A stretch of 62,331 nt of DNA, counting the filler. It is 5 parts of 5 records of this genome, joined end to end, with 100 filler letters (N's around TTAATTAATTAA, not from the genome) between each part and the next. Parts side by side here need not be neighbours in the genome. Positions count along the whole stretch, not along the records: positions 57,230 to 62,331 come from SRR20825010_6209; 4 more parts are not named here. One strand, given 5' to 3'. Numbering within the stretch: the stretch's first letter is position 1; every line of letters starts with the position of its first letter. This document shows, piece after piece, positions 1 to 62,331 of this stretch. A program made the position numbers and the translations under genes. Below the pieces are notes generated by a model. That model was given only the letters and a program-made list of their open reading frames with translations, had not been told where the DNA came from and made no database searches.

Positions 1-1
1 A

Positions 2-316
2 AACGGAATTCTAATTGTTGAATTTGCCAATCAATTAAGAGAAGAAGGGATTCCAAAAGGCGAGGCTATTATCCAAGCTGCAGAATCGAGACTACGCCCT
101 ATTTTAATGACGAGTCTTACAATTGCCTTAGGTGCATTGCCTATTGCTTTATCGCTTGGAGCTGCTTCTACTAGTAGAATTGGAATGGGAGTTGTTATTA
201 TTGGAGGAACTATGTTTTCCTTAGTTCTAACATTATTTATTATTCCTGCTATTTATTCCATGTGGTCCAGAAATAAAAAACATAGACCTGAATTTGATGC
301 GCTAGAAAACCTATAA
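2..316 (+). CDS. RND efflux permease (AcrB/AcrD/AcrF family), C-terminal fragment, 5' truncated by window edge
   Basis: Frame open from base 2: NGILIVEFANQ...RLRPILMTSLTIALGALPIAL, the conserved C-terminal RND motifs; followed by a TolC gene. Confidence 0.9.
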   Translation, partial: NGILIVEFANQLREEGIPKGEAIIQAAESRLRPILMTSLTIALGALPIALSLGAASTSRIGMGVVIIGGTMFSLVLTLFIIPAIYSMWSRNKKHRPEFDALENL

Positions 317-318
317 AA

Positions 319-1623
319 ATGAACAAACAATTTTCCATATTATTACTTTTAGTTTTTATTGTATGCTACGGAAGGGCACAAGAAACTCTTTCCGCAGAAA
401 ATGCTATACAAATTGCGCTAGAAAACAATTACGAAATTAGACTTGCAAAAAACGATTTAGAAATTGATGAAATTAGTACTTCTCTAGGTTTTGCTGGAAT
501 GTTGCCTCAAATATATGGTACCCTAAACGACAATAATAGCATTCAGAATTTATCGCAAGTACGTTCAGACGGAACTGAAAACTCATTAGAAGATGCAAAA
601 AATAATAGCTTAAGCTATGGAGTTGCTATGGATTGGACTCTTTTTGATGGTTTTAAAATGTTTGCAAAGTATGACCAACTCAAAGAAAATAAAAAGCTTG
701 GAGATGTTGAATTACAAAAATCAATCCTCACCAATGTTAGTAATGTTTTAATAACGTATTACGATCTTGTTCAGCAACAGCAACAGCTTTCTGCTTTGGA
801 TAGCACGCTAGTGATCTCTCAGCAACGTGTGGATCTTGCTCAAAATAGATTTACCATTGGAAAAGCTTCTAAACTAGAAGTTTTAAATGCAAAAGTAGAT
901 TTAAATACAGACCAAACATTAATGCTCCGTCAAAAAGAGCTTTATGCAAATACAAAAGTAGAACTAAATCAACTTCTAGCTCGTGATGAAAAAACCGCAT
1001 TTAAAGTAGTTGATGAAATTCTTGTTGATAATAGTTTGTTTCTCCCTAATCTTGAAACCACAGCAAAAGAAAACAATCCAGAGTTGATGGCTCAGGTTAT
1101 AAATAAACGAATTGCAGAGCTCGATTTAAAGCAGACTCGTGCATTAAGGTACCCTACCCTAGTTGCAACTACTGGATATAATTTTAGCGATTCTGAATCT
1201 AGTTTAGGATTTACAACGAGTTCTTCTGCTCATGGATTAAATTATGGTTTTAGAGTGAATGTAAATGTATTTGATGGTTTCAATCAAAACAGAAGTGAAA
1301 AAATAGCTAAACTGAAAATAGATAACAGCAAACTTCTTATTGAACAACAAGAAAAAGCTTTATTATCTCAACTAAGCATAGCTTACCAAACCTATCAAAC
1401 TAATTTAGACCTTATAGAATTAGAGCAAAATAATGAAGCCATTGCAAAAGAAAACTTAGAAATAACAATGCAGAAATATCGTATTGGAGCTATTCCTACT
1501 ATAGAATTTAGAACAGCTCAGCTTAATTATATAAATGCACAATTACGATTTAGCAATGCTAATTTTCAAGCTAAACTATCAGAAATAGCTTTAAAAGCCC
1601 TATCTGGAAGTTTACCTTTATAA
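319..1623 (+). CDS. TolC-family outer membrane efflux protein
   Basis: Signal peptide, 'AIQIALENN' start, two OEP-like repeats, C-terminal 'YRIGAIPTIEFRTAQ'; directly after RND gene. Confidence 0.9.
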   Translation: MNKQFSILLLLVFIVCYGRAQETLSAENAIQIALENNYEIRLAKNDLEIDEISTSLGFAGMLPQIYGTLNDNNSIQNLSQVRSDGTENSLEDAKNNSLSYGVAMDWTLFDGFKMFAKYDQLKENKKLGDVELQKSILTNVSNVLITYYDLVQQQQQLSALDSTLVISQQRVDLAQNRFTIGKASKLEVLNAKVDLNTDQTLMLRQKELYANTKVELNQLLARDEKTAFKVVDEILVDNSLFLPNLETTAKENNPELMAQVINKRIAELDLKQTRALRYPTLVATTGYNFSDSESSLGFTTSSSAHGLNYGFRVNVNVFDGFNQNRSEKIAKLKIDNSKLLIEQQEKALLSQLSIAYQTYQTNLDLIELEQNNEAIAKENLEITMQKYRIGAIPTIEFRTAQLNYINAQLRFSNANFQAKLSEIALKALSGSLPL

Positions 1624-1714
1624 TTATTACAAACATAGTATCGTTAATAACTTGGGCGTAAAATAAATCTTACAACACTACTAAAAACATAAGTATTTTT
1701 AAAAAAGACTTTCG

Positions 1715-1722
1715 TAAGTTTG
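1715..1722 (+). promoter_or_regulatory. Bacteroidetes-type -7 promoter element
   Basis: TAAGTTTG matches TAnnTTTG, 26 nt before the ATG at 1749. Confidence 0.5.
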
Positions 1723-1748
1723 GTATAATTCAACTTAAAAAGTAAAAA

Positions 1749-2852
1749 ATGAAGGTATTTCGTTTCCTTTCCATTCTTTATATTGGAATTTTAACTACAC
1801 AATGTAAAGAAAATAAAACAGCAACTTCTGAAGTTCTTGAATCTAAAGAAACCGCTACTATTGCTATTGAAAAACCTAAGGATATTAAAACTCCAGAAGG
1901 CATGGTTTGGATTCCTGGAGGTAGTTATACCCAAGGTGCAAGAAGTGATGATAAGTTTGCTTTAAATCATGAAAAACCTGCGCATCCTGTGGAAGTAGAT
2001 GGCTTTTTTATGGATGTTACCGAAGTTACAAATGATGAATATGCAAAGTTTGTAGCCGCTACCGGATACAAAACTGTAGCGGAAAGGGCAATTGAATGGG
2101 AAGAGATAAAAAAACAAGTTCCTCCTGGAACTCCTAAGCCTCACGATTCTATTCTCCAACCGGGTTCACTTATCTTCAAAAAAACAAAAACAAGTGTGCC
2201 TAATTTATACGATTTTTCTCAATGGTGGGAATGGAAAATAGGTGCCGATTGGAAGCATCCTAAAGGCCCTGATAGTTCTATTGAAGGAAAAGGAGATTAC
2301 CCTGTAGTACATATAGCTTATGAAGATGCAATAGCCTATTGTGAATGGGCAGGAAGAAGACTTCCTACAGAATCGGAATGGGAATTAGCCGCTCATGGAG
2401 GGGTTAATAACTCAATGTATGCTTGGGGAGAAGATAAATCAAAATTAACCGCTCAAGCAAATACATGGAATGGAGAATTTCCTACAACTAACAGCAAAGC
2501 TGACGGTTATGAAAACAAAGCACCCGTAAAATCTTTTCCTCCAAACGCATATGGACTTTATGAAATGTCTGGAAATGTTTGGGAATGGACACAAGATTGG
2601 TTTAATGTAAACTATTACGGAGAAATGTTAGAACAAGGTCTTGTTGTAAATCCTCAAGGAGCAACTAAAGCCTACAACCCAAACAATCGTTATGTTCAGG
2701 AAAAAGTAATTAAAGGAGGATCTTTTTTATGTAGCGATACGTACTGTTCTAGTTACCGCATTTCTGCAAGAATGGCTACAGCCCTAGATTCTGGACAGGA
2801 GCACCTTGGTTTTAGAACTGTTGCTACTCCAGAAATGTTAAAAACAAAATAA
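1749..2852 (+). CDS. Formylglycine-generating enzyme (FGE/SUMF1) family lipoprotein
   Basis: RLPTESEWE, NAYGLYEMSGNVWEW, KGGSFLCSDTYCSSYR (Cys pair); lipobox-like LTTQC. Confidence 0.9.
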   Translation: MKVFRFLSILYIGILTTQCKENKTATSEVLESKETATIAIEKPKDIKTPEGMVWIPGGSYTQGARSDDKFALNHEKPAHPVEVDGFFMDVTEVTNDEYAKFVAATGYKTVAERAIEWEEIKKQVPPGTPKPHDSILQPGSLIFKKTKTSVPNLYDFSQWWEWKIGADWKHPKGPDSSIEGKGDYPVVHIAYEDAIAYCEWAGRRLPTESEWELAAHGGVNNSMYAWGEDKSKLTAQANTWNGEFPTTNSKADGYENKAPVKSFPPNAYGLYEMSGNVWEWTQDWFNVNYYGEMLEQGLVVNPQGATKAYNPNNRYVQEKVIKGGSFLCSDTYCSSYRISARMATALDSGQEHLGFRTVATPEMLKTK

Positions 2853-2856
2853 GAAA

Positions 2857-3336
2857 TTATTCTATTTCTTTAATTTTAATAATGGGCTTATGCTCAATAA
2901 TGAAATTACAAGAATTAGCTATAAAACAATATTCATTTGCTTTATGATGTAGTTTTATAGCTTTTTCTTTTATAGAAATGTCGGAAACTGTAACAATAGG
3001 ATTCAGAATTACCTTGGTAAATTTTCCACTACCATTTTTTTCTTCTTCCATAACTCCATAAGCAGTATCAGTATAATTCAACACTTCAATCCCAGAAGTG
3101 GCACAAAAATGTAAATACCAAAGCATATGGCAACTAGCTATAGACGATAGAAACAAATCTTCAGGATTATGCCGTTCCATATCTCCCCTAAAAGCAACAT
3201 CCGAAGAGGCTAAAATAGTAGGTTTCCCTTCAATGGATACTATATGATTTCGGGAATAAGATTTATAATCTTTTGTACTCCCTCCCTGCGCTACAGGCCA
3301 CAATATTGATGCTTTGTATTCGTGCTTCTTATTCAT
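2857..3336 (-). CDS. OsmC/Ohr family protein
   Basis: NPEDLFLSSIASCHML and second Cys in YCFIANS. Confidence 0.88.
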   Translation of the reverse strand: MNKKHEYKASILWPVAQGGSTKDYKSYSRNHIVSIEGKPTILASSDVAFRGDMERHNPEDLFLSSIASCHMLWYLHFCATSGIEVLNYTDTAYGVMEEEKNGSGKFTKVILNPIVTVSDISIKEKAIKLHHKANEYCFIANSCNFIIEHKPIIKIKEIE

Positions 3337-3446
3337 TATAAAAAATTAAAGCCATAAAATTAGCTAACCTTTTTATATAACACAACCAAGAAGTAAACTA
3401 TCTCAGAGAAGCCACTAGGTATTCTCTCGAAAAACTTTTAACTCAT

Positions 3447-3516
3447 TTTAACGCAGAGCTCTTGGACAAGCTCAAAACAAACTTCGGAGAATTAAACCCT
3501 CTGTGAAGGATTTAAA
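3447..3516 (+). repeat. Degenerate intergenic repeat (REP/MITE-like), similar to the start of contig 5
   Basis: CTTCGGAGAATTAAACCCTCTGTGAAGGATTTAAA (3482-3516) aligns with CTCTGGGGAATTAGACCCTCTATGAGGATTAAA (57233-57265); CTTGGACAAGCTCA (3461-3474) resembles the arm at 7934-7948. Confidence 0.55.
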
Positions 3517-3632
3517 TAAATCACTATTTGATTAAACTATCGTTATATAACTAAATAAAATTACGCTAATCATCTAGAAATACTTAATTTTATACTTTCT
3601 AACGTCTTTTTGAAATTCATAAATATTTTTAA

Positions 3633-4097
3633 GTGAAAATAGGAATAACAGCCGACCATGCAGGATTTGAGAAAAAAGAAGAATTAAAACAACTTTTAAA
3701 GGACAATAAGTATTCTTTTGAAGATTTCGGCGCTTTTTCTTACGATGCTACTGATGATTATTCTGATATTATTATTCCTTTAGCCAAAGCTATTTCAGAA
3801 GGAAAAATAGAAAGAGGAATTGCCATCTGTGGAAGCGGGGTTGGGGTTTCTATTGCTGCTAATAAATTTTCGGGGGTTCGTGCTACGTTAATTACCGAAA
3901 ATTATTCTGCTCATCAAGGTGTTGAGCATGACAACATGAATCTTATGTGCCTTGGAGGACGTGTAATTGGTTCTGCTTTAATTTGGGAGCTCACAGAAAC
4001 TTTTTTAAATGCCACCTTCCATGAAGAAGAACGCTTTAAAAGAAGATTAAATAAGGTTTTAGAAATTGAAAAAAATAACTTTAAAGAAATAAATTAA
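3633..4097 (+). CDS. rpiB: Ribose-5-phosphate isomerase B
   Basis: ADHAGF, ICGSGVGVSIAANK, HDNMNLMCLGGR motifs; GTG start. Confidence 0.9.
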   Translation: MKIGITADHAGFEKKEELKQLLKDNKYSFEDFGAFSYDATDDYSDIIIPLAKAISEGKIERGIAICGSGVGVSIAANKFSGVRATLITENYSAHQGVEHDNMNLMCLGGRVIGSALIWELTETFLNATFHEEERFKRRLNKVLEIEKNNFKEIN

Positions 4098-4109
4098 CAA
4101 TAGTAGGTT

Positions 4110-5522
4110 ATGGAAAATTTTGATTTTGGTATGGTTGGTCTTGGTGTTATGGGAAGAAATCTTTTGCTAAATATGGCAGATCATGGTTTCTCTGTTGCAG
4201 GTTTAGACCTAGATGCCGAAAAAGCAGCTTCCCTTGAAAATGAAGCCGACGAAAAACATACAATTAAAGGAACTACAGATACTAAAGAGTTTATTCAACT
4301 TATAAAAAAACCAAGAGCTATTATGCTTTTGGTTCCAGCAGGAAAACCTGTAGACAGCGTTATTAATTCAATTTTACCACATTTAGAAGAAGGTGATATT
4401 GTTGTTGACGGAGGGAATTCTTACTTTGAAGATACCAATAGACGTGTTAAAGAATTAAATGCAAAAGGTATTAATTACTTCGGAATGGGGATTTCTGGAG
4501 GTGAAAAAGGAGCTCGTTTTGGCCCTAGTATGATGCCTGGTGGAAATGAAAATGCATACGAAAGATTACGCCCTATTTTTGAGGCAGTAGCTGCAAAAGT
4601 AGATGGAGAGCCTTGTGTTACTTACCTCGGAAGTGGCTCGGCAGGAAACTATGTTAAAATGGTTCATAACGGTATTGAGTACGCTATTATGCAGCTTATC
4701 GCCGAAACTTATGATGTTTTAAAACGTGGATATAATTTTGAAGATAACGAGCTTCAACAGGTGTTTGAAACTTGGAATCAAGGAGCGCTACAATCGTACC
4801 TCATAGAAATTACAGCTGCAATTCTTAAAAAAGAAGACACTATTACTGGAAAACGTTTAGTTAGTCTTATTTCTGATACTGCAAAATCTAAAGGAACTGG
4901 AAAATGGACCTCACAAAATGCAATGGATATTCAAGCTCCAGTGCCATCTATAGATTTGGCTGTAACTATGCGAGATATATCTAAATATAAAGAAGAGCGT
5001 GTTAAAGCAGCTACTATGTATCCATGGAATGGAGACGCAAAAGATGTTAGCAATCAAAATCTAGTAGCGCTATTTAAAGATGCTTTCCATTTTGCTATGG
5101 TAACCATTTATGCACAAGGAATGGCACAATTAACTATTGCTTCCAAAGAGTTTAATTATGGCTTAAATTTAGAAGAAGTTGCTAAAATTTGGCGTGGTGG
5201 ATGTATTATACGTGCTGTCGTTTTAGAAGATTTTAGAAAAGCATATAAAGCAGATAAAAACTTACCAAACTTATTGCTCGACAGTAGTCTTGCTTCTACT
5301 TTAAATACACAGCAAAAAGCAATAAGAGAAGTAGTAAAAATTGGAATCGACAAAGGAATTCCTATGTCTGTTTACAATACAACCCTTGCTTATTTTGATG
5401 CGTATAGAAGTGAAGTATTACCTACCAACCTTATACAGGCGCAAAGAGATTATTTTGGTGCACACACCTACGAACGAATAGATCAAGAAGGAATTTTCCA
5501 CACAGAATGGGATGAAAAATAG
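4110..5522 (+). CDS. gnd: NADP-dependent 6-phosphogluconate dehydrogenase (decarboxylating)
   Basis: GLGVMG, VKMVHNGIEY, KGTGKWT, QAQRDYFGAHTY. Confidence 0.97.
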   Translation: MENFDFGMVGLGVMGRNLLLNMADHGFSVAGLDLDAEKAASLENEADEKHTIKGTTDTKEFIQLIKKPRAIMLLVPAGKPVDSVINSILPHLEEGDIVVDGGNSYFEDTNRRVKELNAKGINYFGMGISGGEKGARFGPSMMPGGNENAYERLRPIFEAVAAKVDGEPCVTYLGSGSAGNYVKMVHNGIEYAIMQLIAETYDVLKRGYNFEDNELQQVFETWNQGALQSYLIEITAAILKKEDTITGKRLVSLISDTAKSKGTGKWTSQNAMDIQAPVPSIDLAVTMRDISKYKEERVKAATMYPWNGDAKDVSNQNLVALFKDAFHFAMVTIYAQGMAQLTIASKEFNYGLNLEEVAKIWRGGCIIRAVVLEDFRKAYKADKNLPNLLLDSSLASTLNTQQKAIREVVKIGIDKGIPMSVYNTTLAYFDAYRSEVLPTNLIQAQRDYFGAHTYERIDQEGIFHTEWDEK

Positions 5523-5544
5523 CATTCTGTAAATTAATAAAAAT

Positions 5545-7059
5545 ATGAAAACGAATAAAAAGGTAACCCCTACAGTTATTGTAATATTTGGTGGTACTGG
5601 CGATCTTGCTAAAAGAAAACTTATTCCCGCATTTTACAATCTTTTTATAGAAAATTGGATGCCTGAAAATTTTGCGATTTACGGGTTAGGAAGAACAGAA
5701 TTAAGCAACGATGAGTATAGAGATAATCTACATGAAGGACTCGCTGAATTTTCGAGAAGCGGTGCTCCAGAAGATAAACAATGGAATACATTTAAAGAAT
5801 CGCTTCATTATTTCACTTCCAATATTAACGATGCTCAATCTTATACAGATTTACTTAAAGAAATCGAAGCATATGATGATACTTGGGGAGTAAGAGCTAA
5901 CCGATTATTTTACTTGTCTGTTTCGCCTAGATTTATAGAAACTGCAACTCAAAATATTAGTGGTTCTGGTCTAGCCTGCGATAAAACAAAAGATAGAATT
6001 ATTGTTGAAAAACCTTTTGGATACGATAAAGCATCGGCTGTAGAACTTAATCAAATGCTTACTAAAACATTTGATGAAGAACAGATTTTTAGAATTGACC
6101 ATTACCTTGGTAAAGAAACTGTACAAAATATTCTTGCTTTCCGTTTTGCTAATACCTTATTCGAACCGCTTTGGAACAGAAACTATATCGATTCTGTACA
6201 AATTACAGTAGCCGAAGAAGTTGGTGTGGAAGATCGAGGCGGATATTATGAAGGTGCTGGAGCCTTGCGAGATATGATTCAAAATCATTTATTGCAAATA
6301 CTTTGTATGGTGGCTATGGAGCCGCCTGCTTCTTTTGATGCAGAGGAAATCCGTAGTAGAAAGTACGATGCCTTAAAAACTATCCGAAGAATAAAACCCG
6401 AAGAAGTACATCATTACGCAGTTCGTGGACAATATGGAGAGGGTTGGATAAAAGGCGAGAAAGCTCCAGGATATAGAAACGAAAATGGGGTAGACAAAAA
6501 CTCCAATACCGAGACGTATGCTGCTATAAAGTTTTACCTAGATAACTGGAGATGGCAAAATGTTCCTTTCTACCTAAGAACAGGAAAACGCATGCAAGAA
6601 AAAACATCTTCTATTACCATTCAGTTTAAACCTGTTCCTCATGCGTCCTTTCCGGCAACGCAAGTAGATAGCATTAAACCTAATAGACTTACCATTAATA
6701 TCCAACCACAAATGGATATTAGATTACGTTTTATGACTAAAAGAACTGGTTTAGAAATGAATTTGAATCCTTCGGAAATGATTTTTGACTACGACACAGG
6801 GTCAAATCAAACTCCAGAAGCCTACGAAACTTTACTCCTAGATGCTATGGTTGGAGATACCACTCTTTTTATGAGATCTGATCAAATTGAAGAAGCTTGG
6901 GATGTTATCTCTACTATTCAGGAAGCTTGGAAAAATAGAGATTCTCTAGATTTCCCTGATTATCCTGCAGGAAGCTGGGGACCAGAAACAGCCGAAGCAT
7001 TAATTGCTCGAAATGGACATGTTTGGGCAGTAAATAAACATTCAAACGACAAAAAATAA
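5545..7059 (+). CDS. zwf: Glucose-6-phosphate 1-dehydrogenase
   Basis: [31 protein letters not shown]. Confidence 0.97.
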
Positions 7060-7784
7060 TGATTCAAGTTTTTGAAAATACAGATAATTTAAATACCCAA
7101 TTAGCCGATTTATTTGTTGAAAAAGCTACAAACGCTATTAAAACAAAAGGTAAATTTACAGTTGCATTAACTGGAGGTTCTTCTCCTGCTGAACTTCATC
7201 GTTTACTTGCCTCTGATGCTTATAAAAACAAAATAAATTGGAATAAAGTATTTGTTTTTTGGGGCGATGAGCGCTGGGTTCCTTTAAATGATGAAAAAAG
7301 TAATGCTGGAGCGGCTATAAAAGATTTTTTAAACCATATTCCTATTCCTAAAGAAAACATCTTTCCTATGTGGAAAGAAGGCATTGAACCTCAAGTCTAT
7401 GCTAAGGAATACGAAGCTATTTTAGAAGATCATTTAGAATTAGGAGATATTTTTGACCTTATTATACTTGGAATGGGAGACGACGGACATACAGCCTCTT
7501 TATTCCCTAATCAAGAAATTATTTTAAAAGAAAAAGAAAAGAAGGTTGCTGCTTATTTCTTAGCTCCTCAAGACATGTACCGAATTACACTTACAGCACC
7601 ATTAATTAATAAAGCAAAACAAATTGTTTTTATTGTTTTTGGAGAGAAAAAATCTAATGCTCTTTATGAAGTTCTTCAAGGAGAACGAAATAGCAACTTA
7701 TACCCTTCTCAGCTTATAAATGAAGACGACGGCAACGTAACTTGGATGGTAGATAAAGCAGCTGCGAGTAAGCTAAGCTTATAA
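7059..7784 (+). CDS. pgl: 6-phosphogluconolactonase
   Basis: ALTGGSSP, WGDERWVP, LGMGDDGHTASLFP; start overlaps zwf stop. Confidence 0.95.
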   Translation: MIQVFENTDNLNTQLADLFVEKATNAIKTKGKFTVALTGGSSPAELHRLLASDAYKNKINWNKVFVFWGDERWVPLNDEKSNAGAAIKDFLNHIPIPKENIFPMWKEGIEPQVYAKEYEAILEDHLELGDIFDLIILGMGDDGHTASLFPNQEIILKEKEKKVAAYFLAPQDMYRITLTAPLINKAKQIVFIVFGEKKSNALYEVLQGERNSNLYPSQLINEDDGNVTWMVDKAAASKLSL

Positions 7785-7802
7785 AAAATTACACTATTAT
7801 AG

Positions 7803-7991
7803 AAAACGTGGTTGTTTAAAAAAGCAATATGTAGTTATCAAACTAGGCTTTTCGCATAGTTTTCTATCTGATTTCTATGACAAATCTAACTGAGCTTGTC
7901 GAAGTTTCAAACAATGAACACTCAAAAATAATCCTTCGACAAGCTCAGAATGACATTTAGAGTTTAATTACTTTTTATACAACCACGTTTT
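7803..7991. mobile_element. Non-autonomous MITE-like element with terminal inverted repeats and an internal REP-like palindrome
   Basis: Left AAAACGTGGTTGTTTAAAAAAG; right end reverse-complements to AAAACGTGGTTGTATAAAAAG (13 bp perfect); internal perfect 15-bp IR CTGAGCTTGTCGAAG (7890-7904) / CTTCGACAAGCTCAG (7934-7948); no ORF. Confidence 0.6.
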
Positions 7992-8010
7992 ATTTTTATT
8001 TCTGATAGAA

Positions 8011-9510
8011 TTACTTCATTTCAATTTTAATTACAAATGCTCTATCATCAACTTTTTTATTAGGAGTTATAATGTGTAAACCGCTATCGTCCCAATTATA
8101 ATCAATTTTGCTATCCGTTCCTAAAATACTTAGGCTTTGAATTTTTAGATTCCCTAATTCCTCTTTAGTAAAACTAGTCAAATCCACTTTTGCACTCTCT
8201 CCAGGCCATCCTAAAACAATAGCATACACCGTATTCCCTTTTTTAGTATAACGAATATCCTTAGCTGTATAGGTAAGTTTATCTAAAAACATCCCCGACT
8301 TCTCTTGCTTCGTAGGACCTTCTCCAAAAATCTCCCAAGTTCTAGTACCATAAATAGCCTCTCCATTTACTGCCAACCACGCTCCTATTTGTAATAAAAC
8401 TTCTTGTTGATCTGCTGGAATCTCGCCATCTGGTTTTGGAGAAACATTTAGCATCAAAGCACCATTTTTACTAACAATATCTGCTAATAAATCTATTATT
8501 TCGTTAGCCGATTTTAATCCTAAAGTATTTGTATAGCTCCAACTTCCTACAGAAACAGTTTCATCTGTTAACCAGAATTCTTCGGTCTTTTTATTCATTC
8601 TTCCCTTTTCAAAATCTTCAATACTAACAGATTTTGGAAGCTCTCCTTCTTTATGTGTAATTACAACTTGTTTGTTTTCTTTTACTGAATTATTAAAATA
8701 ATAGGCTGTAAATTCTTTTTTATAAGTATCAGGAATTTTAGTCAGTTTACTATCAAAATAAATTAAATCTGGACTGTAACTATCTATCACTTCTTTAAGT
8801 TCTCCAAACCAGTTTTGATAGAATTTTTCAGGAGAAATATTTCCATACATAATGCTTATTTCTGAATCTTCAGAAGAAGTTGGCATTTCTGGATTGTAGG
8901 GGAAATATGAGGTGTCGTCTAACCATTTTGTAGAATCTTTCTGAAAAAGCTGAAGATTTCTAGCTTTATGAAAAGAAGTTACAAATTTCATATTTTGAGC
9001 TTTTATAGCCTTTGCTAGCTGACCAACAATATCTTTGTGAGGCCCCTTTTCAAAGGAATTCCATGGATTAATGCTACTCTTCCAATTTGACCAACCATCG
9101 TGATGCTCTGCTACAATTCCTCCAAATTTAGCACCAGCTTTTTTAAAGAGAGAAGCCCATTGTTCTGCATTAAATTTTTCAGCTTTAAACATAGGTACAA
9201 AATCGTGGTATCCAAATTCCTTAGGCTCTCCATACGTTTTTACATGGTACTTATATTCATTTGAACCCACAATATGCATATTCCTAGGATACCAATCATT
9301 TGCATAAGAAGGAACCGAAAGAACTCCCCAATGGGCATAAATTCCGAATTTTGCATCTTTAAACCACTCTGCAGTTTCCTCATATTTGGCTAAAGAATCC
9401 CAATTAGCTTCATAAACTGGTTCTTCTTTTAATGTGGCCGACTTCTTTTCCGAATTACAAGACATTAAAAATACTGACACTATAAATAATGTAAATCCTA
9501 TTTTCTTCAT
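8011..9510 (-). CDS. Alpha-L-fucosidase (GH29), lipoprotein
   Basis: WFKDAKFGIYAHWG, AEHHDG, PDLIYFD, DIVSKNGALMLN; lipobox LMSC. Confidence 0.92.
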   Translation of the reverse strand: MKKIGFTLFIVSVFLMSCNSEKKSATLKEEPVYEANWDSLAKYEETAEWFKDAKFGIYAHWGVLSVPSYANDWYPRNMHIVGSNEYKYHVKTYGEPKEFGYHDFVPMFKAEKFNAEQWASLFKKAGAKFGGIVAEHHDGWSNWKSSINPWNSFEKGPHKDIVGQLAKAIKAQNMKFVTSFHKARNLQLFQKDSTKWLDDTSYFPYNPEMPTSSEDSEISIMYGNISPEKFYQNWFGELKEVIDSYSPDLIYFDSKLTKIPDTYKKEFTAYYFNNSVKENKQVVITHKEGELPKSVSIEDFEKGRMNKKTEEFWLTDETVSVGSWSYTNTLGLKSANEIIDLLADIVSKNGALMLNVSPKPDGEIPADQQEVLLQIGAWLAVNGEAIYGTRTWEIFGEGPTKQEKSGMFLDKLTYTAKDIRYTKKGNTVYAIVLGWPGESAKVDLTSFTKEELGNLKIQSLSILGTDSKIDYNWDDSGLHIITPNKKVDDRAFVIKIEMK

Positions 9511-9551
9511 TTATATATTTTAAATTATTGTATCTCACAACTTGTATGCTC

Positions 9552-11729
9552 TTACTTAACAGCTACTTTTTCTGAAAGAAATATTTTATTTGAAGCACTC
9601 CCTATCTGAACTTCAATAGTATCTTTTTCTAAAATAAAATCTTGCTTTTCTTTATTCCAATACTTCATATCTTTCGGATTTAATAGCAAGCTCACAGTTT
9701 TAGTTTCTCCTGCTTTAATGTGAATTCGTTTAAAGCTTTTTAGTTCTTTAATGGGTCTCTCTACAGTCGAGTTTATGTGTTTAACATAAAGCTGAACAAC
9801 CTCATCTCCATCCACTTCTCCTGCATTTGTAATATTTACCTTTACTGATACTTCCTCATTTTCTTTAATTTGCTTCGGAATTTCCATATCCTTATATTTA
9901 AAAGTAGTATAGCTTAATCCGTGTCCGAAAGCATATAAAGGTTTTCCTTTAAAATACATATAAGTACGACCATTACGGATGTTATAATCCATTAAAGGCG
10001 GTAAATCACTAATATCTTTAACCCAAGTTTGTGTAAGTCTCCCCGCAGGGTTGTATGCTCCAAAAAGCACATTTGCAATAGCTGTTCCTAATTCTTGACT
10101 ATTTTGGGTTACATGGAAAATAGCAGGAATATTTTCTTGAGTCCAATTGATTGTATAAGGAAAACTGCTAATCAATCCTACAACCGTATTAGGATTAGCC
10201 TTGTAAACTAATTTTACTAAATCTTCATATTCCGAATTTAATGCCTGTCTATCTACAGCTTCTTTTCCATTACTTGGCACGGGACATTGCGCCCAACCAG
10301 CATTACAAGTAGGATGATTTCCTATAAAAACAATGGCTACATCTGCATTTTTAGCTATTTCTACAGCTTTACCATCAGCATTATTTTTTGCAAACAGTAC
10401 TTCAATATTTTCCCCTACTTTATTTTTTATTCCTTGTAAAGGAGAAATTGTATATGGCGGAGTCCCACTATACCAGTCTAACAAAACAGCATCTGCATAT
10501 TCTCCAATAATAGCAATCTTTTTTACTTTCTTTTTTTGAAGAGGCAGCAATTTCTTAGCTGGATCATTTTTAAGTAATACAATCGATTTCTCGGTTGCTT
10601 CTAAAGCTAGTTTTTTATGAGCCTCCAATTCCCATGGATCCATACTATCTGCTTCTGCACCAATTTTAGCATACGGATTGTTAGCAGAAGAATCAAGCAT
10701 TCCTAGTTTTATCATGACCCGATAATTCCCTCTTAAAACTTCATCTAAATCGGCTTCCGTTAAATATCCGTTAGCTAAAGCTCCGTAAACCCCTTCTGTA
10801 AAATCGTCTAAAAACTGATTAATTCCTGCTTTTATAGTAGCTGCAGCCCCTAAATATTTATCTTTATAATACTTATGATCGGACAATAATAGTTTATATG
10901 CACCTCCATCTGTGCAAATAATTCCATTTTGTCCCCACTCATCTACAGTAATATCTTTTAGCATTGGATGCACCATTGCAGGAATCCCATTTACTTTATT
11001 ATACGCTGCCATATATGCGCGAGATCCACCTTCTACTACTCCCATTTTAAAAGGCAAGGCATAATATTCTCTCCATAACCTTTCGTCAAAATCTGAGGAA
11101 GTATACGTCCGTCCATCCTCATTACTATTCGCCAAAAAGTGCTTCATCAAAGAAGCTGTTTGCCAATATGTTTTATCAGAACCTTGTAATCCTTTTACAA
11201 AAGCTACTGTCATTTTTCCATTAAAAAAGGCATCTTCTCCATAGCTTTCTTCGGTACGCCCCCAACGTGGATCGCGAGCCAAATCTGCATTAGGAGCTCT
11301 AATCACGAGTCCACCTCTCCCATATTTTTGTAAGGCATATCGGGCTTCATAACCTTCTATCTTTGCAATTTCTTTTAGTAATTCTGTATCCCAAGTTTCT
11401 CCTAAACCATATGCTTGTGGAAAGGTAGTTGTAGGCAAAGGTTCTTTTCCTTTTCCACCCCATCCTGCTGGGCCTCCTAGAGCTAAGCCATGTAATCCTT
11501 CAACATGCCCTGTCCCTTTTACCCCTAACCTAGGAACTTCTGGATTGGTGCTTAAAGCATTTACTTTTTCATCTATTGTCATTAAAGACAATAAGTTATC
11601 AACCCGTTTCTCTGTAGCTATTTTAGGGTTTTGAAACGGGTAGTCATAAGACTTTTGAGCTTGTAATAAAGATACTACAAGCCCAAAAGTTATATATAAA
11701 AAAATATTTTTGAAAGGTTTCTTTTCCAT
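9552..11729 (-). CDS. GH3 beta-glucosidase/beta-xylosidase with C-terminal Fn3-like domain
   Basis: RDPRWGRTEESYGED, KHFLAN, ICTDGG, FGHGLSYT, EVVQLYV. Confidence 0.92.
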   Translation of the reverse strand: MEKKPFKNIFLYITFGLVVSLLQAQKSYDYPFQNPKIATEKRVDNLLSLMTIDEKVNALSTNPEVPRLGVKGTGHVEGLHGLALGGPAGWGGKGKEPLPTTTFPQAYGLGETWDTELLKEIAKIEGYEARYALQKYGRGGLVIRAPNADLARDPRWGRTEESYGEDAFFNGKMTVAFVKGLQGSDKTYWQTASLMKHFLANSNEDGRTYTSSDFDERLWREYYALPFKMGVVEGGSRAYMAAYNKVNGIPAMVHPMLKDITVDEWGQNGIICTDGGAYKLLLSDHKYYKDKYLGAAATIKAGINQFLDDFTEGVYGALANGYLTEADLDEVLRGNYRVMIKLGMLDSSANNPYAKIGAEADSMDPWELEAHKKLALEATEKSIVLLKNDPAKKLLPLQKKKVKKIAIIGEYADAVLLDWYSGTPPYTISPLQGIKNKVGENIEVLFAKNNADGKAVEIAKNADVAIVFIGNHPTCNAGWAQCPVPSNGKEAVDRQALNSEYEDLVKLVYKANPNTVVGLISSFPYTINWTQENIPAIFHVTQNSQELGTAIANVLFGAYNPAGRLTQTWVKDISDLPPLMDYNIRNGRTYMYFKGKPLYAFGHGLSYTTFKYKDMEIPKQIKENEEVSVKVNITNAGEVDGDEVVQLYVKHINSTVERPIKELKSFKRIHIKAGETKTVSLLLNPKDMKYWNKEKQDFILEKDTIEVQIGSASNKIFLSEKVAVK

Positions 11730-11738
11730 ATCAAATGG

Positions 11739-13745
11739 CTAATCTATTTTTTTAAATCTAATAGCAACACCTCCACTAGCTCCAAGATGTAAGTTTAACG
11801 AATCTGAAGCTTTTACTTCTTTAGTAGATATAGCTACTGAAGAAGGATTGTGAGTTTCATCTGTTCCTTCTGCATCAGCATATATTTTTGCTTCATAAGT
11901 AGCTCCTTCCTCTAAAAAGGATAATGAAATTTCAAAATCTCTAGCCTTTTCATTGGTCATACTCCCTAGGTACCAATCATCACTAGCAATATCCTTACGA
12001 ACGGTTGTAATATATTCTCCTACTTCTCCATTCAATACTTTAGTATCTTCCCAATTGGTAGGAACATCATGTAAAAACTCAAATGCTGGTTGCCCTTCAT
12101 AATTTTCTGGTAGATCTGCCAACATTTGGATTGGAGAAAATACGGTTACTAATAAAGCTAATTGTTTGGCTGCTGTGCTGTGCACACGTCTGCCTGGATA
12201 TCCTTGTTTAACCTCAACATCTAAAATTCCAGCAGTGAAATCCATAGGCCCTGAAAGAAATCTTGTAAAAGGTAAAATTGTAGTATAATTAGGAGGATTC
12301 CCATCACTCCAAGCGTTATATTCTTGTCCTCTTGCACCCTCCCTAGCCATCATGTTTGGGTAAGTCCTACGCTCTCCAGTGTCTTTTATTGGCTCATGAA
12401 ACAATACTGTTAAATGGTATTCTGCAGCTTTTTTAAGTACATATCTAAAGTAATTCACCCCAAACTGACCATGATGCCATTCTTTCATTTTAAGTAGTGA
12501 ACCTACATGACCAATCTTAACATCGTGTATTCCAACCTTATTGTACAACGCAAATGCGCTATCTATTTGCTTTAAATAGTTATCTATATTGGAACCCGTT
12601 TCATGGTATCCAATAATTCTAACATTGTGCCTTTTGGCATAATCGGTAACTTCTTCTAAATCAAAATTATCGGCTTCTTTGGTAAAACTAAACTGATGCA
12701 TTGCATTTTTATACCAATCTGGAGTCCATCCTTTATTCCAACCTTCAATTAAAAGATGATCTATATCAACTTTTTCAGCAAAATCTATATACTCTTTTGC
12801 ATGTTTAGTGGTAGCTCCTTGTTTTTCACCTTCCCAAAAGGTATATTTTCCAATGTGCATTGCCCACCAAATTCCTAAATATTTAAAAGGCTTAATCCAA
12901 CTTGTATCCTCTATTTTATTAGGTTCATTCAAGTTTAAAATTAAATATGAAGTAATTAAATCGGTTGGTTTTTCTCCTATTTGAATAGTTCTCCAAGGTG
13001 TTTTAAACGATTCTGTAGTTCGAACTTTTACTCCATCTGCCCAAGGCACTAAATCGGTTTTTAAAGTTGTTCCCTCGGTATGCGCTAATGTTGTACTTGC
13101 AAAATCTACCAAATTTGCCTCATGAAAACTCAATGACAATCCACTTTTACTCTCAATAGTTAACGGTGTATGCACTGTATCCAACGTACTTACAGGGTCG
13201 TTATTGAATAAATATTCATAACGCTGTTCCCCATAAGCTGGAATCCACCATGCTTTCCCGTCGTCTTTCAAGTTAAATGTTGTTAACTCGTCCATAATGA
13301 AAATGCTGTCTTTAATTCCTTGCTCAGGAAAAACATATCGAAAAGCAACTCCATCATCAAAAGCTCTAAATTCAATATTTAACTTACGCTTAGCTTCATC
13401 TTTTTCCTGCAATTCAACAACCAATTCGTTATAATTATTACGAATTTCTTTTTTCTCTCCCCAAACCTGTTCCCAAGTATCATCAAAGGTGCGTTCTTTA
13501 ATACCAGCTATTTCAAAATTAGTATTCAACGAATCTGCATTTTTAAAAACAAATCCCAATTTCGAAGGATTTAAAACTGTTTTTTCTCCATGTGTAACGC
13601 TATAACTTGGCGCTCCATTTTCTAGAGAAAAAGAAATCTTGTTTACCCCTTCTGGAGAAGCTACTTCAAATTGTGTAGGCTGCTCTTTCTGGCAAGCTAT
13701 AGTAACAAGAGCTACCGCCGATGCTATAAAAAATTTAGTTTTCAT
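11739..13745 (-). CDS. GH97 glycoside hydrolase (SusB-like alpha-glucosidase), lipoprotein
   Basis: GIWWAMH, LIEGWN, YHETG, REGARGQE, GPMDFTAG. Confidence 0.92.
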   Translation of the reverse strand: MKTKFFIASAVALVTIACQKEQPTQFEVASPEGVNKISFSLENGAPSYSVTHGEKTVLNPSKLGFVFKNADSLNTNFEIAGIKERTFDDTWEQVWGEKKEIRNNYNELVVELQEKDEAKRKLNIEFRAFDDGVAFRYVFPEQGIKDSIFIMDELTTFNLKDDGKAWWIPAYGEQRYEYLFNNDPVSTLDTVHTPLTIESKSGLSLSFHEANLVDFASTTLAHTEGTTLKTDLVPWADGVKVRTTESFKTPWRTIQIGEKPTDLITSYLILNLNEPNKIEDTSWIKPFKYLGIWWAMHIGKYTFWEGEKQGATTKHAKEYIDFAEKVDIDHLLIEGWNKGWTPDWYKNAMHQFSFTKEADNFDLEEVTDYAKRHNVRIIGYHETGSNIDNYLKQIDSAFALYNKVGIHDVKIGHVGSLLKMKEWHHGQFGVNYFRYVLKKAAEYHLTVLFHEPIKDTGERRTYPNMMAREGARGQEYNAWSDGNPPNYTTILPFTRFLSGPMDFTAGILDVEVKQGYPGRRVHSTAAKQLALLVTVFSPIQMLADLPENYEGQPAFEFLHDVPTNWEDTKVLNGEVGEYITTVRKDIASDDWYLGSMTNEKARDFEISLSFLEEGATYEAKIYADAEGTDETHNPSSVAISTKEVKASDSLNLHLGASGGVAIRFKKID

Positions 13746-13754
13746 ATATTTCTT

Positions 13755-16148
13755 TTATTTTATAATACTGAAAGATGTTTTCCCTTGAAGTGGATTATTT
13801 TTCAGTTTAAAATTATTCCCTTCTTTAGTTACTTCTATGGTTTCTATTTTTTCTCCCTTCGGAAGATAAACAAGGCCTTTTGCTGTTGTAGTTTCAGAAG
13901 AAGCAAATACTTTTAGTTTTAAATTACTCCAATCCATATCTTTTGTAGACTGTGCTAAATCGATATGTGGAATTACAGTTCCGTTTTTAACTAATGCTAT
14001 TATTGGAATATCTCCTGCTTCTATATGGTGCCATCCCCCCTCATATGCTTTTCCTGTTTGGTAATCTACCCAAGTTCCTTTTGGCAAGTATACATCTCTA
14101 GACGTTCCATTTTCAAAAAGAGGAGCTACCAACATACTCGAACCAAATAAGTATTCGTTATCTACCAACCAAGAACCAGCATCTTCTGGGAATTCTACAA
14201 ATAAAGCACGCATCATTGGCAGTCCTTTTTCTGAACTCTCCTTTGCTTGTGCATAGATATACGGCATTAATTTATAACGCATATTATCAGCTTTTCTAAA
14301 AGCTTCTAAAAAACTTTTGTTGTATAACCAAGGTTCTGTTGGTGGTTCTCCGTGACTTCTAACATGAGATGATAACATTCCAAATGGTGTCCATCTACGG
14401 TATAAATCTTCTGGAGATTTTGTTACAAATCCTCCCACATCATGACTCCAAAAGCTAAAACCACTCAACCCTAAAGAAAGTCCGCCACGTAAGGTTGCCG
14501 ACATTGCCGTATTGGTAGTAGCTGCATCTCCTCCCCAATGTAATGGGTAGCGCTGACTTCCAGCCCATGTACTTCTAGCCCAAATAAGGGTATATCCTTT
14601 TTCTTTTTTAGTAATTTCTGCTACTGCTTTATTATATCGAAGTGGGTATAAGTTATGTTCGTAAAAACCTGTTCTTCCAGAATGGTATATTCCGTTGGCA
14701 GGAGCTGCCTCTCCAAAATCTACTTTAAAAACACTTACCCCTAAATCAAACAAATGTTTTAGTTTGTTTTGGTACCAAGTTACGGTTGCTGGATTGGAAA
14801 AATCTAACACAGCATCTTCATAAGGAATGTTGCCTTTTCTGTCTTTTACAGCTAGGTCGTTTTCAACAATTTCATTAAATAAAGTGTTTTTAGGAGTAAA
14901 ATAAGGCAATTGCCATAGGCAAACTTCAAAACCTTCATCCTTTAAATCTGAGAGCATTTTTTTTGGATCGTCAAATCTATCTCCTGCAAATTCATAATTA
15001 TTACGCCAATCAACATCAAACCATCCTGTGTCAAAATGAATTACATCACTAGGTATTTTATTTTTTCGTAATTCTTTAGCCACATTTCTTCCTTCTTTTT
15101 CTGAAAAATATGTAATCCTACTCATCCAAAACCCGAAAGACCAAAGTGGAGGCATTTCCGACTTCCCTGTAAGATTAGTGTATTCATCTAAAATATCTTT
15201 TGGCTCTCCTAAAAAGATAAAAATATCAGCTTCATCATCTCCTATCATCATTTCATTAGCGCCACTAAAATACTTCCCAAAATCCACAGTAATTGGTGTA
15301 GAATGATGCATAAACACACCATACCCTCTACTACTCATATAGAAAGGAATTGGTTTATACATGGTCTCATTCTGAACTCCATTGGCATCATCTGTATATA
15401 AAACCACCTTTTGTCCTCGTTTATTAAATTGCGTAAAAGATTCCCCACAACCAAATATTTTTTCATCTGGTTGCAGTGTAAATGCCGCTGAAAAACTTCT
15501 GGAATAATCACTATTTTTTCGAACATAAGAAAAAGGTAAAACAGGAGTGTACGTATTAGCTACATCATTAGTATGTAATGTACTTGTAAGTAGTTTCCCG
15601 TTTTTATCAAATATTTTTACATGCCACGGATTGGTCTGAATTTCTACAGTTCCGTGCGCACTTGTATACTTATGTCCTTCTTTTATTTTACTATACTTCC
15701 ATTGATCTGGATTTTGTGGAGCTACCCCATCTACCAACATCAAAGATTCCTTTTCTGGATTAAATTGTGGCCCTGATGTCATTTTAATTCTAACAGTTCT
15801 ATCAGAAATAAACTGAATTTCAAAAGGTAAATTTGGCGACACCTCATACTCTGTTGCAGGAAACTCATTTGCTGGAACCGTATCTGGTTTCATCAGCATA
15901 TTATTAAAAGCCTGTCTGCTTTGATATTGATATCTTTTATATTCCACTTTTCCTTTTCCAGTTTTTGGATCAAAATCTGCTAATTTATCAGCAAAATAAA
16001 AAGTGTTTTGGTAGTCGTAAAAATATTCACTTACATCCACAGGTGCATTTAAAACATCTGCATTTTGTATCTGAGCTTTCCCTTGTTTTATTATCAATAA
16101 CAGAAATAAAGCTCCTATTGAATATTTAATTAAGTTTCGTTTTTTCAT
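13755..16148 (-). CDS. GH31 alpha-xylosidase (YicI-like)
   Basis: PPLWSFGFWMS, FKVDFGE nucleophile motif, HWGGD, WSHDVGGF. Confidence 0.9.
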   Translation of the reverse strand: MKKRNLIKYSIGALFLLLIIKQGKAQIQNADVLNAPVDVSEYFYDYQNTFYFADKLADFDPKTGKGKVEYKRYQYQSRQAFNNMLMKPDTVPANEFPATEYEVSPNLPFEIQFISDRTVRIKMTSGPQFNPEKESLMLVDGVAPQNPDQWKYSKIKEGHKYTSAHGTVEIQTNPWHVKIFDKNGKLLTSTLHTNDVANTYTPVLPFSYVRKNSDYSRSFSAAFTLQPDEKIFGCGESFTQFNKRGQKVVLYTDDANGVQNETMYKPIPFYMSSRGYGVFMHHSTPITVDFGKYFSGANEMMIGDDEADIFIFLGEPKDILDEYTNLTGKSEMPPLWSFGFWMSRITYFSEKEGRNVAKELRKNKIPSDVIHFDTGWFDVDWRNNYEFAGDRFDDPKKMLSDLKDEGFEVCLWQLPYFTPKNTLFNEIVENDLAVKDRKGNIPYEDAVLDFSNPATVTWYQNKLKHLFDLGVSVFKVDFGEAAPANGIYHSGRTGFYEHNLYPLRYNKAVAEITKKEKGYTLIWARSTWAGSQRYPLHWGGDAATTNTAMSATLRGGLSLGLSGFSFWSHDVGGFVTKSPEDLYRRWTPFGMLSSHVRSHGEPPTEPWLYNKSFLEAFRKADNMRYKLMPYIYAQAKESSEKGLPMMRALFVEFPEDAGSWLVDNEYLFGSSMLVAPLFENGTSRDVYLPKGTWVDYQTGKAYEGGWHHIEAGDIPIIALVKNGTVIPHIDLAQSTKDMDWSNLKLKVFASSETTTAKGLVYLPKGEKIETIEVTKEGNNFKLKNNPLQGKTSFSIIK

Positions 16149-16206
16149 TTTTTTATCGTTTTCAAACTAATTTTTCTATTTTTTATCATTAATGTCCGAG
16201 TAAAAA

Positions 16207-16306
16207 NNNNNNNNNNNNNNNNNNNNNNNNNNNNNNNNNNNNNNNNNNNNTTAATTAATTAANNNNNNNNNNNNNNNNNNNNNNNNNNNNNNNNNNNNNN
16301 NNNNNN
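16207..16306. other. Artificial contig spacer
   Basis: N44-TTAATTAATTAA-N44 (stops in all six frames); composition changes abruptly across it. Confidence 0.98.
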
Positions 16307-16308
16307 AG

Positions 16309-18102
16309 GTTCATGAACTTCGAAGCCATTGCCGCCAACTCAAAGCAGCGCAGCGCCTGTACATTCATTTAATTGATTTGCCCCTGGACATGGCATTGCC
16401 CGAAAACATCTGGGTGGGCTACGAACTCAGTTTCCAGTGCAATGGGCAAGACGAATGGACATCTGTTGTGCAAGAAGCACCACATTTGCTCTACCCGGGT
16501 AAAAACACGTTGGGCTTTGTGTTGAAGAACAGGCTTGATCATGTGCTGCATGGTTCCTGCCGCAAACCGCACTTTGCCCGCAAAGAAGACAGCCGCCCAG
16601 GCGATGGCCTGGCCCGTGCCGACCAGCTGTTACTTGAAAACGCCGACAAACCCACCGAATGGCCAGCACTGTTGGTCATGGGGGGCGATCAAATTTACAC
16701 CGACGACGTGGCTGGCCCCATGTTGGTTGCCATTCACAAGCTGATTGAGCAACTTAACGCACCGGCAGAACCCCTGCCGGGAACCACGCTAAGCGACAGT
16801 GCAGTGCTGCATCAACAGCAACCCCATTACTACACCCGCCATGAATTGCTGCCCAAAACCAAAGCCAGCAATGACCTTCGCACCGTGCTGTTCACCGGCG
16901 TCAAGAAACCCGTGTTCACCACCGACAATGCGCGCAATCACCTGATATCCCTTGCCGAAATAATGGCAATGTACCTGCTGGCCTGGTCGCCAATTCCTTG
17001 GCGTTACACCAGCATGCAACTGCCCAACACCATACCCACGGAATTCGCGGATCGATATGACACCCAACTGGACGCGATAGAAGAATTTGTGGCTGAACTG
17101 GACTGCGTACACAGGCTGATGGCCCACCTGCCCGTGGCGATGATCTTCGATGACCATGACATTACCGACGACTGGAACCTGAGTGCCGAGTGGGAAGACA
17201 TTGCATATGGCGAACCCTTTTCACGGCGCATCATCGGCAATGCACTGGTGGCGTACCTGGTGTGTCAGGGCTGGGGCAATGCACCGGAAAATTTCTCTGA
17301 AGAAATGATGCAACGCTGCGACGAAGCCCTGCAACTGCCGGGTGAAGAAACGCACGAAAACCTGATCACGGAATTGATCACATTTCGCAACTGGCAGTTC
17401 ACCTGGAACACGCAACCGCCATTGATGGTCATTGACACCCGCACCAACCGGTGGCGTTCTGAATCAAACCCGGCCCACCCATCCGGCTTGATGGACTGGG
17501 AAGCACTGTCGGACCTGCAACAACGGCTATTGGGCCACGATGCGGTGGTTTTGGTATCGGCGGCACCCATGTTTGGCGTAAAACTGATCGAAGGCATTCA
17601 AAAAACATTCACCTGGTTTGGCAAACCCTTGATGGTGGACGCCGAAAACTGGATGGCTCACCGTGGTGCGGCCAACACCCTGCTGAATTTGTTCCGGCAT
17701 GGAAAAACACCAAAGAACTTCGTCATTCTGTCTGGCGATGTTCACTATTCCTTTGCCTACGAAGTGGAGCTGCGCGGCAAGAAAAACAGCCCGAACATCT
17801 GGCAAATCACCAGCAGCGGTCTTCGCAACGAGTTTCCTCAAAAGTTACTGGATATACTTGATCGGGCAAATCGCTGGCTGTACGCGCCTTGGTCGCCCCT
17901 GAACTGGTTCACCAAACGCCGAAAAATGCGTATAGTTCCGCGAAAGCCTGACCACGGAGGCCGCGGCGAACGCTTGGTCAATGCGAGCGGCATCGGCTTG
18001 TTGAGCCTGACCCCCGAGGGGGTTCCTTTGAGAATCGCTCAACTGATTGCAGATGGCGATGTGGTTCAATTTCATCAAAGAATAGACGAAGAAGCGCACT
18101 AA
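16309..18102 (+). CDS. Alkaline phosphatase D (PhoD)-like metallophosphatase, 5' truncated
   Basis: HGSCRKPH, GGDQIYTDD, MIFDDHDITDDWN, LSGDVHYSF; frame open back to the contig edge. Confidence 0.85.
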   Translation, partial: VHELRSHCRQLKAAQRLYIHLIDLPLDMALPENIWVGYELSFQCNGQDEWTSVVQEAPHLLYPGKNTLGFVLKNRLDHVLHGSCRKPHFARKEDSRPGDGLARADQLLLENADKPTEWPALLVMGGDQIYTDDVAGPMLVAIHKLIEQLNAPAEPLPGTTLSDSAVLHQQQPHYYTRHELLPKTKASNDLRTVLFTGVKKPVFTTDNARNHLISLAEIMAMYLLAWSPIPWRYTSMQLPNTIPTEFADRYDTQLDAIEEFVAELDCVHRLMAHLPVAMIFDDHDITDDWNLSAEWEDIAYGEPFSRRIIGNALVAYLVCQGWGNAPENFSEEMMQRCDEALQLPGEETHENLITELITFRNWQFTWNTQPPLMVIDTRTNRWRSESNPAHPSGLMDWEALSDLQQRLLGHDAVVLVSAAPMFGVKLIEGIQKTFTWFGKPLMVDAENWMAHRGAANTLLNLFRHGKTPKNFVILSGDVHYSFAYEVELRGKKNSPNIWQITSSGLRNEFPQKLLDILDRANRWLYAPWSPLNWFTKRRKMRIVPRKPDHGGRGERLVNASGIGLLSLTPEGVPLRIAQLIADGDVVQFHQRIDEEAH

Positions 18103-18107
18103 AAATA

Positions 18108-19010
18108 ATGAATCAAGCCAGCGTGCTGCGGTTGTTGTTGCTGTCCATGATTTGGGGCTCCTCATTCGTTTTCTACAAAATCGCATCCGCTGAAATGGCA
18201 GCTACCCTGATGGCTGCCTTGCGTGTGGCTTTCGGTGCACTTTTCCTGGGTGTTTTGTTCGCAATACTCAACAAGAAAACCCAGGTGGCCAAGCGCTGGA
18301 AACTGATTGCGGCAATCTCCGTATTTGCATCAGCTCTGCCCTTCACGTTGGTGGCCTACGCGTCGCAAACTGTCACTGCATCTATACTTGTTATTGTCAA
18401 CGCCACAGCACCCATCTGGGCCGCCTTGGTGGCCCTGATCTGGACACGCACCCTGCCCTCCCCAATGGCCTTGCTGGGCCTGGTACTGGGTTTGTTGGGC
18501 GTGGCAATTATTGTGGGGCTGGACACCACCACCCTGAACACCGAGGGTACAGGCCTTGGCATTGCAGCGGCACTGGGCGCAGCCGCCTGTTATGGCATTG
18601 CCACCAACATGGCCAAGTACCTGGGCAGCGACATTGACCCCCTGACCAACGCATTTGGCTGCCTGCTCATGGGTTCAATCATTTTGCTGCCGTTTGTACC
18701 GCTGAACCTGCCCGATCAAATGCCGGGTCTGAACAGCTGGCTGGCCATTCTGGGCGTGGGGGTGCTGTGCAGCGGCGTGGCCTATCTTCTTTATTTCAGG
18801 TTGGTCATGGACATTGGCCCGACATCGGCATTGACAGTCACCTTTCTGACACCGGTTTTCGGTGTACTGTGGGGTCACCTTTTTCTCAATGAAATTGTCG
18901 GCCTGCACACATTGGCTGGCGGCTTGGTGGTACTGGCAGGTACTGCCTTGGCGGCAATGTATGGCCTGCAAAAACCGGAAGCGGTTACGCAGGTGGCTGC
19001 GCTCGACTAA
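18108..19010 (+). CDS. DMT/EamA family transporter
   Basis: IWGSSF start, about 10 hydrophobic segments, 'GPTSALTVTFLTPVFGVLWG'. Confidence 0.9.
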   Translation: MNQASVLRLLLLSMIWGSSFVFYKIASAEMAATLMAALRVAFGALFLGVLFAILNKKTQVAKRWKLIAAISVFASALPFTLVAYASQTVTASILVIVNATAPIWAALVALIWTRTLPSPMALLGLVLGLLGVAIIVGLDTTTLNTEGTGLGIAAALGAAACYGIATNMAKYLGSDIDPLTNAFGCLLMGSIILLPFVPLNLPDQMPGLNSWLAILGVGVLCSGVAYLLYFRLVMDIGPTSALTVTFLTPVFGVLWGHLFLNEIVGLHTLAGGLVVLAGTALAAMYGLQKPEAVTQVAALD

Positions 19011-20638
19011 CGGGTCAACACCACGCTTTGGCAGTCCATTGAATCCACATTCACAGTGACTGTATTCAAATTCACACCCAACACCTGCAACAAACCATCG
19101 AGAATGTCACCAATTGCGGTCAAGACCGGGCGCAAGGCAGGCTCAAGCACCACCAGAAGGGTATCCACCAAACCATTGACAACCCCGGTGATCAAGGGCC
19201 CAAGCAATGGCAAATCCACCTGCAGGTCCAGATCGGTATTGCCCAGCAAATTGCCCAAGGTTTGCCCCACGCTCAAACCCACTGTCTGGCTAAAAGGCGC
19301 AGCCCCATCAAACCCTTGGCGAACCGGATCAGAACGCAAACTGGTTTGCGCCGCCAAAGTGACCCCGGCATCCACCACACCCAGAAAGTTCACATCAAGA
19401 ATGTTGGCAGGGGAACCACATTCCAGCGAACCAGTTGTGGTGTGCAAATTACTGGCACTGTCGGACACGCACACTTCTGCAACCGCCGGCACCACTGTCA
19501 TCACCATGTTGTTGCTGGCACGGGGGTATCGGCAACTCAGCTCATTCACATCAGCAATGCCACCTGCCACACGCAGCTGCAAGCCCAGGTCAAGGGCACT
19601 AATGGTCACAGTCGGGATATTGATATTCAAGGGCTGACGCACCCGCACATCCAGTGCCACCTGCGCTGTTCGTGCTGTGGCAATGGGGTCTTTGTATGGT
19701 GTTTTGCGCCCCACAAACACTTGTGGAGCCTGCAGAATGTTTACTTCCACATCCAGGTTCAACAGCCCTGAACTGATCGGCAAAACATAGCCCACACCCT
19801 CGACAGAATTCAACACAGTGGCATGCGCCAACTGCCCAAAATTGACGTCCAGTGTGGTGTTGGTTCGACCTGAAAGATCAAGGGCCAGCACGTCACCCAC
19901 GCTGACGTTCACGCTGTTCAAAGGCCCGCTCAATGCGCTCAACACACCTTCCACTTCCATTTGATCCGCTTCGTCGGCGTTGCCCACCAGCAGCGCATCT
20001 TCGAGCAAACCAAGTGCAGAAATATTCAGGCTCAGTAAATCATTGACATTGGCCACACCCAGTTGCGTGCTCAATTTTAGCAAATCCACACGAATGTCAC
20101 TGCCCAACAAACTACCCCATTGGGCCACAGTCAAATTCACGGACCCACCACCCAGTTCGGTCAGCAAACCATTGAGCAAAGCCGACTGATTGGTATCAAC
20201 ACTGAGCAAACCCGACGACACGGAACCAACCACTGTCGGGGCCACGGTGGCCTCGGCCAACACGGTCACTTCCCGATTGGGTAAAAACGCAAGCAGGGAA
20301 GTCACCGGGCGGACAATGGTGACCCGACTGGTAATTGAATTGGCACAATCCGCAGACGGTGCGTTGTCAATGATGCATTGAATCGACATGTCGTCGTTTT
20401 CCGCGATGCCGTTTTCCTGCGCAATGGCAATGGCCTCAAGAAATTCCGGACCATTGGCCATTTGCCGTGCCGCGGTCAAAGCCACCAGATCCGCAATGCC
20501 TTGCAGGCGCGCCTTTTCCCATGCCGTATGGCCCACCGCCAACACGCCCATGGCACCCAAACTCATCATGATCACGAACACGGAAAGAATGGTGTAGGCG
20601 CCCCGCTGGTTACGAAAAACAGTTTGCTTAACCATCAT
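19007..20638 (-). CDS. TadG-like Flp pilus-associated protein
   Basis: Likely start MMVKQ overlapping the tadE stop; pilin-like 'QRGA' then TM helix, 'LQGIADLVALTAAR'; Leu/Gly-rich C-terminal region. Confidence 0.75.
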   Translation of the reverse strand: MMVKQTVFRNQRGAYTILSVFVIMMSLGAMGVLAVGHTAWEKARLQGIADLVALTAARQMANGPEFLEAIAIAQENGIAENDDMSIQCIIDNAPSADCANSITSRVTIVRPVTSLLAFLPNREVTVLAEATVAPTVVGSVSSGLLSVDTNQSALLNGLLTELGGGSVNLTVAQWGSLLGSDIRVDLLKLSTQLGVANVNDLLSLNISALGLLEDALLVGNADEADQMEVEGVLSALSGPLNSVNVSVGDVLALDLSGRTNTTLDVNFGQLAHATVLNSVEGVGYVLPISSGLLNLDVEVNILQAPQVFVGRKTPYKDPIATARTAQVALDVRVRQPLNINIPTVTISALDLGLQLRVAGGIADVNELSCRYPRASNNMVMTVVPAVAEVCVSDSASNLHTTTGSLECGSPANILDVNFLGVVDAGVTLAAQTSLRSDPVRQGFDGAAPFSQTVGLSVGQTLGNLLGNTDLDLQVDLPLLGPLITGVVNGLVDTLLVVLEPALRPVLTAIGDILDGLLQVLGVNLNTVTVNVDSMDCQSVVLTR

Positions 20639-21065
20639 TGGGCTCGACACGCGTGGTGGATTCAGCTGACAAACTGCCGGGGAGTGGAATGAAAAACGAA
20701 TTCCCCACAATCGGATTGTTGCTGTAGTTCGGGTAATCAAGGCGCACGCGCAAACAGGTTGAATCGCCACAGGCAAACGAATTCACCGAGGGAACCACGC
20801 TGTCGCGAAACGAACCAACATAAGCAGGCAGCAAATCCCTTAGCGCATTTTGTGCCAGGTTCTCGTAATCGGCCTGGGCAAAACCACTTCGATACACAGT
20901 GGCTTGTCTGGCCGCTTCGCTGGTGGTGTTGTTCATGATCAACATGGCCCCCAACAACACCGAATACTCGACAATCGCAAAAACGACAGTCAATAAAACT
21001 GGCAGGGTCAAAACCAGTTCAATCAGCAAGGCACCCGCTTGGAGGAATCTTGGTTTGTGGTTCAT
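20628..21065 (-). CDS. TadE/TadF-family pseudopilin
   Basis: QAGALLIE (G|xxxxE prepilin motif), TM helix, 'SEAARQA'. Confidence 0.85.
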   Translation of the reverse strand: MNHKPRFLQAGALLIELVLTLPVLLTVVFAIVEYSVLLGAMLIMNNTTSEAARQATVYRSGFAQADYENLAQNALRDLLPAYVGSFRDSVVPSVNSFACGDSTCLRVRLDYPNYSNNPIVGNSFFIPLPGSLSAESTTRVEPNDG

Positions 21066-21168
21066 GGAATGTCCGATCCCGGGTGCGGGGGCTAATCAAA
21101 AAGGGTTACCCGGAATATTACCTAATAACTTTACCATTCACCAATGTCATTATTACGATAATCGACGT

Positions 21169-21200
21169 AAAAAACGGGGGCCGCCTTTCGACAGCCCCCG
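21169..21200 (-). terminator. Intrinsic terminator of the 21247-21834 gene
   Basis: CGGGGGC...GCCCCCG stem with an A-run at 21169-21174 (U-tract on minus strand). Confidence 0.65.
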
Positions 21201-21246
21201 CTCAAGCACTGCGAGGCAAAACTAAAACTGGTTTGGCTAGTGTGGC

Positions 21247-21834
21247 TTAGTCGTCCCGACCCCGCCCGTGCTTGCCATGGCCGCCACCATGTCCACGGTT
21301 GTCATGTTTCCAGTGTTTGTCGCCGTGGCCACGGGAATCATGGCGGTCATAATCCCGACGATATTCCTTGCGATCGTAATGGCGCTTGTGGTCTCTATCG
21401 CCGTAGTAATGGTGGCGATGATGCCCATCATATCCACCGCGATTCACGTAGGTAACACGGTCACGATAGATGTATCGCTGCTCAATGTAACGCGGGCTGA
21501 AATCGTAGTAATCACGAGACTTCACGAAATACACCGGGCGTGAACATGCGCCGTAACGACCGCAATACCGGCCCCACTTTTTCAGGTGCCCCGGGGGCAC
21601 GTGCAAATACACCGGCGCGAGAATGCGTGATGGACGGGTCACGATCAGTGGCTCGGCATAAACAAGCGCTGGGTAGTAACCGTTGTCAATATTGACGGAG
21701 CCATACACGCCTGGAAGCACTTCCCCGCCCACGCCAATTGAGATGTTCACGGCGCTGGCTTTCGTGGGCACCAAGGCCAAGCTCAACAAAACGGCACAAC
21801 TTGCCGAGAAAATTTTAAGGAATCCGGTTTTCAT
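21247..21834 (-). CDS. Secreted hypothetical protein with His/Arg/Gly/Asp-rich C-terminal tail
   Basis: RBS AAGGAGGA, signal peptide ending ASA, core 'PVYLHVPPGHLKKWGRYCGRYGAC', tail 'HHRHHY...HGGGHGKHGRGRDD'. Confidence 0.8.
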   Translation of the reverse strand: MKTGFLKIFSASCAVLLSLALVPTKASAVNISIGVGGEVLPGVYGSVNIDNGYYPALVYAEPLIVTRPSRILAPVYLHVPPGHLKKWGRYCGRYGACSRPVYFVKSRDYYDFSPRYIEQRYIYRDRVTYVNRGGYDGHHRHHYYGDRDHKRHYDRKEYRRDYDRHDSRGHGDKHWKHDNRGHGGGHGKHGRGRDD

Positions 21835-21856
21835 CACAAATCCTCCTTGCGGTGAT

Positions 21857-21891
21857 GTCAACTAAAACGCAGAGGCCTTCGTTTGGTTGAC
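21857..21891. promoter_or_regulatory. Imperfect inverted repeat; candidate overlapping divergent ECF promoters
   Basis: GTCAAC-N17-CGTT on plus strand and GTCAAC-N16-CGTT on minus strand. Confidence 0.4.
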
Positions 21892-21966
21892 TCGGAATAA
21901 GCAAGCGCACGCGCCTGTTTAACTCTATGATGTACCTTCCCACACACGAGAATGATGGAGAATAAA

Positions 21967-22353
21967 ATGAATAAAACTATGCGCTCAACAGCAATGGCAG
22001 TACTGCTCAGCTTTTCAAGCAGCTTTATTGTTGCCCCGGTTCATGCAGCAATTGTAAGCACCGAAGAAGCGGTAGTAATGCACCAACAACAGGATCGCTC
22101 CGAACTGAAGCAGTTCTTTGACAGGGAAGACATCGCCAAAGCCCTGCAGACACACGGTGTAAGCCCGGAAGTGGCCAAAGCCCGTGTTGATTCCATGACC
22201 GAGGAAGAAGCACAAAAATTGGCCGCTCACATTGACAACGCGCCAGCAGGTGCCGGTATTCTTGGTATATTGTTTACCGTGTTTATTGTTTTGTTGGTAA
22301 CCGACATTCTTGGCTTGACCAAAGTATTTCCGTTTACCCGATCCGTTCGATGA
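21967..22353 (+). CDS. PA2779-family protein
   Basis: RBS GGAG; signal peptide, 'GVSPEVAKARVDSMTEEE', 'PAGAG' then hydrophobic tail 'LLVTDILG...FPF'. Confidence 0.85.
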   Translation: MNKTMRSTAMAVLLSFSSSFIVAPVHAAIVSTEEAVVMHQQQDRSELKQFFDREDIAKALQTHGVSPEVAKARVDSMTEEEAQKLAAHIDNAPAGAGILGILFTVFIVLLVTDILGLTKVFPFTRSVR

Positions 22354-23303
22354 AATTAAATTTTTCTAGTGCTGCCTGGACCCGCCTGGCGGGTTCAGCT
22401 GTGCTTGTAGGGCTGTTGGCAGGCTGTTCACTGCTGCCAACAGTCCCGCAAGACCTTCAAAGTACAGTCCAGACCCAACCATCCGTAGAACTGAAGAATG
22501 TGCCGTTTTTCGCACAGGAAGAGTATTACTGCGGCCCGTCAACTTTGGCCATGGTGTTGAACCACCAGGGCGAAAGCACTGAACCCGATCAACTTGCAAA
22601 GCTGGTTTATTTGCCAGGTCGCCAAGGTAGCCTGCAGCTGGAAATGCTTGCTGCACCGCGCCGCATGGGCTATTTGACCTACCAGATCGACCCGCGACTG
22701 CCCGCTTTATTCGAGGCATTGAATGCAGGATCGCCTGTAGTGGTGCTGCTGAATCTTTCATTGCAAATTGCACCACAGTGGCACTACGCCGTGGTGGTTG
22801 GTTACGATACAAAGACCAACAACATGATTTTGCGCTCAGGCCCCAAAGAACGTGACTTGATCCCGGTGGCAACATTCCTCAAGTTGTGGGAACGTGCCGA
22901 AAACTGGGGGTTCACGGTCATCAAACCCAATCAGGACCCACCGATTTACGTCAATGCCCAGGGTTATCTGAATTCCGCCGTGGCGCTAGAGCGTTCCAGC
23001 AAGGAAAAAGCCGCAATTGCCTACCAGCAAGGTGCAAAAACCTGGCCAAAAGAACCCTGGTTTCATTTCGGCTTGGGCAACCTGGCCTATGGCGAGAAAA
23101 ACTACGCCGAGGCCGAACAAAATTACCGCAAGGCAGTAGGCGTATATCCCGACATGGCAGATGCCTGGAACAACCTGGCAGAAGCCCTGATCAAGCTTGA
23201 GCGAAAAAGTGAAGCGCGGGCCGCCATCAACAAAGCCATTGCAATTGGTGGCAACAGGGTGGCCGCGTACAAGGAAACAGCACTGAAAATTCAGGCGGAT
23301 TAA
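22350..23303 (+). CDS. PA2778-family C39-like cysteine peptidase lipoprotein with C-terminal TPR
   Basis: Lipobox LAGC, VPFFAQEEYYCGP, WHYAVVVGYD, TPR 'AWNNLAEAL'; ATGA overlap with upstream gene. Confidence 0.88.
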   Translation: MKLNFSSAAWTRLAGSAVLVGLLAGCSLLPTVPQDLQSTVQTQPSVELKNVPFFAQEEYYCGPSTLAMVLNHQGESTEPDQLAKLVYLPGRQGSLQLEMLAAPRRMGYLTYQIDPRLPALFEALNAGSPVVVLLNLSLQIAPQWHYAVVVGYDTKTNNMILRSGPKERDLIPVATFLKLWERAENWGFTVIKPNQDPPIYVNAQGYLNSAVALERSSKEKAAIAYQQGAKTWPKEPWFHFGLGNLAYGEKNYAEAEQNYRKAVGVYPDMADAWNNLAEALIKLERKSEARAAINKAIAIGGNRVAAYKETALKIQAD

Positions 23304-23563
23304 TGCATCTTGACTGGGCCCAGGCGCTGGGCTTTTTGGCCGCCGTGTTGACCACTTTTTCGTTTGTTCCGCAGGTGGTTTATTGCTGGAAAACACGCGA
23401 CACCCGAAGCATTTCTTTGGGCATGTACGCGTGTTTTTGCCTGGGTGTACTGCTGTGGCTTGTATACGGCTTGCTGGTTGAACAGTGGCCGGTGGTGTTT
23501 GCCAATGCAATTACCTTGATGCTGGCTTCATCCATTCTTTACCTGAAACTGAATCAACAATGA
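23303..23563 (+). CDS. SemiSWEET (MtN3/PQ-loop) transporter
   Basis: 86 aa, three TM helices, 'FVPQV', 'ISLGMY', 'WLVYG', 'ANAIT'. Confidence 0.88.
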   Translation: MHLDWAQALGFLAAVLTTFSFVPQVVYCWKTRDTRSISLGMYACFCLGVLLWLVYGLLVEQWPVVFANAITLMLASSILYLKLNQQ

Positions 23564-24291
23564 TCAAAGCCGTTCTGACCGGACACAGCAAAGGGTTGGG
23601 CCTTGGAATTGCTCAAAGTTTATTGGGCAAAGGCCACCCGGTTCTGGGGCTTGCAAGAACCATCAACGACGAACTTCAACAGCAATTCCCGTCTCTTTTA
23701 CAGCAGGTCGCCATTGATTTGTCTGAAAACAGTGCCCTTGAACACTGGGCAAACGGTTCGCAGCTGCAAGAATTCATTGAAAACGCAACACTTTTGCTGT
23801 TAATTAACAATGCAGGTCTGGTCACTCCGATTGGTCCTTTGCATGCTCAAAATCCGCTTGAAATTGCCCGCAGCGTGCAACTGAATGTGACCGCGCCCAT
23901 GGTGCTGAGCGCAATGGTGGCCCAACGGCTAAAAAACGGGCAGGAACTGCGTGTGCTGCATGTATCAAGCGGTGCTGGCCGCCACCCCTACCCTGGCTGG
24001 AGCGTGTACAGCGCCACCAAAGCCGCCCTGGATATGCATGCCCAAACCGTGAAACTGGATGGCCAGGCCAATGTGCGTATTTGCAGCCTTGCACCCGGCG
24101 TGATCGACACTGGCATACAAGCGCAAATTCGGGAAACGGACGTGAAGCTGTTCCCCAACAAACAGCGATTCATTGACCTGAACAATGCGGGCGCACTGAC
24201 CAGCCCGCAACACACCGGCGAGCGCTTGGTCAACTACGTGCTGGCCCCAGGGTTTGGACAAGTTGCGGTAGACGACCTGCGCTCAAACTAA
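23560..24291 (+). CDS. Short-chain dehydrogenase/reductase (benzil/sepiapterin reductase-like)
   Basis: TGHSKGLG, INNAG, SSGAG, YSATK; ATGA overlap with the SemiSWEET stop. Confidence 0.88.
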   Translation: MIKAVLTGHSKGLGLGIAQSLLGKGHPVLGLARTINDELQQQFPSLLQQVAIDLSENSALEHWANGSQLQEFIENATLLLLINNAGLVTPIGPLHAQNPLEIARSVQLNVTAPMVLSAMVAQRLKNGQELRVLHVSSGAGRHPYPGWSVYSATKAALDMHAQTVKLDGQANVRICSLAPGVIDTGIQAQIRETDVKLFPNKQRFIDLNNAGALTSPQHTGERLVNYVLAPGFGQVAVDDLRSN

Positions 24292-24298
24292 GCCGGGT

Positions 24299-25603
24299 TC
24301 AATGCAGTTTCACCAAAGGTGTGGCTCGTTTCAACAGAAAACGCGCCATGGCCAACAGGAAGGTTTTCATTCCCCCCAACACGGCATAGTGGTGCATCAG
24401 GTGCAAACTGGCGTACATGGTTCGCGCGAAAAAACCTTCCACAAACATGCTGCTGGCCCTGAACAGCCCTCCCATCAAACTACCCACCGAACTGCGCGAT
24501 CCCAATGACACCAAAGAACCGTGGTCTTTGTACAGATAAGGTTTTTCCAGGCTCACCTTGCCGCGTTCATGATTCAGCATGGCCTTGTAAATATAATCGG
24601 CCTGCTGGTGGGCCGATTGGGCGCGGGGTGGCACCATGCTGCCGTCGGGTTGCAGGCACGCGGCGCAATCGCCCAACGAAAAAATATCCGCATGCCCTTT
24701 CACCCGAAGGTCGCCCTGCACTTCCAGTTGATTGTTTTTGTTCACGGGTAGCCCCAGTTCAGCCAGCCAAGCGGGTGCCTTGATTCCAGCCGCCCACACA
24801 CACAGGTCTGCCTTGTACTGGTTGCCATTGGCATCCAGCACCTGTTTGGGCGAAATTTCAACCACCCTGCAATTGTTCACCACCTTGATGAAGCGCTGCT
24901 CGAGCAAACGCAGAGCCGCACCAGAAACACTTTCGGGCAACACCGGCAAAATGCTGGGCGCGCCTTCCAGAATCGTGATGGTCACATCCTTCGAGGCATC
25001 GATTCGGCTAAACCCGTAACGGCTGTGCACATGGCTTGCCTCGCGCAGTTCCGCAGCCAACTCCACCCCGGTGGCACCCGCACCGATAATCACAATGTCC
25101 AGGCTGGCTGTTGGATCAGCTTTCTTGCGCAGGTCAAGCGTGGCCAGTTGCTTAAGCATTTTCAGGCGAAAATTCTCGGCCTGTTGCGGGCCATCCAGGG
25201 AAATTGTGAATTCCTGTGCACCCTTCACACCAAAATAATTGGACTGGCTACCGACGGAAATCACAAGCGTTCCAAACTGCAACAGGCGCTTGGGCAACAC
25301 TTCGTCGCCGGCATCGTCCAGCACAGCAGCAATAGTGACAGCCTTGCCCGCAGCGTCCAGACCCTCCATCGCACCCAGCACAAAATTGAAACCGTTGTTG
25401 TGGGCCAGCATCGGGTAAGAAAGTCCTTCCTGATGAATGTCCAGCGTGCCGGCCGCCACTTCATGCAGGGAGGGTTTCCAGATGTGGTACATCTTTGAAT
25501 CCACAAGGGTAATGCGGTCAGGGCCAAACTTGCGACCCAACTTGCAGGCCAACTCGAGCCCACCTGCACCACCACCCACAATCAAGACTGAGGAAAGATC
25601 CAA
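24299..25603 (-). CDS. ndh: Type II NADH dehydrogenase (FAD-dependent)
   Basis: IVGGGAGGLELA, HIWKPSLHEVAAG, GAGATGVELAAEL, PPRAQSAHQQA, C-terminal KLH; probable TTG start after GGGAG. Confidence 0.88.
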   Translation of the reverse strand: MDLSSVLIVGGGAGGLELACKLGRKFGPDRITLVDSKMYHIWKPSLHEVAAGTLDIHQEGLSYPMLAHNNGFNFVLGAMEGLDAAGKAVTIAAVLDDAGDEVLPKRLLQFGTLVISVGSQSNYFGVKGAQEFTISLDGPQQAENFRLKMLKQLATLDLRKKADPTASLDIVIIGAGATGVELAAELREASHVHSRYGFSRIDASKDVTITILEGAPSILPVLPESVSGAALRLLEQRFIKVVNNCRVVEISPKQVLDANGNQYKADLCVWAAGIKAPAWLAELGLPVNKNNQLEVQGDLRVKGHADIFSLGDCAACLQPDGSMVPPRAQSAHQQADYIYKAMLNHERGKVSLEKPYLYKDHGSLVSLGSRSSVGSLMGGLFRASSMFVEGFFARTMYASLHLMHHYAVLGGMKTFLLAMARFLLKRATPLVKLH

Positions 25604-25687
25604 AACTTTGCTCCCGAAAATAGAAAACGGTGATCCATCATCACCTGAAGTTTGATTCACAGCAAATTTCATTCCGGTCACGAAAAA

Positions 25688-25703
25688 GTATGAACGTTCA
25701 TTC
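25688..25703. promoter_or_regulatory. Palindromic TetR-type operator candidate upstream of the efflux operon
   Basis: Perfect 12-bp palindrome ATGAACGTTCAT (25690-25701) upstream of TATAAT at 25716-25721. Confidence 0.5.
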
Positions 25704-25786
25704 AGCATTCTTGTCTATAATTTATCCGTCGCGCCCGTCGCGCGCTTCACCACTGTTCCTGCATCAATCAAATTTGGGGTAGTACC

Positions 25787-26947
25787 ATGATTTTCCGAAG
25801 AAAAATGGCGTTCAACATCGGCGCCCTGTTGACTGTTGGCACGCTGACCCTGGCCGGTTGCGGCAACCGGGAAGGCGACGCCAAAGCAGCAGCAACGCCC
25901 AGTGCACCCAAAGTTCGCGTGTTTGAAGTTCAAGCAAAGCCTGTTTCGCTGTACACCGAGCTGCCGGGGCGAACCAGCCCTTTCCTGATTGCCGAGGTGC
26001 GCCCCCAGGTCAATGGCATCATCAAAACCCGCCAGTTCAAGGAAGGGGGTGACGTAAAAGCGGGCACATCGCTGTACCAGATTGATGCATCCACTTATCA
26101 GGCCGAATACGCCAGCGCCAAGGCAGCGCTTGAAAAAGCACAGGCCAACCTGACCAGCGCCAAAATTCGCAACGACCGCTTTCAGGAACTGGCAAAAATG
26201 AATGCCGTCAGCCAACAGGAACGCGACGATGCCTATGCAACACTGAAGTTGGCCGAAGCGGATGTCGCTTCCGGAAAAGCAGCCCTTCAAAGCGCACAAA
26301 TCAACCTGACCTACACCCGGGTTACGGCACCAATCAGTGGGCGGATCGGACGCTCCAGTGTTACCCCTGGCGCACTGGTGCAGCAAGGCCAAGCCAATGC
26401 CATGGCCACCATTCAGCAGCTGGATCCTATTTATGTCGACCTGACTCAATCCACCACTGAACTGCTGCAATTGAAACGCGATCTTGAAAGCGGTGTGCTG
26501 AAAAGTGCAGGCAAAAACGCCGCCAAAGTAACCCTGAAACTGGAAGATGGATCGGACTACGAACAAGAGGGCAAGCTGCAGTTCAGCGACGTGACCGTGG
26601 ATCAAAACACCGGCACGGTCACCTTGCGCGCCGTGTTTCCAAACCCGAAACAACAACTGTTGCCCGGCATGTACGTGCGTGCATCACTTGAAGAAGGCGT
26701 GCGCGAAAACGGCATTCTGGTGCCACAGAAAGGCATCATGCGCGATGCCACCGGCGAGCCCTCAGCGCTTGTGCTGAACAGCGACAGCAAAGTCGAAAAA
26801 CGCAGTGTAAAAACTGCCCGTGCAATCGGCGACCAATGGTTGATTGCCGAAGGTCTTCAAACGGGTGACCGCGTGATTGTTGAAGGCGTGCAGAAAGTTC
26901 GCCCCGGCCAAACAGCCGAAATCGTTTCCGACACCGAGAAGCAATAA
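25787..26947 (+). CDS. acrA: RND efflux periplasmic adaptor (AcrA/MexA), lipoprotein
   Basis: Lipobox LAGC, ELPGRT, AEVRPQVNGII, APISGRIG, LLPGMYV. Confidence 0.92.
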   Translation: MIFRRKMAFNIGALLTVGTLTLAGCGNREGDAKAAATPSAPKVRVFEVQAKPVSLYTELPGRTSPFLIAEVRPQVNGIIKTRQFKEGGDVKAGTSLYQIDASTYQAEYASAKAALEKAQANLTSAKIRNDRFQELAKMNAVSQQERDDAYATLKLAEADVASGKAALQSAQINLTYTRVTAPISGRIGRSSVTPGALVQQGQANAMATIQQLDPIYVDLTQSTTELLQLKRDLESGVLKSAGKNAAKVTLKLEDGSDYEQEGKLQFSDVTVDQNTGTVTLRAVFPNPKQQLLPGMYVRASLEEGVRENGILVPQKGIMRDATGEPSALVLNSDSKVEKRSVKTARAIGDQWLIAEGLQTGDRVIVEGVQKVRPGQTAEIVSDTEKQ

Positions 26948-26971
26948 ACACGGCCAAGCAGGAGTAGTACG

Positions 26972-27033
26972 ATGTCCAGATTCTTCATTGACCGCCCCAT
27001 TTTTGCGTGGGTGATCGCCATTGTGATCATGCT
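26972..27033 (+). CDS. acrB: RND efflux permease AcrB/MexB, N-terminal fragment (3' truncated)
   Basis: RBS GGAG; MSRFFIDRPIFAWVIAIVIM. Confidence 0.88.
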
Positions 27034-27133
27034 NNNNNNNNNNNNNNNNNNNNNNNNNNNNNNNNNNNNNNNNNNNNTTAATTAATTAANNNNNNNNNNN
27101 NNNNNNNNNNNNNNNNNNNNNNNNNNNNNNNNN
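27034..27133. other. Artificial contig spacer
   Basis: N44-TTAATTAATTAA-N44. Confidence 0.98.
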
Positions 27134-27199
27134 TAGACACGCCAGATTTAGGTTCTGGTGCCGAGAGGTGTGAAGGTTCAAGTCCTTCCTGGCGCACCA
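27134..27199 (+). tRNA. tRNA-Leu (anticodon TAG), 5' truncated
   Basis: Anticodon stem CCAGA/TCTGG with loop TTTAGGT, long variable arm, T-loop GGTTCAAGTCC, ends ACCA. Confidence 0.92.
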
Positions 27200-27207
27200 T
27201 CACAAAG

Positions 27208-27240
27208 AAAGGCCGCAACAGTTTCCTGTTGCGGCCTTTT
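27208..27240. terminator. Bidirectional intrinsic terminator
   Basis: AAAGGCCGCAACAG / CTGTTGCGGCCTTT perfect IR between the tRNA and the convergent receptor gene. Confidence 0.85.
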
Positions 27241-27338
27241 GCGTTTTCTCCTCCTGAAAAGTCACGAGCGCCTTTCAGTAGCACTGCAGCGGCCCCACCA
27301 CCGGTGTGGCCAGCCGCTGGGTGTTCGGTGCACAAGCA

Positions 27339-29570
27339 CTAGAAGTTGTAGCGAACATCCATGTTGATGGAGCGGCCCGGTTCCAGCAGGGGTTCCACGG
27401 TGGCGAATTCCTGGCCATAGCTGGCGCGCTCGGTGTATTCCTCGTTGTTCAGGTTGTCCACGGACAGGCGCAGAGACAGGGCATCGATGGGGGTGTAGTT
27501 CACGTATACATCGACCACGGTGTAGCTGTCCTGTTTTTCCCCAAGGCCACGGGACTCCAGATCGTCATTTTCCAGGGCGATTTCCGTGGTCAGGCCCAGG
27601 GCCCATTGTGTGTTCGGCCAGTAGAGTTCGCCGCTAATGGCCACCTGTTCACCCAGCGGCACCGTGAAATAGTTGCCGTCGTAAGAAGTGGCGAATTCGT
27701 CATCCATTTTGGATTCGATATCGGCATAGGTGACTGCCAGTCGGCCCAGGTCGGCACGGTAACCAACAGTGGTGTCGAAGCCGTTGATATCAAAGTCCGA
27801 GAACAGGTCCGGGCCACCACCATAGGTAGGAACGCGGGCATCGCGCAGGCCGGTTTCAAACTGATTCGCCTCGACGAAGAAACCGTTCCAGTTAGCCTTG
27901 AACCCTACGGTGTGGTTGTGAGACTGCACCGGTTTCATGTCGTTATAGACCCAGGCGCCGTTGAGAATAAAGTTTTCGGCCAGCGCAGTGCCGCCCCAGA
28001 CATCGGCGTAACCGGCATTGATGGCAAAGTGTTCGTTGAAATGAAATTCGGCGAAGACGTTGCTGCTGGTGCCTTCGTCTTCATGGCTGGAATCATCGGT
28101 GCCGGTGAAATCCTGCTGGTCATGGCGCAGGCCGTAGGACAGGTCCAGGCGCTGGAACAAGGTCTGGCGAAACTGCACGAAAACACCGGTATTTTCTGCC
28201 TGCTCTTCCAGGTCCGGGTCTCCTGCGAACTGGAATACGGCGCTGTCATCGTAGTAGTCCATGCCGGCAGTGATATCCACGAAACCGGTGTGGAAGGTGT
28301 TTTTGGCGGTGGCCGAGACGCTTTCGGTGATGCCGGTGTATTCCACGGTGGTGTTGGGGGCGGCCAGCGGATTTTCGCTGGTGACCAGCTCGGTCTCGTT
28401 GTGGGCGAGGGTCACTTCCGGGTTCCATAGCCCGCTGCCTTTCAAGCGGCTGTAACCGAGCACGGTGTTCTGGCGGGTCAGGTCATAGTTACGGGAAGCC
28501 GGCACAGGGCGTCCTGCGTTAAGGCCGGAAAAGTTGGCTCGATAAGGGCGTTCTGCATCGTCGTTGACCACTTCGTGGCTCAGCTCGATTCGACCGATAT
28601 CAGCATTGTCGTAGGCCAGCTTGGCCAGGCCACTAAGCAGCCCGGGCTCGGTGTAGGGCACGTTATCGCCATTGGCGTCTTCGTAGTGATTGCCTTCTAC
28701 CTGCTTTACATAGCCCAGCGCTTCGAAGCCGTTACTGCGACCGAACAGGGAACCGGCAGTGGTGACAGCATCGCCATTGGAGGCATAGCGGCCGTTCAGG
28801 AAGCCGCCCAGGTTATCACCGGGGGCGAGCATATCTGCCACATCCACGGTTTCGTATTTTAGCGCACCGCCCAGTGCACCGGGGCCGTCATCGGCAGAGG
28901 CCACCCCGGCGGCGGCACTGGCGGACTTCAGAAGAGAAGGATCGATCAGGTTGGTGGCGTTGTGGTGGAACACCTTGTTGTTCTGCCGGGCGCCATCCAC
29001 GGTAACCAGCATGGCGGTTTCTTCCACGCCGCGCACATAGACCTTTTCGTTGACCGGTATGGAGCCGCCTACAGACACGGAAGCTTCGTTCTTGAACAGG
29101 TCCTTGGTGTCCTGGGGTTGCACCCGCGCAATATCGCTGTGGTCATAGCTGACGATGTTTTGCAGATTGTCGCCGCGGGCGGCGTTGACTTTGACGGGCT
29201 CCAGGGTGGATACGCTGGAGCTGGCCTTGGCCAGGGAAAAAGAACCATCTGCCTGTGCGTTTGCCACCAGGCCTGTGCCGGCGAGGATCTGGCTCAGGCC
29301 CTGTGCCGGGGTGTAGCTGCCTTGCAGGCCCAGGCTCTGTTTGCCCGCGGCAAGCTGCATATCACCGGCAATCAGGGTGCCGGAGGCGGTGGCAAAACGA
29401 GCCAGCACCGCGTTGAGCGGCCCGGCCGCGATGTTGTATTGCTGCTGGCCGGTTTCTGCCTGGGCAGAGAGAGGCAAGGTCAGGGCGAGAGGGAAGGTCA
29501 GGCCCATGGCAAGGCGCAGTGTCATTGCTCGCAATGCGGGGCGGGCAGGTTGGTAACGGCTCACGGTCAC
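27339..29570 (-). CDS. TonB-dependent iron receptor/transducer with N-terminal STN signalling domain
   Basis: 'YNIAAGPLNAVLARFA' STN domain, plug 'VYVRGVE...VTVDGARQ', C-terminal YNF; downstream of fecI/fecR; start GTG 29570 or 29564. Confidence 0.92.
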   Translation of the reverse strand: MTVSRYQPARPALRAMTLRLAMGLTFPLALTLPLSAQAETGQQQYNIAAGPLNAVLARFATASGTLIAGDMQLAAGKQSLGLQGSYTPAQGLSQILAGTGLVANAQADGSFSLAKASSSVSTLEPVKVNAARGDNLQNIVSYDHSDIARVQPQDTKDLFKNEASVSVGGSIPVNEKVYVRGVEETAMLVTVDGARQNNKVFHHNATNLIDPSLLKSASAAAGVASADDGPGALGGALKYETVDVADMLAPGDNLGGFLNGRYASNGDAVTTAGSLFGRSNGFEALGYVKQVEGNHYEDANGDNVPYTEPGLLSGLAKLAYDNADIGRIELSHEVVNDDAERPYRANFSGLNAGRPVPASRNYDLTRQNTVLGYSRLKGSGLWNPEVTLAHNETELVTSENPLAAPNTTVEYTGITESVSATAKNTFHTGFVDITAGMDYYDDSAVFQFAGDPDLEEQAENTGVFVQFRQTLFQRLDLSYGLRHDQQDFTGTDDSSHEDEGTSSNVFAEFHFNEHFAINAGYADVWGGTALAENFILNGAWVYNDMKPVQSHNHTVGFKANWNGFFVEANQFETGLRDARVPTYGGGPDLFSDFDINGFDTTVGYRADLGRLAVTYADIESKMDDEFATSYDGNYFTVPLGEQVAISGELYWPNTQWALGLTTEIALENDDLESRGLGEKQDSYTVVDVYVNYTPIDALSLRLSVDNLNNEEYTERASYGQEFATVEPLLEPGRSINMDVRYNF

Positions 29571-29667
29571 TCCAGTATTATCAGGATTGTGGTGCCCCTT
29601 TCTGTCGGGACTTACTGATATATCGAATAGCGCGCTGCAAAGCGGAAAAATTTTTTCGTTTTTTTGA

Positions 29668-30648
29668 TCAGGGGATGGCGGGGTGGATATTGGTCCAGCC
29701 GGGCAGAGGGCGGGTGACCCGAATGGGCAGCACGGAAGCCAGCATGTCCAGTGCCTGTTGTGGGTTGGTCAGCGGGAAGCCCCCGAATACGCGCAGGTCG
29801 GCCACTGCCGGGGACAGGTTGATGTAGCCATGCTGGTAGCGACCGAGTTCATCAACCAGCTCGGCCAGACGGATATCGTCTGCCACCAGAATTCCCTTGT
29901 GCCAGGTTTCCCGTGCGGGGTCGGCGGGGTGAATCGGTTGCAGGGCGTTGGCGGAAAAACGGGTTTGTTGCCGAGGGTGCAGTACGCTTTTCTGCCGTGC
30001 CTGGTTGGTAATTTCCACCGCGCCGTCGTAGACCGCGAGGAAGGTGGTGTCGGTTTCCCGGCGCACTGTGAAACGGGTGCCGAGAGGCTGAAGCTGGCCT
30101 TGGGGAGTAAACACCAGCAAAGGGCGTGAGTCCGCCTTGCCGGTTTCAATCAGCACTTCGCCCTGTCTCACATGGATTTGCCGTTGCGGGCCATCCAGCA
30201 CGGTGTCGATGGCGCTGTTGGTGTTTAACCACAGGCGGCTGCCGTCGGCCAGCGTCACGGCGCGAATTTCGCCTGTGCCGGTTCGGTACTGGGCGCCCCA
30301 GCCCGCCAGCAGGGTGGGCAGTGGTGTTTGCCGCCAACTCACCCAGCCCAGGCCGCCGGTACCTATAGCGAGTGCCAGGCCGGTGATGACGCTGCGGCGT
30401 TGTATGCGGTTGTGGCGAGCCTGTTTCAGGGTGGCTTCGGCGTGCACCGGGTGGGTGGCGCTGGCGGTGCTGAACTGGTGTTCAATGCGCTCCACCATTT
30501 GCCAGCCGCGCAGGTGGTCCGGGTGCTGTCGGAGCCATTGCTGCCAGCGCAACGTGTCGCTTTCACCGGCCTGCCCAGAGCGCAGCAGGGCAAACCAGTC
30601 GGCGGCGTCACTGAGAATCTGGTGATCGATGGGGGCTGTAACGTTCAT
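29668..30648 (-). CDS. fecR: FecR-family anti-sigma/sensor
   Basis: AADWFALL N-terminal domain, TM segment, TLADGSRLWLNTNS, LGTRF. Confidence 0.92.
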   Translation of the reverse strand: MNVTAPIDHQILSDAADWFALLRSGQAGESDTLRWQQWLRQHPDHLRGWQMVERIEHQFSTASATHPVHAEATLKQARHNRIQRRSVITGLALAIGTGGLGWVSWRQTPLPTLLAGWGAQYRTGTGEIRAVTLADGSRLWLNTNSAIDTVLDGPQRQIHVRQGEVLIETGKADSRPLLVFTPQGQLQPLGTRFTVRRETDTTFLAVYDGAVEITNQARQKSVLHPRQQTRFSANALQPIHPADPARETWHKGILVADDIRLAELVDELGRYQHGYINLSPAVADLRVFGGFPLTNPQQALDMLASVLPIRVTRPLPGWTNIHPAIP

Positions 30649-31181
30649 GATGGCGCGGTTGTGCCAGCGCCTTCCAGTCGCGCTTGCAGACGCAGACAGG
30701 CAAGCATGGCTTTGGAGAGATGGTTGCGCACGGTCCGTTCGGACACACCTAGCTGCGTGGCGATTTCCTTGCCGGTGAGGCCATGCACCATGGACTGGAT
30801 AAAGGCATGGGCCACCGCGTCGGGTAAGCGGCGCAGCATGGTGTCGATTTCCACCAAGGCTTCCAGGGCGGCGGTCTGCTGTTCAGCGGACGGACTTTCC
30901 TGTTCGGGCAGGTGGAGCAGGGTATCCAGCCAGGCTTGCTCGATTTCCCGGCGACGCCACAGGTCAACACACAGGCCGCGGGCCATGCGGCTCAAGTAGG
31001 CGCGGGCGGTGTGGTGGCTCAGGTGGCGGGGCTTGGTGAGCAGGCGAATAAAGGCGTCGTGAGCCAAATCAGCGGCATCATCGCGGTTACCGAGCCGCCG
31101 TTGCAATATGCCATGCAACCAACGGTGGTAGTCGGTATATAGCGTTTCCACTGACAGGGATTTCTGCGCCACCCCGGACAT
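30645..31181 (-). CDS. fecI: FecI-like ECF sigma factor
   Basis: DAADLAHDAFIRLL, RAYLSRMARGLCVD, EIATQLGVSERTV; overlaps the fecR start. Confidence 0.9.
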   Translation of the reverse strand: MSGVAQKSLSVETLYTDYHRWLHGILQRRLGNRDDAADLAHDAFIRLLTKPRHLSHHTARAYLSRMARGLCVDLWRRREIEQAWLDTLLHLPEQESPSAEQQTAALEALVEIDTMLRRLPDAVAHAFIQSMVHGLTGKEIATQLGVSERTVRNHLSKAMLACLRLQARLEGAGTTAPS

Positions 31182-31230
31182 GATCCCGCCCCCCAGCGTT
31201 GTTCTGTAAAGAATGAATGTCGAATACTAT

Positions 31231-31271
31231 TTGAGAATGGATATCATTACAATAATGAGAATGAAATGCAT
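31231..31271. promoter_or_regulatory. Fur-box region between fecI and the Fur-family gene
   Basis: GAGAATGGATATCATTACA and AATAATGAGAATGAAATGC resemble GATAATGATAATCATTATC; AT-rich patch in a GC-rich contig. Confidence 0.75.
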
Positions 31272-31369
31272 GGTGTGACGCCTGCCCCGGTTTCCGCTTT
31301 TATTCGAGAAAAATGTCACCATCGGTGGGCGTCATTCGTCTTCTATAGAGACAGGGAAAAAAATGCGCG

Positions 31370-31888
31370 ATGCAGAAGGAGCTGAAAATGGAAGGTAAGG
31401 GCATGAATGAGGCCCCGGGGCTGACCGTTGAAGTGAGTAAGGGAGAAGAGCGTGGCGGGGCGGCCAAGAGTGATGAGCAATGGTTGGCCGGGGCGGGGCT
31501 GAAAGCCACGTTGCCGCGGGTGCGGATCCTGCAGCACCTGAAAGCCGCCCACGATGAGCAGCGTCATCTGGGCGCTGAAGACATCTACGCCCGCTTGTAT
31601 CAGGCGGGGGAAAGGATTGGTATTTCTACCATTTACCGCGTGTTGCTGAACCTGGAGCAGGTGGGGTTGGTTACCCGTCATCAGTTTTCCCAGGGGGCCG
31701 TGAGTCGCTGTGTCTACGAGTTGTCATTCGGTGAACACCATGACCACATGGTATGCGTGGAAACGGAGCGGGTGATTGAATTCCGTGATCCGGTCATCGA
31801 GGCGCGGCAGGAGCAAATTGCCCAGGCCCACGGCTATGAAGTCGTTGGTCGGGAGCTGGTTATCCGGGTTCGCCGTATCACCCCGTAG
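31370..31888 (+). CDS. Fur-family transcriptional regulator (probable paralog, N-terminal extension)
   Basis: GLKATLPRVRIL, ISTIYRVL, HHDHMVC, VIEF; start uncertain (31370/31388/31403). Confidence 0.88.
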   Translation: MQKELKMEGKGMNEAPGLTVEVSKGEERGGAAKSDEQWLAGAGLKATLPRVRILQHLKAAHDEQRHLGAEDIYARLYQAGERIGISTIYRVLLNLEQVGLVTRHQFSQGAVSRCVYELSFGEHHDHMVCVETERVIEFRDPVIEARQEQIAQAHGYEVVGRELVIRVRRITP

Positions 31889-31987
31889 CCGGCAGGGCTT
31901 GGCGCTTGTCAGACCAGCGGTCAGCCCTTGCCTTGTGCTTGCCCGGTTGGGTGGGTACAACCATAGAAAGTCTTGATGGGAGGCACG

Positions 31988-32227
31988 GTGCGAGATACGA
32001 CGCAAGACAGCCATGATGACAACAACAACCGCAATCGTCGCGAAGAGAGGCCGCGCTCGCCAATACAGCGCGTGCTGGAAAAGGAAAAATTGATGTTTCT
32101 GGCGTTGGTGATGCTGGTAGCGGGCGCGTTAATGCTCGGGTTCTTCGCCCATTCGGAAGGGATTGAGGCGCGCACGGCCCTGAAGGATATCCACGTAACC
32201 CTGACTCAGGCAGCCAATTCCCTGTAG
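31988..32227 (+). CDS. Small hypothetical membrane protein
   Basis: RBS GGGAGG before GTG; charged N-terminus, one TM helix (LMFLALVMLVAGALMLGFFA). Confidence 0.55.
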   Translation: MRDTTQDSHDDNNNRNRREERPRSPIQRVLEKEKLMFLALVMLVAGALMLGFFAHSEGIEARTALKDIHVTLTQAANSL

Positions 32228-32308
32228 CAGGCTGTTGTGTTCAGCAATACGGCCCTTGATCAGGGGCAACAAGGCCGGAGGTGTCTCCGGCCTGCTTCCG
32301 TTAGTCCG

Positions 32309-33256
32309 TCAGCCTATGGCCATGCGCACTGTTTCGGCAGTGGTTATTTGTGCCGTATCGTAGACCTGCCGGCGCCGTTTCGGGTCCATCATGTTGTAAC
32401 CGAAAGCGGTCAGATCCTGCGCATTGGGCTCGATGCGGATGACGCGTTTGCCGCTTTTTTCCAACAAGGCGACTTCCCGGTCCACGATTGTGGTCATGTA
32501 GCGGCGCACCCGCCGTTCTATCTTCATCAACGGAGAGCGGGGCTGGTCCGGCTGGCGTGAGGCCATGGGGGCCAGCACGATGACTTCATCCACTGCACTG
32601 TCGGCCAGCAGGTCTGCGGAGGTGGGCGAGGCGACGCCGCCATCAATGTAGGTACGATCAGCCACGGTGACCGGCGGACACCAGAATGGCACCCCATAAG
32701 ATGCGCACACCGCATCGGCAATGGTGGCGCTGGGTGCGCCGCCCTTGCCGAAAGGAATCCGTTTGCCGCTGTCTGTGTCCACCGCCATGATCCAGGTAGC
32801 CGGGTGGCTGACCCAGCCCTTGCCGGCGGTGGCGGTATTGACCAGCTGACGGAAGGGGGCCATGTCGAACTGTCCGCGTGGTAGCAGTCCGCAGATGGCG
32901 GTTAGCGGCGAAATCTCTCCGCGCAATCCTTTCAGAGCCAGTTTGGCGCCGGTAAACCGGGCCCCGGGCAAGGGCGGGAGTGCGCCGCCGGTATCGGTGT
33001 CGTGGTCCCATTGGCAGTGGTCGCTGGTGCCTTGTTGGCAGTCGCGCAATTGGGCCACGGACACGCCGCTGCCCAGCAGGGTTGCGAGTACGGCGCCGGC
33101 GGAGGTACCGACCAGAATGTCCGCATCGCGGGCGTCCCAGTTCAGTTGCTGTTCCAGGTGGTGCAGGGCAGCAATGGACCAGGCGCCGCCGGCGACGCCA
33201 CCACAGCCGATGACCAGAGCCCGGCGTGGTGAAGATGAAGAGGCAGAATCAGCCAT
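32309..33256 (-). CDS. Patatin-like phospholipase/esterase
   Basis: GCGGVAG, nucleophile elbow GTSAG, DGG catalytic Asp motif. Confidence 0.9.
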   Translation of the reverse strand: MADSASSSSPRRALVIGCGGVAGGAWSIAALHHLEQQLNWDARDADILVGTSAGAVLATLLGSGVSVAQLRDCQQGTSDHCQWDHDTDTGGALPPLPGARFTGAKLALKGLRGEISPLTAICGLLPRGQFDMAPFRQLVNTATAGKGWVSHPATWIMAVDTDSGKRIPFGKGGAPSATIADAVCASYGVPFWCPPVTVADRTYIDGGVASPTSADLLADSAVDEVIVLAPMASRQPDQPRSPLMKIERRVRRYMTTIVDREVALLEKSGKRVIRIEPNAQDLTAFGYNMMDPKRRRQVYDTAQITTAETVRMAIG

Positions 33257-33258
33257 GA

Positions 33259-34743
33259 TCAGAATACCTCCTGGGCGGCAGGGGTGAGGGTGTAATTGTC
33301 AGCGTCGAACGTTTTCAACAGCCGTTGCATTTCCAGAGTGCTCCAGGGGAAGCCGACGCTGTTCAAGCCGTTCTTGTCCAGGTAGTAACTGGAGCAGCCG
33401 CCGGTGTTCCAGACCGTGCCCTGCAGGTCTTTCTGGACCTTGCGGTTGTACTGTTGCTGCACCTCGGCCTTCACTTCAATGCGGTCCAGTTGCTGTTCGC
33501 GCATGGTTTTCAGGGTGCTGACGATGTAGTTGATCTGCGCTTCGATAACGATAAACGCGGAATTGTGGCCGATGCCCAGATTGGGGCCGAGCACCATGAA
33601 GGCATTGGGCAGGCCATTGATGGTGGTGCCCCGGTAGGCCTGCATGCCGTCTTCCCAGATCTGGCTGAGCGACTCGCCGGCATCATTGAAAATATGGTTG
33701 GCGATGGGTGGTTCGGTGACAAAAAAACCGGTGCCGAGAATCACCGTGTCGACTTCACATTCACTGCCATCCTGGCCCACCAGCGTCTTGCCGCGGACTT
33801 CTTTCAGGCCGGTGTGGAACACATCCACATTCGGTTGGTTCAGGGTCGGGTAATAGTTGTTGCTCATCAATACGCGCTTGCAGCCAAGGGTGTAATCCGG
33901 GGTGAGTTTGGCGCGCAGTGTCGCGTCCTTGATGGCCACTTTTAGATGCGCCAGACCCAGCTTCTGGATTTGCCGCAGGAGGGTCGGGCGGCGGAAGCCG
34001 ATGCCGAACGTTTCAAAACCGCCGTAGAGCATCTTGCGCCAGGCGCTCAGGGTGAACGGCAGGCGGAAGAAGTTTTCCTCGATCTTGGGAATGCTGTGAT
34101 CTGGCTTGGGCAGCACCCATTGCGGGGTGCGCTGGAACAAGGTCAGGTGTTGGGTTTTGGGCTGTATTTCCGGGACGAACTGAATGGCTGAGGCCCCGGT
34201 GCCGACCACCGCCACGCGCTCGCCGGTCAGGTCGTGATCGTGATCCCAGCGCGAGGAATGGAACAACTTGCCCGCGAAGTTTTCCAGGCCGGGAATGGCC
34301 GGAATAATCGGTTCGTGCAGGTAGCCGGAGCAGGCCACCACGGTGCGTGCCAGATAGAGCTGGTCAGCGGTTTGCACTTCCCACAGGTTCTGGCTCTCGC
34401 GCCATTGCGCCCGTTCTACTGCCTGGTTGAAACGAATCGATGCAGGGATGTCGTAACGCTCAGCGGTATCGCGGACGTAATCGAGAATTTCCGCCTGCCC
34501 GGCAAAGGCCCGGGTCCAGTCCGGTTTCTGGGCGAAGGAATAGGAATACAGTGCAGAGGGCACATCGCAGGCGCAGCCCGGGTAGGTATTGTCCCGCCAG
34601 GTGCCGCCCAGGTCGGCCGCTTTTTCCAGGATCACAAAGTTATCGAACCCGGCTTCTTTGAGGCGAATGCCCAGGCCGATGCCACTGATGCCGGCACCGA
34701 CAATCAGGGTGTCATAAATCGGAGTGTTGGCTTGCTGTGTCAT
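33259..34743 (-). CDS. Baeyer-Villiger-type flavin monooxygenase
   Basis: GAGISG, GGTWRDNTYPGCACD, fingerprint FAGKLFHSSRWD, GTGASAIQ. Confidence 0.9.
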   Translation of the reverse strand: MTQQANTPIYDTLIVGAGISGIGLGIRLKEAGFDNFVILEKAADLGGTWRDNTYPGCACDVPSALYSYSFAQKPDWTRAFAGQAEILDYVRDTAERYDIPASIRFNQAVERAQWRESQNLWEVQTADQLYLARTVVACSGYLHEPIIPAIPGLENFAGKLFHSSRWDHDHDLTGERVAVVGTGASAIQFVPEIQPKTQHLTLFQRTPQWVLPKPDHSIPKIEENFFRLPFTLSAWRKMLYGGFETFGIGFRRPTLLRQIQKLGLAHLKVAIKDATLRAKLTPDYTLGCKRVLMSNNYYPTLNQPNVDVFHTGLKEVRGKTLVGQDGSECEVDTVILGTGFFVTEPPIANHIFNDAGESLSQIWEDGMQAYRGTTINGLPNAFMVLGPNLGIGHNSAFIVIEAQINYIVSTLKTMREQQLDRIEVKAEVQQQYNRKVQKDLQGTVWNTGGCSSYYLDKNGLNSVGFPWSTLEMQRLLKTFDADNYTLTPAAQEVF

Positions 34744-34756
34744 GGTCGGTCCGTGG

Positions 34757-35530
34757 TTACTGGTTCGGTTGCGGGCTGAAGAAATCCATCGCCCGGTTGG
34801 TCAGGTTCAGGTTGGCGACTTGCTTGGCGAGGCTGTAGATATCCGGGTAAATCACCCGGGCGCCGCCCTTACGGAACGTTTTGTAAATTCGCTCAGCCAG
34901 GACATCCGGCTTGCCGGTGGGAATAAAGCGTGAAGCGGGCCCTTTTTTCACCTGGCTGCGGGCATGGTTTTCCAGACCGGAATAGATCGGGCCGGGATAG
35001 ACCGTAATCACATTGACGCCTTGCTTCTTCAGGTCCAGCCGGGCGATTTCCGAGGCCAGGCCGATTCCCGCCTTGGCGCCGCCGTAATAGCTGCAGCCGC
35101 GAATCGGCACGCGCCCGGCCATGCTGGCCACATTGATTACACAACCGTGACGGGCTTCCACCATGGCGGGCAGGGCCAGGTCCATCAGCCGCATGGGGGC
35201 GGTGAAGTTGATGTCCAGCAGACGTTTGCCTTTTTCCCAGCCGGTGCCGGTGATGCTGATGATGTCCATGATGCCGGCACAGTTGACCAGCACGTCCACC
35301 GGGCCGCGGCGGTCTTCCAGTGATTGCCACCAGGCGGGTAGGGCGTCGATATCCGTCAGATCACAGGTTTCTGCCTGGGCTCCGTGTTGCTCGGCGGCAA
35401 CAGCCAGTTCCTCGGCATTCAAATCGACCAGGGTGATGCGGGCCTCGGGGTGGTGCTGTCGAAACTGGCCGGCAAGCTGGCCGCCAATGGCGCCGGCACC
35501 GCCGGTAATCAGGATATGGGTTGGGGTCAT
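34757..35530 (-). CDS. Short-chain dehydrogenase/reductase
   Basis: TGGAGAIG, VNCAG, NVASMAG, YGGAK. Confidence 0.9.
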   Translation of the reverse strand: MTPTHILITGGAGAIGGQLAGQFRQHHPEARITLVDLNAEELAVAAEQHGAQAETCDLTDIDALPAWWQSLEDRRGPVDVLVNCAGIMDIISITGTGWEKGKRLLDINFTAPMRLMDLALPAMVEARHGCVINVASMAGRVPIRGCSYYGGAKAGIGLASEIARLDLKKQGVNVITVYPGPIYSGLENHARSQVKKGPASRFIPTGKPDVLAERIYKTFRKGGARVIYPDIYSLAKQVANLNLTNRAMDFFSPQPNQ

Positions 35531-35542
35531 GGCTGTTGTTCC

Positions 35543-36148
35543 CTAGTGGTTGTGGTTGGCAATGGCAAGCCAGCAGGCGTCCCGTGCCTGTTTAAGGTCG
35601 CTATCACTGAGTGTCAGGTAGCCCAAGCGCTCTGCCTTGAAGATGCCGACAAAGGCGCCCCAGAACAGGGCGATGGCCAGGTCTGGTTTCATGTGGTTAC
35701 CGAGCAGGCCGGTGCGTTGGCCGATGACTACCATTATCCCCAGTGGAATCAGCAGGGCCCGCTCACTGTGTCGGCTGTGTTCGGTGAGGTAGCTGTGATG
35801 ATCTTGCATTTCCAGAAACTGGAAGGCTTCAGGCTCTTCACGGGCAAAGGCGGTGAGCCGGGCCCACAGGCTGTCGAACAGGCTGCGCGACGGGTGCATC
35901 AGGTCCAGGTCGGTGAGCAGCCGTTCTTGTAGCTGCTGCTTAGTGTCCTGGAATACTGCATTGATCAGGGCTTCCTTGCTGTCGAAGTAGCGGTATAGCG
36001 TGCCGACACCGACCCCGGCTTCCGTGGCAATCGGGGGAACCGGTGTGCCGTGCAGACCATGTTTGGCAAATACCTTGAGGGCAGCCTGGATAATCAGGTC
36101 TCGTTTGCCTTCACGTGCATTGGGAGAGGGGCTGGTGGCCAGGCTCAT
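35543..36148 (-). CDS. TetR/AcrR family regulator
   Basis: IATEAGVGVGTLYRYFDSKEAL helix-turn-helix. Confidence 0.92.
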   Translation of the reverse strand: MSLATSPSPNAREGKRDLIIQAALKVFAKHGLHGTPVPPIATEAGVGVGTLYRYFDSKEALINAVFQDTKQQLQERLLTDLDLMHPSRSLFDSLWARLTAFAREEPEAFQFLEMQDHHSYLTEHSRHSERALLIPLGIMVVIGQRTGLLGNHMKPDLAIALFWGAFVGIFKAERLGYLTLSDSDLKQARDACWLAIANHNH

Positions 36149-36166
36149 AAGAGGCTTCTCACGTCA

Positions 36167-36182
36167 GAATGAATGTTCATTC
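36167..36182. promoter_or_regulatory. Candidate TetR autoregulatory operator
   Basis: GAATGAA-TG-TTCATTC inverted repeat 18 nt upstream of the TetR start. Confidence 0.6.
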
Positions 36183-36388
36183 CGGTAATGTGCCACTGAA
36201 TGATGTCTTGGTGAAGAGGGTTTTCGGTCAAATGGGGCCAAATGACGATAGTGCATCGTAGACGCGTCGCTGGCGGCGCGTTCGCCCAAGGGTGGAAAGC
36301 TCGATTTACTCTAGAACCACTGAGCCGGCTGGGGGAAAAGGAGAGACGCTGCTGCGTTAAGGAAAAACAGTTTAGTCAGGACCCGGCA

Positions 36389-36412
36389 TCGCGCCGCTAG
36401 CGCTGCTCCTAC
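36389..36412 (-). repeat. GTAG-family REP-like sequence
   Basis: Minus strand GTAGGAGCAGCGCTAGCGGCGCGA; a second GTAGGAG start sits at the contig end (41928-41944). Confidence 0.55.
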
Positions 36413-36421
36413 GGATAGGGG

Positions 36422-36922
36422 CTAGATAAGCCCCTTCTCCCGGGCGGCGTGCTCGGTGAGCTCCGCCACCAGGGTAACCGGGCGAGCGTAGGAGCGGTCG
36501 TAGTGAGCCTGGGACAGGGCGTGGCATTCGGCGCTGATCTGATCGTACAGCTGCCGTGGAGTCAGTCCGTCGCTGGGGGGCAGTGCCCGCAGGCCGAAAT
36601 AGTCATAGGGGATCATCTTGGAGCCGGCGGCCTTGAGCAGCTCCGGCACCCAGCCTTGGGGAGACAGTTGGGGCTGGTAGCGAAGATTCTGAAAATCCAG
36701 CTCCGTAGCCAGTCGGTCGGCGTCTGCCACCACAAAATAGTTATCCACGACCTGGCATAGCAACAGGTTCAGGCGCCGCCAGACGATGGTTTTTTCCTCG
36801 TTGGTGTAGCCATTCCAGTGCACGACCTCGTGGCTGAAACGACGACAGCCACGGCAGACTGTGTCACCGAACACGGTGGAACAGACGCCAATACAGGGGG
36901 TGTGGATTCGATTTACTGCCAT
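36422..36922 (-). CDS. DUF1289 domain protein (Cys-rich, putative Fe-S/metal binding)
   Basis: TPCIGVCSTVFGDTVCRGCRRFSHEVVHWN. Confidence 0.85.
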   Translation of the reverse strand: MAVNRIHTPCIGVCSTVFGDTVCRGCRRFSHEVVHWNGYTNEEKTIVWRRLNLLLCQVVDNYFVVADADRLATELDFQNLRYQPQLSPQGWVPELLKAAGSKMIPYDYFGLRALPPSDGLTPRQLYDQISAECHALSQAHYDRSYARPVTLVAELTEHAAREKGLI

Positions 36923-37164
36923 GGCGAAATCCTAACAGAAAACCCCGGGCCTGGGAGAGTCGCGCCGGTCGGTTGCCGGTAATTTGAGCGCTTGCCTGTT
37001 ACGCCGCAGGCGGCGGGCTTCAGGGCCTGTGGGGGCGGCGCCTGCGGCTTGAGCAATGCGGGCAAATCGGCCATAGTTGGGCGTTCAACATTGCTTTACG
37101 TTGCACCCAATAATAAACAGGGCCGATCTGGACGCACCGGATACGGCAACGCTGGAGAATAATA

Positions 37165-37758
37165 ATGCGATTGGCTGTGCTGCTGGCGGCTTGCCTCTGG
37201 GCACTTTCGGGTTGTTCCGGAGTCGGGATGGGGATTCCTTCCACGCCGGGTGCTTTTCTGGATGCGCCGAAGGGAAAAACCTTTGCCCCCATGGATACGC
37301 TCGATCCGCGTAATGCCATGGTCTATATCTACCGTCCGATTACCCGCTGGGGCTATGAAGAAGTCCAGGCGCCGGTTTTTTTTATGGACTCTTCCCAGCT
37401 GTTCGGCTTGAAGGCCGGGGCCTACGAATGGCTGGAGTTGCCAGCTGGCACCCACGATTTCTACGCTCGCCGCCCGCTCAGTGTGCTGTATCTGAAGATG
37501 GTGTTTGAGATGCCGTTGAAGGTAGATGGTGGCCAGGAATACTTCTTCCGCTATTCGGAAACCCGCCCGCTGGACATGGAAGAGCTGGTTGCCAACCCGG
37601 AAGATTATCAACAGGCCGGGCCATTGCAGCAGGTGCCCCGTGCGCTGGCTCTGCGGGAAATTGCTGATCTGCGGTTGGATGAGCCGGGAGTGTATTACGG
37701 TGGCGATGACGTGAAAGAGAAGCGCTGGGCGCCGTTTTATACCTATTCGACGGAATAA
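37165..37758 (+). CDS. Lipoprotein, DUF2846-like
   Basis: RBS GGAG, lipobox LSGC, 'AMVYIYRP', 'LKAGAYEWLELPAGTH'. Confidence 0.75.
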   Translation: MRLAVLLAACLWALSGCSGVGMGIPSTPGAFLDAPKGKTFAPMDTLDPRNAMVYIYRPITRWGYEEVQAPVFFMDSSQLFGLKAGAYEWLELPAGTHDFYARRPLSVLYLKMVFEMPLKVDGGQEYFFRYSETRPLDMEELVANPEDYQQAGPLQQVPRALALREIADLRLDEPGVYYGGDDVKEKRWAPFYTYSTE

Positions 37759-37764
37759 AGACCC

Positions 37765-37910
37765 GCTACAAACGACAAGCTTCAAGCTGCAACACGGGCG
37801 GAGCTGGTGCCAAACGAACGGTTGTCTTGGCCGCGCTTTGTGCGTGTTGATGAATCAAAAAAATGGGGAACCCTTTCGGGCTCCCCATTTTCATTTTTGC
37901 AGCTAGCAGC
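37765..37910. repeat. Degenerate heptamer arrays in inverted orientation flanking a terminator
   Basis: GCTACAA ACGACAA GCTTCAA GCTGCAA (37765-37792) and TTGCAGC TAGCAGC (37897-37910). Confidence 0.55.
37857..37898. terminator. Bidirectional intrinsic terminator
   Basis: AAAATGGGGA...TCCCCATTTT stem with A/T runs, between convergent genes. Confidence 0.8.
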
Positions 37911-37917
37911 TTCTTGG

Positions 37918-38442
37918 CTAGTCACTTTCCGTCAACCGTCGCTTGGTCTGTAATAACCGCTTCCACTGCTCTACATATTCGGGCAAGGCGGGGGAGGCCA
38001 GGTTCATGCCGGTCATTTCCTGCACGGTCTGGGGGCTGACGGATTTTCCGCCGTAGACGTTAGCCACACGCAGCAGAGCGTGGGTGTGCAGCTTGCGCTG
38101 GGACTCGAAGCGCTGGTCGTAGTACACGTACTTGTCGTCCCAACCGAGGATCCGGGTGTGTACCTGGAATTGCTGATAGGGGCGCAGCTCACGGATATAG
38201 GCAATTTCGGTATTGGCCACGACACCGTTGCAGCGGGCTTCGAGCATGCGGTTGAGCAGGCCGGTGACCACGGCATGTTCCAGCCGGCTGCGGTCCATGA
38301 ACTTCAGGTATTTGGCATTGTTCAGATGCATGTTCAGGTCGATATCCAGCAGGCCCACCCGGAATTCCATGGTGACCACATCAAACAGCTGGTGCGTAGG
38401 CGGCCGTTTACGGCGTCGCGCTGCGCTGATCAGTTCAAGCAT
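37918..38442 (-). CDS. Acyl-CoA thioesterase (hot-dog fold)
   Basis: DIDLNMHLNNAKYL, 'ILGWDDKYVYYDQRF'. Confidence 0.88.
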   Translation of the reverse strand: MLELISAARRRKRPPTHQLFDVVTMEFRVGLLDIDLNMHLNNAKYLKFMDRSRLEHAVVTGLLNRMLEARCNGVVANTEIAYIRELRPYQQFQVHTRILGWDDKYVYYDQRFESQRKLHTHALLRVANVYGGKSVSPQTVQEMTGMNLASPALPEYVEQWKRLLQTKRRLTESD

Positions 38443-38585
38443 CCGATCTCCCTATGCCACGGTTATCACCGCAGCCCCATTTATTATCGTTGGTAACGTG
38501 TACAGAAAAACGCCGTTCAGTATAACGGCACTGGAACCGGTTCACACTATTTGCGGGATCGGGGTTACAGCTTTTACGTTCTCGG

Positions 38586-39575
38586 CTACACCTGAGCCAG
38601 ATGAAGACTGAACAGGTTGTCCGGGTCGGTCCAGCAGCTTAGCGGGGTGAAGCCTGCCGCGACCAGCTCGGCACTGAAGCTTTCCACGGTGAATTTATAG
38701 GAATTCTCGGTATGGATGCGGGTGCCGCTTTTCAGGGTGAGGGTGCGTTCCCCCAGGTGAATGTGCTGGTCGCTTAGGCACTCCAGGTGCATTTCGATGC
38801 GCTGTCGGGCGGTATTGTAGAACGCCACATGCTGCATATTATCGGTATCGAACTGGCAACCCAGCTCCCGGTTCAGGTGGTGCAGGGCGTTCATGTTGAA
38901 GGCGGCCGTAAGGCCTTCGGCATCGTTATAGGCGGCATTGAGGCGTGTATCGGGTTTTTGCAGGTCGGCGCCGATCAGCAGGGCGCCACTGGGGCCAGCC
39001 AGCGTGCGCAGCCCCTTGAGAAATTCGCTGCGGGCGGCCGGTTCAAAATTGCCAATGGTGGAGCCGGGAAAAAACACGACCCGGCCCGGTTGTGCCAGGC
39101 CTTGTGGCATGGCCATCGCCTGGCAGTAATCGGCGCACACGGCGCTGATGTGCACGTCGGGAAAATCCTGGGCCAGTTGGCGAGAGGCGCCAAGCAGGCA
39201 CTCACGGGAAATTTCCAGTGGCATGTAGTGACGGGGCTGCCAGGCATCCAGCAGCAGGCGCACTTTTTCACAGCTACCGGCACCGGGTTCGGCAATGGTT
39301 TGCGGTTGGTTGAGCCGTGCCTGGATTTCTTCAGCATAGCCGGTCAGCAGTGAGGTTTCGGTACGGGTGGGGTAGTACTCCGGGGTGCGGGTGATGCGGT
39401 CAAACAGGGCGGAGCCGGCTTCATCGTAAAAATACTTGGGGTGCAGGGACGGGCCGGGAGCTGAAAGGGACTGGCTGACCTCCGCAAGCATATCGGTGGC
39501 TGGTGGGTACAGATCGTAAAACGTCAGGTTCGGGCAAAGCTGCTGGTGGTTCAACGGAGTCTGTTGATGCTTCAT
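38586..39575 (-). CDS. egtD: L-histidine N-alpha-methyltransferase
   Basis: PKYFYDEAGSALFDRIT..PEYYPTRTE, FFPGSTIGNF, IHTENSYKF. Confidence 0.93.
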   Translation of the reverse strand: MKHQQTPLNHQQLCPNLTFYDLYPPATDMLAEVSQSLSAPGPSLHPKYFYDEAGSALFDRITRTPEYYPTRTETSLLTGYAEEIQARLNQPQTIAEPGAGSCEKVRLLLDAWQPRHYMPLEISRECLLGASRQLAQDFPDVHISAVCADYCQAMAMPQGLAQPGRVVFFPGSTIGNFEPAARSEFLKGLRTLAGPSGALLIGADLQKPDTRLNAAYNDAEGLTAAFNMNALHHLNRELGCQFDTDNMQHVAFYNTARQRIEMHLECLSDQHIHLGERTLTLKSGTRIHTENSYKFTVESFSAELVAAGFTPLSCWTDPDNLFSLHLAQV

Positions 39576-39610
39576 CTTAGCCTCTGCAAGAAGTCGGAGT
39601 GGTGCGCCTG

Positions 39611-40891
<1,281 letters not shown>

Positions 40892-41070
40892 GCCATGGGT
40901 CAAGGTGCGGTCCTGATGACTGCAATGACGCAATCTCACCTTAAAGCAGTCCCGGTTTGAGCGAAAGCAACAATGAGACGCTTGCGCGGGCTGGGTATAC
41001 TCCGGGTAACGTTTTTCAGAGGCTCCTTAATAGCCCGTTACCTTTCTACCTTTCACAAGAAGGAGAGCAT

Positions 41071-41841
41071 ATGAATATTACCGATAAAGTGGCCGTGATT
41101 ACTGGTGGTGCCTCAGGCCTGGGCCAGGCGACTGCAGAAGCGATTATTGCCAAAGGCGGCAAGGTCATGATTTTTGATCGTGACGACAAGAAAGGCCCGG
41201 AAGTGGCTGCCCAGCTGGGCGATAATGCGGCTTTCACCCAGACCGACGTGACTGACGAAGCGTCCGTGAAAGCAGCGGTGGATGCCACTGTGGCCAAGTT
41301 TGGTGCCATTCATGTGTGTGTTAACTGCGCGGGTGTGGGCTCCGCCATGAAAACCGTAGGCCGTGAGAACAAGCCTCACGATCTGGGCGTATTCAACATG
41401 GTGGTGCAGATCAACCTGATCGGTACCTTCAATGTGGCGCGCCTGGCCGCCGCCGCCATGGCCGAGAATGAGCCGGGCGAAGATAACGAGCGTGGCCTGA
41501 TTGTGAACACCGCTTCTGTGGCCGCTTTTGATGGCCAGGTGGGTCAGGTTGCTTACGCGGCAACCAAAGGCGGCGTGGTCGGCATGACCCTTCCCATCGC
41601 CCGTGACCTGGCGCCGCTGGGGATTCGTTGCAACACCATCGCCCCGGGGATTTTCAACACCCCGCTGATGAATGCGGCACCGGACAAGGTGAAGCAGCCG
41701 TTGATCGAAATGACCCAGTTCCCGAAGCGCCTGGGGCACCCACAGGAATACGGCCAGCTGGTATGCCACATGATCGAGAACAAATTCCTCAACGGCGAAA
41801 CCATCCGTATCGATGGCGGTATCCGCATGCAGCCGCGGTAG
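41071..41841 (+). CDS. 3-hydroxyacyl-CoA dehydrogenase type II (HSD10-like SDR)
   Basis: [46 protein letters not shown]. Confidence 0.9.
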
Positions 41842-41850
41842 CAAAAAGAG

Positions 41851-41881
41851 ACGCAGCACGCGTCACGCTACACGCAGCACG
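41851..41881 (+). repeat. Heptamer tandem repeat
   Basis: ACGCAGC ACGCGTC ACGCTAC ACGCAGC ACG. Confidence 0.6.
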
Positions 41882-41909
41882 AAAAAGCCCCGGTTTTCCG
41901 GGGCTTTTT
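41882..41909 (+). terminator. Intrinsic terminator
   Basis: AAAAAGCCCCGG-TTTT-CCGGGGCTTTTT. Confidence 0.88.
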
Positions 41910-41944
41910 GCTGTCTACGAAGCCGCTGTAGGAGTTCCCTTCCA

Positions 41945-42044
41945 NNNNNNNNNNNNNNNNNNNNNNNNNNNNNNNNNNNNNNNNNNNNTTAATTAATTAA
42001 NNNNNNNNNNNNNNNNNNNNNNNNNNNNNNNNNNNNNNNNNNNN
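41945..42044. other. Artificial contig spacer
   Basis: N44-TTAATTAATTAA-N44. Confidence 0.98.
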
Positions 42045-43676
42045 AGTTTCCTGTCCGCCCAAAATGGCCACCAATCTATCCAGACCAAAAGCGATACCAC
42101 CGTGGGGAGGCGCTCCATATTGGAAGGCATCCATCAAAAAGCCGAACTGTGCTTTTGCTTCCTCTGTGGTAAAGCCCAAATGTTTGAACATGGTCGCTTG
42201 GGTCTCCTTGTCATAGATCCGTATGGAACCACCGCCAATTTCATTTCCGTTCAGTACCAAATCGTAAGCGTTGGCCTTTACTTCTCCGGGTTTTGTGTCC
42301 AACAATTCCAACTGGCCTGGTTTTGGAGAGGTAAAGGGGTGGTGCATGGCATGGTACTTTCCTGTTTCCTCATCCAGTTCCAACAATGGAAAGTCCACGA
42401 CCCATAATGGCGCGAACTCATCTTTTTTTCTAAGGCCCAAGCGTGTTGCCAATTCCATTCGTAATGCGCTTAATTGAGCGCGTGTTTCGTTGGTGTTGCC
42501 TGAAAGAACGCAGATTAGGTCTCCGGGCTTTGCTCCTGTGGTCTCTGCCCATTTGGCCAAATCTTCTTGGTCGTAGAACTTGTCCACAGATGATTTATAG
42601 GTTCCGTCTTCGTTGCATTTTACATACACCATTCCCTTAGCACCAACCTGAGGTCTCTTGACCCAATCAATTAACCCATCTATTTCTTTTCGAGTGTAAG
42701 AAGCTGCTCCCGGTACTGCTATTCCGACAACCAATTCGGCGGAATTGAACACATTGAAATCTTTGTGCTGCGCCACAGAGTTCAACTCACCAAATTCCAT
42801 CCCAAATCGGATGTCGGGCTTATCGTTTCCATAAAGTCGCATGGCGTCATCGTAGGTCATGCGAGGGAATTTGTCCACTTCCACACCTTTGATTTCTTTT
42901 AGAAGATGCTTGGTCAGACCTTCAAAAGTCTTCAGGATGTCTTCCTGTTCCACAAATGCCATTTCACAATCGATTTGTGTGAACTCGGGCTGGCGGTCGG
43001 CACGGAGGTCTTCGTCCCTAAAACATTTCACGATTTGGAAATATTTGTCCATTCCGCCGACCATCAACAATTGTTTGAAGGTCTGGGGAGATTGGGGAAG
43101 GGCATAAAACTGTCCTTCGTTCATGCGGCTGGGCACTAAAAAGTCCCTCGCGCCCTCGGGAGTGGATTTTATCAAATAAGGTGTTTCAATATCGATAAAA
43201 CCTTGGTCGGACAGATATTTTCTGACCTCCATTGTCACCTTGTGCCTAAATATAAGTTTGTTCTTTACTGGGTTTCTTCTAATGTCCAAGTAGCGGTACT
43301 TCATTCGTATGTCCTCTCCGCCATCGGTTTCATCTTCGATAGTGAAGGGAGGAAGCAAGGAATTGTTCAGTATGGTAAGTTCGGTGACCAGTACTTCGAT
43401 TTCCCCTGTGGGGATATTCGGGTTTTTGGAAGCCCGCTCTATAACCTGCCCCTTGGCTTGGATAACGGTTTCACGTCCCAGTTCGCGAGCTTGTTCCAAT
43501 AGTTCTTTGGAAGTGCGTTCTTGGTCGAACACCAATTGGGTGATGCCGTAGCGGTCACGAAGGTCTACCCATGCCACGAAACCTTTGTCGCGTAGCTTGT
43601 GGACCCATCCACTTAATATTACCTCTGAACCTATGTCCGATGCCCTCAGGGCACCACAAGTATTGCTTCTGTACAT
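42045..43676 (-). CDS. aspS: Aspartate--tRNA ligase, 3' truncated
   Basis: [55 protein letters not shown]. Confidence 0.97.
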
Positions 43677-43928
43677 GATGTTTGTTATGAGAGCGCAAAT
43701 TTAATAGGAATGTGGATATTTTATAGGAGATATACTGTTTTTCTCTTGGACTTGTGTTTTGAAATTCCAAAATGGTCGTTAAACTTCATATCTCTTAACG
43801 TTAAATTAACATTAGAAATGAAAGTTGAGTAACTTTTGGTGAGCTTTAAGGCAAAATTCTCCGACAAAACGATTCAATTTTAATACTTATGAATTAAATA
43901 ACTGATTGATATAGTGTAGATTGTGTGT

Positions 43929-43997
43929 TTAACGTTAATTTAATGTAAACTAAATGTTATGTAAATGTGTGATTAATGTAAAATTTAAGTAACTTTG
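43929..43997 (+). promoter_or_regulatory. Six 11-bp-phased direct repeats running into a -7 promoter element
   Basis: GT recurs at 43934, 43945, 43956, 43967, 43978, 43989; TAACTTTG (TAnnTTTG) at 43990-43997. Confidence 0.6.
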
Positions 43998-44042
43998 ATA
44001 CGTTATCATATTGATACTAACAATATTAAATCCCATATAAAT

Positions 44043-44393
44043 ATGAAAAAAGCAGTATTTTTTTTGGCGGTGATGTTTGCGGTTGGTGTATCTGCACAAG
44101 ATACCAAGCCGACCTTTGAAAAAATGGGAAATATGGTGAAAGCCACTTATTTTCATGACAATGGTGAAATTGCCCAAACAGGTTATATGTTGAACGGAAA
44201 GTTACATGGAGATTGGGTAATGTTCAATGTTGAAGGAAAAAAAATTGCCACCGGCCAATACGACAATGGAGAAAAAACCGGGAAATGGTTCTTTTGGAAA
44301 AATGATGAATTAAACGAAGTTGACTTTACGGATAACCGTATTGTTCAAGTAAAAAGTTGGAGCCAAGGCGATGCCGTAACGGTAAACAAATAA
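44043..44393 (+). CDS. Small secreted protein with MORN-variant (YwqK-like) repeats
   Basis: Signal peptide MKKAVFF..VSAQ; 'YFHDNGEIAQTG', 'NGKLHGDW', 'GEKTGKWFFW'. Confidence 0.82.
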   Translation: MKKAVFFLAVMFAVGVSAQDTKPTFEKMGNMVKATYFHDNGEIAQTGYMLNGKLHGDWVMFNVEGKKIATGQYDNGEKTGKWFFWKNDELNEVDFTDNRIVQVKSWSQGDAVTVNK

Positions 44394-44411
44394 GCGAATA
44401 AACCAATGTTT

Positions 44412-44447
44412 AAAAAAAGCCCCGACCAAATGGTCGGGGCTTTTTTT
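44412..44447. terminator. Bidirectional intrinsic terminator
   Basis: A7-GCCCCGACCA-AA-TGGTCGGGGC-T7. Confidence 0.9.
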
Positions 44448-44463
44448 ATTGCTTTGCACTACA

Positions 44464-47400
44464 TTATGTAGTTGCAGTTTCAATTTGTTCTTGTTTGCGT
44501 TCTTGCCGTGCCAACTTTCTTTTTCTAATCCTTAGCTTTAGCTTGTATACCAAGGTGAATAGGATAGGTACAACAATCAGTGTCAGGAAGGTCGCCACCA
44601 ACAATCCGTAGATTACGGTCCAAGCCAACGGTCCCCAAAATATTACGTTGTCACCTCCAAAATAAATACCAGGGTCAAACTCGCTCATTAGGGTAAAGAA
44701 GTTGATATTGAATCCTGTTGCCAATGGAATCAAACCTAAAATGGTGGTAATGGCAGTTAGCAATACGGGACGCAATCTCGATTTTCCACCTCTTACAACG
44801 GATTCCAAGAAATCATCAGGCTCCAAAAGCCCATCTTCATCAAGGTCTAATTTCACCTTTTTTCTATCGATTAGCAGTTGGGTGTAATCCAATAGTACCA
44901 CACCATTGTTCACTACAATACCTGCTAGGGAAATAATTCCCATCATGGTCATCATGATAACAAATGCACTTCCCGTAGCAACGATACCGCCAAATACGCC
45001 TATCAAACTCAAGAAAATCGCAAGCATGATAATGCCCGGTTTACTAATTGAGTTGAATTGGAATATCAGAATAAAGAATATCAGTCCAAGACCGGTGAAA
45101 AAAGCACCCATCAAAAAGGCCATTTGCTTATTTTGTTCCTCTATCTGACCTGTATAATCTATTTTGATATCATCCGGAAGATTTTCGAAATCGTTCATTT
45201 CTTCCTGAATTTTGCCCACAATGGCACCGGCATCCGTATAGCCCGAAGCCAATGCTGAATATACGGTTACCACCCGTTTTACATCCCGGTGCTTTATAGC
45301 ACTAAACCCGGTGCTGTTCGTTTGCTTGGTGACAGCCGAAATAGGAACTTCCTTGATCTGTCCACTGGACGGGTCCCTAAATGTGATGCGCTGGTTGAAA
45401 AGGGCACTGGTATTGTACCGGTCCTCTTCGTTGAACCTCACATAAATGTCGTAATCTTCACCACCTTCTTTGTAAATACCGGCTTTGGAACCAAAGATGG
45501 AACTACGGAGCTGTTGGCCGATCTGACCGGTTGCAATGCCCAGCTCACCTGCTTTTTTACGATCTACCTGTACCAACATGGATGGCTTGGATTTGTTTAC
45601 ATCTATCTTGAGCTCATCAATTCCGGGAATGTTCCTTGAATTGATAAAATTTCGCATTCTTTCCGCGGTATTGATCAATTCGGTATAATCCTCTCCCTCC
45701 AATTCTATGTTGATGGGGTAACCGACGGGAGGCCCAACGGCGTCTTTTTCAACGGAAATGGCAACACCAGGATACACATCTTTCAATGCTTCCTGTACTT
45801 TTCTCAAAAGTTCTTGGCTATCCGCACCTTCACGGTATTTGAATTCCCGTAAGGTGGCCGTGATTTTACCCCTGTTCGGCATTTCCGCACTGGAACCACC
45901 ATCGGTCTGGGGGTTACCGGCACCTTCTCCTACTTGGGATACGGCACTTTCGGTCATAAAATTGTAGTCACCGTTTATGTAAGCGTCCGAATTGATGATG
46001 TCGTATACCCGCTCTTCAATGTCCTTGGTGATTCGATTTGTCTTTTCTATATCGGTCCCTTCAGGATATTCGATATAGACAATGATCTGGTTGGGCTTAT
46101 TATCTGGGAAAAACTCCACCTTGGTTCTTTGGCTGCCTACTGAAGCACCAAAACCAATAAAGGCAATTACAAGTAGGACAAAAGTGGTAATGGCAATAAA
46201 AATGGGCCTTCTTCCAGCAAGGGAATAGCGAAGAGTCTTTTCGTAAAAGCTTTCCCATTTGGGAAGGATCCTATTTTGGAATATCCCGGCCCAGTTTCTT
46301 AGGAACAAACGATAAATCCATAACATAATCGCAGTTAGCACCATCAGCGACCCTAATGACCTATATGCTCCACCGAAGATAACGATGAGAATACCGATAA
46401 CGGAAATAATGGATGTAATGCGCACAATCTGTTTTAGGGGCATCTCCTTGTCCTCAGTGGTCATGTATCTAGATACCAGAACCGAGTTAAAGAAAATCGC
46501 CACAAATAGGGATGACCCCAAAACCACCGATAGGGTAATAGGGAAGTACTTCATAAACTGCCCCATGATGCCCGGCCAAAGTCCCAAGGGCACAAAGGCT
46601 GCAACTGTAGTCAGTGTGGATATGATAATGGGGAACGCAATTTCGCCGATACCTTTTTTCGCAGCTTCGATACGTGGCATTTTTTCCTCGTCCATAAGAC
46701 GATAAATGTTTTCCACGACCACAATTCCATTGTCCACCAACATTCCTAGTCCCATAATAAGTCCAAAAAGTATCATGGTGTTCATGGTGTAGCCCAAAAC
46801 GTTGAGTATCATCAGCGACATGAACATGGACATTGGAATGGCGAAACCTACGAACAATGCATTTTTGAAGCCCAAAAAGAACATCAGGACGGTTACCACC
46901 AAGATGATACCGAAGATGATATTGTTTACCAGGTCATCTACTTGACCAATGGTCTTGGACGATTGGTCGTTGGCTATGGTTACCGTAAGATCTTGAGGAA
47001 ATTCATTATCAATGGCATGGTCAACGATTACTTTGATCTGGTCCACTGCGTCGACCATGTTTTTACCGGAACGTTTTTTTACATCGAGCATTACCACGGG
47101 GTGTCCAAACTCCCGTGCATAGGTGGTCTTTTCCTCTTCCTTAAAGGCAACCTTGGCGATATCCTTTAGGTAGATCGGGTTTCCGTTTTCGGATTTCACC
47201 ACAAAGTTTTCCAGTTCGTTGGGCTCATCGATTTCTCCAACTATCCTAATGGTTCTACGTTGCCCGCTGGCAATAAGATTTCCTGCAGAGGTCGTCAGGT
47301 TTTCGTTGCTGATACTGTTTATGACATCGTTGAAACTGACCTTGGCGGCCATCATCTTGTAAATGTCCACGGCAACTTCCACTTCTTTTTCTTGGGCACC

Positions 47401-47976
47401 GCGAATGTCCACTTGCTTGATTTCTTGAAGGCCTTCTATTTCGTCTTCCAAGTATTCACCGAACTCTTTGAGTCTTTCAATAGGGTAGTCTCCGGAAATG
47501 TTGATGTTAAGTATGGGTATTTCCTCGGAAAGGCTCAAGTCAAAAACATTGGGTTCTACTTTGGCCCCGTTAAAGGTGGGCCAATCCTCCCCGGCTGTTT
47601 TGGAGTCGACTTCGTCCTTTACTTTTTGAAGGGCTGCCTCGACCGAAATGTTTTCATCAAACTCCACAATGATCATGGAGTAATCCTCTTGTGAGGTAGA
47701 GGTGATCTCTACCAGATTGCTTACGGTCTTGAGTTCGTCTTCAAGTGGGTCTGTGATGAGTTTTTCAATGTCCTCCGCGGTGTTTCCCGGATAGATTGAA
47801 CTGATGTATATCTTGGTCTCTTTTACCTCAGGGAAGCTTTCCCTGGGCATGCTGAAATAAGCCATGCCACCAAGGATAAGGATAACCAGGATCAGCACAT
47901 ACATTGTGGTCTGGTTATCGATGGCCCATGAGGACAGCCGAAACTCCTTGTCTACACTTTTCTTTTGTTTGCTCAT
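44464..47976 (-). CDS. RND efflux permease (AcrB family)
   Basis: GMLVDNGIVVVENI, GIVVNNGVVLLD, RLRPVLLTAITT; 1170 aa. Confidence 0.93.
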   Translation of the reverse strand: MSKQKKSVDKEFRLSSWAIDNQTTMYVLILVILILGGMAYFSMPRESFPEVKETKIYISSIYPGNTAEDIEKLITDPLEDELKTVSNLVEITSTSQEDYSMIIVEFDENISVEAALQKVKDEVDSKTAGEDWPTFNGAKVEPNVFDLSLSEEIPILNINISGDYPIERLKEFGEYLEDEIEGLQEIKQVDIRGAQEKEVEVAVDIYKMMAAKVSFNDVINSISNENLTTSAGNLIASGQRRTIRIVGEIDEPNELENFVVKSENGNPIYLKDIAKVAFKEEEKTTYAREFGHPVVMLDVKKRSGKNMVDAVDQIKVIVDHAIDNEFPQDLTVTIANDQSSKTIGQVDDLVNNIIFGIILVVTVLMFFLGFKNALFVGFAIPMSMFMSLMILNVLGYTMNTMILFGLIMGLGMLVDNGIVVVENIYRLMDEEKMPRIEAAKKGIGEIAFPIIISTLTTVAAFVPLGLWPGIMGQFMKYFPITLSVVLGSSLFVAIFFNSVLVSRYMTTEDKEMPLKQIVRITSIISVIGILIVIFGGAYRSLGSLMVLTAIMLWIYRLFLRNWAGIFQNRILPKWESFYEKTLRYSLAGRRPIFIAITTFVLLVIAFIGFGASVGSQRTKVEFFPDNKPNQIIVYIEYPEGTDIEKTNRITKDIEERVYDIINSDAYINGDYNFMTESAVSQVGEGAGNPQTDGGSSAEMPNRGKITATLREFKYREGADSQELLRKVQEALKDVYPGVAISVEKDAVGPPVGYPINIELEGEDYTELINTAERMRNFINSRNIPGIDELKIDVNKSKPSMLVQVDRKKAGELGIATGQIGQQLRSSIFGSKAGIYKEGGEDYDIYVRFNEEDRYNTSALFNQRITFRDPSSGQIKEVPISAVTKQTNSTGFSAIKHRDVKRVVTVYSALASGYTDAGAIVGKIQEEMNDFENLPDDIKIDYTGQIEEQNKQMAFLMGAFFTGLGLIFFILIFQFNSISKPGIIMLAIFLSLIGVFGGIVATGSAFVIMMTMMGIISLAGIVVNNGVVLLDYTQLLIDRKKVKLDLDEDGLLEPDDFLESVVRGGKSRLRPVLLTAITTILGLIPLATGFNINFFTLMSEFDPGIYFGGDNVIFWGPLAWTVIYGLLVATFLTLIVVPILFTLVYKLKLRIRKRKLARQERKQEQIETATT

Positions 47977-47996
47977 AATTTATTTGCTTTGGCTGT

Positions 47997-49169
47997 CTAG
48001 CTATTTTTTATGTTGACTTTTTGTCCTTCTTTCACACTTCGGGCACCTTCATCGATAATGGCATCCCCTTCGTTTATTCCGGAAAGTACTTCAACGTAAT
48101 CGCCTTGTGTTTTTCCTGTTGTGATCACCACTTTTTTGGCTACTGGATCATTCTGAATGGAATCGGCATCCACCAAATACACATATTGCTCGCCATCGGC
48201 GTTTTCTGACAGTACACTTTGCGGGATAAGGATGGCCTTTTCACTGGTATAATCATTGATCATTACCCTTGCGGTAAGATTTGGTTTTACCTTGCCACCT
48301 AGACTTGGTACTGGAATTTCTGCTGTAAAAGATCTATTGCTGGGGTTGATGAAATTTCCGGTTTGCCTGATTGTGGTGGTAACACTATCACCAAGAACAG
48401 GGAAGAACACTTTTACATCTTTGCCAGTGGTAACATTTGGTAAGTGGCTCTCGGGAACTTCCACGTTAATGTACATATTGGAGAGGTTCACAATTCGGAA
48501 CACTTCGGAACCTGGACCTGGGCTTACTACGGTCCCCTCATCTTTTATAACATCGTCGATTATACCGGTAAACGGGGCACGGATGCTCGATTTCCCTACT
48601 TGGCTTTCCATCTGTTTTACGGCACTTTGTTGTGCTTCGTAATTGGTCTTGGCCTGTAGGTACTGTATTTCTGAGCCGATGTTCTGTTCCCAAAGTCTTT
48701 TTTGACGTTCAAAAGTAGTCTTGCTCAATTCAGCCTGTGTTTTGAGCTGTGCCAACTGACTGGAAAGTCCACCATCATCTATAGTGGCCAGTAATTGTCC
48801 TTTGGAAACTTTTTGACCTTCTTTTACGTAAACGCGATTCAAGGTTCCGGACATTTCGGGATATATGAGTACGTTTTGTTTGGTCATAACATCTCCTTGG
48901 AGCTCCAAGTAGTGGTCAAATTTCTCTGGATGTACCTCGATTGTGGTTACCAAGGGCAGTTTTTCGGATTTGTCGAGCAGGGCAATGGCAGAATCCAAGG
49001 ATTTTAATTGGCCTTCCAACGCTTTCTTTTGGCTGGAAACCTCTGCATGTTTGGAACGGATTGTCTCAATGTCCTTGCTGGCCAACGCTTTGTCCAAAGA
49101 CTTGTTGCTGTTGCCTCCGCAAGAAGCCAGAACTACTGCGGTTAGTGTTATATATATTGCTTTTCTCAT
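47997..49169 (-). CDS. RND efflux periplasmic adaptor lipoprotein
   Basis: Lipobox LASC, VKEGQKVSKGQLLA, IRAPFTGII. Confidence 0.92.
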   Translation of the reverse strand: MRKAIYITLTAVVLASCGGNSNKSLDKALASKDIETIRSKHAEVSSQKKALEGQLKSLDSAIALLDKSEKLPLVTTIEVHPEKFDHYLELQGDVMTKQNVLIYPEMSGTLNRVYVKEGQKVSKGQLLATIDDGGLSSQLAQLKTQAELSKTTFERQKRLWEQNIGSEIQYLQAKTNYEAQQSAVKQMESQVGKSSIRAPFTGIIDDVIKDEGTVVSPGPGSEVFRIVNLSNMYINVEVPESHLPNVTTGKDVKVFFPVLGDSVTTTIRQTGNFINPSNRSFTAEIPVPSLGGKVKPNLTARVMINDYTSEKAILIPQSVLSENADGEQYVYLVDADSIQNDPVAKKVVITTGKTQGDYVEVLSGINEGDAIIDEGARSVKEGQKVNIKNS

Positions 49170-49191
49170 GATGGAATGGTTTTCTCTTTTG

Positions 49192-50523
49192 TTATTTGTT
49201 TAAAATATTTTCCAGTGCTGTCTTTTTGTTGATGACATCTACCATGGACTGTAAATATTCCTGTTGGCTTGTGTACAATTGGGTTTGGGCCTGTCTCAAT
49301 TCAAAGCTGGTTGCCAATCCTTCCTCGTATTTAACCTGATTTTTGTTTTCTATGCGTTCGGCCAGTTCCAAGTTTTCTTTGGAAGTTCCATACTGCTCTA
49401 TGGCAAGGATATAATCACTTTTGGCACTTTCCAATTGGAGACGGATCTGTGCTTGAGCCTCGGTGAACTGTGTCTTGGCCTTTTCCAAAGCTATCTTGGC
49501 GCGCTGTGTGCTTGCACTTCTGCCGAGAGAACTGAAGATAGGTATGTTAAGGTCTACTCCTAAAATGGACGACCCGAACCATTGCTGACCGCTGTCCAAA
49601 AAGTTAAAATCATTGCTGAAGGAGTTTCCTCCGTAGTTGATAAAGGCATTCAATGTGGGAAGCGCACGACTCTTGGCCAATTTTAATTCCAAAAACCGTT
49701 GTTCGTTGAGGTTGGCGGCCATTTTATAGTCCACATTGTTCTCAATATTAAATTCGGAATCAATTAACCCAAAATCAATCTCCTTTTTGGTAAGGTCATC
49801 CAGATTTTCGGTCAAAATCGTCGGTGTCTCAATGGGAAGCCCCAGTACCAAGTTCAACATTTGAAGGGTTATCTTCTCCATTCGACGGGCATTTTTCAGC
49901 TGGTTGTCCACCGTTGAGAGTGTTATCTGTAATTGATCTACGCTTTCCTCATCACCAAGGCCATTTTCATAGATTCGCTTGGTTTCGTAGAGGTTTTCTT
50001 CCAGTGTGGATTTGTTCTTTTCCGAAATCTGAACACTTTCTCGAGCTAAAAGCACATTTCCGTAGGCTTCCACCACAGATTTTCGGACTTCCAGTTCCGT
50101 TTTTTCCTTATTGTTCTGACTGTATTCCAAAAAAGTTTTGGTGGCCTGAACACCTACAATGTAGGAGCCGTCAAATATCTGTTGCCTTAGGGTTGCTGTT
50201 GCTGACATGGATTGTGCTTGACCAAATACAACTTCTTGATACGTTCCAGGTTCCCCACCAAAAAACTCGGCAGGAATCTGTGAAACAGGTTGTTTTAACT
50301 GGTTTTGATAGCTAACGGCACCATTGATCTGCGGAAGTCCGGTTGCAATGGTCTCCCATTTTTGCTTTTGTGCATCTACAATGTCTCGCTCAGCGTTTAT
50401 GGAGCTATAGTTGTGCTCCAATGCGTAGGCAATGGCCTGGTCCAAACTAAGGCTTGGTATGGTATCCTGAGCGGATGCCAGCCATGGTAGTATAAGTAAT
50501 AGACTGATTAACGTTTTTTGCAT
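49192..50523 (-). CDS. TolC-family outer membrane protein
   Basis: LSLDQAIAYALEHN, OEP repeats, YEEGLATSFELRQAQ. Confidence 0.92.
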   Translation of the reverse strand: MQKTLISLLLILPWLASAQDTIPSLSLDQAIAYALEHNYSSINAERDIVDAQKQKWETIATGLPQINGAVSYQNQLKQPVSQIPAEFFGGEPGTYQEVVFGQAQSMSATATLRQQIFDGSYIVGVQATKTFLEYSQNNKEKTELEVRKSVVEAYGNVLLARESVQISEKNKSTLEENLYETKRIYENGLGDEESVDQLQITLSTVDNQLKNARRMEKITLQMLNLVLGLPIETPTILTENLDDLTKKEIDFGLIDSEFNIENNVDYKMAANLNEQRFLELKLAKSRALPTLNAFINYGGNSFSNDFNFLDSGQQWFGSSILGVDLNIPIFSSLGRSASTQRAKIALEKAKTQFTEAQAQIRLQLESAKSDYILAIEQYGTSKENLELAERIENKNQVKYEEGLATSFELRQAQTQLYTSQQEYLQSMVDVINKKTALENILNK

Positions 50524-51129
50524 TTATTCTTTATTTGAATTGATGATTGAGTTGAGTATTTTTCTTCCTTCTGGAGTTACAATGCCCCTTAAATGATATT
50601 CCAGATAATAATCCATTAGTTCCGCCTTACTGAAAATTTCCGTGGGAAACAGGCCATTGTCCTTTAAACTGGTTATCCCCGTAAAATAAATTCGAGATAC
50701 AAATTCCACGTTTAGGTTGTCCCTGTAAATTCCCATTTGCATACCACGCTTCACATTTTTGGCTACACAACGATGGGTGCATTCAAATTGTACTTCCTTG
50801 AGGGACGTATAGATTTTTGGATAATATTTTTGTAATTGATACAGCGGTGATGATTTTTCATCTTTTAAATGAAGCATCACAAACCTTTTGATTTCATAAA
50901 GCTCCTCAATAGGATTTTTTTGCAATGCCACGATATCATCTATGCCACATACAATAAAATCGGTCATTGACATAGCGGTCTGCTGAACTAGGTCTGTTTT
51001 GTTCTTAAAATGGGAGTAAATCGTTTTCTTGGATATCCCCATCTCATGTGCCAAATCGTCCATGGTAATACTCTTAAACCCAAGATTTAAGAACATCTCA
51101 CCTGCTTTTTGAATAATCTTTTCCCTCAT
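50524..51129 (-). CDS. TetR/AcrR family regulator
   Basis: MREKII...ITMDDLAHEMGISKKTIYSHFKNK; first gene of the efflux operon. Confidence 0.92.
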   Translation of the reverse strand: MREKIIQKAGEMFLNLGFKSITMDDLAHEMGISKKTIYSHFKNKTDLVQQTAMSMTDFIVCGIDDIVALQKNPIEELYEIKRFVMLHLKDEKSSPLYQLQKYYPKIYTSLKEVQFECTHRCVAKNVKRGMQMGIYRDNLNVEFVSRIYFTGITSLKDNGLFPTEIFSKAELMDYYLEYHLRGIVTPEGRKILNSIINSNKE

Positions 51130-51138
51130 AATCAGGGG

Positions 51139-51181
51139 CAAATGTAAAGATGGAAACTTTAAAAACAAAAAAAGTTTCCAT
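51139..51181 (-). promoter_or_regulatory. TetR operator candidate plus -7 promoter element
   Basis: Perfect IR ATGGAAACTTT-N10-AAAGTTTCCAT (51150-51181); TACATTTG on the minus strand (51146-51139). Confidence 0.7.
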
Positions 51182-51348
51182 GGTTTTACAATTTTTTAAC
51201 GAAGGGGTTTTATCATTTGTTTCAACGGGACTCTTTTGTATTGGCGAACACAGGGCTAAGTTGTGCATCTTTGTCGATGGTATTGCCATCAATGTTTCCC
51301 AACCGCCAAAAAAAGGGACTGAACTGAAGTAAGTATTTCTTCTTGCTG

Positions 51349-51780
51349 TTAGTTTTCTTCTGTTGTATCATGATTTTCGTTTTTGATTTTTCTTACATAT
51401 GTTTTAAAAGCTTCTTCACCTTCCTCTTTCCAAAATTGGTCGTAGTGCTTCCATTCATCAAAATCCCTTCTCCAAGACCCACATTTATTGGACGATTTAA
51501 TCTTCTTTTTGTGACTGCCGCTCTTGCTTTTTCCACCGCCTCCGCCAAAACCGAACAACAGTTTAGCTAAAATAAAGACGCCCAAAGCTTGCCAGTAGGT
51601 AACGCTTCCCACACCAAAAAGGTCTGGCATCAACCAGTTCCAAAGCCGCATCAGCAGATAATTGGCCAGCAAGAATATAACTACCCCCAATATGACCATG
51701 GCAATAACTTTAACCACCTTTTTCACGGTTCTCTCCACCTTCTTTTCTACCGCTTTCTCGAATTCTTTTTTATGTTCCAT
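51349..51780 (-). CDS. Hypothetical membrane protein co-transcribed with the ECF sigma factor
   Basis: Two TM segments around 'LWNWLMPDLFG...YWQALG'; start overlaps the sigma stop. Confidence 0.8.
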   Translation of the reverse strand: MEHKKEFEKAVEKKVERTVKKVVKVIAMVILGVVIFLLANYLLMRLWNWLMPDLFGVGSVTYWQALGVFILAKLLFGFGGGGGKSKSGSHKKKIKSSNKCGSWRRDFDEWKHYDQFWKEEGEEAFKTYVRKIKNENHDTTEEN

Positions 51781-52318
51781 AACTCAGTTCTTTTAAATTC
51801 TCTAATGTTTTTGATAGTTCCGACATGGCCCTGTGCCTTCTGGACATTAAGGTGCCTTGCGGTATTCCTGTTCTTTCTGTTAGTTGTTTGTAATTGTATC
51901 CTTCAAAATCAATGGCGATAATGATATCTCTGTACGCAGGTTTTAAATCTTCTACGGCTCTTTTGAGCGCTTGTTCCATTTCTTGGGAGTAGCGGTTGTC
52001 CGCATCCCCATAAAAGAACTCAGCAAATTCCCGCCATTGTTGGTCTATATCCTCACTAGGCAATTTCCTTTCCTTTTTGCCGCGCATAATGTCTATGATT
52101 CTGTTCCTAATGGCATTGTACACAAAGCCGCCCACGTTGGTTATGGGCAATGCATCATCCGATCGTGAAAACATTCGCAGCGCAACATCCTGCACAATAT
52201 CTTCCGCATCCCTTTCCGATGTATCCCTGATCTTGGACTGCACATAGGAGCGCAGCGAGCCATACTCCTCGTTAAAGAAGTCGGTCAGGTTGTTGCGATT
52301 ATCGGTTTTGGCTGCCAT
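51770..52318 (-). CDS. ECF RNA polymerase sigma factor
   Basis: DAEDIVQDV, AIRNRIIDIMR, GIPQGTLMSRRHRA. Confidence 0.9.
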   Translation of the reverse strand: MAAKTDNRNNLTDFFNEEYGSLRSYVQSKIRDTSERDAEDIVQDVALRMFSRSDDALPITNVGGFVYNAIRNRIIDIMRGKKERKLPSEDIDQQWREFAEFFYGDADNRYSQEMEQALKRAVEDLKPAYRDIIIAIDFEGYNYKQLTERTGIPQGTLMSRRHRAMSELSKTLENLKELSYGT

Positions 52319-52350
52319 TCGGTCGAATCAGGTTGCTTTTCACTTATAGA

Positions 52351-52376
52351 GACGAACAAAAACTATTTCATTGCAA
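52351..52376 (-). promoter_or_regulatory. Candidate ECF autoregulatory promoter
   Basis: Minus strand TTGCAA-N16-CGTC, 32 nt upstream of the sigma ATG. Confidence 0.5.
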
Positions 52377-52492
52377 TTTTTCTGAATTTTTTTTTCAAAA
52401 GATTCCTTTTTTGGAAGGGAGGATACTTTGTATCCGGCTTTTAAGATGCTAAGTCCATCACAAATTGAATATTTGAATGTATTTTTGGCTCT

Positions 52493-53476
52493 ATGTCAGA
52501 TATCGATATCATTAGTCAGTACAGGGAGCAGTTTGTTACGTACCTCAATGAAAGGAACCAGTTAGGGGAGCCGAAGAATCTCTACGAGCCCGTGAAATAT
52601 ATTTTGGGATTGGGGGGTAAAAGAATGAGGCCTATCCTCACCTTAATGACCGCCGAGGCCTTTGGAGGTAAGGTAGAGTATGCTATGGACGCCGCATTGG
52701 CAGTGGAGATGTTCCACAACTTTTCCTTGGTCCACGATGATATTATGGATGATGCACCGTTGCGAAGGGGTAAAATTACCGTACACGAAAAATGGGATGT
52801 GAACACAGGAATCTTATCGGGCGATGCCATGTTGATTTTGTCCTATCAGTTCTTTGAAAGTTATCCTGCAGAAACTTATGTTGAACTCACTAAATTGTTC
52901 AGTAAAACTGCACTTGAGGTATGTGAAGGGCAACAGTACGATGTGGATTTTGAGACCCGGGACGATGTAACCATTGTAGAATACCTCAAAATGATTGAAT
53001 ATAAGACCTCTGTTTTGGTCGCTGCCGCTATGAAGATGGGGGCCATCGTGGCCAATGCGTCCCAAAAAGATGCCGATGCCATTTATGAATTTGGTCGTAA
53101 CCTGGGCATTGCCTTTCAATTGCAAGATGATTATTTGGATGCCTTTGGAGATCCTAAAACCTTCGGCAAGCAAGTAGGAGGGGATATCATGGAGAACAAA
53201 AAGACCTATTTGTACTTAAAATCCTTGGAAAAAGCCTCCAAAGATGACCAAGAAGGGCTGTTGCACCTTTATTCCATTAAACCTGATGACTCTACTGATA
53301 AAGTCGAGGCGGTAAAAATTATTTTCAAGGAAAGTGGCGCAGTGGAAGAAACCAAGTACGCGATAAAGAGTTTTACGCAAAAAGCATTTGATGCCCTGTC
53401 CGAAACTGACTTGCCTGAGAAAAACAAGGCTTTGCTAAAGCAATTTGGTGAAAGTTTAATGGAACGGACCGTTTAG
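52493..53476 (+). CDS. Polyprenyl diphosphate synthase (GGPP/FPP synthase family)
   Basis: GGKRMRP, FSLVHDDIMDD...RRG, CEGQ, YKT, FQLQDDYLD. Confidence 0.92.
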   Translation: MSDIDIISQYREQFVTYLNERNQLGEPKNLYEPVKYILGLGGKRMRPILTLMTAEAFGGKVEYAMDAALAVEMFHNFSLVHDDIMDDAPLRRGKITVHEKWDVNTGILSGDAMLILSYQFFESYPAETYVELTKLFSKTALEVCEGQQYDVDFETRDDVTIVEYLKMIEYKTSVLVAAAMKMGAIVANASQKDADAIYEFGRNLGIAFQLQDDYLDAFGDPKTFGKQVGGDIMENKKTYLYLKSLEKASKDDQEGLLHLYSIKPDDSTDKVEAVKIIFKESGAVEETKYAIKSFTQKAFDALSETDLPEKNKALLKQFGESLMERTV

Positions 53477-54615
53477 AACATTCGCTTAAACAAAGCTCTG
53501 ATGAAGGGCATGGGTTTAGGAGCTGTTACTATTTTAAGCTCTTCCCACAAATTGGTTTCGTTCTCGAGAAATTTTAAGATCAATGAAGCTTTTCTTCGTT
53601 TGAACATGGACTCGAAAATTTCGTGCCCCAAGTGATTGTTCTCATACAGAATATCCAACAAGAGCATATCGTAGAAGAGAAACCTACTTTTTTGATTGAA
53701 TTCTGTCAACGGCTTGCCCGTTTTTAGGTGTTTCACCAATTTAGGCACTATTCGACTAGTGTTGTAAAAGGTATAGCCCGTACTTGGTTTGGCCCATCCA
53801 CCTGCAATTCCTATATTAAAAATCCGATTTGTATTATGTCCATGAAACGGATAGCAGGTCATTGGAATGCTGCCGAGTTCGGTTTCTTCAATAGTGTAAG
53901 GAGTATTCCCAAGATTAGTGGAAATATATGTTTTGATGGCATCCTCATACTCCCTTTTTTCCAAAAGGTGCTCGGAGAACAAGGTATATTCCACTAACGC
54001 TGCGTTATCGGAAAAAGGAAGCACGTACATAAATCGTGTGTTGCCTTTCTGCTCCACCGAAAAATCCATAAAAGTAGCCTCTCTTAAATTAAATACCGAC
54101 TGTTCGGTTTTAATTTGCCATCCGACAAAGTGTTGTTGCAAAACAGGAAATTTACTTTGTTTTAACGGGGGGAAAGAATCATAGAGGCTGGAAAATACCG
54201 TTTGTCCTATATATTTTTGAGAGGAAGTGGTAACCAAAACTTCGTTTTTCTGTTCTTCAATGTGTTGCACTTCTTCCTGCACCCAAGTAACGTTCTGATA
54301 CGCTTTTATCTTAGGTAAAAAGTGGTTGTAAAAGTCAATACCTCGTAGCATCTTGTATGTGTATGGTGCAATGGAAGTTGATTTTTGAAGTTGTTGTCCG
54401 CCCACATAAATCGTATCCCACGTTTTGAAGATGAGGTCATCAAATTGACCTTTGCCACGCTCCCAAAAACACCAAGTTCGGTCGTTTCTGGATTTATCGT
54501 CCTTATCCAACACCAAAATAGATTTGGAAGCAAAGAATTCATCCTTGCCCAAGGCATCGGCTAACAATAGCCCTGCAGCTCCCGCTCCAATAATAATGTA
54601 GTCGTATTTGGGCAT
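53473..54615 (-). CDS. crtY: Lycopene beta-cyclase family protein
   Basis: YDYIIIGAGAAG, NDRTWCFW, FMYVLPFS..ALVEYT, GGWAKPSTGYTF. Confidence 0.82.
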   Translation of the reverse strand: MPKYDYIIIGAGAAGLLLADALGKDEFFASKSILVLDKDDKSRNDRTWCFWERGKGQFDDLIFKTWDTIYVGGQQLQKSTSIAPYTYKMLRGIDFYNHFLPKIKAYQNVTWVQEEVQHIEEQKNEVLVTTSSQKYIGQTVFSSLYDSFPPLKQSKFPVLQQHFVGWQIKTEQSVFNLREATFMDFSVEQKGNTRFMYVLPFSDNAALVEYTLFSEHLLEKREYEDAIKTYISTNLGNTPYTIEETELGSIPMTCYPFHGHNTNRIFNIGIAGGWAKPSTGYTFYNTSRIVPKLVKHLKTGKPLTEFNQKSRFLFYDMLLLDILYENNHLGHEIFESMFKRRKASLILKFLENETNLWEELKIVTAPKPMPFIRALFKRMF

Positions 54616-54640
54616 GGAGTAAAAATACATAAACAAAACA

Positions 54641-54664
54641 AAGGGAAGACATGTGCCTTCCCTT
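54641..54664 (-). terminator. Possible terminator after the hemerythrin gene
   Basis: AAGGGAAG/CTTCCCTT stem with a T-rich tail on the minus strand. Confidence 0.45.
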
Positions 54665-54690
54665 CATATCAATGTTTTTATAAGTGAACT

Positions 54691-55161
54691 TTATTCATCT
54701 TTACCTGGAATTGATGCTGGCCAAGAATCACGGTATTCGGTCATCGTTGTTTCATAACTTTTCGCCAATGATTCAGCTTCCTCTTCGGAATACAGCTTTT
54801 TTGCTTTATCAAAAAAGTCTTTTTCCTCATCTTCCAGATGGTGCTCTACTTTGTGAATCAATTTTTTTACGGTTGCCAACCAATGGGGAGAGCTCATGTC
54901 CGTATCGTTGATTTCTTCGATAAGCTCATCCATTTCATGGTGTTCTGCCATTCCGTGTCTGGCATCTTCTTGCATGTCGTCGCTATCAACCAATGGAGAA
55001 TAGAAATAGCGTTCTTCGGCCACGGCATGCACTTCCAATTCTTTTTTTAGTTTTTTCCAAAGTTCCCTTCGTTCTTCAGTATCCCCCGATGTGTTGCTTA
55101 TTTTATCACACAAATCCCGTTGGATGTCATGGTCCTGTTTAATTGCCTTGTAAATTTTCAT
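54691..55161 (-). CDS. Hemerythrin/HHE domain protein
   Basis: DH, HAVAEERYFY, EHHEMD, HHLEDEE. Confidence 0.88.
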   Translation of the reverse strand: MKIYKAIKQDHDIQRDLCDKISNTSGDTEERRELWKKLKKELEVHAVAEERYFYSPLVDSDDMQEDARHGMAEHHEMDELIEEINDTDMSSPHWLATVKKLIHKVEHHLEDEEKDFFDKAKKLYSEEEAESLAKSYETTMTEYRDSWPASIPGKDE

Positions 55162-55307
55162 ATACCTTGATTTTATTGTAATTATTTAATAACTAACATC
55201 TTAGTAAAATTAAACGTGATACAAAGACATCATTGCTCCATTCGATTAAATTATTGATAGAATTGGGTTTTTTATATTCAGGATGGGGTTAGAGTACGAG
55301 AAACGAT

Positions 55308-57129
55308 TTAGAAAACAGTATACCGTAACCCAAAGAACCCTCGGATCCCTTGGTTGGGTCCGTACACATAACTTGGGTCAAAAGTTAAGGCATAAGGATT
55401 GTTTGGTGTAGCTACGGCATTGCCATTGTTGTCAAAAGTTACTTCCTTATCAAAAGGGTCGTTGGCACGGGCGATGATAAACGGATTGCCACGGTTCGGG
55501 GTCCAGTCCAATAAATTTTTGATACCTCCGTACACTTCAAAATTGTTGAGCCCCTTGTAGGTAAACTGGATATTCTGAATGCTCCAAGTAGGGGAGTATT
55601 CGCTTCGTGGATCCAAATCGCCCAATAGCGGCAAGCGCATCGGGCCATATAAATTTCCCGTATAATCGGCCGTTAGGTGGAGCGACCTAAAAGTGTACGA
55701 TAGATTCCACGTAGCGGTAATACTTTCGGTAAGGATTTGCTGTTGGGTGACCCCATTTTCGGTGTTGCTTACATCCTGCCAAGTAGCTCCCACCATAATC
55801 TTAAAACTGCTCGGAAAAGCAATATCCACGTTGGCACTTATCCCTTGAGAAACGGATTTGCCATCCAGATTATCATAAATGATCTGGTTGGGATTGGTTT
55901 CATAATCGGGCAAGATTACATTCGAGAATCGGGTATAAAAAGCTGAAGCATCCAATCCGATGAAGGTACCGTTATCGCTATATATTTTCTTTAAATAATT
56001 GATATTGACATTGACAGACCGTTCTGGTTTCAATTCCTCGGCAATAACCACTTCTCTAGACCCCGTCAGTGCTGCGTGATCTTCCGTAAATAAATTAACT
56101 ACGCGAAACCCTGTCCCAGCATTTACACGGAAAATATCATTGTCAGAAATCTTCCATTTGTACGCGGCCCTCGGGGTTAGAATATTGCCGTGCCTTTGAT
56201 CATAATCATACCGCAGGCCTGCCAAAAAAGAATGTTTGGGAGCAAAGGAGTATTCATCCTGTGCAAATACACTTGGAATCCAAATGTTGTCCGCCTCGGT
56301 GGTCGCTGGCGTATTGTCATCATAGTAATTATAACGAACCGCGCTCCCAAATAGCAAATCATGGTTGCCTGCGGTCCTGTCCCAGGTCAACTGGGCAAAA
56401 CCAATGCGTTGGTCGGCCAAGTACTCCGTATCGCCATATACCGAGTTTTGGTTGTGGTCGTTATAGGAGAAGGAGAGGAGAAACTTTTCCTCAAACGGCA
56501 ACTGATACTTGCCCAACAGCTCCCAACGTCTTGTATAGATGCTTTCCCCATAAATTTCATCCCCGCCACGATACTCTGGGGTCCATTGCATCTCACCACC
56601 CCAGCGGTCCTCATAAAAAAAGCGACCTGCCAAGGAGAACAGTCGATTATCCTTTCGTTCAAAATCCCATTTTTGGAATAACGAAATACGATCTTGCAGG
56701 GTAAGATCGGTAAAATTGTCGCCATTCTTGTCCACGGGAACATCGTAATTAAAGTAGTTGACGCCCAAAAGCAGGTTTGCTTTATCGCTGACCGATATTT
56801 TGCTGCCCACATCCAAATTGTATTCGCCCCAACCCGTAGCAAAGCCATCGGCAAAGAACTCTGGTGCACTCAGCGCATTTTTAGTGATGATGTTGATCAA
56901 GCCGCCTACTGCTTCACTTCCATAGAGCGAAGAAGCCGGACCTTTTACGATTTCAATCTGCTCGATCAGCGAGTTTGGGATGCCAGTGAGTCCGTAGACC
57001 GTACCCAAACCACTCACAATGGGCATTCCATCAATAAGAACCAAGGTATAAGGCCCTTCCAATCCGTTGATGTGGATATCGCCCGTGTTGCACACATTGC
57101 AATTGATCTGTGGTCGAACCCCGTTCACA
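55308..57129 (-). CDS. TonB-dependent receptor, 5' truncated
   Basis: Plug 'INGLEGPYTLVLIDG', 'IEIVKGPASSLYGSEAVGGLINIITK', C-terminal F. Confidence 0.92.
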
Positions 57130-57229
57130 NNNNNNNNNNNNNNNNNNNNNNNNNNNNNNNNNNNNNNNNNNNNTTAATTAATTAANNNNNNNNNNNNNNN
57201 NNNNNNNNNNNNNNNNNNNNNNNNNNNNN
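57130..57229. other. Artificial contig spacer
   Basis: N44-TTAATTAATTAA-N44. Confidence 0.98.
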
Positions 57230-57265
57230 AGGCTCTGGGGAATTAGACCCTCTATGAGGATTAAA
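57230..57265 (+). repeat. Truncated intergenic repeat at the contig start
   Basis: Similar to 3482-3516; the contig breaks inside it. Confidence 0.5.
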
Positions 57266-57348
57266 GAATAAAAGCACCATGTATCGCTCAAACACAAAAA
57301 GTCAAGATAAATTCAATGTTACAAATTTAACAAACTATAGGGTTTTTA

Positions 57349-57386
57349 ATCTAATTATTATTCATAATATTGTATTATAATTCTAA
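57349..57386. promoter_or_regulatory. Tandem ARG-box-like sites
   Basis: ATCTAATTATTATTCATA and ATTGTATTATAATTCTAA, each 16/18 to WNTGAATWWWWATTCANW, 2 bp apart. Confidence 0.45.
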
Positions 57387-57409
57387 GCAAAAGAACGAAT
57401 ACTTGCGAA

Positions 57410-57526
57410 ATGCAAAAAGTAATTAAAAAAATACAAACCATCTTAAGAGCGTTGTTTACTACAACTACTCCTTCTTATGTATTGGTTCCTGTACGCCACG
57501 TTCGCTTTCCTCGTCGTCGCCCGTAA
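57410..57526 (+). CDS. Putative arginine-responsive leader peptide (38 aa)
   Basis: MQKVIKKIQTILRALFTTTTPSYVLVPVRHVRFPRRRP-stop; five Arg codons in the last ten; directly upstream of the arg operon. Confidence 0.6.
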   Translation: MQKVIKKIQTILRALFTTTTPSYVLVPVRHVRFPRRRP

Positions 57527-57619
57527 GGGTGTTACGATTTTATGGAGTTAGGTGTGTCCAACTCCCCTCTTAAAAACAAATCATTTTTCAATATTATTAA
57601 TTTTTAATTCAGTAATTGA

Positions 57620-58249
57620 ATGCAAATACTTATTGCAAACGATACGCACATACCATATGCACAGACAATCTGTGATACCATTGATGAGTCCGCTAGACAG
57701 CGTGGCACTGGTATTGCAAAACGTACTCCTGAGTATATAACAACCAAAATTCAGAATGGTAATGCGGTAATTGCTTTGGAAGGTAATGAATTCGCTGGAT
57801 TTTGCTACATTGAAACATGGGGCCATGGAAAATTTGTAGCCAATTCAGGGCTAATTGTTCATCCAGATTTTAGAGGTCAAGGTTTGGCTACTAAAATTAA
57901 AAATAAAGTTTTTGAACATAGTAGAACTAAATTTCCAGATGCTAAAATCTTTGGTATTACTACAGGTTTGGCAGTCATGAAAATTAACTACGACCTTGGT
58001 TATGAACCCGTAACATTCTCAGAATTAACAGACGATCCTAGCTTTTGGAATGGCTGTAAAACATGTAAAAACTTCGATATTCTTACTAGAAACGAAGGGA
58101 AAATGTGCTTATGTACTGGAATGTTATACGATCCTGTTGAAAAAGAACAGAAAAAACAGAAACATAAATACGATTCTAAAGTATTTACCCGATTAAAAAG
58201 TATTAAACAGACGTTGTTTCTTAAAAAAGAAAAAGATAATAAAAAATAA
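57620..58249 (+). CDS. GNAT acetyltransferase (probable short N-acetylglutamate synthase, ArgA role)
   Basis: RGTGIAKRTPEY, VHPDFRGQGLA acetyl-CoA motif, FWNGCKTC; first gene of the arg cluster. Confidence 0.8.
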   Translation: MQILIANDTHIPYAQTICDTIDESARQRGTGIAKRTPEYITTKIQNGNAVIALEGNEFAGFCYIETWGHGKFVANSGLIVHPDFRGQGLATKIKNKVFEHSRTKFPDAKIFGITTGLAVMKINYDLGYEPVTFSELTDDPSFWNGCKTCKNFDILTRNEGKMCLCTGMLYDPVEKEQKKQKHKYDSKVFTRLKSIKQTLFLKKEKDNKK

Positions 58250-58288
58250 AACCTACGGAATAGCAACCGAAGAAAATAAAAATAAAGA

Positions 58289-59470
58289 ATGAAAAAATTA
58301 GTATTAGCATACAGCGGAGGGTTAGACACCTCGTATTGCGCAAAACATCTATCTGAAAATGGTTACGAAGTACACGCTGTAAGTGTTAACACAGGAGGAT
58401 TCTCTAAAGAAGAAATTAAAAACATAGAACAGAAAGCTCTAGCGCTTGGTGCTAGCAGTTATACCTCTTTAGATGCCGTACAAACTTTTTATGATAAGGT
58501 TGTAAAATATCTTATCTACGGAAATGTACTAAAAAACAATACATACCCGCTTTCTGTTAGTGCAGAAAGAATTGTTCAAGCTATTGAAATTGTAAATTTT
58601 GCTAAAGAAAATAAAGCACAATATATTGCCCACGGAAGTACAGGTGCAGGGAACGACCAAGTTCGTTTTGATATGATTTTTCAAATTCTAGCTCCAGAAA
58701 TAGAGATTATTACTCCTATTAGAGATAATAAACTTTCTAGACAGGAAGAAATTGATTTCTTAAAATCTAAAGGCGTAAATATGGAGTGGGAAAAAGCTAA
58801 ATACTCCATAAATAAAGGACTTTGGGGAACCAGTGTTGGAGGAGATGAAACGCTTACTTCTCACCTATCACTTCCTAATGAAGCTTACCCGAGTCAGTTA
58901 GAAAACATGGGGAGTCAAAAAATTAAATTAAGTTTTACCAAAGGAGAATTAACAGCAATTGATGGTAAGAAAGACAAAGCCATCAACCTAATTGAAAAGC
59001 TTGATAAAATTGCTTCCTCATTTGCAATAGGTAGAGATATCCACGTAGGAGATACTATTATTGGAATTAAAGGAAGAGTAGGTTTTGAGGCTGCTGCTCC
59101 TATGGTTATTATCAAAGCTCACCATACCCTAGAAAAGCACGTGCTTACTAAATGGCAACAACAACATAAAGATTATTTGGCAAACTGGTACGGAATGTTA
59201 CTTCATGAAGGGAATTATTTAGATGAAGTAATGAGAAATATCGAAGCCTTTTTAACCGATGCTCAAAAAAATGTTACTGGAGATGTTTGGGTAACATTAT
59301 ATCCATATAGATTTTTTGTTGACGGAATAAAATCTGACCACGATTTGATGAATGCCAAATTTGGAAGCTATGGAGAGATGAACAAGGGTTGGAGTGCAGA
59401 TGAAGCAAAAGGATTTATTAAAATTAACGCTAACGCAGCCAAAATTCATCAAGCAGTAAATAATAAGTAG
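58289..59470 (+). CDS. argG: Argininosuccinate synthase
   Basis: LAYSGGLDTS, AHGSTGAGNDQVRFD, GIKGRVGFEA. Confidence 0.96.
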   Translation: MKKLVLAYSGGLDTSYCAKHLSENGYEVHAVSVNTGGFSKEEIKNIEQKALALGASSYTSLDAVQTFYDKVVKYLIYGNVLKNNTYPLSVSAERIVQAIEIVNFAKENKAQYIAHGSTGAGNDQVRFDMIFQILAPEIEIITPIRDNKLSRQEEIDFLKSKGVNMEWEKAKYSINKGLWGTSVGGDETLTSHLSLPNEAYPSQLENMGSQKIKLSFTKGELTAIDGKKDKAINLIEKLDKIASSFAIGRDIHVGDTIIGIKGRVGFEAAAPMVIIKAHHTLEKHVLTKWQQQHKDYLANWYGMLLHEGNYLDEVMRNIEAFLTDAQKNVTGDVWVTLYPYRFFVDGIKSDHDLMNAKFGSYGEMNKGWSADEAKGFIKINANAAKIHQAVNNK

Positions 59471-59602
59471 TTGAAAGTTGAAGGTTGAAGGTTGAAGGTT
59501 GAAGTTTGAAGGTTGAAGGTTGAAAAGTTAAGGTTTTTGGGTTTTACAGCTAAACAATTAGACAGATCAGCAATTAAACATTTCAACAACTAAACAACTC
59601 AT
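59470..59602 (+). repeat. Heptamer array followed by a degenerate octamer array
   Basis: Eight GTTGAAG-like units (59470-59525); seven CAAYTAAA-like units (59547-59602). Confidence 0.8.
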
Positions 59603-59617
59603 CATAATAATAAAAAA

Positions 59618-60592
59618 ATGATTAAAGCAGGAATTATAGGAGGTTCGGGATATACTGGAGGAGAACTGATACGAATTTTAATAAATCACCCACAAGTAGA
59701 AATTGACTTTGTGTACAGCACCACTCGCGCTGAAAAACCAGTTACCGATGCACATGAAGACCTATTGGGGGCAACCGATTTAAAATTTACAGGAACTATC
59801 AACCCAAAAGTAGATGTACTCTTTTTATGTCTTGGTCACGGAAATTCTAAAGCTTTTTTAGATACGCATACATTTTCAGACAACACTAAGGTTATTGACT
59901 TAAGTAATGATTTTAGACTGAAAAATGATGCAACTTACAATGGGAGAAAGTTTGTTTATGGCTTACCAGAATTACAAAAAGAAGCTATTAAGAATGCAAA
60001 CAATATAGCAAATCCTGGATGCTTTGCAACAGCCATACAGCTTGCTTTGCTCCCATTGGCAAAAAATAACCTATTAACAGAAGATATTCATATCAATGCT
60101 GTTACTGGGAGTACTGGAGCTGGAGTATCTCCTTCTGCAACCTCACATTTTAGTTGGAGAAACAACAACATATCTTGGTACAAACCTTTTACACACCAAC
60201 ATTTAGGAGAGATCAATCAAAGCATTGTGAGTCTCCAAGACAACCAACCAAATATTTTTATGTTACCACAACGTGGGAATTTTACAAAAGGGATTTTTGT
60301 AACATCTTACCTTAAATTTGAAAATAGTTTGGAAGAAACTTGGAATTTATACGAGGATTTTTATGTTATAGATCCGTTCACACATTTATCGGAAAAGGAA
60401 GTTCACTTAAAACAGGTTATTAATACTAACAATTGTTTTATACATCTTCATAAGCACGAAGACGTGCTGCTAATCACTAGTGTCATAGATAATTTAATAA
60501 AAGGCGCCTCTGGACAGGCAGTACAAAACATGAACTTACTTTTCGGTTTTAATGAAAGTGACGGACTAAATTTAAAAGGAAGTTATTTCTAA
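59618..60592 (+). CDS. argC: N-acetyl-gamma-glutamyl-phosphate reductase
   Basis: GGSGYTGGEL, IANPGCFAT, DNLIKGASGQAVQNMN. Confidence 0.96.
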   Translation: MIKAGIIGGSGYTGGELIRILINHPQVEIDFVYSTTRAEKPVTDAHEDLLGATDLKFTGTINPKVDVLFLCLGHGNSKAFLDTHTFSDNTKVIDLSNDFRLKNDATYNGRKFVYGLPELQKEAIKNANNIANPGCFATAIQLALLPLAKNNLLTEDIHINAVTGSTGAGVSPSATSHFSWRNNNISWYKPFTHQHLGEINQSIVSLQDNQPNIFMLPQRGNFTKGIFVTSYLKFENSLEETWNLYEDFYVIDPFTHLSEKEVHLKQVINTNNCFIHLHKHEDVLLITSVIDNLIKGASGQAVQNMNLLFGFNESDGLNLKGSYF

Positions 60593-60610
60593 AAACTAAA
60601 AACAAAACAA

Positions 60611-61399
60611 ATGAAAGTTACCGTTATTGGATCAGGAAATCTAGGAAAATCAATCATTACCGGAATTGCATCCAGCGATTTATTTGATTCAAAGAACATC
60701 TTAGTAGCAGACAAATCAGATGAGAATCTGGAAATTATTAAAAAACAAGCTGGCGTATCTGTTACGTCCGACAATATTAAAGCAGTAAAAGAGTCTAAAT
60801 GGGTAATACTTTGTATTCAGCCTAGAATTCTTAAAATTGTTCTTAATGAAATTAAAGATCACATTACAGATGATCAAATTTTAATTTCAACCGTTACAGG
60901 AGTTTCTATTAGCGAAATCAATGAAATTGTTCCAAACAATAAAGTGATTAGAGCTATGCCAAATACTGCTGCAGTAAAACTACAATCTATGTCGTTTATC
61001 TGTGCTGATAACATAGAGCATGAAGATGTACATTTTGTAGAAAAAATGTTTGGAACCATTGGTAAAACAATGATAATTGAAGAGCGTTTAATGCAAGCTG
61101 CAACTGTACTTGGAGCTAGTAGTACTGCTTTTTTCTTACGTTTCTTACGTGCATTAACACAAGGAGGTGTACAAATGGGATTCCACCCTCACGAAGCGCA
61201 AGAAATTTCAGCACAAGTAGCTATTGGTGCAGCAGCATTAATTGAAGATGGTACACATGCCGAAGTTGAAGTAGATAATGTAACTACACCAATGGGTTGT
61301 ACTATTGAAGGATTAAATGCCATGGAGCATAACGGATTAAGTTCTGCAGTAATAAAAGGTATTATGGCAGCTTACAAAAGAATTAGTGATATTAATTAA
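60611..61399 (+). CDS. proC: Pyrroline-5-carboxylate reductase
   Basis: IGSGNLG, IRAMPNT, VTTPMGCTIEGL. Confidence 0.93.
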   Translation: MKVTVIGSGNLGKSIITGIASSDLFDSKNILVADKSDENLEIIKKQAGVSVTSDNIKAVKESKWVILCIQPRILKIVLNEIKDHITDDQILISTVTGVSISEINEIVPNNKVIRAMPNTAAVKLQSMSFICADNIEHEDVHFVEKMFGTIGKTMIIEERLMQAATVLGASSTAFFLRFLRALTQGGVQMGFHPHEAQEISAQVAIGAAALIEDGTHAEVEVDNVTTPMGCTIEGLNAMEHNGLSSAVIKGIMAAYKRISDIN

Positions 61400-61512
61400 C
61401 CTTTGTATAACTGAAAGTTAAAACGAGTTCATTAACAAATTTTATAACATTACTTAAGAACAACGTTATATACTATCAGTTTTACAAAAAATACAAACTT
61501 TCAATACAATAA

Positions 61513-62331
61513 ATGAAACTGTTTGATGTTTATCCATTATACAACGTTACTCCTGAGAAAGGAGAAGGCGTTTACGTTTACGATGAAAAAGGGCAAAAAT
61601 ATTTAGATCTTTACGGAGGTCATGCTGTTATTTCAATTGGTCATGCGCATCCTACTTATGTAGAACGAATTACCGAACAAGTAAACAAACTTGGCTTCTA
61701 CTCCAACGCCATTCAAAATCCACTTCAAGTGGAATTGGCAGAAAAGTTAGGAAGGCTTTCTAATTGCGAGGAATACAATTTATTTCTTTGTAATTCTGGA
61801 GCAGAAGCCAATGAAAATGCATTAAAATTAGCCTCTTTTCACACCAATAAAAAGCGGGTTATAGCTTTTAAAAATGCATTTCATGGAAGAACATCTGCTG
61901 CAGTAGCAGCTACAGACAATGGAGCTATCAATGCTCCAATTAATAATCAGCACAGCGTCACAACATTCCTTCCTTTTAACCAACTTCACTCTTTAGATTA
62001 TGAATTAGCGTTCGGTGACGTTTGTGCGGTTATTATAGAGCCTATTCAAGGTGTTGGAGGTTTAGACGAACCTACCACAGAATTTCTTCAAGGCGTTCAA
62101 CAATTATGTAAAAAATATAATGTTGTTTTGATTTTAGATGAAATTCAATCTGGATATGGAAGAAGCGGAAAATTCTTCGCTTTCCAACATCATGACATAG
62201 AACCTGACATAATAACAGTTGCTAAAGGTATGGGAAATGGATTTCCAATTGGAGGCGTATTAATCCATCCTAGATTTGAAGCTAAGTATGGAATGCTGGG
62301 CACCACCTTTGGGGGCAATCATTTGGCATGT
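61513..62331 (+). CDS. argD: Acetylornithine aminotransferase, 3' truncated by window edge
   Basis: MKLFDVYP, YLDLYGGHAV, CNSGAEANENA, FHGRT, DEIQSGYGR, AKGMGNGFPIG; missing from the ORF track because no stop lies in the window. Confidence 0.93.
   Translation, partial: MKLFDVYPLYNVTPEKGEGVYVYDEKGQKYLDLYGGHAVISIGHAHPTYVERITEQVNKLGFYSNAIQNPLQVELAEKLGRLSNCEEYNLFLCNSGAEANENALKLASFHTNKKRVIAFKNAFHGRTSAAVAATDNGAINAPINNQHSVTTFLPFNQLHSLDYELAFGDVCAVIIEPIQGVGGLDEPTTEFLQGVQQLCKKYNVVLILDEIQSGYGRSGKFFAFQHHDIEPDIITVAKGMGNGFPIGGVLIHPRFEAKYGMLGTTFGGNHLAC

Follow-up and report, generated by a model that had tools for sequence, protein, structure and literature searches.

The arginine operon at the right-hand end of the analysed window (the whole stretch of 62,331 nucleotides, filler included) is preceded by a short upstream open reading frame (uORF) ending in a cluster of Arg codons. 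An Arg-ending uORF of this kind occupies the corresponding place in 89 of 97 Flavobacteriaceae loci, and the arginine repressor ArgR (PF01316) was found in none of 151 genomes of this family. We consider it highly probable that the leader senses arginine through the decoding of its Arg codons. Provided that it does so, Rho-dependent termination would be a rather probable output, and the complete model, a stall attenuator which would read charged tRNA-Arg in place of ArgR and act through Rho, is the reading towards which we lean. The elements concerned, all on the plus strand, are:

57365..57372, +, likely -7 promoter element of the leader transcript, agreeing with five of the six fixed positions of TAnnTTTG, taken as consensus
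57398..57405, +, -7-like element of the initial annotation, 4 nt 5' of the ATG, weaker (four of the six fixed positions)
57410..57526, +, leader uORF of 38 codons with an RRRP-stop end, a variable N-terminal part and a CGY Arg cluster in its last 10 codons
57494..57520, +, sensor region with five CGC/CGT Arg codons, C- and pyrimidine-rich, a possible Rho loading site
57518..57531 (57513-57538 in this genome), +, hairpin P1, whose 5' arm is formed by the last Arg and Pro codons and whose GUAA loop holds the stop codon
57544..57565, +, hairpin P2 of 8 pairs with a 5' bulge and a UG(A/U/C)GU loop, a candidate RNA polymerase pause hairpin
57566..57619, +, AU-rich, G-poor spacer with the GNAT initiation region, not pairing specifically with the uORF
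57620..58249, +, GNAT acetyltransferase, first gene of the operon (Pfam PF00583; the PRK07757 match is weak and below cut-off)
58289..59470, +, argG, argininosuccinate synthase (Pfam)
59618..60592, +, argC-type semialdehyde dehydrogenase (Pfam)
60611..61399, +, proC, pyrroline-5-carboxylate reductase (Pfam)
61513..62331, +, argD-type class III aminotransferase, truncated at the window end (Pfam)

The gene order assigned by Pfam is hence GNAT, argG, argC, proC, argD, and the GNAT is, by its position, probably a short ArgA. G001, the nearest genome, whose GNAT is 100% identical, stands in for the genome of the window; there, argD is followed by proA, two proB-like genes, argF', argB and further genes, the proB-like genes lying adjacent to each other within the operon (L379:8575-10358). 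Genes proA and proB are present in some operons of the family and absent from others. The window itself consists of contigs joined by paired N-runs around a short AT linker, with gaps at 16207-16306, 27034-27133, 41945-42044 and 57130-57229. The last gap ends the left-hand sequence context of the arg locus, GC content being 0.42 to its left and 0.34 to its right; in G001 a different, divergently oriented gene is located 5' of the leader.

Conservation and codon choice of the arginine leader

The initial annotation had described an ORF of 38 codons with five Arg codons, all CGC or CGT, in its last ten positions, four Pro codons and a gap of 93 nt to the operon, and all of these details proved correct. 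The Arg codons concerned are codons 29, 32, 35, 36 and 37 (CGC, CGC, CGT, CGT and CGC), a sixth Arg at codon 13 is encoded by AGA, Pro is found at codons 21, 27, 34 and 38, and the stop codon ends 93 nt 5' of the GNAT ATG at 57620. Likewise, argG does use AGA for seven of its eight Arg residues, and the GC-rich patch is evident, the GC content amounting to 0.58 over the final 45 nt of the uORF compared to 0.27 over its initial 60 nt, 0.22 upstream of it and 0.12 immediately 5' of GNAT. Searches of Pfam and NCBIfam with the leader peptide yielded no match. One sequencing-run contig spans 57431-58286, the RNA origin of that run being a guess, and other runs cover scraps.

With respect to the start region our reading departs from the leaderless start suggested initially. 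Bacteroidota possess the -7 promoter consensus TAnnTTTG and initiate translation without Shine-Dalgarno pairing. The better box of the window is the one at 57365-57372, 37 nt upstream of the ATG; its 8-mer is common to the close relatives L002, L003 and L132 at equal distance, and the 8-mer at 57398-57405 was not seen in L002 or L003. Since the stronger box is shared in this way, the leader transcript of the window is probably leadered rather than leaderless. Within the family near-leaderless starts are nonetheless common, as a TAnnTTTG-like box followed by an Arg uORF is present in 41 of 97 loci and is spaced by 4-9 nt from the ATG of the first uORF in 38 of 97. A further conserved 16-mer at 57317-57332 is present too in L002, L003, L005, L132 and L150, and its minus strand reads as a TAnnTTTG box, probably the promoter of the divergent neighbour.

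To define the family set, the GNAT was located in 98 of 151 genomes and the upstream DNA of these 98 was collected; one locus with 38 nt was dropped, leaving 97. A uORF was accepted if at least two of its final six codons encode Arg and its stop lies 60-170 nt before GNAT. The 89 loci passing this filter compare to 4 of 97 when the reverse strand is read and to 4-10 of 97 after dinucleotide shuffling (20 shuffles), which bears out the conserved Arg-ending short ORF that the initial annotation had proposed to look for across Flavobacteriaceae. The enrichment of Arg is uniquely strong, with the exception of Pro (at least two Pro in the last six codons in 50 of 97). Upstream of hisG (30 loci, 29 parsed) the same filter returns an Arg-ending uORF in 1 of 29 loci, and a His-rich one in 28 of 29. 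Six of the eight misses harbour Arg-containing variants recognisable by eye, two (L175 and L176) none. Among the 89 leaders, which are about 25-39 codons long, the stop precedes GNAT by a median of 88 nt, and 74 end in RRP. As the ORF must not be defined by its own content, the RNA motif served as anchor for a frame test. Reading upstream from the Arg codon in P1, 88 of 89 loci keep its frame open for 21 codons, and the other frames are open in 22 and 28. Judged from these sequence comparisons, the ORF is real and under selection.

A pronounced bias is observed in the choice of Arg codons. The family leaders contain CGC 175 times, CGT 162 times, CGA 11 times, AGG 7 times and AGA 4 times, so that CGY accounts for 337 of 359 (94%), compared to 27% in operon genes (25 genomes) and 28% in 42 ORFs of G001, in which the loci scanned include one tRNA-Arg gene each of ACG, TCG and TCT. 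In family f15, all 23 of whose 23 loci possess the leader, CGG makes up 95 of 123 leader Arg codons but only 13 of 170 in the GNATs, and in genus g160 it makes up 52 of 60. A sensor based on decoding would be expected to retain the cognate residue while the synonymous codon varies from clade to clade, as seen here; so strong a synonymous bias points to decoding, not to the peptide.

Beyond the family, a slightly relaxed filter is passed by 65 of 79 named public loci (of 80 in total, 79 had sufficient flanking sequence), compared to 8-16 in the controls. They include Chitinophagaceae, Cytophagales and Sphingobacteriaceae, with endings such as VRR-stop and PRA-stop, and RRR-stop or VRR-stop ends leaders of other clades. 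A sample of the phylum contains the GNAT in 79 of 201 genomes; 70 of the 79 loci were tested, and a leader is present in 48 of these 70 (controls 7-12), a count which, like those above, includes related genomes that are not independent. Eight of the 22 misses belong to genus g160, six of them with a different leader. On this evidence the arginine leader is widespread.

ArgR represses arginine biosynthesis, and arginine is the textbook case of an amino acid controlled by a repressor and not by a leader peptide. The PF01316 search applied to the family matches 9 of 14 control genomes, Bacteroides thetaiotaomicron among them, and 87 of 201 genomes of the phylum sample, 85 of them strongly. Only two of the 79 GNAT genomes in that sample (G181 and G277) contain a strong ArgR; in both, argR lies directly before GNAT and there is no leader. 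The same arrangement is seen in L082, L085 and L099, which makes five such loci in all. As kin are not independent, we assign no p-value to the comparison of leader and argR. No Arg leader and no nearby argR were seen at the GNAT loci L175, L176, L058, L215, L221, L231-L233, L236 and L240. What stands of the Arg-sensing leader proposed initially is a conserved, translation-constrained Arg-codon leader, which would control the arg operon, in a lineage where no ArgR was detected; its arrest-peptide and Pro readings are not supported, as set out below.

In three family genomes (L380, L382 and L383) the first gene of the operon differs while the tandem leader is kept. Since the leader persists despite this replacement, the element goes with the operon and not with its first gene. 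The replacing gene (L380:550-1134, L382:642-1238, and in L383) encodes an unrelated protein of 194-198 aa, for which a weak GNAT match is obtained in L380 and no match in L382; it is a candidate alternative ArgA.

Hairpins P1 and P2 and the output of the leader

The initial description lacked the two hairpins, the absence of a terminator and the tandem-uORF form. In P1, 98.9% of the cells are paired over 4 pairs; one pair is changed from CG to AU in 4 of 89 sequences, which are probably related, and there Pro is exchanged for Thr with the pairing compensated. A U-rich linker leads to P2, in which seven of eight pairs show changes on both sides, while the loop and the GG/CC closing pairs are conserved at the sequence level. 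Alignment A1, which comprises 89 loci (9 were unmatched by the extraction pattern, and one row is mis-cut), has 96.9% of its cells pairing compared to 87.8% in shuffles and both-side changes in 85 cells compared to 22.5; slid registers score far lower, and nearly all of the covariation is carried by P2.

The covariance model built from A1 matches 68 of 101 genomes, once each, 64 of them with E < 1e-7. Because these matches are mostly training sequences, the informative result is the single copy per genome, and with one match per genome the model is usable for annotation. It also matches 28 of 36 named Flavobacteriales-type loci, with one duplicate of a training locus among them, as well as the window at 57506-57573. 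Weak matches are further obtained in G008 and G077, and one in G098 was dismissed as chance, lying antisense in an unrelated gene. In Rfam 15 the window leader has one chance match only (E 4.9), and none of 12 related loci reaches the gathering score. Docking of a GNRA loop into P2 was considered and rejected, since the changes of loop and receptor are not concerted. All five compensated inner-P2 changes at A1 column 83 (57552) convert GTG to ATG, a pattern which may be chance. Outside Flavobacteriaceae, a P2-like hairpin with a UACG(U/C) or UAUGC loop and a pyrimidine-rich tail is seen in L074, L076, L083, L088, L096, L101, L107, L110, L229 and L237; the shape of these loops resembles the UGNGU of the family.

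The sequence conservation of the P2 loop and its closing pairs would also suit an aptamer or protein site made up of P1 and P2, to which the ORF would be incidental, and the P1 stem could in itself force CGY and CCG codons. This reading is highly improbable given the open frame (88 of 89 loci, compared to 22 and 28 for the other frames), the swapping of TTG, GTG and ATG as start codons at a fixed place, and the persistence of Arg leaders with other codons in clades whose hairpins differ in sequence.

More weight, if still little, attaches to arrest of the nascent peptide by free arginine at the RRP-stop end. The fungal arginine attenuator peptide (AAP) is such a conserved peptide arrested by free arginine, and an arrest of the TnaC type had been proposed initially; TnaC or SpeFL could equally serve as model. 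The prevalence of the RRP ending, a leader length which would fill the exit tunnel and the 30-31 codons of the tandem second uORF in 32 of 46 loci are in line with it. However, among 76 peptides positions -5 to -26 carry 0.55-1.7 bits compared to about 4 for the last three, of which the last two belonged to the selection criterion, so that only the last 3-4 codons are conserved, and the terminal Pro is part of the 5' arm of P1. Moreover, where Pro gives way to Thr the RNA pairing is compensated, in several leaders the reading frame continues through the loop (RRPLGA, RRPFGV) with the stem kept, Pro is missing from the endings of other clades, and the strong synonymous bias suggests decoding. 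Peptide arrest is therefore quite improbable.

The Pro codons had in addition been taken as a sign that the leader might sense proline. A dual arginine and proline sensor would be in keeping with the G001 operon, which includes proC, proA and two proB-like genes, with the Pro enrichment noted above and with Pro in leaders of every clade seen. Yet leaders of operons containing proA have a mean of 2.25 Pro (n=8) and those without it 2.17 (n=18), Pro is kept where the operon shows no pro gene (L414, L416, L418, L419 and L421), the terminal Pro is accounted for by P1, and the internal Pro codons lack a strong bias. We regard proline sensing as improbable.

With a cognate-codon uORF and a hairpin over sensor codons and stop (1:2 type), the leader has the attributes of a classical attenuator up to this point. 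An intrinsic terminator before the first gene, however, is predicted in 3 of 89 arg leaders, all three unconvincing, compared to 28 of 28 his leaders; terminator-like sites in other clades amount to 1/23, 3/19 and 4/31, and the terminator scan of the window finds none in the leader. The hisG loci (L248-L277) show His-rich leaders followed by intrinsic terminators in 28 of 29 cases, most with a QA(R/K/S) ending. P2 was discarded as an intrinsic terminator, as no U-tract follows it. P1 was discarded as a weak one: its tail reaches only 4.5-4.7 U per 8 nt at best, and sensor codons as 5' arm would give the wrong sign. Nor was a mutually exclusive antiterminator fold found, the freed P1 arm having no conserved partner in 72 loci and the alternative fold of linker with P2 scoring -1.15 kcal/mol compared to -0.97 kcal/mol in shuffles. 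Lacking a convincing terminator and an antiterminator fold, the arg leader, as far as its sequence goes, resembles a leader-peptide attenuator but is not a classical one.

When a ribosome is made to occupy either the Arg codons or the stop in folding calculations (72 loci), P1 opens, but with the ribosome on the Arg codons P2 (0.62-0.66) and the GNAT start (0.51 unpaired) are unchanged, for which reason sequence alone does not reveal the output. Pairing of the uORF with the GNAT start in 38 single-uORF loci gives -9.9 kcal/mol for matched, -9.3 for mismatched and -9.3 for shuffled pairs. A hidden ORF opening at the GTG in P2 has no conserved frame or end (frames 21/33/35 of 89). The ends of the uORFs are C-rich (mean C 0.34 and G 0.20 over the last 45 nt in the family) and contain on average 9.8 YC per 45 nt compared to 3.4 in operon coding DNA. 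This C-richness does not single out Rho, as the His leaders with intrinsic terminators are equally C-over-G rich (280 C, 151 G) and CGY and CCN codons force C. The rho gene is present in 5 of 5 genomes tried, which is not discriminating. We favour Rho as output since the leader lacks an intrinsic terminator and a competing fold and does not pair specifically with the GNAT start, and since precedent exists: termination by Rho gated by a uORF is described for tnaC, speFL and cruR (PMC12360218).

We infer the following course of events. The uORF would be translated in the cell. When arginine is short, the ribosome would wait on the CGY codons, cover the C-rich end of the uORF and keep P1 open, and the operon would be expressed. 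When arginine is plentiful, it would terminate within the P1 loop and leave, P1 would close, and expression of the operon would be cut in the ribosome-free leader, the putative output being that Rho terminates a polymerase which has paused at P2. Where two uORFs are arranged in tandem, the first Arg uORF would gate initiation at the second through base pairing.

The same Arg-codon sensor could instead act through decay or processing of the mRNA, or through translation of GNAT by way of structure or a protein missed by folding, with polarity on the genes behind it. For decay, Salmonella speF offers a precedent involving RNase G, two Arg codons of orf34 switching the mRNA between RNase G-sensitive and resistant forms (PMC6386406), and cleavage could take place in the U-rich linker that joins P1 to P2. 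For translation, mycobacterial poly-Cys leaders act without terminators (10.1101/834739), and 24 of the 33 loci of genus g160 contain a second ORF that runs up to the GNAT start. On the other hand, pairing between uORF and GNAT start is no better than in the controls, the GTG in P2 opens no conserved ORF, and a stop about 88 nt from the GNAT start is too far for direct coupling. We therefore hold an output of this kind to be unlikely, though by no means negligible.

Tandem leaders and genus g160

The window harbours the single-uORF form. A second Arg uORF further upstream is called in 48 of 97 loci, in 47 of them together with the proximal uORF; the calls in L003 and L005 are false. The proximal uORF of the tandem starts with TTG in 20, GTG in 19 and ATG in 7 of 46 loci, its start lies 44-54 nt past the first stop in 36 of the 46, and its length is the one quoted above. 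Within 42 clean tandem loci base pairing is predicted between the 5' portion of uORF1 and the stretch preceding the uORF2 start (-11.2 kcal/mol for matched, -8.2 for mismatched and -5.8 for shuffled pairs), the own partner reaching a median rank of 8 of 42. The first Arg of uORF1 is codon 9 in 22 of 42 loci. A ribosome placed there raises the unpaired fraction of the uORF2 start region from 0.33 to 0.62 in folding, with a gain of more than 0.1 in 33 of 42 loci. In contrast, a ribosome stalled solely at the terminal Arg run of uORF1 leaves it virtually as it was (0.33 to 0.34); such a stall opens the uORF2 start only with a queued second ribosome.

Genus g160 shares its leader with the named Flavobacterium locus L052, a CGG leader of 23-36 codons being present in 32 of 33 loci. 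Two CGG codons in this leader (L308-L333, L183-L189 and L052) are spaced about 12 codons apart. The second ORF, which ends within about 15 nt of the GNAT start in the 24 loci mentioned, has its TTG start 47-58 nt after the first stop in 18 loci; it is Arg-poor and about 60 codons long. The pairing test did not separate matched from mismatched pairs in g160, and the output there looks translational instead. In all forms the off state would correspond to a proximal element free of ribosomes, which fits a stall meaning on.

A more far-reaching reading, possible but rather doubtful, is a phylum-wide replacement of ArgR by ribosome-relay attenuators, with a tandem AND gate, translational coupling in Flavobacterium and clade-specific tRNA-Arg isoacceptors. 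In about half of Flavobacteriaceae a near-leaderless uORF1 would have to stall to free the weak TTG/GTG start of uORF2, whose own stall would then block Rho, resulting in a two-step AND gate for arginine starvation. In Flavobacterium this first sensor would be linked to translational coupling, and the sensor of each clade would have shifted to a different tRNA-Arg isoacceptor. If true, this would be attenuation of a biosynthetic operon without terminator or antiterminator, organised as a cascade.

Relation to known systems

The gene list of Lopatovskaya 2010 is reportedly devoid of arg genes. In Flavobacterium psychrophilum leader attenuators are predicted for ilvE, hisG and pheA (PMC9723704 Table S7), and argG or argininosuccinate has no match in the nine supplements of that paper, as far as these were available. 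The available portions of PMC13009471, PMC4833913, PMC8632094, PMC6429828 and PMC12218461 contain no description of an arginine-biosynthesis leader in Bacteroidota. In searches of openly accessible full texts and of Rfam, neither this element nor a leader attenuator for arginine biosynthesis in Bacteroidota was met. The arginine leader, of which the initial annotation knew no description in Bacteroidetes, is apparently undescribed.

The leader is a candidate answer to how arginine synthesis is regulated in Flavobacteriaceae and other Bacteroidota lacking ArgR, which are abundant in sea and soil. As it is carried by cultured, genetically workable genera, it is directly testable. Since the same genomes use intrinsic terminators for histidine, it would constitute a second, different design of attenuation, and it would offer a handle on Rho and on transcription-translation coupling in Bacteroidota.

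With the classical attenuators (trpL, hisL, pheL, thrL, ilv) the arg leader shares a cognate-codon uORF before a biosynthetic operon, a hairpin involving sensor codons and stop, and the expectation that a stall means on. It differs from them in responding, as proposed, to arginine, in the lack of a U-tract terminator and of an antiterminator, and in the pairing at the start site of tandem loci.

With the uORF-gated Rho attenuators (tnaC, speFL/orf34, cruR, mgtL) it has in common the lack of an intrinsic terminator and, as proposed here, a ribosome at the uORF end which shields C-rich RNA; with orf34 it shares Arg codons, two in orf34, which report arginine. Those systems, however, control catabolic, polyamine or metal genes instead of arginine biosynthesis, and they mostly use a conserved arrest peptide, whereas here the peptide is unconserved and Rho putative. 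The mycobacterial poly-Cys sORFs, predicted in PMC1262725, are similar in their cognate codons, often leaderless start, lack of a terminator and position before a biosynthetic operon (10.1101/834739). Their poly-Cys tract, in contrast, pairs with the Shine-Dalgarno sequence of the next gene, while pairing is here confined to uORF1 and uORF2 of tandem loci. The rbfL uORF of Staphylococcus aureus likewise senses arginine via rare Arg codons, but there the stalled ribosome blocks the neighbouring ribosome binding site, so that a biofilm regulator is repressed; the effect is of opposite sign and the target not biosynthetic (PMC13009471).

Finally, ArgR and the fungal AAP serve the same pathway and signal. 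In contrast to the former, which was not found in the 151 family genomes, the leader is present in most of the family loci, and, in contrast to the latter, its conservation resides at the level of codon and RNA.
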